47,670 bases of DNA. It comes from a virus (lineage: Duplodnaviria > Caudoviricetes). The stretch's first letter is position 1; the number at the start of each line of letters is the position of its first letter. The position numbers and the translations under genes were made by a program. The notes beneath the pieces are model-generated. The model did no database searches, had not been told where the DNA came from, and was given only the letters and a program-made list of their open reading frames with translations. This document shows, piece after piece, positions 1 through 47,670 of this stretch. Location: positions 1 to 47,670 of IMG/VR virus record IMGVR_UViG_3300022178_005855. One strand, 5' to 3'.

Positions 1-3000
1 GATGATAGATATAGTCTTACTGGACATACTCATATTGGTTTATCAGATGATTATTTAACAGGTGGTACATTTAATGTAAGTACTGGTGATTTAGATTTAA
101 ACCTTCAATCAGGAAGTACAGTTACAATAAACCTTGATGATAGATATTTAACTGGATTTACTGAAACACCAAATACAGATGATTATTTAACAGGTGGTAC
201 ATTTAATGTAAGTACTGGTGATTTAGATTTAAACCTTCAATCAGGAAGTACAGTTTCTATTAATTTAGATGATAGATATTTGACTGGATTTACTGAAACA
301 CCAAATACAGATGATTATTTAACAGGTGGTACATTTAATGAATTAACTGGTGATTTAGATTTAAATCTTCAGTCAGGTAGTACAGTTACCATAAACCTTG
401 ATGATAGATATTTGACTGGGTTTACTGAAACACCAAATACAGATGATTATTTAAGTGGGGTAACATTCAACACAACAAATGGTGATTTAACCCTTACTAG
501 GGTCTCAGGTGGAACTATTGTTGAAAACCTTGATGGAAGGTATTTAACTGGGTTTACTGAATCACCAAATACAGATGATTATTTAACTGACCATACATTT
601 AACACTTCAAATGGTTTATTTGAAAGTACCTTACAATCAGGTTCAACGGTTTCAGTTAATTTAGATGGAAGATATTTACCATTATCAGCTACAACTGATG
701 ATGATTATACTACTGGAACTACATTTAATGCAAATACTGGTGAATTAGAATTTACTAGGTTAAGTGGTGATACATATAGTGTTAATTTAGATGATAGATA
801 TTCATTAACAGGACATACTCATATTGGTTTATCTGATGATTACTTAACAGGTGGTACATTTAATACAAGTACTGGTGATTTAGATTTAAACCTTCAATCA
901 GGTTCAACTGTTACCATAAACCTTGATGATAGATATTTAACTGGTTTTACTGAAACACCAAATACAGATGATTACATAACAGGTCATACATTTAATACAA
1001 GTACTGGTTTATTTGAAAGTACATTACAATCAGGTGGTACAGTAAGTGTTAATTTAGATGGTAGGTATTTAACTGGGTTTACTGAAACAGTAGAGTCAGT
1101 AATAAACCCTTTAAATTCTTATTTTGGAAATCGAGTTAAACCTGTTTCAGATAATGAAGGATTTTATGTAGAGAGTTCTAATAATAAGGCAACAGGATAT
1201 CTTGTAAATAATACAGATACGGTAGGTAATGCTGCAATATCAGGTTATAGAGCAACTGTTAATGGAGATGCATTCAATGAGGGTGTCTATATAGGTATTC
1301 CAAATGATTCTTATTTTGCACCATGGTTAAGAGCGCATGGTCTTATTACAGGTAAGAACCTAAATATAATGGTTGGTGATAATACTGGGGATATAGTATT
1401 CTCATTAGGGAACACAGCAACTAATCAAATAACTGAAGGTCAACAAGATAAAGTTCTTTTATTGAATACCGATAGAACAATAGTGGTACCAAGTTTAACA
1501 ACAACCTTAATTAGTAATGAAACTACTGGTAGGGTATTAATTACTAGGGAATACTTAACAGATAACTACACGGCAAGTTCAGGGGATACTATTAATACTG
1601 ATGATTACATCACTGGAACTACATTTAATGTAAGTACTGGTGATTTAACATTAACTAGATTATCAGGTGGAACTATTGTTGAAAACCTTGATGGTAGATA
1701 TAGTCTTACTGGACACACTCATATCGGCTTATCAGATGATTACACCACTGGGGCTACATTTAACACCTCTGATGGTATTATTGAATTTACTAGATTAAGT
1801 GGTGATACATATAACGTTGATTTAGATGGTAGATATTTAACTATCTCAGCTTCAACCATATTAAATACAGATGATTATTTAACAGGTGGTACATTTAATG
1901 AATTAACTGGTGATTTAGATTTAAATTTATTATCTGGAAGTACAGTTACAATAAACCTTGACGACAGATACGCTCTAACGGGGCATACTCATATTGGTTT
2001 ATCAGATGATTATTTAACTGACCATACATTTAACACTTCAAATGGTTTATTTGAAAGTACATTACAATCAGGTGGTACAGTTTCAGTTAACCTTGATGGT
2101 AGGTATTTGCCATTATCAGCTACAACTGGTGATGATTATACTACTGGAACTACATTTAACCCTTCAAGTGGTATTATTGAATTTACTAGGTTAAGTGGTG
2201 GAACATATAATACTGATTTAGGTTTCACTTCTGGTGATACAAGTAATTGGGATACAGCATACAATGATTCAATTACTGGGATGACTGTTACGGGTAGTGC
2301 AACTAAAACTATAACTCTTCAACAAAAAGATGGTAGTACCTTAACAGCTAATTTCACTGATAGTACAGGTGGTGTAGGTGGTTCAGGTGACGTAGTTACA
2401 GGAATGACATTTAACACTTTAAATGGTGAATTAACGTTAAGAACATTATCAGGTGATACAATAACCGAAGATTTAGATGGTAGATATTTAACTGGATTTA
2501 CTGAAACACCAAATACAGATGATTATTTAGTTTCTGGTGATTTTGATGAATTAACTGGTGATTTAGATTTAAATTTATTATCTGGAAGTACAGTTACAAT
2601 AAACCTTGATGATAGATATAGCCTAACAGGACATACTCATATTGGTTTATCAGATGATTATTTAACAGGTGGTACATTTAATGAATTAACTGGTGATTTA
2701 GATTTAAATCTTCAATCAGGCTCAACGGTTACTATTAATTTAGATGATAGATATTTAACTGGGTTTACTGAAACACCAAATACAGATGATTATTTAACAG
2801 GTGGTACATTTAATGTAAGTACTGGGGATTTAGATTTAAACCTTCAATCAGGTTCAACGGTTACAATTAATTTAGATGATAGATACAGCCTTACTGGGCA
2901 TACTCATACAATATCTGAAATAACTGATTACATACCAACGGATGATTATACTACTGGAACTACATTTAATACAAATACTGGTGAATTAGAATTTACTAGG

Positions 3001-6000
3001 TTAAGCGGTAATACGTATAGTGTTAATTTAGATGATAGATATAGTCTTACGGGGCATACTCATATTGGTTTATCAGATGATTACTTAACAGGTCATACAT
3101 TTAATACTTCAACTGGTTTATTTGAAAGTACACTTCAAAGTGGAAGCACTGTTTCGGTCAACCTTGATGGAAGATATTCATTAACTGGACATACACATGT
3201 AGGTTTATCTGATGATTATTTAACTGGCGGTACTTTTAATACAAGTACTGGTGAATTGGATTTAAATTTATTATCTGGTAGTACAGTTACAATTAATTTA
3301 GATGATAGGTACAGTCTTACGGGACATACGCATGAGATATCTGATATAACTGATTTTACTGATAATTCAACTAATTGGGATATAGCTTATGATAACTCAA
3401 TTACAGGTGCGACATTTAATACGGGTGACGGTGTTTTAACATTACATGATGTTGGTGATGATAATAATATTACCGTTGATTTAGATGGTAGATATTTAAC
3501 TGGGTTTACTGAAACGCCAAATACAGATGATTATTTAACAAGTGGTACATTTAATGAATTAACTGGTGATTTAGATTTAAATCTTCAGTCAGGTTCAACT
3601 GTTTCTATTAATTTAGATGATAGATATTCATTAACAGGTCATACTCATATTGGTTTATCTGATGATTATTTAGTTTCTGGTGATTTTGATGTAAATACTG
3701 GTGATTTAGATTTAAATCTTCAGTCAGGTAGTACAGTTACCATTAATTTAGATGATAGATATAGCCTAACTGGACATACTCATATTGGTTTATCAGATGA
3801 TTATTTAGTTTCTGGTGATTTTGATGTAAATACTGGTAATTTAGATTTAAATCTTCAATCAGGTAGTACAGTTACTATTAATTTAGATGATAGATATTTA
3901 ACTGGGTTTACTGAAACGCCAAATACAGATGATTATTTAGTTTCTGGTGATTTTAATGAATTAACTGGTAATTTAGATTTAAATTTATTAAGTGGAAGTA
4001 CAGTTTCTATTAATTTAGATGATAGATATAGTCTTACTGGACATACACATATTGGTTTATCTGATGATTATTTAACTGGTGGTACATTTAATGAATTAAC
4101 TGGTGATTTAGATTTAAACCTTCAATCAGGTAGTACAGTTACCATAAACCTTGACGACAGATACGCTCTAACGGGGCATACACATATTGGTTTATCAGAT
4201 GATTATGTATCAAATAGTGATTTCAACACAACAAATGGTGATTTAACCCTTACTAGGGTCTCAGGTGGAACTATTGTTGAAAACCTTGATGGAAGGTACA
4301 GTCTTACGGGGCATACTCATGATTTTAATGAAATAACTAACACAGGTCATACTCATACAATATCCGAAATAACTGATTATATACCAACAGATGATTATGT
4401 ATCAAATGGTGATTTTAATACTGGAACTGGAGAAGTGACTTTAACTAGATTATCAGGTGGAACTGTTGTTTATGATTTAGATGGTAGATATTCATTAACA
4501 GGTCATACTCATATTGGTTTATCAGATGATTATTTAATAACTCATACATTTAATACTTCAACTGGTTTATTTGAAAGTACCTTACAATCAGGTTCAACTG
4601 TTTCAGTTAACCTTGATGGAAGATATAGCCTAACTGGACATACTCACATTGGTTTATCTGATGATTATTTAGTTTCTGGTGATTTTGATGTAAATACTGG
4701 GGATTTAGATTTAAACCTTCAATCAGGTTCAACAGTTACAATTAATTTAGATGATAGATACAGCCTTACTGGGCATACTCATACAATATCTGAAATAACT
4801 GATTACATACCAACGGATGATTATACTACTGGAACTACATTTAATACAAATACTGGTGAATTAGAATTTACTAGGTTAAGTGGAAGTACGTATAGTGTTA
4901 ATTTAGATGATAGATATTCATTAACTGGGCATACACATATAGGTTTATCAGATGATTATATTACTTCAGGTAATTTTAATACAGCAAATGGGGAGGTAAC
5001 TCTTACTAGGGTCTCAGGTGGAACTGTTGTTTATGATTTAGATGGTAGGTATTTAAATACTTCGGCCTATACGGATACTTTTGTAACTGGATTTACTTAT
5101 AATGGTTTAACTAATACGTTTGATATTGAACGAAATGAAGATTTACCTGATTTAAGTGTTACATTAACCACTGTTAGTGGTTTAACTGTTAATGGTGACA
5201 TTACTGTAACAGGTACTGGTATTTTTAATGAAGTTGTGGCGGTTAATGTTTCAGCAACAACAATAAACCCTGTTGATTTTATACAATTTAACACTGGATA
5301 TACTGGTAATACTATTGTTGAAGGTAGAATATATTGGGATGAAGATAATGGTACTTTAAGTTTGGGTATGCATGGCTCTAATGTACAACAACAAATTGGT
5401 GAAGAACTTTTTTATTACGTTAAAAATCAAAGTGGGGCCACTATTGAGAATGGTAGAGTTGTTTATGCAGCTGGAACTTTAGGTTCTAGTGGTAAAATTC
5501 TTGGTGAATATATGATTGCTGATGGCACAATTCCAGTTAAATATACCTTGGGAATTGCAACTGAAGATATTATTAATGGAGATGATGGATATGTAACTGA
5601 TTTCGGTTTAGTTCGTGGTATAAACGCAACTGGTGCGCCTTATGGTGAAACTTGGAATGATGGTGATTTATTATGGGTTTCCCCAACAATTGTTGGTGGT
5701 TTAACTAACATCGAACCTATATCGCCTAACTTAAAAATTGAACTCGCAATTGTAATTCATAATGATGCTAACGGTAGTGTATTTGTTAGACCACATAGAT
5801 ACCCACACTTTTATGATTTACAAGAAACTACTTGGAGTGGTGGTAGTGAAAGTAATTTAGATATTATCCAATGGGATAGCACGCTTTCAGGTTGGACCAT
5901 AACAAACACCCCATCATTTATATCAATCAGTGCTACTTCAATAAGTGGTGACACAATATATAGTGGTGATACAAATTTAACTGAAATATTTAGTACAACA

Positions 6001-9000
6001 GGTCATACTCATATCGGTTTATCAGATGATTACTTAACTGGCCATACATTTAATACAAGCACTGGATTATTTGAAAGCACACTTCAAAGTGGTAGTACAG
6101 TTTCAGTTAATTTAGATGGGAGATATTCATTAACAGGTCATACACATGATTTTAATGAAATAACTAATACTGGTCATACACATACAATATCTGAAATAAC
6201 TGATTATATACCAACAGATGATTATTTAACAGGTGGTACATTTAATGAATTAACTGGGGATTTAGATTTAAATTTATTAAGTGGAAGTACAGTTTCCATT
6301 AATTTAGATGATAGATACAGTCTTACGGGTCATACTCATAATATGATAAGTAAAACCATTGACATTTACCCAACTGACTTGATTGGTTCTGGGTCAACAA
6401 AAGACCAAGTAATTCAATACATCAATGCTTTATCACATGTTAAAACTGACGATAATTCAGATTTATGGTTTAAAGTCATCCCTAATTATATGTTAGATTT
6501 TGGTAGTGAGGGTGATTTTACTGGTAGCCCTATGGCCTTGTCAATGTCAAGTGATGGGACTATATTATATTTAGGGTTACATAATAGTAATTGTACACAA
6601 TATATATTATCAACGCCTTGGGATGTTACAACCGCAACTTTAACTGCTAGTACAGCAACTTTAGGTCAAGGTGGGGGTCTTCATGTATCACCTGATGGGT
6701 TACACATAACATATACTAATGGTGATGTAACTGATGGTACTGTTGAGATTTATAGTATGAGTACACCCCATGATTTAAGTTCGTTAACGTTAGTTAGTAC
6801 AACTGCGTTCACACAAAATTTATTTCGTAATGAATTATTCATGACGGATGATGGGTTAAATTTATATACTAGCACTGGGTCAAATGTAAGGAGATATACA
6901 TTAGCAACACCTTATAATTTTTCAGGTGTAATATTATCGGATAGTTGGAATTTTAACACGACTCATGGATTTACATTCTCTAATGATTTAAAAACTTTTT
7001 TTGTGTTTCAATCGGGTGAAAATTTAAGGCAATATAATTTAACTGTTGCTGGTGATTTAACCCCTGTAACATTGGGTAATTATAGTGCTGAAGTTGATTT
7101 TGATTTTGTTAGTGGTAATTTCTTGAAATGTCAAATTTCACCAAATGGTAAAAGATTTGTTGTTACCACGTATCTATCAGCCCCAGATGTTTTTTCATTT
7201 GGGTTATCAACGGCAGATAATATTGGAGCGATAATTGAAGCGACTAACGCTGATATTGTAATTTATAGTGATTATTATAGATTGAAAAATTACCCTTTAG
7301 GTTTAATATCTGGGGTAACAAGTAATGACATTGATGAAATCACTCAAATAAAAAATAATGATGTTACAACTTTAATTAACTTAGAAGAAATATCTAGGAA
7401 TGATTACGTAACTGATGGGTCATTTAATCCAGCAAATGGGGAAGTAACCCTTACTAGGTTAAGTGGTGGAACTATTGTTTATGATTTAGATGGAAGGTAT
7501 TCATTAACTGGACATACTCATACAATATCTGAAATAACTGATTATATACCAACTGATGATTATTTAACTTCTGGTACATTTAATGAATTAACTGGGGATT
7601 TAGACTTAAATTTATTAAGTGGAAGTACAGTTTCTATTAATTTAGATGATAGATACAGTCTTAATGACCACACACACATTGGTTTATCAGATGATTACTT
7701 AATAACTCATACATTTAATACAAGTACTGGTTTATTTGAAAGCACACTTCAAAGTGGTAGTACAGTTTCAGTTAACCTTGATGGAAGGTATTCATTAACT
7801 GGACATACTCATACAATATCTGAAATAACTGATTATATACCAACTGATGATTATGTATCAAGTGGGTCATTTAACACATCAAATGGAGAAGTAACTTTAA
7901 CTAGATTAAGTGGTGGAACTATTGTTTATGATTTAGATGGAAGATATAGTCTTGATGACCACACTCACATTGGTTTATCTGATGATTACTTAGTTTCTGG
8001 TGATTTTGATGTAAATACTGGTGATTTAGATTTAAATCTTAAGTCAGGTTCAACTGTTACAATTAATTTAGATGATAGATATAGTCTTACGGGGCATACT
8101 CATATAGGTTTATCGGATGATTACTTAACAACTCATACGTTTAATACAAGTACTGGTTTATTTGAAAGTACCTTACAATCAGGTTCAACTGTTTCAGTTA
8201 ACCTTGATGGAAGATATAGTCTTACAACTCATACACACATTGGTTTATCAGATGATTATTTAACTAGCGGTACGTTTAATGAATTAACTGGTGATTTAGA
8301 TTTAAATTTATTAAGTGGAAGTACAGTTACCATTAATTTAGATGATAGATATTTGACTGATAGTACACTTCAAAGCGTATATGAAGCGTCTACACCTTCA
8401 ACGATAACAACTGATGCAACTAGAGGTTCATTAAAACTTAAAAGAGGCGTTGGGGCTAGTGTGTACCCCCTAGAGATACAAAATAGTGCTGGTAATAGTA
8501 ATTTTATAGTTAGAGATGATGGGTATTTTTCAGGTAATGGAGATATGTTTGTACTTGGAAATATAACTGCCCAAAATAGTTTAATAACTACGAGTGTCAG
8601 TGGTTTTGGCGCAAATATAACTACTTTATTTATAAATGGAGGTGCTGGTGATTTAACTAGAGGTGGTGGTATAGGATTTAAAAATAATGACGGTTCAATT
8701 TTTGGTGCAAATTACATTTTAAATAATAAATTCAGAATGGGTACCGTTACCGCTCACGATTGGGAATTTGTTAGGACAAATGTTGCTGTTGGTGGTATTG
8801 ATACTAATGGACTCTATTTAACTGGTAATATAAGAGCTAGTGGTGCAACACTATCTTCGTTGTCAACTCAAAATGATGAATTAATCACATTGATGATTGA
8901 TGGGAGTGGGGTTGTTGGTACAAGGGAGTTAGGTACTGGAGCTTTTGTAGCTAGTGGGGCAAGTAATACAGATAATTATGTTATTTCTGGTGATTTTAAC

Positions 9001-10326
9001 CCAGCAAATGGGGAAGTGACTTTAACAAGACTATCAGGTGGAACTGTTGTTTATGATTTAGATGGTAGGTATAGTCTTACGGGACATACACATGATTTTA
9101 ATGAAATAACTAACACAGGTCACACTCATACAATATCCGAAATAACTGATTATGTACCAACAGATGATTATTTAACTTCTGGTACGTTTAATGAATTAAC
9201 TGGTGATTTAGATTTAAATTTATTAAGTGGAAGTACAGTTTCTATTAATTTAGATGATAGGTATTCATTAACTGGTCATACACATACAATATCTGAAATA
9301 ACTGATTACATACCAACTGACGATTATTTAGTTTCTGGTACATTTAATGAGTTAACTGGAGATTTAGATTTAAATCTTCAATCAGGTTCAACAGTTTCAA
9401 TTAATTTAGATGATAGATATTTAACTGGGTTTACTGAAATCGTAGAGTCAGTAATAAACCCTTTAGATTCTTATTTTGGAAATCGAGTTAAACCTGTTTC
9501 AGATAATGAAGGGTTTTATGTAGAAAGTGCTCTCAACAAAGCAACAGGATACCTTGTAAATAACACAGATACGGTTGGAAATGCCGCTTTATCAGGATTC
9601 AGAGCAGTTATTAATAATGACGCATTTGGAAAAGGTATTTATGTAGGAGTACAGAATAGTAATTATTACGCACCTTGGTTAAGAGAACGTGGTCATATTA
9701 ACGGTAATGCTATAAATATTACAACTGGTGATAATACTGGTGATATAGTATTTTCATTAGGAAATACAGCTAGTGATAATATCACAGAAGCAGCCCAAGA
9801 TAAAGTACTTTTATTAAACACGGATAGAACAATTGTAGTTCCGAGTTTAACAACAACCTTAATTAGTAATGAAACTACTGGTAGGGTATTAATTACTAGG
9901 GAATACTTAACAGATAACTACACAGCAAATTCGGGTATTGATGGTGTCTATTTACCATTATCAGGTGGGACGCTAACTGGACCAGTAACAGGTACCACTT
10001 TCAATGTATCTAACGCATTGTTAGATTACCAGGAAAATGTAAATGTTGATACTGGCTCACCTAAAGTTATAGGTATAATTTCTAAGTTAAGTTATGATGC
10101 AGTATTTTTTGATTATGTGGTTAAAAATGGTAGTAATCTTAGAGCTGGTATTGTTATGGCAGTCCATGATGGAACATCTGTGACTTATACTGACACATCA
10201 ACCTCAGATTTAGGTGATACTTCAGGTGTAAGCTTTACAGTTGATATCTCAGGTAATGATTTAAGATTAAATGCCACCGTAACTACTGATAATTGGATAA
10301 TAAAAGCATTGATAAGAGGAATTTAA
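1..10326 (+). CDS. Giant repeat-rich tail fibre/adhesin-like virion protein (5'-truncated, >3400 aa)
   Basis: Frame +1 is open from base 1 (DDRYSLTGHTHIGLSDDY...), so the track start at 280 is not the true start. Stop TAA at 10324-10326. About 45 repeats of DDYxxxxxFNxxxGxLxLxxxSGxTxxxxLDxRY with GHTH linkers, interrupted by non-repeat domains. Confidence 0.8.
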   Translation, partial: DDRYSLTGHTHIGLSDDYLTGGTFNVSTGDLDLNLQSGSTVTINLDDRYLTGFTETPNTDDYLTGGTFNVSTGDLDLNLQSGSTVSINLDDRYLTGFTETPNTDDYLTGGTFNELTGDLDLNLQSGSTVTINLDDRYLTGFTETPNTDDYLSGVTFNTTNGDLTLTRVSGGTIVENLDGRYLTGFTESPNTDDYLTDHTFNTSNGLFESTLQSGSTVSVNLDGRYLPLSATTDDDYTTGTTFNANTGELEFTRLSGDTYSVNLDDRYSLTGHTHIGLSDDYLTGGTFNTSTGDLDLNLQSGSTVTINLDDRYLTGFTETPNTDDYITGHTFNTSTGLFESTLQSGGTVSVNLDGRYLTGFTETVESVINPLNSYFGNRVKPVSDNEGFYVESSNNKATGYLVNNTDTVGNAAISGYRATVNGDAFNEGVYIGIPNDSYFAPWLRAHGLITGKNLNIMVGDNTGDIVFSLGNTATNQITEGQQDKVLLLNTDRTIVVPSLTTTLISNETTGRVLITREYLTDNYTASSGDTINTDDYITGTTFNVSTGDLTLTRLSGGTIVENLDGRYSLTGHTHIGLSDDYTTGATFNTSDGIIEFTRLSGDTYNVDLDGRYLTISASTILNTDDYLTGGTFNELTGDLDLNLLSGSTVTINLDDRYALTGHTHIGLSDDYLTDHTFNTSNGLFESTLQSGGTVSVNLDGRYLPLSATTGDDYTTGTTFNPSSGIIEFTRLSGGTYNTDLGFTSGDTSNWDTAYNDSITGMTVTGSATKTITLQQKDGSTLTANFTDSTGGVGGSGDVVTGMTFNTLNGELTLRTLSGDTITEDLDGRYLTGFTETPNTDDYLVSGDFDELTGDLDLNLLSGSTVTINLDDRYSLTGHTHIGLSDDYLTGGTFNELTGDLDLNLQSGSTVTINLDDRYLTGFTETPNTDDYLTGGTFNVSTGDLDLNLQSGSTVTINLDDRYSLTGHTHTISEITDYIPTDDYTTGTTFNTNTGELEFTRLSGNTYSVNLDDRYSLTGHTHIGLSDDYLTGHTFNTSTGLFESTLQSGSTVSVNLDGRYSLTGHTHVGLSDDYLTGGTFNTSTGELDLNLLSGSTVTINLDDRYSLTGHTHEISDITDFTDNSTNWDIAYDNSITGATFNTGDGVLTLHDVGDDNNITVDLDGRYLTGFTETPNTDDYLTSGTFNELTGDLDLNLQSGSTVSINLDDRYSLTGHTHIGLSDDYLVSGDFDVNTGDLDLNLQSGSTVTINLDDRYSLTGHTHIGLSDDYLVSGDFDVNTGNLDLNLQSGSTVTINLDDRYLTGFTETPNTDDYLVSGDFNELTGNLDLNLLSGSTVSINLDDRYSLTGHTHIGLSDDYLTGGTFNELTGDLDLNLQSGSTVTINLDDRYALTGHTHIGLSDDYVSNSDFNTTNGDLTLTRVSGGTIVENLDGRYSLTGHTHDFNEITNTGHTHTISEITDYIPTDDYVSNGDFNTGTGEVTLTRLSGGTVVYDLDGRYSLTGHTHIGLSDDYLITHTFNTSTGLFESTLQSGSTVSVNLDGRYSLTGHTHIGLSDDYLVSGDFDVNTGDLDLNLQSGSTVTINLDDRYSLTGHTHTISEITDYIPTDDYTTGTTFNTNTGELEFTRLSGSTYSVNLDDRYSLTGHTHIGLSDDYITSGNFNTANGEVTLTRVSGGTVVYDLDGRYLNTSAYTDTFVTGFTYNGLTNTFDIERNEDLPDLSVTLTTVSGLTVNGDITVTGTGIFNEVVAVNVSATTINPVDFIQFNTGYTGNTIVEGRIYWDEDNGTLSLGMHGSNVQQQIGEELFYYVKNQSGATIENGRVVYAAGTLGSSGKILGEYMIADGTIPVKYTLGIATEDIINGDDGYVTDFGLVRGINATGAPYGETWNDGDLLWVSPTIVGGLTNIEPISPNLKIELAIVIHNDANGSVFVRPHRYPHFYDLQETTWSGGSESNLDIIQWDSTLSGWTITNTPSFISISATSISGDTIYSGDTNLTEIFSTTGHTHIGLSDDYLTGHTFNTSTGLFESTLQSGSTVSVNLDGRYSLTGHTHDFNEITNTGHTHTISEITDYIPTDDYLTGGTFNELTGDLDLNLLSGSTVSINLDDRYSLTGHTHNMISKTIDIYPTDLIGSGSTKDQVIQYINALSHVKTDDNSDLWFKVIPNYMLDFGSEGDFTGSPMALSMSSDGTILYLGLHNSNCTQYILSTPWDVTTATLTASTATLGQGGGLHVSPDGLHITYTNGDVTDGTVEIYSMSTPHDLSSLTLVSTTAFTQNLFRNELFMTDDGLNLYTSTGSNVRRYTLATPYNFSGVILSDSWNFNTTHGFTFSNDLKTFFVFQSGENLRQYNLTVAGDLTPVTLGNYSAEVDFDFVSGNFLKCQISPNGKRFVVTTYLSAPDVFSFGLSTADNIGAIIEATNADIVIYSDYYRLKNYPLGLISGVTSNDIDEITQIKNNDVTTLINLEEISRNDYVTDGSFNPANGEVTLTRLSGGTIVYDLDGRYSLTGHTHTISEITDYIPTDDYLTSGTFNELTGDLDLNLLSGSTVSINLDDRYSLNDHTHIGLSDDYLITHTFNTSTGLFESTLQSGSTVSVNLDGRYSLTGHTHTISEITDYIPTDDYVSSGSFNTSNGEVTLTRLSGGTIVYDLDGRYSLDDHTHIGLSDDYLVSGDFDVNTGDLDLNLKSGSTVTINLDDRYSLTGHTHIGLSDDYLTTHTFNTSTGLFESTLQSGSTVSVNLDGRYSLTTHTHIGLSDDYLTSGTFNELTGDLDLNLLSGSTVTINLDDRYLTDSTLQSVYEASTPSTITTDATRGSLKLKRGVGASVYPLEIQNSAGNSNFIVRDDGYFSGNGDMFVLGNITAQNSLITTSVSGFGANITTLFINGGAGDLTRGGGIGFKNNDGSIFGANYILNNKFRMGTVTAHDWEFVRTNVAVGGIDTNGLYLTGNIRASGATLSSLSTQNDELITLMIDGSGVVGTRELGTGAFVASGASNTDNYVISGDFNPANGEVTLTRLSGGTVVYDLDGRYSLTGHTHDFNEITNTGHTHTISEITDYVPTDDYLTSGTFNELTGDLDLNLLSGSTVSINLDDRYSLTGHTHTISEITDYIPTDDYLVSGTFNELTGDLDLNLQSGSTVSINLDDRYLTGFTEIVESVINPLDSYFGNRVKPVSDNEGFYVESALNKATGYLVNNTDTVGNAALSGFRAVINNDAFGKGIYVGVQNSNYYAPWLRERGHINGNAINITTGDNTGDIVFSLGNTASDNITEAAQDKVLLLNTDRTIVVPSLTTTLISNETTGRVLITREYLTDNYTANSGIDGVYLPLSGGTLTGPVTGTTFNVSNALLDYQENVNVDTGSPKVIGIISKLSYDAVFFDYVVKNGSNLRAGIVMAVHDGTSVTYTDTSTSDLGDTSGVSFTVDISGNDLRLNATVTTDNWIIKALIRGI
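1069..1571 (+). repeat. Dispersed ~500-bp repeat, copy 1 (VESVINPLNSYFGNRVKP...GRVLIT domain)
   Basis: Near-identical DNA at 9421-9923 and 16561-17040. Confidence 0.95.
9421..9923 (+). repeat. Dispersed ~500-bp repeat, copy 2
   Basis: Aligns without gaps to 1069-1571 (offset 8352). Confidence 0.95.
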
Positions 10327-10339
10327 ATAATAAAGTTTA

Positions 10340-10347
10340 TATTTATA
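10340..10347 (+). promoter_or_regulatory. Putative late promoter box TATTTATA
   Basis: The same motif lies shortly upstream of many structural gene starts in this window. Confidence 0.6.
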
Positions 10348-10385
10348 TATAATACCTTTGGATAGTTGGAAAAAGGATTAAAAAT

Positions 10386-13300
10386 ATGGCAAACGAATTT
10401 AATATACGTAACGGATTTATATCTAAATCTGGTTCCACGGTACAGAGTTACTTAAATGTTAGTGGAAATACAACATCACCAGCATTTATAACAGTTGATG
10501 GTCTCGACAATCAATTTGTTAAAGGTGATGGTACTTTAGACTCAACAACATATATTAGTGGTTCCGCATCGAATCAAAGGTTAGCTTATGGTTCTACCAC
10601 TGCTAACCAAATTGAACATAATGAAGCTTTTAGTGTTCAGTTTGGTGCAATTGGGGCAAATATAAACAGTCTTTTAATTAAAGGAGGTTCAGGAGATAAC
10701 ACTAGAGGTGGTGGAATAAGATTTCAAAGTAATAACGCTACTTTAGATGGTGCTTTTTACTGGAATACAAGTATTTTAAAGATTGGTTCGGTAAGTAATA
10801 ATGAAGTGGATATGGTTGTTTCTAATATCCCTGTTGCAACTTTCACTTCTGCGGGAATGGAAACCCAAGATGAAATTTATGGTGCTTCTTGGATTGGTAA
10901 CTTAGAAGTCCCTACAAAAAACGCTATTTATAATAAAATACAAGCGTTTTCTGCCACCACAGACGGTAAATACTTATTAAATATAACAGATACACTTACT
11001 GGAACATTAACAGTAACTACTTCTATAAGAAATGATGAATATAGAAGAGAAGATAATAAAGCTATGCTCCTTTCTTGGGGTCTTGAAGGTGTTATACTTG
11101 GGAATAACGGGTCAACTGGTATTGGTGCTGGAGAGTGGTATGCTCAAATGTCAGCTAATGCTTCAAATTCATTAGAAGCTGTACAAGTGGGTGCAGAAGA
11201 AGGGCTTTATATTTACTCTAACACTGGAAGTAATGTAGCAAATTGGGCTACTAGACATACTATTATAATGAATGCTAATACATTCACATATGGTGGTAAT
11301 AATATTTTTCATGATGCATACCACCCTAATGCGGATACTTGGACAACACCTAGAATTTTAACAATCGGTAATACTGGTAAATCAGTGGATGGTAGTACTC
11401 CTGTTACTTGGACTTTAGCTGAAATAGGTTTAGGATATGGTACAGTTAGCCAAATTCCATTTATGAATGCTGGTGGAACTGATTTTGAATATAATGCAAA
11501 TTGGACTTTTGATAGTAGTACGGGAACTCTAAAAACCCCAACCTCTTTTACAATGGGACATGGGGTCGACGGCACTGTGAGTTCAACGTATAATTTATTT
11601 ACAGAAGCAAATACAACATCCACTAAAACTATAAATATTGGTACTGGAACACCTTCTAATGGGTCATTTACTATTAATTTAGGGTCATCAGCATCTACAA
11701 CAGGAGGTATAGCCCTCAATAACACAGTTACAATGTCAACTGTAGCTACTCAAGCCTCTGAAAACACATCTCTAATGATTAATGGCAGTGGAGTTGTTGG
11801 TACAAGAGAGTTAGGTAGCAATGCTTTTAATTCTACAGCTTTCTCTACAGGAACAGGAACTACGAACTATGTTTCTAAATGGACAAGTACAACTGCACAA
11901 GGTAATTCACTTATATATGATAATGGTACAAATGTAGGTATAGGAACCCCTATTCCTATACATAAACTACATGTTAAAGGAACTGCTGCTTCTGGAACTG
12001 AAGAAGTTGTTAAAATTGAAGGTGGTTCACAGTATAATGGATTAATACTTAACAATACTTCAAACAGGCAATCTAGTATTATCTTTTCACATAATAGTAC
12101 AGATAAGTGGACTACGGGTATAGATTTTGCGGGAGATGGTACATCCAACTTCTATTTATATGATAAAGTATCGCTTAAAGTACCTTTATTTTTTAAGGAT
12201 GATGGTGAAGTAAGAATTGGTGGAACTTCTGGGTATTTGGACACACAGGCTGTAACAATTGAACCAGGTGGTAATGTGGGTATAGGAACAACTAGTCCAA
12301 ACGCAAAATTATCTATATCAAGAGCTTCGGGATTTTCATCAATAAAAGCAATTAACGATGGCTATATGATGATTGATTCAAACGGTCAACAATTACGTTT
12401 AAATAATTACGTAGCTGATGATGTAGTAATTGCAATGGGCGGCGGAAATGTAGGAATAGGTACAACTGCTCCTAGTACTAAACTACATATAAAAGGATTT
12501 GGAACTGCTGGGAATACTGGACTACTGAGAATAGATTCAGGCAATACAGATGGTTCTGCTAAAATAGATTTTGTGGATGACGGCACTATTGTTGGAGCTA
12601 TAAATTTATTTGAATCAACTACTCTTTCATTAGCATCTCAAGGAGATATAGCATTTGTTACAAATTCTGTCGATACAACTGGAACTAATGTAAAAATGAC
12701 TATACTAGGAAACGGTAATGTAGGTATAGGAGTTACTGACCCTAGTTCTGAACTAGAAGTTTTTGGTAATATATTTACATCTCAAGCTAGTGGTGAAGTA
12801 ATGACATTAGGTAATAGTACTTATGCAACTAAGTACATAACAGTAAGAGAAGGAGCTAATTATGCAGCTAAATGGGGGTTACAAGCCAATACAAATCTTG
12901 ATGCTAATGGTACAGCATTAATGATTTCATCTAAACCAATAGCATTTACAGCTGGTGTAACAAGTGCAACTGCATTTGAAAATGTTACTGACTCACATTT
13001 AAAAATCACCTCAAGTGGGGATATAGGTATCGGAACTTCTATACCTAACTATAAGTTATCATTACAGGGACCTTCAACTTCATATGCTAGTGGGGAACAA
13101 CCAGTAGCAGAGTTTAAAGCAGGCTCTGACCAAAGGGCATTTTTAAAAATTAAAAATACAAATAGTAATCCATCAGCAGGGGCACCAAGAGCAGGTTTTG
13201 ATATAGATGTACCTAACCACTTTACAGGTGGAGGTGCTAGAGCAAGAACTTGGTTAGAGACATCACAAATTACAAGTTCTAATGGTGGTGGTGTAACATC

Positions 13301-14084
13301 ATTATCAGTACCAAAAAATTTTAGTATATATGTTAATAATGTAGCACAAACATCTGCTTCTGATGGGTTATTCTCTTCAAGTTCAGCAACTCCAGGAAGC
13401 TTAGCAATTACAGTAAATTCTAGTGGAATTAGTGTCCCTGATTTAGCCTATGGTGGGACTTGGAATGGTTCACCCCAAGTCCCAACAAGAAATGCGGTAT
13501 GGGATAAGATAGAATCATTAGTTATTGGTAGTGGTAACCCTGGTGGAGTTAATGGTGACATACAATATAACAATAACGGGTCTTTTGGTGGTTTTGGTCA
13601 AGTTAACACATATAATATTGACTTAGAGAAACCACTATTATTAGAGCCATGGACAGCTCATACAGTTACAAATGGAACGGGGGCTATTGGGTATGGAGAA
13701 CATAATAGACCAGAAATAATAATGAATACCACTGGCCACAATTTAAAAAGAAATTCATTTGAGGGACAAAAAGGTAACTCTCAATATGGTAGTCAGCAAA
13801 CAATAACAGCTAACATCACGCTTGATTGGAGGCTAGGTGGGTGTGCTTTTATCAACCTTAACTCTAGCGTTACTATTACCATTTCTAGTATACCTGACGG
13901 AGCCTCTGGTACAATTTTAATTATCAATGGCGGTAATAACACACCAACTATCGCTAGTACTGGATTAACCCCAAGAACTATTGGCTCCACAACAGCTATA
14001 AACTCAACTTCTGGGTCTTATAGCACAATAACATATAAAAGATTTGACACATCATTAGTATTAGTTTATGGACAAGGAAGTTAA
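10386..14084 (+). CDS. Tail fibre / receptor-binding protein with GNVGIGT repeats
   Basis: Several G(N/D)(V/I)GIG(T/V) repeats typical of trimeric beta fibres. Shares the segments GANIxxLxIxGGxGDxTRGGGI and LMIxGSGVVGTRELG with the upstream giant protein. Confidence 0.75.
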   Translation: MANEFNIRNGFISKSGSTVQSYLNVSGNTTSPAFITVDGLDNQFVKGDGTLDSTTYISGSASNQRLAYGSTTANQIEHNEAFSVQFGAIGANINSLLIKGGSGDNTRGGGIRFQSNNATLDGAFYWNTSILKIGSVSNNEVDMVVSNIPVATFTSAGMETQDEIYGASWIGNLEVPTKNAIYNKIQAFSATTDGKYLLNITDTLTGTLTVTTSIRNDEYRREDNKAMLLSWGLEGVILGNNGSTGIGAGEWYAQMSANASNSLEAVQVGAEEGLYIYSNTGSNVANWATRHTIIMNANTFTYGGNNIFHDAYHPNADTWTTPRILTIGNTGKSVDGSTPVTWTLAEIGLGYGTVSQIPFMNAGGTDFEYNANWTFDSSTGTLKTPTSFTMGHGVDGTVSSTYNLFTEANTTSTKTINIGTGTPSNGSFTINLGSSASTTGGIALNNTVTMSTVATQASENTSLMINGSGVVGTRELGSNAFNSTAFSTGTGTTNYVSKWTSTTAQGNSLIYDNGTNVGIGTPIPIHKLHVKGTAASGTEEVVKIEGGSQYNGLILNNTSNRQSSIIFSHNSTDKWTTGIDFAGDGTSNFYLYDKVSLKVPLFFKDDGEVRIGGTSGYLDTQAVTIEPGGNVGIGTTSPNAKLSISRASGFSSIKAINDGYMMIDSNGQQLRLNNYVADDVVIAMGGGNVGIGTTAPSTKLHIKGFGTAGNTGLLRIDSGNTDGSAKIDFVDDGTIVGAINLFESTTLSLASQGDIAFVTNSVDTTGTNVKMTILGNGNVGIGVTDPSSELEVFGNIFTSQASGEVMTLGNSTYATKYITVREGANYAAKWGLQANTNLDANGTALMISSKPIAFTAGVTSATAFENVTDSHLKITSSGDIGIGTSIPNYKLSLQGPSTSYASGEQPVAEFKAGSDQRAFLKIKNTNSNPSAGAPRAGFDIDVPNHFTGGGARARTWLETSQITSSNGGGVTSLSVPKNFSIYVNNVAQTSASDGLFSSSSATPGSLAITVNSSGISVPDLAYGGTWNGSPQVPTRNAVWDKIESLVIGSGNPGGVNGDIQYNNNGSFGGFGQVNTYNIDLEKPLLLEPWTAHTVTNGTGAIGYGEHNRPEIIMNTTGHNLKRNSFEGQKGNSQYGSQQTITANITLDWRLGGCAFINLNSSVTITISSIPDGASGTILIINGGNNTPTIASTGLTPRTIGSTTAINSTSGSYSTITYKRFDTSLVLVYGQGS

Positions 14085-14712
14085 TTTTTATTTTGCAAGG
14101 TTGAACAAACTAAATGATTTCAACCTATTATCTATTTATTCTTTTCACAAGTTAGGGTATACTTGTGTCATGTGGTGTTATGAAGAGATTATTAATTTGC
14201 CAGAATATGTGATAGTGAAGGATGCAAACGAAATAATACCATACAACGGTAATACGTATGTGGCTTTTTTATCTGATGAGTTTAGAATGCTACTTTTAAA
14301 TAAATATGGAGGACTTTATAGTGATTTAGATAATATTATACTTAAATCACTACCCGAAACAGAGTACATACTAGCGGGTAGGCACTCTAACACTATAAAC
14401 AGTATAATAAGAACCCCTATCAACTCAGAACTAACTAACTATTTAGTAGATAATAGAGAGATTATTAATAACAATGTGAAATTACATCAAAAAATAGTAG
14501 ATTTTAACCTAGACAAGTGGGTTATACCTGTAAGGGATATAAATTATTTTAATGGTGACTTAACAGAAATAGCGGACAAAGAAATTGATTGGAGTAAAGT
14601 AGAATCATATATGGTTCATCTATTTCAATCAATGCACAGAGCGTGCTATAGGAGAAAAGATGTGTATAACTTAAATATTGCAAACCTTAAAAAGTTTGTT
14701 GAAGAACAATAG
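14068..14712 (+). CDS. Glycosyltransferase, GT32/DxD sugar-binding family
   Basis: Motif SDEFRMLLLNKYGGLYSDLD matches the GT32 signature sDxxRxxxLxxxGGxYxDxD, with upstream VKDANEII. Confidence 0.8.
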   Translation: MDKEVNFYFARLNKLNDFNLLSIYSFHKLGYTCVMWCYEEIINLPEYVIVKDANEIIPYNGNTYVAFLSDEFRMLLLNKYGGLYSDLDNIILKSLPETEYILAGRHSNTINSIIRTPINSELTNYLVDNREIINNNVKLHQKIVDFNLDKWVIPVRDINYFNGDLTEIADKEIDWSKVESYMVHLFQSMHRACYRRKDVYNLNIANLKKFVEEQ

Positions 14713-14714
14713 AT

Positions 14715-15092
14715 ATGACAAAATTAAGAAGTGAAATAACAACTAACGGTAAGGCGGTATTTTATGCTACTATGTGGAGTGATTTTTTAAAAGCCGCTTG
14801 GGATTGTGGCTGGGAATTAGGGTTACACGGTAGTTTATCAAGCGACATGGATATAATGGCAATGCCTTGGACTAAAGAGGCTGTAAAGCCTGATACGTTA
14901 GTTAAGAACCTAGAGGCGTGTTTAAACATACCAGAAGACGGATTTAAGATACCTACAATAGTAGATTTTTTTAGAGCAAATAATAGAGTAGTGTATACTG
15001 TTCACATATGGGATGATTTTTATTTAGATATTAGTATCATAGAGACTGACTCTGAGTATTTATCAAAACAAACAGTACCCAAACTTATTTAA
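14715..15092 (+). CDS. Hypothetical phage protein, possible minimal nucleotidyltransferase fold
   Basis: LHGSLSSDMDIMAMPW resembles the GS...DxD Pol-beta signature with short spacing, plus a later YLDISI strand. Confidence 0.45.
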   Translation: MTKLRSEITTNGKAVFYATMWSDFLKAAWDCGWELGLHGSLSSDMDIMAMPWTKEAVKPDTLVKNLEACLNIPEDGFKIPTIVDFFRANNRVVYTVHIWDDFYLDISIIETDSEYLSKQTVPKLI

Positions 15093-15103
15093 AATTTATA
15101 ATT

Positions 15104-15670
15104 ATGAGTGATTTTATGAGCGCAATTTTAGCGAGTGAAAAAGAGTTAACGGCCTTTTACATGGGAACCCCTGTAATAAGCCAACTTGATGCTTGTGGTA
15201 GTTCTTCTACTTCGCTAAGGTGGCACAACGGGTCAAGTGCTTTACCTATTGTGGGTGACGTTGTGTGGGTTACAGAGGGTAAGTCTACTTTAGTAAATCC
15301 CGTCGCTAATTCTTGGTCACCAATGAGTCCGCAGACAGATTCAACTGCATTTGACACTGTTCAATTTGACTTCTCTAACGCAGGTCTTGTAGCCACTGTC
15401 ATGGGATGTTCAACTGTTACAGCAGTTTCTATGTCTTCAATTGGCAGAACCACATCTTTATTGGCTTGTGGGGAAGTTGTTACCACCACAAGATACATAT
15501 CAGGAGGTAATACATTCGCTAACAACGGAGAAATAGTATATATAGACTCAGGTGGGACTACCATTTTTAACGGGGCAGGTAAATGGTACCGAATTAGCAA
15601 CGATGCCTTTATTGTATCATCCCTTGGTGTTATAAGCTCGTTAATTTTCTGCGGTTTCCCGCCCGATTAA
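15104..15670 (+). CDS. Hypothetical Cys-containing beta-rich virion/fibre-associated protein with two internal repeats
   Basis: Two similar halves (LDACG...RWHNG...GDVVW and LLACG...RYISG...GEIVY). Confidence 0.6.
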   Translation: MSDFMSAILASEKELTAFYMGTPVISQLDACGSSSTSLRWHNGSSALPIVGDVVWVTEGKSTLVNPVANSWSPMSPQTDSTAFDTVQFDFSNAGLVATVMGCSTVTAVSMSSIGRTTSLLACGEVVTTTRYISGGNTFANNGEIVYIDSGGTTIFNGAGKWYRISNDAFIVSSLGVISSLIFCGFPPD

Positions 15671-15703
15671 TAGTAAAATAATAGTAAAATAATAGTAAAA
15701 TAA
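15668..15703 (+). repeat. Tandem repeat (TAATAGTAAAA)x3
   Basis: Three exact 11-bp units starting at the stop codon of the 15104 ORF. Confidence 0.9.
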
Positions 15704-15717
15704 AAACAAACAAAATT

Positions 15718-16107
15718 ATGGCAATTTCAATTAAAGAACAATTAGACATTTTAACTGGGGTAGAAGCCCCAACAAGTTACACTTTTGAAGAATATATCGG
15801 ACAAGTATCAGTAAATACTTGTGAAGATTTTTTCAAAAATACTAAAACAGCGGTTGATAACTTATCAACAACTTATGTATCTCGTGTTAGTAGCACATGT
15901 AGGGAGATACTTAATAAACCTGAAAGATATACAAGACCTCTTGCAAAAATATTAATAGCCACTTATGCTGACACAGGTAACATTGCTGAAGTTCAAGCCG
16001 CTAGTGATGATGCTTGGGTAGGTTTTATAGAGAATAATATACTTACGTCAATTGAAGCTATTTCTGCTGTATTGGCCCCTGAGAAATTAGCTTATGACGC
16101 TATATAA
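15718..16107 (+). CDS. Hypothetical protein
   Basis: 129-aa ORF with an A-rich leader, co-oriented with its neighbours. Confidence 0.7.
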   Translation: MAISIKEQLDILTGVEAPTSYTFEEYIGQVSVNTCEDFFKNTKTAVDNLSTTYVSRVSSTCREILNKPERYTRPLAKILIATYADTGNIAEVQAASDDAWVGFIENNILTSIEAISAVLAPEKLAYDAI

Positions 16108-16152
16108 AAGTTACTTAATTAAAAAATAATAACTTACGAGGTTATATAAGAT

Positions 16153-17904
16153 ATGGCATTTACCACAAAAATAGATTATTCAAATAATAGACAAATAAAA
16201 CAATTTCAGTTAACCAATACACAATTATCTGGTACGACAACATTTGGTGTTACAGATAATTTAATACCTGAAAATGTTAGTGGTGATACTATTAATATCG
16301 ATGCTCTACAATATATTAGGGCTAGAGGGCTTATATTACCTAACGCTTTACCGAATATCGTTTCTGGTGGTACATATCAATTATTAGGTAGGGATAATAT
16401 AACTGGTAAAATTGTTGAAGTTGATGCACTTTCTGGTGGTACAACTGGTGGAACAACAAATGATTACACAACTAGTGCTACGTTTAACACAAGTACAGGT
16501 CAAGTTGATTTCAACAGATTATTAGGTGGTACATATAGCGTTAATTTAGATGGTAGATATTTAACTGGGTTTACTGAAACAGTAGAGTCAGTAATAAACC
16601 CTTTAAATTCTTATTTTGGAAATCGAGTTAAACCTGTTTCAGATAATGAAGGGTTTTATGTAGAGGGTTCTAATAATAAGGCAACAGGATATCTTGCAAA
16701 TAACACAGATACGGTTGGAAATGCAGCCATAGCTGGATTTAGAGCAACTATTAACGGAGATGCATTTGATGAAGGTGTTTATTTAGGTATACAAAACGAT
16801 TCTTATTACGCTCCATGGTTAAGAGCGCATGGTCTTATTACAGGTAAGAACCTAAATATAATGGTTGGTGATAATACTGGGGATATAGTATTCTCATTAG
16901 GGAACACAGCAACTAATCAAATAACTGAAGGTCAACAAGATAAAGTTCTTTTATTGAATACCGATAGAACGATAGTGGCACCAAGTTTAACAACAGCTTT
17001 AATTAATGCAGAAGCCACTGGAAGAGTTTTAATTACTAAAGAATGGTTTCAAGCACAAACGATAACTGGTGGAACAACAAATACAGATGATTATTTAACA
17101 ACTCATACATTTAATACAAGTACTGGTTTATTTGAAAGTACCTTACAATCGGGTTCAACAGTAAGTGTTAATTTAGACGGTAGGTATAGTCTTAATAACC
17201 ACACTCACATTGGTTTATCTGATGATTATTTAACTGGTGGTACATTTAATGAATTAACTGGGGATTTAGATTTAAATCTTAAGTCAGGTTCAACTGTCAC
17301 TATTAATTTAGATGATAGATATAGTCTTGATGACCATACACACATAGGTTTATCAGATGATTATTTAACAACTCATACATTTAACACCTCAAATGGATTA
17401 TTTGAAAGTACCTTACAATCGGGTTCAACAGTAAGTGTTGATTTAGATGGTAGATATAGTCTTACAACTCATACACATAATTTATCTAACTTAAATAATG
17501 ACATTGGATTTATAACTGCATCTTTTTTAGGTATACAAAAAATTAAAGTAACTTTATCAGCATCACAAATCGAAAATATAGGTCAAGGTCCAGTGCAATT
17601 GTTACCAGCAGCTGGTGTAGGTACTGTAATTAATATAATATCGGCTGTTGCTAGACTTAACTTTGGAACCATTCCCTTTGATGATAATACCTTAGATATA
17701 GCTGACGGTAGTTTTGGTACGGCTACCCCAGGTGGTTTTTTATCAGCAACCTCAGACCAAATTGAAAGGTTGGTACGCAATTTAGATTCTGGTGGGAGTT
17801 TATTAGCAGAGAATAGTGCTGTCATCGCATCAGGAACAAGTTCAATTGCAACTGGAGATGGTACAGTAGATATTTATTTAACTTATGAAATAATATCCCT
17901 ATAA
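16153..17904 (+). CDS. Virion fibre-like protein sharing repeats and the ~165-aa domain with the giant fibre
   Basis: Four DDY/NDY...LDxRY repeats plus copy 3 of the dispersed domain. Confidence 0.75.
   Translation: MAFTTKIDYSNNRQIKQFQLTNTQLSGTTTFGVTDNLIPENVSGDTINIDALQYIRARGLILPNALPNIVSGGTYQLLGRDNITGKIVEVDALSGGTTGGTTNDYTTSATFNTSTGQVDFNRLLGGTYSVNLDGRYLTGFTETVESVINPLNSYFGNRVKPVSDNEGFYVEGSNNKATGYLANNTDTVGNAAIAGFRATINGDAFDEGVYLGIQNDSYYAPWLRAHGLITGKNLNIMVGDNTGDIVFSLGNTATNQITEGQQDKVLLLNTDRTIVAPSLTTALINAEATGRVLITKEWFQAQTITGGTTNTDDYLTTHTFNTSTGLFESTLQSGSTVSVNLDGRYSLNNHTHIGLSDDYLTGGTFNELTGDLDLNLKSGSTVTINLDDRYSLDDHTHIGLSDDYLTTHTFNTSNGLFESTLQSGSTVSVDLDGRYSLTTHTHNLSNLNNDIGFITASFLGIQKIKVTLSASQIENIGQGPVQLLPAAGVGTVINIISAVARLNFGTIPFDDNTLDIADGSFGTATPGGFLSATSDQIERLVRNLDSGGSLLAENSAVIASGTSSIATGDGTVDIYLTYEIISL
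16561..17040 (+). repeat. Dispersed ~500-bp repeat, copy 3
   Basis: 16813-16970 is identical to 1321-1478. Confidence 0.95.
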
Positions 17905-17990
17905 ATAATAAATATTCAAATTTAATTACACCTCATTTATTTAGTGTTATTTATTGACCATATTTTTTATATTTATAATAAATAAAGCTT

Positions 17991-18467
17991 ATGATAAAAA
18001 AAAACATAATGTTATTATTTACATTTATTGTAATTATAATTTCATACAACCATATTTTAAATGAAAAAAACAAAATTAATGATTCAATTTCTTTTGAAGT
18101 AAACACAAGCTTACCAATTATAACCGCAATTTTAAATGGTGTGGAAGGTAGGTTCTTATTGGATACAGGAGCGTCGATTTCAATTTTAAATTATGAATCA
18201 ATTGACGATTATAATTTCATTGTATTTCCATATTCAAATAAAACAGTTACTGGACTTGGCGGTAGTAAGTATTTATTCGATGTTACTAAAACTCAAATGA
18301 TGTATAATAATAAAATCATACCAATTAATTTTAAATGTACTGACATAACTAACTTATCTAATACTTTAAATATTATAGGTGTTATTGGTAGCGATTTTTT
18401 AATAGTTAATGATTTAGTTATTGATTATAAAAATAAAATACTTAGAAAGTCTGGTACGTTTGATTAA
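17991..18467 (+). CDS. Retropepsin-like (clan AA) aspartyl protease with N-terminal membrane anchor/signal
   Basis: FLLDTGAS catalytic motif, C-terminal GVIGSDFL and a hydrophobic N-terminus. TATTTATA at 17970-17977. Confidence 0.85.
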   Translation: MIKKNIMLLFTFIVIIISYNHILNEKNKINDSISFEVNTSLPIITAILNGVEGRFLLDTGASISILNYESIDDYNFIVFPYSNKTVTGLGGSKYLFDVTKTQMMYNNKIIPINFKCTDITNLSNTLNIIGVIGSDFLIVNDLVIDYKNKILRKSGTFD

Positions 18468-18496
18468 AGTTAATATTTATATATAATAAAGAGCAA

Positions 18497-20221
18497 ATGG
18501 CAAATATAAAAATTTATAATTTTAGTGGTGTTGATTTTAGAATAAGTGGTAGTGACTATTTCGATTTTTACTTAAATGTAAATGGTATGACTACCGTAAT
18601 CAGTGATGTAAATGTTGATTTCTCCTACCAAGATTGGGGTTTTGATTGGGATATTACTGAAGAAACACCAAGTGATTATTTAACTGTTTCATTTGATTTT
18701 AATTTTTCTAACCCAAATAATCAAATTATAAGCACCTTATCAGGTGGGTGGGGTGGTTCAACGACAAGTAGTTTTACTGCAACTACATATGGTTTAACTG
18801 GGTTAGATAATGGTGCAATAACTTATTCACCAGAATTAGATACTTATGGCCATGACGCATTATTAAGTGCATTAACAGGTACTACATTGGTACATGTTTC
18901 AGGGGATACACAATTAAAATTAAATAAAGTCACTGGTTACACTGGTAATTATATTTACCCAATTGAATTAATAAGCACTACGGCCAGTACTGGTAATTAT
19001 GCTAATTTTTGTGGTGGGTTCTACCAAGGTTATTATAAACTTGATGGTTACGATTATGAATTACTACCAAATAGGTATGAGAGTGGGTGGACGATTGAAA
19101 CTTGGTTAAATCAAACTGTAACTGGTGATACATGTGGTAATATTACTGGAACAACTCTTAACGATACTTACCCAAATAATAAAGGATTCTTCTATTATAT
19201 TGGAACTAGGGCCGAAAATAAATTTTGGAATATATTCACTGGTAATACCACTGGTTGTACTAGTGGGTCTACCGATTTCTGTATGGATATTAAAGAAATA
19301 GATATTAATATCAATAATATTATTGTTGATGGAAGCGGAACTACTTTAAGCGTTCCGTTAAGTCCCCCACCAATTGATATTAAACGAATTAAAAACCAAT
19401 TTTTAATATTTGGTAGGTCAAATGGTTTAGTGTGTGACAATAAACAATCAAAGGATGGTTATGGGCAAGTTCGAGCTAATAAAGGTTATGATAAAAATTT
19501 ACCTCGTTATTCAACCATAGTTAGGGAAGAAACCACTAATTTCACTAATCCCTTTTTAATATTTGGTAGGTCAAATGGTTTAGTATGCGACAATGTACAA
19601 TCCGATGATGGTTATGGTCAAGAAAGGGTTGGTTCTTTTTCTGGCTTAACAGCACCTATAATTGAATTAGATAAAGATAGTGATTTAATTGACAACGCAA
19701 TTGGTTTTAGGATTAAAGATGATGGAAGTATTGGTTATAGATTATTAACTATTTCAGGTGATTGTAAATCTGTTGAAATGGTGGAAGAGTATTCAGCTAG
19801 TGGTACTGTTACTTCTGATAAATGGGAACATATTGTTGTTAAATGGGTTAATTCAGATAATTATAGTAAATGTGATTTGATTCATGGTGCACCAAGAAAA
19901 GGTAAATTAAAATTTTATATAAATTCTATGTTACGATGGAGTTCTAGTGAAATAGACGAAATGATATTTAAAAGGTTAGATGATTTTCAAGAAAAACAAG
20001 TTGGTGTCCCATACAATATTAGTATTGGTGGTGGAACACAAGGTTTATTAGAAAGTATGACCTTTGACGGTCAAGATGTTGATGACTTAGGTTTAATCAT
20101 AGAACGAAATTTTGCTGGAACCTTTATTGGTTCGATTTCTAAATTTAATATGTACAATAAGAATTTATCTTGGTGTCAAATTAAAGATACTTACAAAATC
20201 AATGTTAAAAAATATGTATAG
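18497..20221 (+). CDS. Virion structural protein with LamG/concanavalin A-like features
   Basis: GWTIETWL, KWEHIVV, LKFYINS, ISIGGG and FIGSISKFNMYNKNLS follow the LamG pattern. Internal duplication FLIFGRSNGLVCDN (19400-19431 / 19553-19584). TATTTATA at 18474-18481. Confidence 0.65.
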   Translation: MANIKIYNFSGVDFRISGSDYFDFYLNVNGMTTVISDVNVDFSYQDWGFDWDITEETPSDYLTVSFDFNFSNPNNQIISTLSGGWGGSTTSSFTATTYGLTGLDNGAITYSPELDTYGHDALLSALTGTTLVHVSGDTQLKLNKVTGYTGNYIYPIELISTTASTGNYANFCGGFYQGYYKLDGYDYELLPNRYESGWTIETWLNQTVTGDTCGNITGTTLNDTYPNNKGFFYYIGTRAENKFWNIFTGNTTGCTSGSTDFCMDIKEIDININNIIVDGSGTTLSVPLSPPPIDIKRIKNQFLIFGRSNGLVCDNKQSKDGYGQVRANKGYDKNLPRYSTIVREETTNFTNPFLIFGRSNGLVCDNVQSDDGYGQERVGSFSGLTAPIIELDKDSDLIDNAIGFRIKDDGSIGYRLLTISGDCKSVEMVEEYSASGTVTSDKWEHIVVKWVNSDNYSKCDLIHGAPRKGKLKFYINSMLRWSSSEIDEMIFKRLDDFQEKQVGVPYNISIGGGTQGLLESMTFDGQDVDDLGLIIERNFAGTFIGSISKFNMYNKNLSWCQIKDTYKINVKKYV

Positions 20222-20723
20222 CGTGTTAAGAAATTTTATTTCATTATTCTTATTATCTACGATTTTAAGTTGTAGTACAGTTGATACAGTTTCTTTACAC
20301 CCTAAAAGAAGTGATATGATACACTACGTAAGTAATATTGCTGATTTAACTGAAGTTGAGAATGATTTATTGCTATTATTTAATCAATATCGAGTTAACT
20401 TAAAATTAAATGAATTAATAAACGATAAATTATGTCGAGATTTAAGTGAGAAACATATTAATTATATGATAGTTTTGGGTGAGCTTAACCACCATAATAC
20501 ATTCATCAGGAGGTTTGAGATTTTAAGGCGTGGGGGTGATAATTACGGTGAAATTGTGGGTAAATATTATTCCACAGCGGATGGTTTTTATAAAGCTTTT
20601 ATTAAAAGTGAATCTCATAGACAAATAATAATTGATAACCGTTATACTCACATCGGTGTTCGCTTAATTAAAGATACCAACGATAAATACTACGTTACGT
20701 GTATCTTTAGCAATTTTTTATAA
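20214..20723 (+). CDS. CAP/SCP-domain lipoprotein
   Basis: ATG at 20214 (preferred over the track start 20112) gives signal MYSVLRNFISLFLLSTILS-C with a lipobox. CAP motifs NQYR, HINYM...LNHH, GEIV, SESHRQII, HIGV. Confidence 0.8.
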   Translation: MYSVLRNFISLFLLSTILSCSTVDTVSLHPKRSDMIHYVSNIADLTEVENDLLLLFNQYRVNLKLNELINDKLCRDLSEKHINYMIVLGELNHHNTFIRRFEILRRGGDNYGEIVGKYYSTADGFYKAFIKSESHRQIIIDNRYTHIGVRLIKDTNDKYYVTCIFSNFL

Positions 20724-20750
20724 TTTTTATAATATTTATAATAAAAGACT

Positions 20751-21926
20751 ATGGCTGTATCAGATTTAGATAAAGAAAAAATATTCACACAATTTAAACA
20801 TTCATTAGGGGCACCTATTAGGGATATTGAATTATTAGATGAGATGTTATGTACATTTCTTCAAATAGCTACTGAGGATTACTCTATGCACGTTCAAAAT
20901 TGGTTAATAGAACATCAATGGCAATCGTTATTGGGGAAAAATATTGATACAACTGATATGGCGTTTGCAATGAGTGTTCGTGATTTCGATTTCGTAACAC
21001 AATATACTTACGCATATTCTAAACAAGTAGGTTTACAAGCTAGAGGTCCATGGGAACTTAAAAAAGATTACGTTGAAGTTGAGGCTGGAAGACAAGTGTA
21101 TGTTATACCAGCTGGTAGAGAGATTAATGAAGTATTGTGGGTTACCCCACCTACCACTGACGCAGCTTTATTCGCAAATTATGGTGGTTTTGACGCTGGA
21201 TATGGTGGTGGTTTTGCTCAAATGGGTATTGGTGCTAGTGCTAATGGTGCTTCAGGTGCTGGTGCTGGTGGTGGTTACTACGTTGCCCCTGCATTCGACG
21301 TGTTATTAACTGCATCTGATTTTAACCTTAAAAATAGGTTACTTAGAAGTGAATTAGCATATAAAGTAACAGCTGGGCCAGATGGAACTAGATTATTACA
21401 TTTAATGAGCACACCAGGTTCAAGATTATCTTTCGGTGGTGCTGGTGTAGGTGCTGGTGCTGGTGCTGGTGCTGGACCAACTGCGGTAGGTTTACAAGGT
21501 TGTAAAGTTTGGTATCACTATTATGACACTGGAACTGACCCAGAAGATATTGATGAGTGTAGAAAGTTAAATTCAGATATAATTACTTTACCAAATGAAG
21601 TTCCTTTAGCTGAATTAAAATTTGAGGATTTTAATTTCCCAACCAAAGTATTGGTGAGACAATTATTTATGGCTGAAGCTAAAAAAGCTTTAGGTAGGGT
21701 TAGAGGTAAATTTAGTGGTGTTCTTGGGCCACCAGAGGCTGAGAGAACTATGGATTACGAGTCGTTAGTTTCTGAAGGTAATGAAGAAAAAAGGGATGCA
21801 TTGGATAAATTAGATGAGCGGTTATTAAGGTTAGGTAGTCAACAACAATTAGAAAGAGCTGCTAACGAAGCTGAAAATTTAAATAAACACCTTCGTTATC
21901 GTCCCCTTGGATTTTATTTCCATTAA
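20751..21926 (+). CDS. Neck / head-tail adaptor protein (T4 gp13-like)
   Basis: N-terminal LGAPIRDIEL and C-terminal AEAKKALGRVRGKFSG...EGNEEKRDALDKL...PLGF resemble gp13-type adaptors. TATTTATA at 20733-20740. Confidence 0.7.
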   Translation: MAVSDLDKEKIFTQFKHSLGAPIRDIELLDEMLCTFLQIATEDYSMHVQNWLIEHQWQSLLGKNIDTTDMAFAMSVRDFDFVTQYTYAYSKQVGLQARGPWELKKDYVEVEAGRQVYVIPAGREINEVLWVTPPTTDAALFANYGGFDAGYGGGFAQMGIGASANGASGAGAGGGYYVAPAFDVLLTASDFNLKNRLLRSELAYKVTAGPDGTRLLHLMSTPGSRLSFGGAGVGAGAGAGAGPTAVGLQGCKVWYHYYDTGTDPEDIDECRKLNSDIITLPNEVPLAELKFEDFNFPTKVLVRQLFMAEAKKALGRVRGKFSGVLGPPEAERTMDYESLVSEGNEEKRDALDKLDERLLRLGSQQQLERAANEAENLNKHLRYRPLGFYFH

Positions 21927-21929
21927 AAC

Positions 21930-21963
21930 AAAAAGAGAGCTTAATAATAGCTCTCTTTTTTTT
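21930..21963. terminator. Bidirectional intrinsic terminator
   Basis: AAAAAGAGAGCT-taataat-AGCTCTCTTTTT between the convergent neck and polymerase genes. Confidence 0.85.
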
Positions 21964-24900
21964 ATCCTCTAGAATCTCTACGTATTCCACCATGTTCTTC
22001 TATTTCAGAATCTAAACTCACTTTATGTTCTACACTTTCCCTTTCTAAAACTTCTTTTAACGAATCTTTATAATCATCTAAAACTAATGTGACACCAGCT
22101 AAATCTAATTCTTTTTTAATTTTTAATGCTTTATCATTATTACCTTCTTTTTTAGCTTCAACCCACACATGTGTTAACCAAGACTCAAATGTTTTTAACG
22201 CTTTATTATCAACTGTTTGATAATAAAGGTGACGTTGTTCAGCCCATGTCTCATATTTAAAGATGTCTTGAACTGAAGCTAAATCAACCTCCCATTTCTC
22301 AGATTTAATGAAAATATTTGGCTCTCCATTTTTATCATTATGTACTATAAATGAACCATATAAAGAAATCGATTTAGGTAATTCATTAGTAACTTTCATA
22401 TTAGCAATGTCACCAACCTCCATTCTTTTTATTAATTCTAGTACTTTAGATTTTTCAAATTTAATACCCTCAATTCTTTCAATTTTCATACGCTCATCAT
22501 AGTCAACTTTTATAGATTCCCAATCCATATTTAATTCCTCTAGATTATTAGGGGTTTTATCAACTCTAAGCCAAAATTCAATTTCCTTATCTTCCATATC
22601 CATCAACTCACCTAATGTATTTTGGTCACCATCTTTAAAAGCAACACCACGATGCATTTCACAATCTTTTTGACTAAAAACTTTCCTTTCAGTCAACTCC
22701 ATTTCTTTATTTTTTTTATTTTTAACCATATCCATTAAAATACCCTCCCTAATTTCAGGTTTAAAACAAACTAACAATGCGTGAATTCTTTTATTAAATG
22801 CGGCCAAATATTTTGGTACGTTATATTCATCAGTTGTTAAATTAGGGTTATTTTCTATTTGGTCAGTTGGTATTAATTTACAATTAAGTTTAATCTCGAA
22901 ATTAACTTCACTACCATAAGTGCCATAGGCTTTTTTATGGGCCTTTTGTTCATCTGTGGGGTGGTAAATTTTTTGCGCATCACCAACTGATTTAGTTGCA
23001 CCAATATTAACATAATAAACCGTATCACCCAAATTAGCATTAACATCATTAGCTATTAATAACTCCATATGCGCTTTTCTAGCTTTTAAACTACCAGATT
23101 TTGTTCTAGTTTTCATATCCTTTATATACGATGGCACGGTGTCCTTAACATTAGACTTACTAGCTATTTTAACCAATGGTATTCTAAAATTATAAATATC
23201 ATCAACGGTTTTATTATAAATTTTTATAAAACTATCCCCATCACCCTTTAATAGATAATCGATTGCTTCAGCTAAAAAATCCTCAATATAACCTGGCATT
23301 TTTGATGACTTAATCGTGTTACCAACTAATTTAATTTTACCACCAATTAAGTTAGCGTAGTTTTTTCTAGAGAAGTTAATTGTTGATTCACAAATATCGT
23401 CAATATCTAACCCCATTCTACCAATCATGTATAATTCATTAAATTCACCTACAACAGCATCTAAACCTACTAAAGTAACACCCTTATCTTTTTCAGTAAA
23501 TCTATGAGTACCTAAAGGTGTATAATAATTAGTATCAATATCTTTCGGAATTGCAAAGTTAAACCCATCTGTATCCCCTACAAGTGGTCTGAATTTTTTA
23601 TCCATAAAGAATTTAACCATTAACCTCAAGTATTGTCTACCTCTACAAGTAGTTTCTTCAGCGCAGTTGATATCACCCCAATTGAAAATGTTAGGCGCAC
23701 CTAATGAACCAAAGAATGAATTACCTAAAATTTTAATTGGTAATTGTTTCTTATCGTACATACTCGCTAACCCACTTTCTTTTTCAATTTCAGAGTTCAA
23801 TAATTCCAAATCTTCTTTAGAAATTTTATCAATGTTATTATTCTTAAGTTCTTTTAATTTACCTAATTTAGCTTTATGGTCATTCATCAAACCTTTAAAC
23901 TTATCCCTTGTTGATGCGATATAAATTAACATACCTCTCATCACACCACTTATATCAGTATCTGGGAATATATCGTGCGTAATCTCAATATTCGGGTATA
24001 AGGCAGCAAAATCCAATTTTGCAACGTCTTCAGCATACCCAACTTCAAGCAATCTTGATAACCCACCTGTGAATGTCTTTCTAGGTTTAACAGCTGGAAT
24101 TGCTAATCTATTTTCATATGACCACGCTAACATAATTAATTTCCAAATACCAGCAGTACCCATCGTTGTGGAGCGCATATATGATGTTGGGATGATTTTA
24201 GATAATAAAAAAGATGCTTGATTATAAACCCCATCAACTTTTTCAGTTTCCCATAAATCATCAAGTAAATAACGTCTAATAATCACATCACCCATAACTT
24301 CTTCATAACCATCTTCTAAGGACCTTTCTTCTGTTATTGGGTAGTAACTACCATCGGCATCATTAAAAGCGTAATTAGTGTCTTTATCAGCCCATATGGA
24401 GTATATTTTATTACCTTCAACATATACACGATTATCTTTATTAAGTTTTGAGTATTTAGTAATGTATTTTAATCCAGCACTTTTAATATTCGAGTTAATA
24501 GCTTTTGCCCTACGAACTGCATGATAAACATCAATAATGTTATAACCCCACATCATTGTTTGTTTATAAAATTCACTTTCACCACCAAATTTTATACTTT
24601 TATCAACCCGTCTAATATTACTTTTACCACTCTTATCTAAAGTTTTGGCAATTAATTCAATATCAATATTTAAAATTTCACATCTAGTAAAGATAAAGTC
24701 CCAATCAAAATTCTCGGAATTATAACCTGCAATTACATCGGGTCTTAAAGTATTTATTATGTCAAAGAATTTAAGTATTGAATACGCTTCTAAGTCCCTT
24801 AATTCCTTTCTACTCCCAGTTTGTGGTACTTCTATAATCTCTTCGAAACCTTTATTATCTCTAATACCAACTTGGAATATTCTAGCATCTTTATGTCTAG

Positions 24901-25537
24901 TTGGGTTATTACCAGCGTCAAATTCGTATAATTTTGTTAAATCTTCACCAGTGGACATCCTTGATTTAATATCATTAATTTCTTCTGGGGATAATAAACC
25001 TCCCTTTGGTTTTAATCCCGTTGTTTCTAAATCAAATTGAAGTCTATGAACATCATTATAATCATCCATTCCCTTGAATAATCTTTTACCAGATGCAATT
25101 AGATATTGTTCAATTGGGTTTATAGCAATGAAGTAACTCTTAGTTGATTCACCATACACATCAACACCACCTTCTTTAAAGAATTTTAATAATCTGGTGT
25201 TAGAACCTTTGGTTTTTGCCATGTATTTGAAACCATCACCCATTCTGAAGGTTTCAGCCTCCCCACCTATGGAAGTTTTTAACTTTGTTATGGTGATACC
25301 ATATTTTTCGATGGCTTTTTTAATTAAATTTCTTTTACCCCCATACATAATTTTAGTAACTTCTTCTTTAAACCATAAAAAGGATGTTACGTGGTCTTTT
25401 GAAATATATTTACCCCTTACTGGGTCATTAATTATAAGTGAAACTTCAGGACTACCATAAGGAATTTCAACACCTACGATATATTTTTTTTGATTTCTAC
25501 CTTCTAGGAATCTAGATATTACTTCTTCATTAACCAT
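21962..25537 (-). CDS. polB: Family B DNA polymerase with 3'-5' exonuclease
   Basis: ExoI FDLETTG, ExoII GYNSENFDW, ExoIII YLLDD, motif A DFAALYP, motif B KILGNSFFG, motif C GDTDG, plus KNYA. Confidence 0.95.
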   Translation of the reverse strand: MVNEEVISRFLEGRNQKKYIVGVEIPYGSPEVSLIINDPVRGKYISKDHVTSFLWFKEEVTKIMYGGKRNLIKKAIEKYGITITKLKTSIGGEAETFRMGDGFKYMAKTKGSNTRLLKFFKEGGVDVYGESTKSYFIAINPIEQYLIASGKRLFKGMDDYNDVHRLQFDLETTGLKPKGGLLSPEEINDIKSRMSTGEDLTKLYEFDAGNNPTRHKDARIFQVGIRDNKGFEEIIEVPQTGSRKELRDLEAYSILKFFDIINTLRPDVIAGYNSENFDWDFIFTRCEILNIDIELIAKTLDKSGKSNIRRVDKSIKFGGESEFYKQTMMWGYNIIDVYHAVRRAKAINSNIKSAGLKYITKYSKLNKDNRVYVEGNKIYSIWADKDTNYAFNDADGSYYPITEERSLEDGYEEVMGDVIIRRYLLDDLWETEKVDGVYNQASFLLSKIIPTSYMRSTTMGTAGIWKLIMLAWSYENRLAIPAVKPRKTFTGGLSRLLEVGYAEDVAKLDFAALYPNIEITHDIFPDTDISGVMRGMLIYIASTRDKFKGLMNDHKAKLGKLKELKNNNIDKISKEDLELLNSEIEKESGLASMYDKKQLPIKILGNSFFGSLGAPNIFNWGDINCAEETTCRGRQYLRLMVKFFMDKKFRPLVGDTDGFNFAIPKDIDTNYYTPLGTHRFTEKDKGVTLVGLDAVVGEFNELYMIGRMGLDIDDICESTINFSRKNYANLIGGKIKLVGNTIKSSKMPGYIEDFLAEAIDYLLKGDGDSFIKIYNKTVDDIYNFRIPLVKIASKSNVKDTVPSYIKDMKTRTKSGSLKARKAHMELLIANDVNANLGDTVYYVNIGATKSVGDAQKIYHPTDEQKAHKKAYGTYGSEVNFEIKLNCKLIPTDQIENNPNLTTDEYNVPKYLAAFNKRIHALLVCFKPEIREGILMDMVKNKKNKEMELTERKVFSQKDCEMHRGVAFKDGDQNTLGELMDMEDKEIEFWLRVDKTPNNLEELNMDWESIKVDYDERMKIERIEGIKFEKSKVLELIKRMEVGDIANMKVTNELPKSISLYGSFIVHNDKNGEPNIFIKSEKWEVDLASVQDIFKYETWAEQRHLYYQTVDNKALKTFESWLTHVWVEAKKEGNNDKALKIKKELDLAGVTLVLDDYKDSLKEVLERESVEHKVSLDSEIEEHGGIRRDSRG

Positions 25538-25635
25538 AAAACTTATATACTTTTACGCAAAAAAACACAATTTTAACCAAAAATCAAAGTTTTTATTGCT
25601 TTTTTTTAAAATAATTCGTTCTTTACCAGGGCTTT

Positions 25636-25668
25636 ATCTTCTTTATTTGTATAGCAAATAAAGGAGAT
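25636..25668. other. Intergenic inverted repeat (hairpin / possible terminator)
   Basis: ATCTTCTTTATTTG-tatag-CAAATAAAGGAGAT, 14-bp stem with one G-T pair. Confidence 0.55.
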
Positions 25669-25700
25669 TGTATTACAGATATCAATAAATTTATAGGGAT

Positions 25701-26063
25701 TTAATTCTCAAGGACATGGATATTTAACTCATTTTTAATTGGCACTATAAGAGTACCTGAACCATCATTAAAAACTATTTTGAATTCACCAACAAATGTA
25801 CCAGCTTTTTTAGTTTCCTTAGATGTGAATTGATAACCAATAAAATATTCTTCACCGTTACAATCACTTGAAGGTCCTTTAAGTATGCACAAACCCTCTT
25901 TATCACCAATCCTTTTAACACCTGTATTTGTGTCAACCATACAAAAAGTGATTTGTGAATTTTGAATCATATCATAGAATTTATTAAAATCATTTCTCCC
26001 ATCATTTATTAATTCCATCTTTAAGATAGGTAAAGTTGCAGTTCTATTTATATAAAAATCCAT
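25701..26063 (-). CDS. Small beta-rich protein, BppU-N/baseplate-upper-like (tentative)
   Basis: FYINRTATLPILKMEL...YQFTSKETKKAGTFVGEFKIVF...LIVP pattern. TATTTATA on the minus strand at 26077-26084. Confidence 0.55.
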   Translation of the reverse strand: MDFYINRTATLPILKMELINDGRNDFNKFYDMIQNSQITFCMVDTNTGVKRIGDKEGLCILKGPSSDCNGEEYFIGYQFTSKETKKAGTFVGEFKIVFNDGSGTLIVPIKNELNIHVLEN

Positions 26064-26086
26064 TAGTTTCTTTTATTATAAATATA

Positions 26087-26344
26087 TTAATCTTCAATTA
26101 AAGATAATATTAATTTTACAGCTTCATCAATTGTATTGAAACTTCTTTTGGGTGCTAATATATGTGGTTTTAAAATTATGATAGGAATTACAGGTTCACC
26201 GATGAATTCAAAGACACTTTCCACATTAATTTCATTAATTTTATCATCAATATCAATTTTGGTGAATTTAATATCTAATTCCGTTAATTTTTTTTGTAAT
26301 TCATTGCAATAACCACAATTTTCACTTGTATATATTTGTATCAT
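26087..26344 (-). CDS. Glutaredoxin/NrdH-like redoxin
   Basis: IYTSENCGYC active site and a later VIP cis-Pro motif. Confidence 0.85.
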   Translation of the reverse strand: MIQIYTSENCGYCNELQKKLTELDIKFTKIDIDDKINEINVESVFEFIGEPVIPIIILKPHILAPKRSFNTIDEAVKLILSLIED

Positions 26345-28194
26345 AATTCTAATCCATTTTCTTCTAAATCATCCAATAACATTTTCAATCTATCCCCATG
26401 TTCATCTTTTTTATTGATGATTTTATTAATTATTTCTTGTTTTCTCATTAGTGTATACCACATTACTAATGAAATTGTACCAGTAAATAGTTGGTAATAT
26501 ACCGAAACATTAGATTTCTGCCCTATTCGATAACATCTATCCTCAGCTTGCTCATTATCACCTGGTACCCAACTAAATGAATTAAAGATAACTACAGTAC
26601 CTTCAGTTAATGTAATACCAACACCAGCAGATGTTATATTACCAATAAAAACTTTACATTTTTTATTATTTTGAAAACTATCAACTGATTTTTGTTTGGC
26701 GTTTGCTGTCATTTTGCCATTATGTATAACACACTCACTATTAGTGAAATTATCGGCTATTTCATTCAATTCGTCTGTAAATGTGGTGAAAATAACCACT
26801 TTTTGACCTTGTTCTATAGCATCTTTAGCTAATTCGATTGTATTTGGGATTGTTTCCATTGCTATAAATTTCCTAAGAAGTCCCAATTCAACAATATCTT
26901 TAGATAAATCACTAATTTTGCGTTTACCTTCTTCGGCTCGTTTCTCCATGTATTCATCCCAAATACTTTCATATTCTCTTTCACCACGTTTACTTAATTT
27001 ATGGTAAATAGTTGAGACTGTCTTATCTGGCATATCTAACACCTCAGTTTTCAATCTTCTAAGAAGTGAGTTTTTGGTTCTAATTGCCAATTCATCAAGA
27101 TTAGACGCACCATTGGTAATCCAAATTTGTCTTCTTTGACCATTCTTAAGTGTTTTATGAAATCGTTTAGCATCACAATACCTTTGAGCAAAGAATTTCC
27201 AATTGTCAGCCAAAGGTGATTTAATCATTTTTAATATATTAAAGAAATCCATTGGTCTGTTAGCGATTGGCGTACCTGTAAGCTCCCAAACTCTTTCAAT
27301 TCCATAAGTCAACGCAATTTCGTTAGCTATTTGACCTCTTTGGGTTTTATGGTCTTTAATTTTATGTGCCTCATCAATTATCACCAAATCATATTTCTCA
27401 TTAACTATATTCCTATTATGTGGGTTAAAGTTACCGTTTTTATCCTTCGTTGGTTCACCAATTGTATGAAAATTTTTGAGTATGTCAAAGTTAATAACAG
27501 TAAACCTACCAACTTCTGGCCATTTACTACCACTTACTATGATTGCTTTTTGGTCAAAACTTTCAATTTCTCTTTGCCAAGATATTTTAACACTAGCTGG
27601 ACAAATAACTAAAACTTTTTTAGCATCAACTTCTAAAGCGGCCACAATTGACTGATATGTTTTACCTAATCCCATGTCATCAGCTAATATAGCACCTTTC
27701 CTACATACTAAAAATTTAATACCTTCTTTTTGGTGTTCGTAAGGGTGTCTACCCATTACATCCATTTCCTCATATTTCTCCCAATTAACTTCAACTTCAC
27801 ATTCAGTAAAATATGGGTCATCTAAAACTAATGTTTTTGGTAACCAATACATCTCCGCATTCTTTTGATTTTTTTTTAGTTTTCCATATACATGGTATGT
27901 CTTTTCTTGGTCGGCAAGCATAGCCTGTATAAGCATTTTTTCAGGTAAAAAAGAAAGTTTGTGTTTGTCTTTAAGTGATTCACCTAACAAGGGGTTTATA
28001 GAGACTACACGATTTATAACTTGGGGTTCTACATCATAGAACTTATTAATGTATTCAACCTGACCCTCAGTTAACGCAACTTTATCATTATTAATGAGTT
28101 TTTTCTTCAACGCTTTTAGGTATGGATTAATTCCATTATATGTTTGTAGTAGGGTTATTGCACCTCTACTTTTAATGTCTTCTAAATTTATCAA
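26341..28194 (-). CDS. SNF2-family helicase/translocase (SMARCAL1/HARP-like)
   Basis: ILADDMGLGKT, DEAH, LTGTP, LRRLK, GVGITLT and QAEDRCYRIGQ motifs. Confidence 0.95.
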   Translation of the reverse strand: MINLEDIKSRGAITLLQTYNGINPYLKALKKKLINNDKVALTEGQVEYINKFYDVEPQVINRVVSINPLLGESLKDKHKLSFLPEKMLIQAMLADQEKTYHVYGKLKKNQKNAEMYWLPKTLVLDDPYFTECEVEVNWEKYEEMDVMGRHPYEHQKEGIKFLVCRKGAILADDMGLGKTYQSIVAALEVDAKKVLVICPASVKISWQREIESFDQKAIIVSGSKWPEVGRFTVINFDILKNFHTIGEPTKDKNGNFNPHNRNIVNEKYDLVIIDEAHKIKDHKTQRGQIANEIALTYGIERVWELTGTPIANRPMDFFNILKMIKSPLADNWKFFAQRYCDAKRFHKTLKNGQRRQIWITNGASNLDELAIRTKNSLLRRLKTEVLDMPDKTVSTIYHKLSKRGEREYESIWDEYMEKRAEEGKRKISDLSKDIVELGLLRKFIAMETIPNTIELAKDAIEQGQKVVIFTTFTDELNEIADNFTNSECVIHNGKMTANAKQKSVDSFQNNKKCKVFIGNITSAGVGITLTEGTVVIFNSFSWVPGDNEQAEDRCYRIGQKSNVSVYYQLFTGTISLVMWYTLMRKQEIINKIINKKDEHGDRLKMLLDDLEENGLEL

Positions 28195-28215
28195 AATGGT
28201 ATATTTTTTTGAACT

Positions 28216-28238
28216 TTAACAATATATTATATTGTTAA
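28216..28238. promoter_or_regulatory. Perfect palindrome in divergent intergenic region
   Basis: TTAACAATATA-T-TATATTGTTAA. Confidence 0.45.
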
Positions 28239-28320
28239 TATACTTTATTTTCATGAAAAAGTGAATAGCTTAGAACTATTTAGTGATTATTAAATATTTA
28301 TCATTATATAGTTAATTAAT

Positions 28321-28842
28321 ATGGAGTCAAATAAAAGGAGAATACCAATTAAAAGAATAAATAAATTCTTTTCTAGTAGGGATTATGATTTAGAAATACA
28401 AATGGGTCGTGAAGCCATAGAAGGTGATGGTAATTTTACCGTTATATTATATAGAATTGATAGAGAAACTACGCAATCCGATGATATTTATAATGAAGCT
28501 AGTGCTAGTGAAATAAACTTCCTACCACCAATTGAGTTGTATGTTATGCCAATTATTGAAAAGGCTGAAAATAAAACTTATAATTCAAGTTCAATGCGTT
28601 ATTTAGAAGATGGTAATTTAAAATTTATTGTTTATTCTCAACATTTAAATGAACTTAGAGTTGATGTTTCGCTTGGTGATTATGTTGGCTATTATATTAA
28701 TGAAACCGATGTTGTTTACTATAACGTGACTGATGCTGGCGAAAAAAACTATGATAATGCACATACAATAATAGGTTACAAGGGTGCTTATAGAATAATA
28801 AATTGCACAATTGCTAACGAAGATGAATTTAACGGGATTTAA
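28321..28842 (+). CDS. Head-closure / neck protein (T4 gp14-like, tentative)
   Basis: VILYRID...DDIYNEA...F.PP.E and LGDYV pattern, positioned before tail-completion-like genes. Confidence 0.55.
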   Translation: MESNKRRIPIKRINKFFSSRDYDLEIQMGREAIEGDGNFTVILYRIDRETTQSDDIYNEASASEINFLPPIELYVMPIIEKAENKTYNSSSMRYLEDGNLKFIVYSQHLNELRVDVSLGDYVGYYINETDVVYYNVTDAGEKNYDNAHTIIGYKGAYRIINCTIANEDEFNGI

Positions 28843-28872
28843 GAGTTAAATTATAAAAATTAAAATTATATT

Positions 28873-29616
28873 ATGGGATTACCTAAAGGTTTTATTAAGA
28901 AAGTAAAATTTATAAATCAGAATGTTGGACCTGAAAAGAGACAAGATTATCTTGATGATATAGATTATAAAGGGAGTTATTTACCAAAAAGTGTTGGTTA
29001 TGAGGATATTGATAGAACTTTTATTGAATTTGTTGATAAAGAGATGATAATATCTATCGATGGTGAATCAGTCCCAGTTCTTTTTCTAACAATTCAAAGG
29101 TGGGCTGAATTTTCTAAAACATGGACTTTTTCAGATAAATTTAAAAATACTAAAATGCCCTTCATTACTATAGTTAGAAAACCTGATATTCAAGTTGGTA
29201 CTAACCAAGCTGGTATATGGAATATACCTGGTAAGCAATTATATACATATATGAAAGTACCTACGTTCATCGATGGTCGTAAAGGTATGGACACTTATAA
29301 AATACCACAACCTACATCAGTTGATGTTACATATGAAGTTAGATTCTTTTGTAATAGAATGAAAGATTTAAATAAATTACATAAAGTGGTTCAAACTACT
29401 TTCAATTCCAGACAATTTTATATTAATGTGAATGGACATCCAATGCCTATTCATTTAGAAAGTATTGGTGATGAAAGTCAAATAAACGATTTTGATAGAA
29501 GAAGGTTTTATGTTCAAAATTTCGAAATGAAAGTGTTGGGATATATTTTAGATGAAAATGATTATGAACACATTCCAACAATTAATAGAGGTAATGTTAA
29601 GTTTAAAGAAGAATAA
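28873..29616 (+). CDS. Tail completion/terminator-like protein (gp15-like), paralogue A
   Basis: VPVLFLTIQRW, PFITIVR and PQPTSVDVTYEVRF motifs plus gene context. Confidence 0.55.
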   Translation: MGLPKGFIKKVKFINQNVGPEKRQDYLDDIDYKGSYLPKSVGYEDIDRTFIEFVDKEMIISIDGESVPVLFLTIQRWAEFSKTWTFSDKFKNTKMPFITIVRKPDIQVGTNQAGIWNIPGKQLYTYMKVPTFIDGRKGMDTYKIPQPTSVDVTYEVRFFCNRMKDLNKLHKVVQTTFNSRQFYINVNGHPMPIHLESIGDESQINDFDRRRFYVQNFEMKVLGYILDENDYEHIPTINRGNVKFKEE

Positions 29617-29622
29617 TATTGT

Positions 29623-30654
29623 ATGTCACAAGGATATAAAAAAAATGTAAAATTTATAAATCAGAATGTTGGACCTGAAAAGAGACAAGATTATCTTGAT
29701 GATATAGATTATAAAGGAAGTTATTTACCAAAAAGTATCTATTATGAGGATATTGACAAGACTTTTATTGAATTTGTTGATGATATTTTAGAAATAGAGG
29801 TTAATGGAGTGAAAGTCCCAGTCATTTTTCTAACAATTCAAAGGTGGGCTGAATTTTCTAAATTATGGGATACTTCAGATAAATTTAAAAATGTTAAAAT
29901 ACCCTTCATTACTATAGTCAGAAAACCTGACATCCAAGTTGGTACTAACCAAGCTGGTATATGGAATATACCAGGTAATAAGTTATATACATATATGAAA
30001 GTACCTACTTTTAACGGGGGTCGTAAGGGTGGTGATTTATATAAAATTCCACAACCTACGTCAGTTGACGTTACATATGAAGTTAGATTCTTTTGTAATA
30101 GAATGAAAGATTTGAATATGTTTAATCGAAAGTCTCAATTAACATTTCAATCAAGGCAATACTATATCAATGTGAATGGACATCCAATGCCTATTCATTT
30201 AGAAAAAATTGGTGATGAAAGTCAAATAAACGATTTTGATAGAAGAAGGTTTTACGTTCAAAATTTCGAAATGAAAGTATTGGGATATATTTTAGATGAA
30301 GATGATTATGAATTCGTTCCAACAATTAATAGAGCTATCATATTTACTGAAATAATAGATAAAGTAATTAAACCTAAAGTGGTTATTAGGTCATTTAAAG
30401 ATATTGATGAGATATCTTTAAATGTGATTATAAAAGCGAATCATTTTACTGATGAGTTTATTATTAATTGTGCATATGACGCACTTATAACATCAATAAA
30501 TTATGTGATAAATGTCACAAATGTAAATATAGCAATTAATGGTATCCAACAAACATTTCCATTTAACATCTCAGCTAATGAAGAAATGGTGTTAACTGTT
30601 GATAGAGATGATACAAAAGAAGCTAAATTTGAAATTAAAGGATTAGTTAAATAA
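29623..30654 (+). CDS. Tail completion/terminator-like protein, paralogue B with C-terminal extension
   Basis: Highly similar to 28873-29616 over ~240 aa, plus ~100 extra residues. Confidence 0.55.
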   Translation: MSQGYKKNVKFINQNVGPEKRQDYLDDIDYKGSYLPKSIYYEDIDKTFIEFVDDILEIEVNGVKVPVIFLTIQRWAEFSKLWDTSDKFKNVKIPFITIVRKPDIQVGTNQAGIWNIPGNKLYTYMKVPTFNGGRKGGDLYKIPQPTSVDVTYEVRFFCNRMKDLNMFNRKSQLTFQSRQYYINVNGHPMPIHLEKIGDESQINDFDRRRFYVQNFEMKVLGYILDEDDYEFVPTINRAIIFTEIIDKVIKPKVVIRSFKDIDEISLNVIIKANHFTDEFIINCAYDALITSINYVINVTNVNIAINGIQQTFPFNISANEEMVLTVDRDDTKEAKFEIKGLVK

Positions 30655-32024
30655 TGAGTAATATTAATAAGACATTTGTATTTGAGACTGTATTAATTAG
30701 TGGTGGTACAACTGGGACAACAGTTGAGTTCATAACAGGTGCTACATTTAATACTGGGTCTGGTGACTTAATTTTAGAAACTGTTTCTGGAAATACAATT
30801 AACGTACCTTTAGATGGTAGATACACTTTAACAGGTCACACACATAATATATCTGAAATAACTGGATTCACAGATAATTCAATTAATTGGGATATAGCTT
30901 ATGACGACTCAATTACTGGTATAACTGTAAGTGGTACTAACACAAAAACAATTACTCTTCAACAAAGAGACGGTAATATATTAACCACTAATTTCACCGA
31001 TAATTCAAATGATTCTAGTGACGTAGTTACGGGAATGACATTTAATACTGCAACAGGAGTGTTGGCATTAACAACGTTATCAGGTGATACAATAACCGAA
31101 GATTTAGATGGTAGATATGCTTTATCAGGTGATACAAGTACAAACACCGATGATTATGTTACAGGGGTTTCTTTTAACACTTCAAATGGGTTATTAGAAT
31201 TCACTAGATTATCTGGCGGTACATTTAACGTAGATTTAGATGATAGATATAGCCTAACAGGACATACACATGACTTATCATCATTAAATAATGACACAGG
31301 TTTTATAACAGGATTTACAGACACTAATAATAACGATTATTTAACTGGAGCCACATTTAACCCAAATGATGGGGTATTGAGTTTAAATTTATTATCAGGT
31401 TCAACAGTTCAAGTTGATTTAGATAATAGATATGCTTTATCAGGTGATACAAGTACAAATACCGATGATTATGTAACTTCAGCATCATTTAATGCCTTAA
31501 ACGGTATTCTTGAATTGACTAGAATTTCAGGTTCGACAGTTCAAGTTGATTTAGATAATAGATATACTTTATCAGGTGATACAAGTACAAATACCGATGA
31601 TTATGTAACTAGTGGTGATTTTAATATAACTACTGGTGATGTAACTTTGACTATGTTATCAGGTGGTACTGTTGTTTATAATTTAGATAATAGATATGCG
31701 TTATCAGGTGATACAAGTGCTAATACTGATGATTATTTAACTGGGGCTACCTTTAATACATCTGATGGTGTATTAGAATTTAATAGATTATCAGGTGGTA
31801 CCGTTCAAGTAAATTTAGATGATAGGTATTTTATTGGTGGACCAATAACATTTTCATGTGAAACCTCTGGCACTACAACTTACATTGGTTATGGTGAAAT
31901 TAATGCTTGTAAGATAAGAAAAATGGACACTATTTCTGGGTCCACATATACAGCATTTTGGTCAAATGGAGAAGAGACGTTAGATAAATTATGGTCAAAT
32001 AGGTTAAGTTATTTGTATTTTTAA
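30654..32024 (+). CDS. Virion protein built from the DDY...LDxRY repeat
   Basis: About 8 repeats with ALSGDTSTNT linkers. Shares the NWDxAY.DSITG...KTITLQQ block with the giant fibre. Confidence 0.75.
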   Translation: MSNINKTFVFETVLISGGTTGTTVEFITGATFNTGSGDLILETVSGNTINVPLDGRYTLTGHTHNISEITGFTDNSINWDIAYDDSITGITVSGTNTKTITLQQRDGNILTTNFTDNSNDSSDVVTGMTFNTATGVLALTTLSGDTITEDLDGRYALSGDTSTNTDDYVTGVSFNTSNGLLEFTRLSGGTFNVDLDDRYSLTGHTHDLSSLNNDTGFITGFTDTNNNDYLTGATFNPNDGVLSLNLLSGSTVQVDLDNRYALSGDTSTNTDDYVTSASFNALNGILELTRISGSTVQVDLDNRYTLSGDTSTNTDDYVTSGDFNITTGDVTLTMLSGGTVVYNLDNRYALSGDTSANTDDYLTGATFNTSDGVLEFNRLSGGTVQVNLDDRYFIGGPITFSCETSGTTTYIGYGEINACKIRKMDTISGSTYTAFWSNGEETLDKLWSNRLSYLYF

Positions 32025-32081
32025 TAAATATTACATATTTATAATAAACATAAAAAAGTAAAAATTAAAAACAATTAAAAC

Positions 32082-33758
32082 ATGGCAATATTAGACACGG
32101 ACGTATCGATTGCATCAAATGGTGACATTAGATGGACGGGTGGTGCGACTACAAATTACACAGTACTTGAGTTACACAGATTTTTAGGCGCATTAGCGGA
32201 TGATGCTTCTTCAATAAACGATGATTTTGTGGATATCACAAGTGATACACCTTCTGATAGAAGTACGGATAATATTATCACACTTCTTGGAAATTATAAC
32301 ATCGATGATACGATGGGCGAACATTTATTTGATGGTTCTATTTCTCAAGCTTCTGGTGCTGAATTATATTCAGGATTAAGAGTGTTAGGTGCTGTAAATA
32401 ACATCAATACACAAATAATGGTAATCCAAAATAACGATTTATACCAATTTACCACTACTGATACAGCTCCTTTCTGGGGTGACCAATCAACTGGTGGTTT
32501 TAATGGTGATGCCCCATCGGGTATCTTATTCCGTTGTTTAATTAAATCAAGAACTGGTGGTAGTGATATTGATGGTAAAAGAATTAGAGTGCAAGCGAGA
32601 CATTGGGGAGATACTTATGATTTCTTCAACGTGACACTTGGACAAGGTGAGTCGGTGGCTGCCCTAGGTACAACACCAGATGCACAAAATACAACTGCTT
32701 ATTCAGGTGTAACAGGTTATACACACACAACAAACTTAAACGAAGGTTACAACCTTATTGATTTAAATAACGGTGCGGGTGACCAACCTTATTACTCATT
32801 ATGGACTTATGGTGCTGACACTTCAGGTGATGGGCTTAAAGGACTTTGGGAATATATTAAATACTCTTCTGGTAATGGAACTACTGAAACTCTTTATGGA
32901 CAACCAGGTGAATTATTCTTAGGTGTAACTCACGAAATCCTTATAAACACAGTAACAGGAATATGGCAAGAACCAGAAGTGGTTGGATGGGCTACAGGTA
33001 CTGCAAACTTATTAGCAATTGATAGTACGACTAGTGGTACAATTATGTGGGTACAACTTTTAACTGGTATACTTCCATCTACTGAATCAATTTCAGGTGT
33101 AACATCAACAGCAACGGCAATTTCAAGTACAACCGCAGCTAAAACGGTTCCTAAGACTTTCTTAGGTTCATATACAGGTTCACTTATTGGTGCATTTGGT
33201 GTGGGTGTTGATGATGGAGATTTAGTAGCGACTGATACAATTCAAGATTTATCAGGTAGTACACAAATTCCACCTAACAACGTTACATTTACTGTTTCAA
33301 GTCTTGAAATAGCTGAAGATAGAATCTTGGTAGGACCAAGAAGTGGTGGTGTACTTCAAATAGACCAAATGGCTTCAACTGCTGCTTCTTCTGGAGCTGG
33401 TACAATTGTTATGCAAGCTTCAATCCCTATTGATACTCCAGCTATTGGTACTATCAGAGTATTAGGTGATTTAGGTGTTTATAATAGAATACCATATACT
33501 TCATATGCAGGTTCAACATTTACATTGACTGGGACACTTCCTGATGACGTAACTAACGGTGCTAATGCATATGTATCATATATTGATAAAGATGTTGCTG
33601 CGACCTCTGAATCCTTCACAACGGTATTCGATGCTCCAAGAGATTTATTTGTTAGAGTTAGAGATGGTAAGGTAACGCCAATTAAAACGTTTGAATCAGC
33701 GGGTACTTTGGGTGCTGCGGGTGGTTCAACGGTAGCTTCTAGGATTACGGATGAGTAA
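32082..33758 (+). CDS. Putative virion structural protein
   Basis: Acidic, T/G/S-rich 558-aa ORF. TATTTATA at 32036-32043. Confidence 0.65.
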   Translation: MAILDTDVSIASNGDIRWTGGATTNYTVLELHRFLGALADDASSINDDFVDITSDTPSDRSTDNIITLLGNYNIDDTMGEHLFDGSISQASGAELYSGLRVLGAVNNINTQIMVIQNNDLYQFTTTDTAPFWGDQSTGGFNGDAPSGILFRCLIKSRTGGSDIDGKRIRVQARHWGDTYDFFNVTLGQGESVAALGTTPDAQNTTAYSGVTGYTHTTNLNEGYNLIDLNNGAGDQPYYSLWTYGADTSGDGLKGLWEYIKYSSGNGTTETLYGQPGELFLGVTHEILINTVTGIWQEPEVVGWATGTANLLAIDSTTSGTIMWVQLLTGILPSTESISGVTSTATAISSTTAAKTVPKTFLGSYTGSLIGAFGVGVDDGDLVATDTIQDLSGSTQIPPNNVTFTVSSLEIAEDRILVGPRSGGVLQIDQMASTAASSGAGTIVMQASIPIDTPAIGTIRVLGDLGVYNRIPYTSYAGSTFTLTGTLPDDVTNGANAYVSYIDKDVAATSESFTTVFDAPRDLFVRVRDGKVTPIKTFESAGTLGAAGGSTVASRITDE

Positions 33759-33787
33759 TTAGAGATTAAATTAAAATACTTTACAAT

Positions 33788-33826
33788 TATCCTTATCTTA
33801 TTATATTTATTAATAAGATAAGGATA
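33788..33826. promoter_or_regulatory. Perfect 16-bp inverted repeat whose 7-nt loop is TATTTAT
   Basis: TATCCTTATCTTATTA-TATTTAT-TAATAAGATAAGGATA. Confidence 0.7.
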
Positions 33827-33833
33827 TTTTTTT

Positions 33834-34292
33834 ATGGAAAAATCAAATAAAAGTAAAGAATGTGGGGATTGCACGTTATGTTGTGAGTTATTACCAATAC
33901 CAGAGATAAATAAACCAGCGAGTGTTATGTGTGGTGATTGTATCTTAAGTAAAGGTTGTGGTATTTATAATAGTAGACCTAATTCTTGTAGAAATTTTAA
34001 TTGTCTATATTTAGACTCAGATGATATGGATATAAGTTTACGACCTAACGAATGTAGGGTGACTTTTGAAAAAGTAACCACTAAAATATATTTTGGGATT
34101 GAATTACCAAAAGATATAGGTTCTTGTAAAACTCCAATTGTAAGTCAATACATTAAGAGTTTGAATGAAAGTGGTATATCGGTAGTAATTTCATCTTTTA
34201 CAAATACACCAAATGAATACTTTTTAGCTGAAGGTCATAAAAAGGAAATCATAGAAAAAATAATAATGAACGAATATAATAAAGTTAACTAA
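33834..34292 (+). CDS. YkgJ-like CxxCxxCC cysteine-cluster (Zn/Fe-S) protein
   Basis: ECGDCTLCC...C...CGIYNSRPNSCRNFNC. Confidence 0.8.
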   Translation: MEKSNKSKECGDCTLCCELLPIPEINKPASVMCGDCILSKGCGIYNSRPNSCRNFNCLYLDSDDMDISLRPNECRVTFEKVTTKIYFGIELPKDIGSCKTPIVSQYIKSLNESGISVVISSFTNTPNEYFLAEGHKKEIIEKIIMNEYNKVN

Positions 34293-36121
34293 TGGCAGCA
34301 GCAGTATACGCAACAGATTTGTTGACATATAAAGATATGACAACCGTAACGGGTATAGTCGAACCAACTGGAATGCTACAATTAAATGGTTCTGGTGAAG
34401 TTGATTCGGATTTAGCAATTTACGGTACTGTGTGTGTATCCGAGGCTATGAGAAAATCAGGTTTAGGTGCTTTGGTTTATACGGGAACACAACCAACTTG
34501 GACTGCTGGTGAAACTTGTTATTTTGTGTGGTTTAAATGGTTCGCACCAAACGCATTGGGTACAAAAGCACAAGGTGGTTTACGAATGTTGGTTGGTAAT
34601 ACGAGTGCAAATTACAGAGGATGGTACGTGGGTGGTTCAGGGACTTATGCATATGGTGGTTGGTTAAACTTTGTAGTAGACCCAACAGAAACGGGATTAG
34701 CGACTCAAACACAGGGTTCACCAAACACAACATATAATACCATTGGTGTGGGTGTTAACTGCCCAACACAATCACCAGCAAAGGGTAACTCATATACAAT
34801 AGATATAATCAGATATGGTAGGGGTGAAGTACGATTTACCAACGGAGATTTGGCAAATGGGTATGCAACTTTCGATGAAATGGCGGTAGTAAATGATAAT
34901 CCAACAACTGGGCGTTGGGGATTGTTTCAAGATGTAGGTGGTTCATATTTATGGAAAGGGTTGATGAGTTTAGGGTTGTCAGGTACTTTGGTAGATATGA
35001 GAGATTCCAACGTTGTAATAAATATTGAAGATACCGAAATGGTTTCAACTTCATTTAATAGAATAGAAGTTAATAACGCATCATCAAATGTATTATGGGA
35101 ATCCATAAATATATCAGCTTTAGGTACTCGTTCTAAAGGTGAGTTTGAAATGATTGATAACGCTGGATTTACTGTTGACACTTGCACTTTTACTGATATG
35201 AGTACTTTTATATTTCAATCTAATGCGGTAATTAATAACGTATCATTTATTAGATGTGAGTTAGTTACCCAAGGTGGGTCAACAATAGACCAGTCAACTT
35301 TCGATAATTGTACTGCATCTGCGTCAGTATTATCAACCGATTTAGGGCTAATTACCGATTGTTCATTTATTAGTGATGGTTCTAATCACGCTGTAGAATT
35401 GAATACTGTTGGTGATGGTACAATGGATTGGGATAATACATTAGAAGGTTATGTGGTTGGAGTTTCAGCTTCGCCAGCTTCTACAAGTTCAACAGGAAAT
35501 GAAGCGATATACGTAAACGTGGGTTCTGGTACATTAACTATTAATGTTGGAGCTGGATATACTATACCATCAATTAGAACTGCTGGGGCGACTGTAAATG
35601 TGGTTGCGGGGCAAGTTACAACAACAATAACTGTAACAGATATTTCAACTGGATTGGCAGTTAATGCAGCTAGAGTGGCTGTCGGAGCTTTTTCTGGTGG
35701 TTCAGAGAATTATCGAGAAAGTGTGACAATCACCAATGCGGCTACAACAGCAACAGTAACACATACAGCACATGGTTTAACAACTGGTGATAAAGTTAAT
35801 ATAATAGGTGCTACCTTAGATGAATATAACGGAATTAAAACGATTACGGTCACAACGGTAAATGCTTATACATACACAACATCTGGTAGTCCAACATCTC
35901 CAGCAGTTGGGACAATCACATCTACCACTATATTTGTAGATGGGGTTACTAACGCTTCTGGTGTGATAACAGATACTAGGTCAATAGCTTCGTCTCAACC
36001 CATTAGAGGTAGGGTAAGAAGAGCAACAACGGGTGATTTATATAAAACGTCACCAATAAGTGCTACAATAGATAATATATCAGGGTTGAACCTAAATGTT
36101 CAAATGATTCCTGATGAGTAA
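34292..36121 (+). CDS. Putative virion structural protein (beta-helix-like middle, AHGLTTGD beta-barrel near C-terminus)
   Basis: CTF/VSF/STF/CSF periodicity and ATVTHTAHGLTTGDKVNIIGA...YNG motif seen in phage structural proteins. Confidence 0.6.
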   Translation: MAAAVYATDLLTYKDMTTVTGIVEPTGMLQLNGSGEVDSDLAIYGTVCVSEAMRKSGLGALVYTGTQPTWTAGETCYFVWFKWFAPNALGTKAQGGLRMLVGNTSANYRGWYVGGSGTYAYGGWLNFVVDPTETGLATQTQGSPNTTYNTIGVGVNCPTQSPAKGNSYTIDIIRYGRGEVRFTNGDLANGYATFDEMAVVNDNPTTGRWGLFQDVGGSYLWKGLMSLGLSGTLVDMRDSNVVINIEDTEMVSTSFNRIEVNNASSNVLWESINISALGTRSKGEFEMIDNAGFTVDTCTFTDMSTFIFQSNAVINNVSFIRCELVTQGGSTIDQSTFDNCTASASVLSTDLGLITDCSFISDGSNHAVELNTVGDGTMDWDNTLEGYVVGVSASPASTSSTGNEAIYVNVGSGTLTINVGAGYTIPSIRTAGATVNVVAGQVTTTITVTDISTGLAVNAARVAVGAFSGGSENYRESVTITNAATTATVTHTAHGLTTGDKVNIIGATLDEYNGIKTITVTTVNAYTYTTSGSPTSPAVGTITSTTIFVDGVTNASGVITDTRSIASSQPIRGRVRRATTGDLYKTSPISATIDNISGLNLNVQMIPDE

Positions 36122-36135
36122 AAAATTAAAAAATT

Positions 36136-36477
36136 ATGGAAGATAAAAATATGGAACATTTAATTAAATCAGAACATATCGAAGATGATATCAAAGATGA
36201 TTTATTATTGGATATTGAAGAATTAAGGTATAAGCATATCGTACTTAGAAATTTACAAAAAACTGCAATATTAGCGATTGAAAAATTAGAAGTTAAAGAA
36301 GTCGATTTAACAAACGAGATTATTAAGTTAAAGGAATCTATAACATCCTTAACTGAAACTAATATCATTAACCAAAAGTTAATGATTGGTGCATTAACTA
36401 ACAATAATGATATGAAAGAAGATTATAGGAATAGAATACAAAATTTAGAACAAGAATTATTAAAATTCAAACAATAA
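36136..36477 (+). CDS. Hypothetical coiled-coil protein
   Basis: Heptad-like L/I, E/K-rich sequence. Confidence 0.6.
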   Translation: MEDKNMEHLIKSEHIEDDIKDDLLLDIEELRYKHIVLRNLQKTAILAIEKLEVKEVDLTNEIIKLKESITSLTETNIINQKLMIGALTNNNDMKEDYRNRIQNLEQELLKFKQ

Positions 36478-36487
36478 TAAAAAGTAA

Positions 36488-38446
36488 ATGGCAATAACAA
36501 TAACTTGGTCAACTAGAGTAATTAATATTCCTAAAGCTGATTTAACTCTAAAGCAAACAACACCGATTGAAATTAGAGAATTAAATATCAACGATTTTAG
36601 GTTAACATTAAAGGCTTTAGAAGATAATGAAGATGGAATAGCGTACCCTAATACCCATGTACATAATACTGAGGTATTATTGGGTGGTATTGTATATGCT
36701 AGAGTTATTGAAATTATTAATGGTTATACCATGACATTTGAAGATGGTCAATATGCTGTTAATTTAATTGGGGCAAATAGTAATCTTGGTGATGTGGTTA
36801 ATTTAAATCAAGTTTCTATTCGTTCAGCGAATGCTGCTGGTCTTATTTCCAATCAAGCGATTGAATTTTCTTCATATAACGGTGGGGTAACACTAGATTT
36901 TATTAACGGAACGAATGGAACTGTTTTCCCTAGAGGTACACCGCAATTACCTGTTAATAACGTACCTGATGCCGTATTGATTGCCGAGTTAAGGGGGTTT
37001 AATACAATTTACGTAAGGGGTGATTATACTTTTGATACTGGAGATAATTTAGAGGGTTATATTATTATTGGTCAATCAGCAGAAAAAACTTTTCTAACGT
37101 TTAATACGGGTGCATTAATAAGTGAAATTAATTTATTCAACGCAACAATTACTGGTGTATTCGATAATTCAGCCAACTTTAATGATTCACATATCATCGA
37201 TGTCGAGACCGTTGAGGGGACGTTTCAACGTTGTATATTAGAGGGTATAATTACTTTAGGTAGTCTTAGTGGTCTTACGTCATTCATAGATTGTAATGAT
37301 GGGTTGGTTCTTGATGGGAATTCACCTGCAATTGATTTTAATGGTGGTGGAAATAGTTTAGCTATCAGAAATTATTCTGGTGATATCCATTTAAGAAATA
37401 AAAGTGGTCTTGAAAATGTTGAGATTAATATTGCCACTGGTGGGCATATTACGCTAGAGAATACGATTACTGGCGGTAATATTAGAATTACTGGGATAGC
37501 CGAAGTAACGGACAATTCAACAGGTACTACTTTGGTAGATGTGACACATGTAATTTTTCCTGACCAATTACAATTAGCAGCATTCAATGGTCATATCACC
37601 CTAAATACCAATAGTAGCGAAAGTGGTACTAAATTCCCCCTTGGAACGATTCAGCACCCAGTTAATAATATAGTTGATGCATTAACAATATTAAATACTC
37701 GTGGGTTACATGAAATATTATTTGAAGGTACGCTATCTCTTACAGATATAGATGTCTCTGATATAACATTAATTGGTGAAAATAATTTAAATAGCTTTGT
37801 ATTGTTTGTATCAGGTAATACTACCAATAGGACCACCATTAAAAATACCATAGTATCTGGTGAGTTTGGTGGTTATTTATTTATTGACGGTTGTGCCTTG
37901 CAAAACATATCGAATGTTGGTTCTACAGTTTTCCCAACAATATTTAGGGATTGTATAGTTAGGGGTGATGTGGGCGTTACACCAGCGATTCAATTAAATA
38001 ACATTGTTGGTGGTCAAAATATACATCTCATTAATTGTGTTAGTGGTGTACCAGGTCAGGGTACTGTGACATTGGATGTTAACAATTCAGATATACCAAT
38101 AGCATTTAGAAAATATGGTGGTGGTGTTAAATTGATAAATATTACGGGGGCACAAGATAACACATTTGAATTCGACCAAGGGCAAATCGTGATAGATAGT
38201 TCTTGTACTAGTGGTAAAGTTAGGTTAGGTGGTATTTATAAATTAACTGATAATGGAGCCCTAACAATAGAAGAAAGAAATAAAAGTATCTCGGATGCAG
38301 TTTGGGATGAAAACGTTATAAGTGGTCACACTACTACAGATTCAGCTGGGAAAGTATTATCTGATATCACATCAAAAAGTGATGATATTCAACATTCAGT
38401 TAATGTTAATTCTGAATTATTAAAACTCAAACCAAATAACCCATAA
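36488..38446 (+). CDS. Putative virion structural protein with a two-fold internal duplication
   Basis: YNGGVTLD...GTVFPRGTPQLPVNNVPDA recurs as FNGHITLN...GTKFPLGTIQHPVNNIVDA. Confidence 0.65.
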   Translation: MAITITWSTRVINIPKADLTLKQTTPIEIRELNINDFRLTLKALEDNEDGIAYPNTHVHNTEVLLGGIVYARVIEIINGYTMTFEDGQYAVNLIGANSNLGDVVNLNQVSIRSANAAGLISNQAIEFSSYNGGVTLDFINGTNGTVFPRGTPQLPVNNVPDAVLIAELRGFNTIYVRGDYTFDTGDNLEGYIIIGQSAEKTFLTFNTGALISEINLFNATITGVFDNSANFNDSHIIDVETVEGTFQRCILEGIITLGSLSGLTSFIDCNDGLVLDGNSPAIDFNGGGNSLAIRNYSGDIHLRNKSGLENVEINIATGGHITLENTITGGNIRITGIAEVTDNSTGTTLVDVTHVIFPDQLQLAAFNGHITLNTNSSESGTKFPLGTIQHPVNNIVDALTILNTRGLHEILFEGTLSLTDIDVSDITLIGENNLNSFVLFVSGNTTNRTTIKNTIVSGEFGGYLFIDGCALQNISNVGSTVFPTIFRDCIVRGDVGVTPAIQLNNIVGGQNIHLINCVSGVPGQGTVTLDVNNSDIPIAFRKYGGGVKLINITGAQDNTFEFDQGQIVIDSSCTSGKVRLGGIYKLTDNGALTIEERNKSISDAVWDENVISGHTTTDSAGKVLSDITSKSDDIQHSVNVNSELLKLKPNNP

Positions 38447-38471
38447 TTATTTCATATTTATATAAGTGAGG

Positions 38472-38621
38472 TTATTCACCGTATAAGTCAGTTGGTTTTT
38501 TACAAGTATCTTTAATTATTTTCTCAACAAAGCCGAACATTTTTAATCCATGTTCTTCACAATAATCTTTTAATATTTTGTGAGTTGTAGGAGTTATTTT
38601 TAAGTTTTTAGACCGCTTCAT
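38472..38621 (-). CDS. Small ribbon-helix-helix DNA-binding protein (49 aa, not in ORF track)
   Basis: Hand translation MKRSKNLKITPTTHKILKDYCEEHGLKMFGFVEKIIKDTCKKPTDLYGE: alternating beta strand, helix, G turn, helix. Confidence 0.7.
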   Translation of the reverse strand: MKRSKNLKITPTTHKILKDYCEEHGLKMFGFVEKIIKDTCKKPTDLYGE

Positions 38622-38636
38622 AAGGCTTTTCTATAT

Positions 38637-38695
38637 AAGTATGACAAAAGTATGACAAAAAACCTACTAATTATGATGTATTACATACATCATAA
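38637..38695. promoter_or_regulatory. Operator-like direct and inverted repeats
   Basis: AAGTATGACAA x2 (38637-38658) and TTATGATGTA-ttaca-TACATCATAA (38671-38695). Confidence 0.6.
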
Positions 38696-38767
38696 AAACT
38701 TTTGGTAAAAAATTACATATTTATTTAGAAATAAGTAATTACAACAAAAAAAATAAAAATAATTTAA

Positions 38768-41173
38768 ATGAGTTCTAACAATAGAGTATTCGTAAGCCCA
38801 GGAGTTTATACTTCAGAAAAAGATTTATCATTCGTAACACGTCAAGTTGGTGTAACAACATTGGGGTTAGTTGGTGAGACCACAAAAGGTCCAGCTTTCC
38901 AACCAATATTTGTTTCTGACTTTAACGAGTTCAAATCATTCTTTGGTGGGTTAAACGCAACAAAAGTTACCGACACTGGTTACCCAAAATATGAATTGCC
39001 ATATATAGCAAAATCATATTTTACAAAATCAAATCAACTTTATGTAACAAGAGTTTTAGGTTTTTCAGGATATGATGCTGGACAATCTTGGGCTATAACA
39101 GCCGATAATAACCAAGTAATAGCACTTTTAAGAAGTAGAGCTTCTTATGACGCTTCTGAAAACCTAATTTGGGGTACAAGTGATTTATCAATTGACCCAA
39201 CTTTAACTGGTTCAACAACTGACGCTAAAGCAGATTTCACTCTTAGTGGTTCTGGGTTTTCTTATACAGTTTCACTTGATTCTACAAAGAAAAGTTTCAT
39301 TACTAGAGTATTAGGAACTAAAGCTGATGTTGGTCAAGCCCCTATTTATGTTGAAGAAATTTATTCTAATATGTTAGAAGAATTAATCACTAATGTAGAA
39401 ATAACTGGATTAAGTACAACTTTGGTTGATAATGGAACTACATTTTCTGATTACAAAACTGAATATTTACCAGCTGTTACACCATGGGTTATCTCAGAGG
39501 TTAATGGTGAGGTTATTAAAAAATTATTTAGATTAATTACAATTTCTGATGGTACTTCTGCAAATTCAGAAGTTAAAATTTCTATCGAAAATATTAAACC
39601 TGACGCTAGAGAATTCGATGTTAGAGTTAGAGCATTTTACGATACTGACGCAAATCCAATTACATTAGAAAGATATTCTAGATGTACTATGGACCCAACT
39701 TCTGATAATTTTATTGGTAGAAGAATCGGTACGTTAGATGGTTTTTACGCATCTAATTCAAATTACGTATTACTTGAATTGGATATTGATGAAGATACAT
39801 CAACTTCATTTCCAGCTGGTTTCACAGGTTTACCTGCAAGGGTTTACAGTGGTGGTGAATTAGCACCTTCAATTAACTATAATACCGAATACTTACCTTA
39901 CTCTAAAATTAGAAAAATCTATTTAGGTTTATCTGATACTGTAGGTATTGACCAAAATTTCTTTAACTACTTAGGTACTGATATTACGGTAACAAGTGGT
40001 ATGACTAATGGATTCCATATGGATATCGATGCGAGTGGATTGACAGTCAATGGTTCTATATTAGACGCTGGTCTTTATCCATTTAAAACTGACGATGATT
40101 TAGATTTAACTGGCACTACTTATAATAAAATTTATTCAAGAAAATTCACGATGGCACCTTACGGTGGTTTTGATGGATGGGATATATATAGAGATGGTAG
40201 AACTAATACCGACACTTACGCTAAAGGTCAAACTAAAAGTGATTTAGCTGAATCTAGTGGTGCGATTGATATAAAAATAACAAGTACTGGTGACGAAGGA
40301 ACTACTTCTGATTACTATGCTTATTTTGAAGCAATTAACACTTTCAATAACCCTGAAGCAATTAACATTAATGTATTAGCAACACCAGGTATTGATACTT
40401 TAAATAATACAAATTTAGTTGACGCTACTATTGAAATGGTAGAAGAAAAAAGATGTGATTCAATATATATTGCAACAACACCAGATTATGAAAATGAAGC
40501 GGTGATTGAGGTTGATGATTTAGTTAATAGATTAGATAACACAGGAATAGATAGTAACTATACTGCAACATACTGGCCTTGGATACAAGTAAAAGATAGT
40601 GATAATGAAGTATTAGTTTACTTACCACCAACTAGAGATGTTGTTAGAAACATTGCATTAACTGATAATGTATCATTCCCATGGTTTGCTGTGGCGGGTG
40701 TTCAAAGAGGTGTTGTAAGTGGTATCAAAGCAAGAAAAAAATTAACTTTAGATGAAAGAGATACATTGTATGAGGGTAGAATTAACCCAATCGCAACGTT
40801 TGCTTCTGAAGGTTTAATTATATTTGGTAATAAAAACTTACAAGTTAAAGAAACTGCATTAAACAGACTTAACGTTAGAAGATTATTATTACAAGCTAGA
40901 AAATTAATTTCTGCTGTATCAATAAGATTATTATTTGAACAAAATGATGAGGTAGTAAGAAATCAATTCAAGTCATTGGTTAACCCAATTCTTGAAAACA
41001 TTAGAAGTGAAAGAGGTCTTACAGATTTCCGTGTGGAAGTTGATACTTCACCAGAATCAATTGATAGAGGTGAGTTAAATGGTAGAATTTTCATCAAACC
41101 AACTAGAGCTTTAGAGTTCATAACTGTTGAATTTGTTGTAATGAATACTGGTGCTTCTTTTGAAGACGTATAA
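38768..41173 (+). CDS. Contractile tail sheath protein
   Basis: N-terminal FVSPGVYTSEKDLS and GETTKGP. C-terminal YWPW, PWFAVAG, LYEGRINPI, IFGNKNL, LNVRRLL and IKPTRALEFITVEF. Confidence 0.95.
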   Translation: MSSNNRVFVSPGVYTSEKDLSFVTRQVGVTTLGLVGETTKGPAFQPIFVSDFNEFKSFFGGLNATKVTDTGYPKYELPYIAKSYFTKSNQLYVTRVLGFSGYDAGQSWAITADNNQVIALLRSRASYDASENLIWGTSDLSIDPTLTGSTTDAKADFTLSGSGFSYTVSLDSTKKSFITRVLGTKADVGQAPIYVEEIYSNMLEELITNVEITGLSTTLVDNGTTFSDYKTEYLPAVTPWVISEVNGEVIKKLFRLITISDGTSANSEVKISIENIKPDAREFDVRVRAFYDTDANPITLERYSRCTMDPTSDNFIGRRIGTLDGFYASNSNYVLLELDIDEDTSTSFPAGFTGLPARVYSGGELAPSINYNTEYLPYSKIRKIYLGLSDTVGIDQNFFNYLGTDITVTSGMTNGFHMDIDASGLTVNGSILDAGLYPFKTDDDLDLTGTTYNKIYSRKFTMAPYGGFDGWDIYRDGRTNTDTYAKGQTKSDLAESSGAIDIKITSTGDEGTTSDYYAYFEAINTFNNPEAININVLATPGIDTLNNTNLVDATIEMVEEKRCDSIYIATTPDYENEAVIEVDDLVNRLDNTGIDSNYTATYWPWIQVKDSDNEVLVYLPPTRDVVRNIALTDNVSFPWFAVAGVQRGVVSGIKARKKLTLDERDTLYEGRINPIATFASEGLIIFGNKNLQVKETALNRLNVRRLLLQARKLISAVSIRLLFEQNDEVVRNQFKSLVNPILENIRSERGLTDFRVEVDTSPESIDRGELNGRIFIKPTRALEFITVEFVVMNTGASFEDV

Positions 41174-41182
41174 AAAAAATAT

Positions 41183-41218
41183 AATATGTAAGGGAAAATA
41201 AATCTTTCCTTACATATT
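41183..41218. other. Hairpin between sheath and tube overlapping a TATTTATT box
   Basis: AATATGTAAGG...CCTTACATATT. Promoter-like box at 41215-41222. Confidence 0.55.
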
Positions 41219-41259
41219 TATTATTAAATAAACAATTTAAAAATTAAAACAAAAATATT

Positions 41260-41748
41260 ATGAGTGATTTACTAATGAAAATGCCAGTACCTTATGAGCC
41301 AAAGAAAAAGAATAGATGGTTAATGAGATTTCCAGCTGAATTAGGTATTCAACAATGGTGGTTATCTAGCGCATCACGTCCTTCAATTACGCAAGGCGAA
41401 GTTGAAATACCATTCTTAAACACATCAACGTGGGTTATTGGTAGATTTACATGGGAAACTATTGAAGTAGTGTTTAGAGACGCTATTGGACCATCTACAT
41501 CTCAAGCTATTATGGAATGGGTTAGATTACAATCTGAATCTGTAACAGGTAGACAAGGTTATGCTGCTGGATATAAAAAAGATGTTGAAATAGAAATGTT
41601 AGACCCAACTGGAGTTGTTGTTGAGAAATGGCAATTACAAGGGACTATGTTAACCAACGTTGGATTTGGTGATTTATCAATGGAAGATGATGGGATAGCT
41701 GAAGTTAACGCAACATTAAGATTTGATAGAGCAATTTTATTATTCTAA
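41260..41748 (+). CDS. Tail tube protein (T4 gp19-like)
   Basis: Follows the sheath. YEPKKKNRW, EWVR, GYAAGYKKD, LDPTG.VVEKW.L.G and LRFDRA motifs. Confidence 0.9.
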   Translation: MSDLLMKMPVPYEPKKKNRWLMRFPAELGIQQWWLSSASRPSITQGEVEIPFLNTSTWVIGRFTWETIEVVFRDAIGPSTSQAIMEWVRLQSESVTGRQGYAAGYKKDVEIEMLDPTGVVVEKWQLQGTMLTNVGFGDLSMEDDGIAEVNATLRFDRAILLF

Positions 41749-41775
41749 ATAATTATAAAAATTAAATAAAGATAA

Positions 41776-41925
41776 ATGGAGATACAAAATATTTTAGGAA
41801 TAGCATGTATAGCACTAGTACTTGGGGTTATAATTTATAAAAGGGTCACTAGAGGTGAAACTTTAAAAGATATATATGAAGATATTGATAATCAAGAAAT
41901 TGAAGAACAAGAAAAATTAAAATAA
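41776..41925 (+). CDS. Small single-TM protein (49 aa, not in ORF track)
   Basis: MEIQNILGIACIALVLGVIIYKRVTRGETLKDIYEDIDNQEIEEQEKLK. Confidence 0.6.
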   Translation: MEIQNILGIACIALVLGVIIYKRVTRGETLKDIYEDIDNQEIEEQEKLK

Positions 41926-41997
41926 ACGGTTTAGGACCGATTATAGTCTAACGGCTATTAAAACCACTTAAGTTTCGCTACTAAAGTGGTTTTTTTT
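41926..41997 (+). ncRNA. Candidate structured RNA with complementarity to 23S rRNA helices 69-71, ending in a terminator
   Basis: Three hairpins: CGGT-ttagg-ACCG; ATAGTC-taac-GGCTAT; AAAACCACTT...AAGTGGTTTT followed by a T-tract. Contains TTAGGACCG, TTATAGT, ACGGC and TTTCGCTAC. Confidence 0.55.
41960..41997 (+). terminator. Intrinsic terminator
   Basis: 10-bp stem AAAACCACTT/AAGTGGTTTT running into an 8-T tract. Confidence 0.8.
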
Positions 41998-42019
41998 ATT
42001 TAATAAACTATTTATAATT

Positions 42020-42364
42020 ATGAAGATACCAATAATTAAATACAACGACAACTTTTTAAAAAACCTTAGCATTTTTATGTCAATAGGTGGAATTACATTA
42101 TTCCCATTTATAATCTTACGTGAGAAGTATAAAAATAACCCAAAAAATATAATTAGACATGAAAGTATTCATATAAAACAACAAATTGAAATGTTGGTAA
42201 TACCATTTTATGTTTTTTATACATTAGAGTGGTTTATTAAATTATTTATATTTGGTACTAAAGCATATCAAAACCTTTCTTTTGAAAGAGAGGCTAAAAC
42301 AAATGAAGGAAACCCAGATTATCTTAAAACTAGAAAATTCTGGGCATGGGTTAAATATTTATAA
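42020..42364 (+). CDS. Small membrane-associated HExxH zincin-like protein
   Basis: GITLFPFI, IRHESIHIKQQ, a hydrophobic segment and SFEREA. TATTTATA at 42009-42016. Confidence 0.7.
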   Translation: MKIPIIKYNDNFLKNLSIFMSIGGITLFPFIILREKYKNNPKNIIRHESIHIKQQIEMLVIPFYVFYTLEWFIKLFIFGTKAYQNLSFEREAKTNEGNPDYLKTRKFWAWVKYL

Positions 42365-42369
42365 AAGTT

Positions 42370-42522
42370 ATGAGAAGACAAGATAAAAAAACGGCTATGG
42401 TGGAAGCTAATAAGCGTTTTCAAGAAAGGGTTAATGCCGAAGACCCAACGATTCAGGAGAAAAAAATAGAGTATACATATGTTCCAGACATATTTCCTGA
42501 ATTATCTAGAATGTTAAAATAA
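42370..42522 (+). CDS. Small protein with MRRxDKK leader (50 aa, not in ORF track)
   Basis: MRRQDKKTAMVEANKRFQERVNAEDPTIQEKKIEYTYVPDIFPELSRMLK. TATTTATA at 42356-42363 and a TAATG overlap with the next gene. Confidence 0.75.
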   Translation: MRRQDKKTAMVEANKRFQERVNAEDPTIQEKKIEYTYVPDIFPELSRMLK

Positions 42523-42989
42523 TGAGAAGGTACGATAAAAAAATACACATGAAGAAGGTAAACCTTCTTTTTGAACAAAGATATTTAAATGAAACAATTA
42601 GTGCTAGTGACGCTCACACTGATTGGGGTGCCATGATGTCCGTTTTAAAAGGGGATAGAAATGTGGCATTTCTTCTTGGCCCATTTATTGAAAAATGGTT
42701 CAATAAATACATTAAAGATAATAGTAGTGTTGATTTGATGGTTGTTAAGCGAGATGGTAATGGTATTTATGGTGATGCCTATATATTATACAGTGATTTA
42801 GAAAAAGCAAAACACTTACATAGTATCACATCAAAACATGGTGGTTATTTAGCAGATTATTCACCAGAAGAAGCTATTGAAAATGGGGAAGCGTTAGAAT
42901 ATAATGATAATGATATCAAAACTTTTGTTGATGACCATTATGGGTTTGAAGCTTATGATAAAGTAAAAAACAATGAGAAGACAAGATAA
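42522..42989 (+). CDS. Hypothetical protein with MRRxDKK leader
   Basis: MRRYDKKIHMKKVNLLFEQRYLNE N-terminus. Confidence 0.75.
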   Translation: MRRYDKKIHMKKVNLLFEQRYLNETISASDAHTDWGAMMSVLKGDRNVAFLLGPFIEKWFNKYIKDNSSVDLMVVKRDGNGIYGDAYILYSDLEKAKHLHSITSKHGGYLADYSPEEAIENGEALEYNDNDIKTFVDDHYGFEAYDKVKNNEKTR

Positions 42990-43254
42990 AAAAATTGCAA
43001 TGAAAAAAGCTAATATGCTTTTTGAACAAAGATGTAATGAAAGTGCATTTAGTTGGGATGGGAAGTATGCCAATGAAGAAGATATTGATGAAGCGATGTT
43101 TTTAGGTGATGATATGGAAACTATTGAGGAAACTGAAGAAATTGAAGAAGATTGTGGGTGTCTATTAAATCAACCAGAACCAACTGATGTTGAAAGTAGT
43201 CAATGGTTTTCTGATGAAGATGGTGAAAGAATCACCGATATGGAATTAGATTAG
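42973..43254 (+). CDS. Acidic hypothetical protein with MRRxDKK leader
   Basis: MRRQDKKIAMKKANMLFEQRCNE followed by an E/D-rich body. Confidence 0.75.
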   Translation: MRRQDKKIAMKKANMLFEQRCNESAFSWDGKYANEEDIDEAMFLGDDMETIEETEEIEEDCGCLLNQPEPTDVESSQWFSDEDGERITDMELD

Positions 43255-43315
43255 TAAAAAAAAACTTTACTTTAAGTATTTATAGTATATAATATATTTA
43301 AACAAGTTTTTTAAA

Positions 43316-44428
43316 ATGGAAAATAAACCACAAGTATTTCCAGCATCAGATAAAATGTCTGACGCTATGAAAGAGGCTAACGAAACGGGCACTAAAATTG
43401 CTGCCCAAGCCAGTAATGAAATAGGTGTTATCGAAAAGAATAAACCTAATGGTGAGTTAGATGCTCAAGCCCAAATGACTAAAGATAGTCTTGATAAGTT
43501 ATCTGAACAGCTAAGATTAAGAGACGAATTAGTTGCTAAGAAAAAAGCAGAGTCTCAAGGTATTGAATCGGATTTTATCGATGAAAGTAAAGCTAAAATC
43601 ACTTATTCACAACCCGAAGTTAAATCACACAAAAATTTTGAGTTACCTGATGAGGATAAATATGCCGAATTAAGTAGACCACAAGAAAACGTACCGTTTG
43701 ACCTAATAAAATTGCCAAGTGAAGGGTTATTATACAAAAACTGTAAAAGTTCATTAAAAGTAGCTTATTTAAACGCTATGGATGAGAATATCATCACAAA
43801 CCCAAACCTTTTAAAGTCAGGAAAATTTTTAGAAATTCTAATTAATAGAAAAATGTTAGATTCTTCAATTAAATATAAAGATTTACATGTTGGAGACAGG
43901 AATGCAATCATGATTTGGTTACGTGCTACTGGTTATGGTGCAATGTACAATATTAAATTATCAGACCCTGAAAATGAGTATAAACAATTTGATGCTGAAA
44001 TAGATTTGTCTAAATTGGGTATTAAGTATTTAACTGAAAAACCTAATGAAGATGGTCACTTTACATATAAATTACCTATTAGTCAAAGTACAGTTACTTA
44101 TAGATTATTAAATGTTGGTGATGTTGATGAGATTGAAGAGCATATTGAAAAAATGACTGAAGAATCTGGCCCCGAATTTAATGATGCATCAACATATACT
44201 TTGAAAAGGCAAATTATTGCAATTGATGGTAATTATGATAAAGAAATCGTTAGTGATTTCATTGATAAGAAAATGAGAATTGGTGACGTTAGGACTTTTA
44301 GAAAAAAAGTTAATGAAATTGAATCTGGCATTGATATGAATATCACTGTTCAGACTCCTGGGGGTGGGTCAATCGACACGTTTCTTCCCCTTAACCTATC
44401 ATTTTTTTGGCCTGAACTTGGAGTATAA
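43316..44428 (+). CDS. Baseplate hub assembly / tail assembly chaperone (T4 gp26-like)
   Basis: IKLPSEG, DENII, DLHVGDRNAIMIWLRATGYG, YKLP and terminal FFWP. Lies between tube and tape measure. TATTTATA at 43277-43284. Confidence 0.7.
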   Translation: MENKPQVFPASDKMSDAMKEANETGTKIAAQASNEIGVIEKNKPNGELDAQAQMTKDSLDKLSEQLRLRDELVAKKKAESQGIESDFIDESKAKITYSQPEVKSHKNFELPDEDKYAELSRPQENVPFDLIKLPSEGLLYKNCKSSLKVAYLNAMDENIITNPNLLKSGKFLEILINRKMLDSSIKYKDLHVGDRNAIMIWLRATGYGAMYNIKLSDPENEYKQFDAEIDLSKLGIKYLTEKPNEDGHFTYKLPISQSTVTYRLLNVGDVDEIEEHIEKMTEESGPEFNDASTYTLKRQIIAIDGNYDKEIVSDFIDKKMRIGDVRTFRKKVNEIESGIDMNITVQTPGGGSIDTFLPLNLSFFWPELGV

Positions 44429-44636
44429 ACGTCATTTACTTGAGGAAATCTATATTTGTAAAAAGCATTTAGGGTTTTCTTATGACGATGTAATGAAAAT
44501 GCCGACTTACGAAAGAAGGTTCTTTATTATTACATTACAAAACGAACACTTAGATTCAGAAGAAAAACAATCTTCTGGTGCTAAAGTAGTTAAAACAGGT
44601 AAAAATAGCCAAACAAGGACATTTACACCAAGATAG
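44402..44636 (+). CDS. gp51-like/chaperone extension, probably reached by frameshift from the upstream gene
   Basis: +1 frame reads FFGLNLEYKRHLLEEIYICKKHLGFSYDDVMKMPTYERRFFI. No ATG precedes the conserved-looking part. Confidence 0.55.
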
Positions 44637-44663
44637 AAAAAACCCCTAAATTTTAGGGGTTTT
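44637..44663 (+). terminator. Intrinsic terminator
   Basis: AAAACCCCTAA-att-TTAGGGGTTTT directly after the TAG. Confidence 0.75.
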
Positions 44664-44698
44664 ATTATTATTAGATATTTATATAAAAAGAATTTATT

Positions 44699-45904
44699 AT
44701 GGTTGATATAACGAAAGCTTTTAGTATTCTCAATTCATTATTGATTGAAGCTCAGTTAAAGGATAGTTTTTCATCAATGGCTGATGGCAATATGGTTAGA
44801 CTTGTTTTAAAGGATGGGTCTGAAAGGGCATTTGAGATAGTTGAAAATTTAGCTGGTAGGATTGTTATGGTGGATAAACAAAGTGAAATCTGGTATACTT
44901 TTACTAAAGATGCTATGGTAGATAGTATACTCACTTTACATGAATATGATAGTGATAAAAAAAGCTCTAAATTTGAAGGTAAAGAAGAGAAATTATCTGT
45001 AAAAGAATTTTTAACTGGTAAAAGTGGTGGTGATATTGAAGTAATTGATGTACATGACCCAGAAAATGTTCAAAGAATAGATGATATGAACTCTGAATTA
45101 AAGACTACAGGGGAAGGTGATGTTATTTATATTTCATCGGAAGAAAATAAAGGTAAAAATGTGGTTTTAGTGAATACTATCTTATTGAAGGTTGTTGGGG
45201 TTGAACCTAAACGGTTGACTTGTACGTTAGAAGATATTGAAACTGAAAGTGAAAGTGGTAATGCTAATAGTGGTAGAATGGATAAATTAGCTAATATTTT
45301 TAGAAATCGTAACATTTATTTAGATTTTAATGATTTAGTTAAATTTAAAAATAATGATTTAGTATTGAATCTGTATTCAAATAATAAATTATTACCAATA
45401 AATAATATAATAGCAATTGAGGTTCATAAAGGTGATGAAGATTTAGAAAGTGATGAAGAAAGAGAACTCACTAAAAAAGAGTTAATTGATAAGATTGAAG
45501 TTAGCCCTGAATTCTTACAGGCTATTGAAAAAACACCAAGTTTTTGGGATACATTAACAAACGCATCCCCTAAAGGTGTTAATCAAATTAATAAAATTTT
45601 AAATCAGAAATCAACCAGCGACTCTTACTTAACTAAAGGAAATGACGTTAGATTTAAATTATTAACGAATAGTGTTATTGTTAACGCTTCACATAAATTA
45701 ATTAAAAATAATAAATTATACACTGGTAAAATTCAAAAAGGTAATATAATTAAAATTGGCACTAAAAAACAAGGTCATTGGGAATTAGAAATATTAAAAG
45801 AGTTAGAACCATCAATTTATAATGTAAAAATAAATTTTTGTAATAAAGACCTTAGTTGTAAACTATATGGTAAAGGTGCGATAAAAATAGTAAAGAATGG
45901 CTAA
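44699..45904 (+). CDS. Hypothetical protein (late-promoter preceded)
   Basis: 401-aa ORF with TATTTATA at 44676-44683. No recognisable motif. Confidence 0.7.
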   Translation: MVDITKAFSILNSLLIEAQLKDSFSSMADGNMVRLVLKDGSERAFEIVENLAGRIVMVDKQSEIWYTFTKDAMVDSILTLHEYDSDKKSSKFEGKEEKLSVKEFLTGKSGGDIEVIDVHDPENVQRIDDMNSELKTTGEGDVIYISSEENKGKNVVLVNTILLKVVGVEPKRLTCTLEDIETESESGNANSGRMDKLANIFRNRNIYLDFNDLVKFKNNDLVLNLYSNNKLLPINNIIAIEVHKGDEDLESDEERELTKKELIDKIEVSPEFLQAIEKTPSFWDTLTNASPKGVNQINKILNQKSTSDSYLTKGNDVRFKLLTNSVIVNASHKLIKNNKLYTGKIQKGNIIKIGTKKQGHWELEILKELEPSIYNVKINFCNKDLSCKLYGKGAIKIVKNG

Positions 45905-47670
45905 GAAAGACGATGACATTAATGCACATGTTGAGAAAGTTAAATTAATTCGTGAAGCTTCTAAAAGTTTAAGTGATTACAATAAACTTTTAAACGAAAC
46001 TAAAGAATTACAATCTAATATAAATTTTATTACAGGGAAACGTACTGCTTTAAATGAAAAATTAGAAAAACAGGAGGCAATTTTACTTGCGATGAAAGCC
46101 AAGGGTAGTAAGGTTAGTCAAGGCGAAATTGATAAAAAAGAACGTTTAATTACTCATAAAAAAACTGAGATTGAACTTCTTGATGAGGATATTATTAAAG
46201 CTCAAAAAAGGTTAAATATTCATGAAGATGCTGTTAAAGAAGTTAAATTATTAGCGGTTACATTCAAAGACGTTGGTAAACAAGTTGGTAATTTAGGTAA
46301 GAAACTTGTTAAACAAAGTGGTTATTTATTAGACCAACAAAAAGCTGTTAAAGAAACCGAACTTTCAATGGGAGTTCTTTCTAACCAAGCTAATGGTTTT
46401 AGAAATAACATTTATAAATCTTCTATTACTACAACAGCTATTGGTGTTGGTACTGCTGATTTGGCTAAAATTCAAGGTAGATATAGTGATAATATAGGTA
46501 GGGGTGTTCAATTATCTGAAGAGCAATTAATTGCTATGGGTGAATTGGCTAAAGGTACTGTTTTAGGTGTTGAAGGTGCTGCTGAATTTGCAGCGGAAAT
46601 GGATAGTTTTAATATTTCCGCTAAAGGTAGTGCTGATTTAGTTGAAGATATGTTACATACTTCACATAAAATGGGTGTTAGTAGTGGTAAAGTAATTAAA
46701 AATGTTCAGAAGAACATTAAATTACTTCACAAATACAATTTTAAAGGTGGTGTTAAGGGTTTAACAAAAATGGCGGCATTAGCTACTAAATTTAAGTTTG
46801 AAATGAGTTCTATTGCTAATTTCGCTGAAAATCTTATCACACCTGAAGGTGCTGTAGAAGCTGCGGCTAAATTACAAGTTTTAGGTGGTGCTTGGGCTCA
46901 ACTAGGGGACCCCTTTGAATTAATGTATAGAAGTAGAAATGATATGGCTGGTTTAACCGAAGATATTATTAATGCTACTAAACAAACTGCAAAATTTAAC
47001 GATGTCACAGGTGAGGTTTCTATCGACCCAATGGAGTTGCATAGGTTAAGGGAAGTTGCAAACGCCACTGGATTAGAATTTGAAAGTTTAGCTCAATCTG
47101 CTAAAATGGCCGCTAAATTCGCTAAAATAGAGGGTGGTATGTCAAGTATTTTTGATAAAGACGATAAAACATTTTTATCAGGTTTAGCTAATTGGGATGA
47201 AGATGATAAGGAATTTAAGGTTAAAATGCGAGTAGGTGATGAAATGGTTGAAGAAAGTGTTAATGCACTTAAAAAGATAACTCCTGAAATTGTTAAATCT
47301 CAAATGGAATATCAACAAACCCTTAAGAAAAATGCTGAACAATCGATGACCTTTGCTGAAAGATGGGAAGGTTTAGAAAATATGTTTAGGTCTGTATTAT
47401 TACCAGGCTTTGAAGCATTTGCAAATGCTTTAGAAAATAGTATAGGGGACTTCCATAAATGGGCTATTGAAAGTGGAATCACTGATAAGTTAGTTGATTT
47501 TGGTAAATGGGTTGGTGAATTAGCTGGTACTATTGTTAAATTTATAGCTAATAACCCAATTACAAGTGCTCTAACTTTAGGTGCTGGGTATTTAGTTGGT
47601 AAAGCAGCTATGTGGATAGCTAATGGTAGACTATTAAGAACAGGGTTTAATTTAGGGGGACCTATGGGTG
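45897..47670 (+). CDS. Tape measure protein (3'-truncated, not in ORF track)
   Basis: ATG at 45897 (MAKKDDDINAHVEKVKLIRE...) and the frame stays open to the window end. Helical, A/K/E/G-rich (GVKGLTKMAALA, PEGAVEAAAKLQVLGG...LGDPFELM), downstream of tube and chaperone. Confidence 0.85.
   Translation, partial: MAKKDDDINAHVEKVKLIREASKSLSDYNKLLNETKELQSNINFITGKRTALNEKLEKQEAILLAMKAKGSKVSQGEIDKKERLITHKKTEIELLDEDIIKAQKRLNIHEDAVKEVKLLAVTFKDVGKQVGNLGKKLVKQSGYLLDQQKAVKETELSMGVLSNQANGFRNNIYKSSITTTAIGVGTADLAKIQGRYSDNIGRGVQLSEEQLIAMGELAKGTVLGVEGAAEFAAEMDSFNISAKGSADLVEDMLHTSHKMGVSSGKVIKNVQKNIKLLHKYNFKGGVKGLTKMAALATKFKFEMSSIANFAENLITPEGAVEAAAKLQVLGGAWAQLGDPFELMYRSRNDMAGLTEDIINATKQTAKFNDVTGEVSIDPMELHRLREVANATGLEFESLAQSAKMAAKFAKIEGGMSSIFDKDDKTFLSGLANWDEDDKEFKVKMRVGDEMVEESVNALKKITPEIVKSQMEYQQTLKKNAEQSMTFAERWEGLENMFRSVLLPGFEAFANALENSIGDFHKWAIESGITDKLVDFGKWVGELAGTIVKFIANNPITSALTLGAGYLVGKAAMWIANGRLLRTGFNLGGPMG

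Follow-up and report, generated by a model that had tools for sequence, protein, structure and literature searches.

The window, i.e., the whole stretch of 47,670 nucleotides analysed here, is a fragment of a large myovirus genome (13% complete according to CheckV) with genes for tail sheath, tail tube, baseplate hub, DNA polymerase and helicase. The phage is a jumbo phage, and no tRNA or tmRNA was found in the 47,670 nt. Few Shine-Dalgarno sites in the window (4/27) and A-rich leaders give a hint of a Bacteroidota host. The motif TATTTAT stood within 60 nt of 14 of the 27 forward gene starts examined, as compared to 3.9% of random 60-nt windows, and is likely a late promoter motif of the jumbo-phage clade to which this phage belongs; examples in the window (10340-44676) are found at 38718, 41215, 42009, 43277 and 44676. 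The element described here occupies positions 41926-41997, and the features at the locus are the following.

41215..41221, + strand: promoter-like motif TATTTAT, putative start of the transcript with the tail tube gene, the 49-aa ORF and the element
41260..41748, + strand: tail tube gene (PHROG 4542, E 1e-27)
41776..41925, + strand: 49-aa ORF of no family, not needed by the element
41927..41939, + strand: hairpin 1 of the predicted fold, carrying arm A
41930-41939, + strand: arm A, complementary to 23S 1920-1929 (3' strand of H69, and H70)
41941..41958, + strand: hairpin 2 (the hairpin itself at 41943-58), with one G-U pair, U41947-G41954; an optional scaffold in the family
41960..41997, + strand: hairpin 3 (stem-loop 41960-93) and U run, predicted intrinsic terminator
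41973..41982, + strand: arm B, apical loop of hairpin 3, complementary to 23S 1929-1938
42009..42015, + strand: next copy of the promoter-like motif, preceding the 114-aa ORF and marking the downstream boundary of the element
42020-42364: 114-aa ORF, matching PHROG 15610

The 49-aa ORF gave no match in PHROG and Pfam searches. It is absent in the relatives L058 and L797, where the element lies directly 3' of the tail tube gene; in the window the element begins 1 base past the stop codon of this ORF. Late expression of the RNA, as first proposed, is plausible to the extent that the element ends an operon beginning at the promoter-like motif before the tail tube gene, a motif whose promoter function at 41215..41221 we infer. 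Further long AT-rich hairpins were seen at 41183-41218 and 44639-44663, each adjoining a promoter-like motif, and the second one looks bidirectional. Elsewhere in the window, the adjacent ORFs 28873-29616 and 29623-30654 are closely similar paralogues, the first of which was scanned and fell into no PHROG family. Three consecutive small ORFs (42370-42522, 42522-42989 and 42973-43254) have a common N-terminal motif, MRR.DKK..M.K.N..F..R, and the ORFs 280-10326, 16153-17904 and 30654-32024 contain many copies of a repeat of ~45 aa, ..DDY..G.TFN..TG.L.L...SG..V..NLD.RY..

Complementarity to rRNA was evaluated against E. coli rrlB. The bases quoted in the preliminary description were located where it had placed them, and its claim of about 30 nt matching 23S rRNA in swapped order over three hairpins was borne out. 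The segments 41931-41939, 41941-41947 and 41973-41981 complement 23S 1920-1928, 1913-1919 and 1930-1938, respectively, and the duplex model added pairing of 41951-41955 with 1907-1911; the bases of hairpin 2 complement 1906-1919 with two bulges. In all, 30 bases form Watson-Crick pairs, and G-U pairs extend the match to G1929 and G1906. According to the Rfam consensus structure, the target comprises H69 (1906-1924), H70 (1925-1929) and a mostly unpaired linker (1930-1938), while the stem of H71 (1945-1961), initially counted as part of the target, is not reached. The arm seeds face 23S bases that are unpaired in the secondary structure (1926-1928, 1930-1934 and 1936-1938), and arm B together with its flanks can pair to ~1940. 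The two arms abut at A1928/G1929/G1930 in swapped order, leaving no U or unpaired pocket at the junction. The modelled element-23S duplex has about -30 kcal/mol vs. -6 kcal/mol for the H69 hairpin, and ~14 kcal/mol was gained on cofolding from the 5' half of the element alone.

The + strand is predicted to fold into the three hairpins with z = -4.0, and none of 200 shuffles was as stable. The early suggestion that the + strand is the folded RNA agrees with the U run, the co-orientation with the genes and the G-U polarity, all of which are on this strand. A simple terminator scan did not flag hairpin 3. An H/ACA guide was rejected as a candidate, since the arms abut and stand in swapped order with no target U left unpaired between them; so was an rRNA gene fragment or pseudogene, since no LSU model matched in the contig and the order is permuted. 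Two 9-mers against adjoining rRNA sites arose in 25 of 20,000 dinucleotide shuffles (~1 in 800). As many as 46 sliding 72-nt windows of the contig pass the same two-9-mer test, including a cluster near 3477 inside a large ORF; the window locus alone is therefore only moderately significant, and it is the family evidence that carries the claim.

Distribution, architecture and conservation of the family

The family pattern was defined as arm A, a gap of 20-50, and arm B, and its members were of two types. In the terminator type, to which the window copy belongs, arm A comes first, a middle hairpin may follow, and a terminator-like hairpin carries arm B in its loop. The order in the pseudoknot type is arm A, optional hairpin, hairpin with a GGCUGCU loop, arm B hairpin, and a 3' strand pairing with that loop; among 110 such members, loop and 3' strand were GGCTGCT/GTGAGC in 80, GGGTGCT/GTGACC in 5 and GGCTACT/GTAGC in 4. 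The pattern occurred in IMG/VR in ~1,500 stretches, estimated from 6 of 64 parts with at least 120 matches listed, and all but 2 of the first 120 matches were taken as members on inspection. The swapped-order control gave 27 stretches over the whole of IMG/VR, about half of which were one redundant group. Metagenomes held an estimated ~2,600 matches, 119 of which were examined and sorted as terminator-type (60), pseudoknot-type (40), rRNA (1) and unclassified (18). Matches in GTDB numbered ~240 by estimate; among the 120 examined, 22 were rRNA genes themselves and one was member-like (L348, a 29-kb MAG contig), the rest having no such structure by eye. The homologues in phage and metagenome contigs, on which the preliminary description had made its claim depend, thus exist in numbers, and as far as the three scans reach the element is virus-specific. 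Judged from these matches, a 72-base element is common to many otherwise dissimilar phages.

The absence of a named family was confirmed with Rfam 15, which had no match at 41926-41997 (E ≤ 5) nor in 18 member loci (E ≤ 1). Both RNA models made of the family are sequence-only. No member was retrieved when the window element and three relatives were compared by BLASTN with 50,697 phage records. A search with archaeal-type arms gave 25 matches, none of them structured on inspection, and a search for the alternative-loop class described below returned mostly chance matches (6 members among 108 unique matches); planctomycete-matched arms gave 23 matches with 3 family members. In the GTDB Acidobacteriota MAGs L326, L336 and L362 the 23S gene is interrupted next to 1930-1931 by other sequence, possibly an intron.

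In the window subfamily, the same three hairpins were predicted in all 25 hand-picked members. What held of the proposed three-hairpin anti-rRNA element were arms A and B, which are conserved; the middle match, to the H69 loop, can be dispensed with. In L081, L092, L826 and L911 it is broken by compensatory changes in the middle stem, and hairpin 2 is missing in many pseudoknot-type members, and for these reasons the rRNA match of the middle hairpin may be regarded as a scaffold or an optional seed. The minimal unit is arm A plus arm B.

The third loop of 22 of 99 pseudoknot-type members complements 23S 1968-1978 instead, i.e., the 3' side of the same junction. This match is 7-10 nt long in 8 of the 9 loop types checked, and random loops with a CGC core reach 8 nt in 23S 1900-1985 in 0.6% of cases. 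Fourteen of the 22 members also complement 23S 1827-1833; the two targets form the opposite strands of H67, so that the anti-1971 and anti-1827 pieces could pair internally. The TCGTGC loop class was not counted as support, since it matches 1964-1969 over only 6 nt and other sites better. A complement of 8-11 nt to 16S 517-528 (the 530 loop) was found in 77 of 114 pseudoknot-type members, and in none of 93 terminator-type members nor in the window element. This 16S match is lost in about one third of the pseudoknot type, and the same loop covaries with its internal pseudoknot partner.

Some loci differed from the common arrangements. The pseudoknot-type loci L150, L164, L204, L245 and L255 have up to four pieces complementing 23S 1918-1930, 1931-1936, 1827-1833 and 1971-1978, plus the anti-16S loop. 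Three GC-rich phage contigs (L921, L929 and L930, at ~301-380) carry arm A with anti-H69-loop bases and a long GC hairpin but no arm B, an arrangement which by its predicted pairing is a third anti-23S architecture. L931 and L935 have at 301-316 an intergenic phage sequence of 16 nt perfectly complementary to planctomycete-type H69, also with no arm B; this is a different element, possibly host-matched.

The first pattern had fixed both arms, and therefore searches leaving one arm out of the pattern were performed. Arm A, when absent from the pattern, was exact in 45 of 49 terminator-like matches, and 3 of the other 4 were G-U-compatible. By wider criteria it was exact in 49, one off in 6 and two or more off in 1 of 56 terminator-type matches; the corresponding numbers for 99 pseudoknot-type matches were 69, 21 and 9. 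When arm B was left out, TCGCTA was found in the loop of 38 of 41 terminator-like hairpins (61 unique matches). Among the stems of hairpin 3, 67 different 8-bp sequences were counted, and almost every position showed all four Watson-Crick pair types. Stem positions reached at most ~0.7 bits, and the terminator type conserves nothing outside the arms and the U run. The stems were 97.6% paired, with 22 G-U vs. 0 A-C, values which are partly built in by the membership requirement of 7/8 pairs. Covariation was counted by script; RNAalifold on a MAFFT alignment found no pairs, the stems being out of register there. Substitutions opposite 23S 1921-1928 keep a G-U pair in 16 of 24 cases, compared to 4 of 24 possible changes, though the cases are not phylogenetically independent. 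Mismatches to E. coli are produced by 13 substitutions opposite the end base C1920 and by 8 internal ones. The arm-free searches and the stem counts together bear out the expectation that rRNA-complementary bases are conserved more than the stems and that the stems covary; on this sequence evidence, selection acts on the rRNA complementarity of the arms. Of 61 Bacteroidota genomes searched, 28 had a match, and in all 28 the target is identical to that of E. coli; it varies at 1918-1921 in Planctomycetota. No host-matched covariation of arms and target was demonstrated.

Gene neighbourhood and cultured carriers

A stop codon on the same strand was found no more than 50 nt from 165 of the 193 copies, a count uncorrected for genome compaction, and in some copies the stop codon is inside arm A. 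The element has the orientation of the upstream gene in 78 of 80 loci. Independence from the flanking genes, considered from the beginning as a mark of a genuine element, was apparent in the upstream ORFs, which formed 35 clusters among 72 loci, none common to both types; no partner gene common to both types was found within 1.5 kb. Upstream genes include those for ribonucleotide reductase, tail tube, desaturase, nuclease and protease, and the ribonucleotide reductase gene is directly 5' of the element in 9 of 22 terminator-type loci. All five large genomes had one strong copy each, and the window has a single copy; one contig has two (L705, L706). There were 28 copies with no near upstream ORF, 12 of which face a divergent gene, and 7 of these have TATTTAT 35-70 nt in front. 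In L817, L861 and L911 no ORF was seen between TATTTAT and the element. A promoter motif was also found downstream of the element: in the pseudoknot type it was TAAATA (44 of 109 copies), in the terminator type TATTTAT (25 of 94). Because the element is mostly single-copy, has unrelated upstream genes and sometimes a promoter-like motif of its own, a trans-acting RNA is favoured. It appears to be an RNA gene, often carried at the 3' end of a transcript, which in the window is presumably the one starting near 41215. Readthrough of the stop codon was considered and rejected, as another in-frame stop follows three codons on. As a separate observation, a gene for an 86-aa DsbA-like DNA-binding protein was found within 1.3 kb downstream of 31 of 57 pseudoknot-type loci, often with a DNA polymerase gene after it.

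Phage Paride (OR805295.1) has one copy, of the pseudoknot type and intergenic, at 273,882-273,967 (E 4e-6), and 11 records of related Pseudomonas phages carry it with 99-100% identity. Paride is able to replicate in dormant cells, and the accessible text of the paper describing it is without mention of ribosomes (PMC10761892). A copy is absent in 4 of 5 cultured jumbo phages related to pseudoknot-type carriers and, by pattern search, in all 5 cultured or assembled phages nearest to the window phage by tail tube; since such relatives have no copy, the element is dispensable. Phage PA5oct has a copy at about 115,470-115,590 of MK797984.1, yet that copy is not called in its RNA-seq, where the published account, in its available parts, annotates four ncRNAs with none at the position of the element (PMC7318152). 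The region of the window was also found in seven freshwater metatranscriptome runs, all from 2017 and possibly from one campaign. The contigs (assembled only, depth 2-7) cover the tail tube gene and the 49-aa ORF and end at 41886-41931 in five runs. No contig among those listed covers the element, which is not taken as evidence on transcription or processing.

Proposed mode of action and alternatives

The element has features typical of a trans-acting antisense sRNA, i.e., a conserved seed complementary to the target, a covarying scaffold and a predicted 3' terminator. Its RNA probably pairs with 23S rRNA; that it blocks subunit joining we regard as an evenly balanced matter. The reading we put forward, with some reserve, is that a trans-acting small RNA pairs with the opened H69-70 of immature or split 50S subunits and keeps the 50S from joining the 30S. 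The RNA would be made here as the 3' end of the late tail-tube transcript, and in some relatives from a promoter of its own. Hairpins 2 and 3 would present both arms, docking in swapped order on the contiguous 1920-1928 and 1929-1938 and starting at bases that are unpaired in the 23S secondary structure; the swapped order would suit two loops on a scaffold docking side by side. A working 70S is unlikely as a substrate, because pairing with 1920-1938 would need H69 open, as in late assembly intermediates and factor-split subunits. Free 50S subunits with disordered H68-71 that are unable to rejoin exist and have been likened to late assembly intermediates (PMC11831132), and H68/H69 appear late in 50S assembly (PMC11077053). 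A jam is favoured in view of a predicted duplex much more stable than H69 and of the lack of any linked release factor. In starvation and quality control, the decay of 23S starts with a cut by RNase E after 1942 (PMC4931109), and because this site is four bases past the duplex, the jammed subunit would probably be passed to RNase E and degraded, curbing the building of host ribosomes and freeing nucleotides. Taken by itself, decay of the 50S as the outcome is doubtful.

Several observations count against this reading: the stop-codon proximity of 165 of the 193 copies, which also fits a cis element, the mismatches to E. coli (13 at C1920 and 8 internal), the uncalled copy of PA5oct, the cultured relatives that have no copy, the loss of the 16S match in about one third of the pseudoknot type with covariation of that loop and its internal partner, and the complementarity of the anti-1971 and anti-1827 pieces to each other. 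In addition, it is not obvious what a lytic phage, itself dependent on ribosomes, would gain from pure inhibition. In broader terms, it seems fairly probable that small RNAs of jumbo phages pair with host rRNA cores (23S H67-H70 and, in one subtype, the 16S 530 loop) and control the fate of unjoined subunits. They would then be the first natural antisense rRNA regulators in bacteria, and a candidate for ribosome management by phages such as Paride in starved or dormant hosts.

The main rival could follow from the same pairing geometry with the opposite outcome, namely protection of the 1942 site: the RNA would protect idle 50S against cutting by RNase E or against host toxins, or chaperone the refolding of H67-H71, and ribosomes would be preserved in starved hosts. 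The pairing of arm B and flanks to ~1940 adjoins that cut, a copy is found in Paride with its replication in dormant cells (PMC10761892), and a chaperone would fit both the multi-arm variants, which touch the two strands of H67, and the precedent of the snoRNA snR190, a chaperone of 25S folding in yeast (PMC8536666). We nevertheless hold this unlikely; a duplex of -30 vs. -6 kcal/mol would need a release factor, whereas no common partner gene lies within 1.5 kb, and protection would require near-stoichiometric RNA, whereas the PA5oct copy is not among the abundant ncRNAs called in the available data (PMC7318152). The frequent closeness to stop codons, with the stop inside arm A in some copies and hairpin 1 of the window beginning one base past it, would be explained if the element acted in cis as a 3' UTR capturing 50S released after termination on the upstream gene, to the benefit of recycling or coupling, while the terminator or pseudoknot would keep the mRNA end stable. 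This we give a low probability in view of the single copy per genome, the 35 unrelated upstream gene clusters, the 12 copies facing a divergent gene, the loci L817, L861 and L911 with a promoter-like motif and no ORF in front, and the window having no readthrough frame.

A terminator or processing signal with loops read by a protein, in which the rRNA match is a relic of rRNA gene capture, would account for the terminator-like anatomy and for the promoter motif just downstream in many copies, as in PeSL cassettes, and the antisense of a hairpin is a hairpin itself; it would leave the wobble-preserving substitutions, the retargeted loops and the separate anti-16S arm unexpected, and the PeSL paper, in its accessible text, describes promoter plus stem-loop cassettes in variable regions and never mentions rRNA (PMC4122927). 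We rate it improbable. Two arms flanking one junction in swapped order, together with the conserved extra module of the pseudoknot type, could also point to a trans ribozyme, or to a guide recruiting an enzyme of phage or host, nuclease or modifier, to the 1928-1930 junction. A comparable arrangement of two arms is known from the EBS loops of group II introns. The modification guide offered in the preliminary description did not hold in its box-type form, as no conserved boxes or K-turn were found outside the arms among 67 terminator-type representatives, where nothing but the arms and the U run stays above ~0.7 bits, and Rfam gave no snoRNA match at the locus; with no U or unpaired pocket at the junction and no common neighbouring enzyme either, guide and ribozyme are very improbable. 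A DNA-level decoy for an rRNA-targeting homing endonuclease, a minus-strand mimic of H69 and a chance match have hardly any probability left and are largely refuted. The split between the arm targets is near the cut of I-CeuI, but the halves of the recognition site are swapped and 33 nt apart in DNA, which makes no contiguous site, and variants match rRNA strands 40-100 nt apart and 16S. The mimic falls with the + polarity of U run, genes and G-U pair and with a minus-strand centroid that has no H69-like hairpin, and chance, at which a single locus passes the shuffles about 1 in 800 times, with the 27 stretches of the swapped-order control vs. an estimated ~1,500.

For an antisense RNA that jams open 50S subunits, the closest models in plasmids and bacteria are the loop-presenting CopA/CopT, RNA I/RNA II and OxyS-fhlA, which target mRNAs or primers; more generally, bacterial small RNAs are known to target mRNAs or proteins. 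The element resembles them as a predicted small hairpin RNA with an intrinsic terminator, variable stems and fixed seed loops, two of which can contact one target, but differs in complementing a conserved host 23S core in swapped order. Chaperone snoRNAs of the snR190 type are alike in being short RNAs with separate segments pairing with large-subunit pre-rRNA before folding, but snR190 is a eukaryotic box C/D RNP with helicase-driven release (PMC8536666), while the element is viral, with no conserved box and no common partner gene. HflX-type inactivation has the proposed end state, a free, non-rejoining 50S with open interface and disordered H68-71, but HflX is a host GTPase protein (PMC11831132) and the element a candidate base-pairing RNA. 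Jumbo phages act on host ribosomes, partly late in infection, through phiKZ014 (PMC10914614) and phage bS21 (PMC9723584); these are proteins, and phiKZ014 binds outside the subunit interface (PMC10914614). PeSL cassettes of T4-like phages are likewise intergenic stem-loops followed by a promoter with variable flanking genes, but they come as sets in hyperplastic regions (PMC4122927), whereas the element has fixed anti-rRNA loops and mostly a single copy; stem-loop followed by promoter was thus found here, several copies per genome were not. A synthetic peptide nucleic acid is an antisense agent against bacterial H69, but it is a man-made 13-mer (Kulik et al. 2017, via PMC12916000).

Searches of open-licence PMC and bioRxiv gave no published description of the element or of an anti-rRNA phage RNA. 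In Fremin et al. 2023 (PMC10690425) 23S never occurs in the main text and the motifs are absent from the supplements examined; the family could stand there unnamed. The phage ribosome factors in the literature covered are proteins. If the proposed pairing is true, a natural RNA directed at H69-70, which forms a universal intersubunit bridge, would represent a mode of host takeover that is new, would serve as a tool to trap 50S in late states of assembly, and would offer a natural model for antibacterials acting as antisense to rRNA. Because Pseudomonas phages with a copy are in culture and have a laboratory host, the claim can be tested directly. The pseudoknot-type carriers among L001-L080 hold, besides the element, many auxiliary genes, such as those for desaturase, ferritin, radical SAM and isocitrate lyase.
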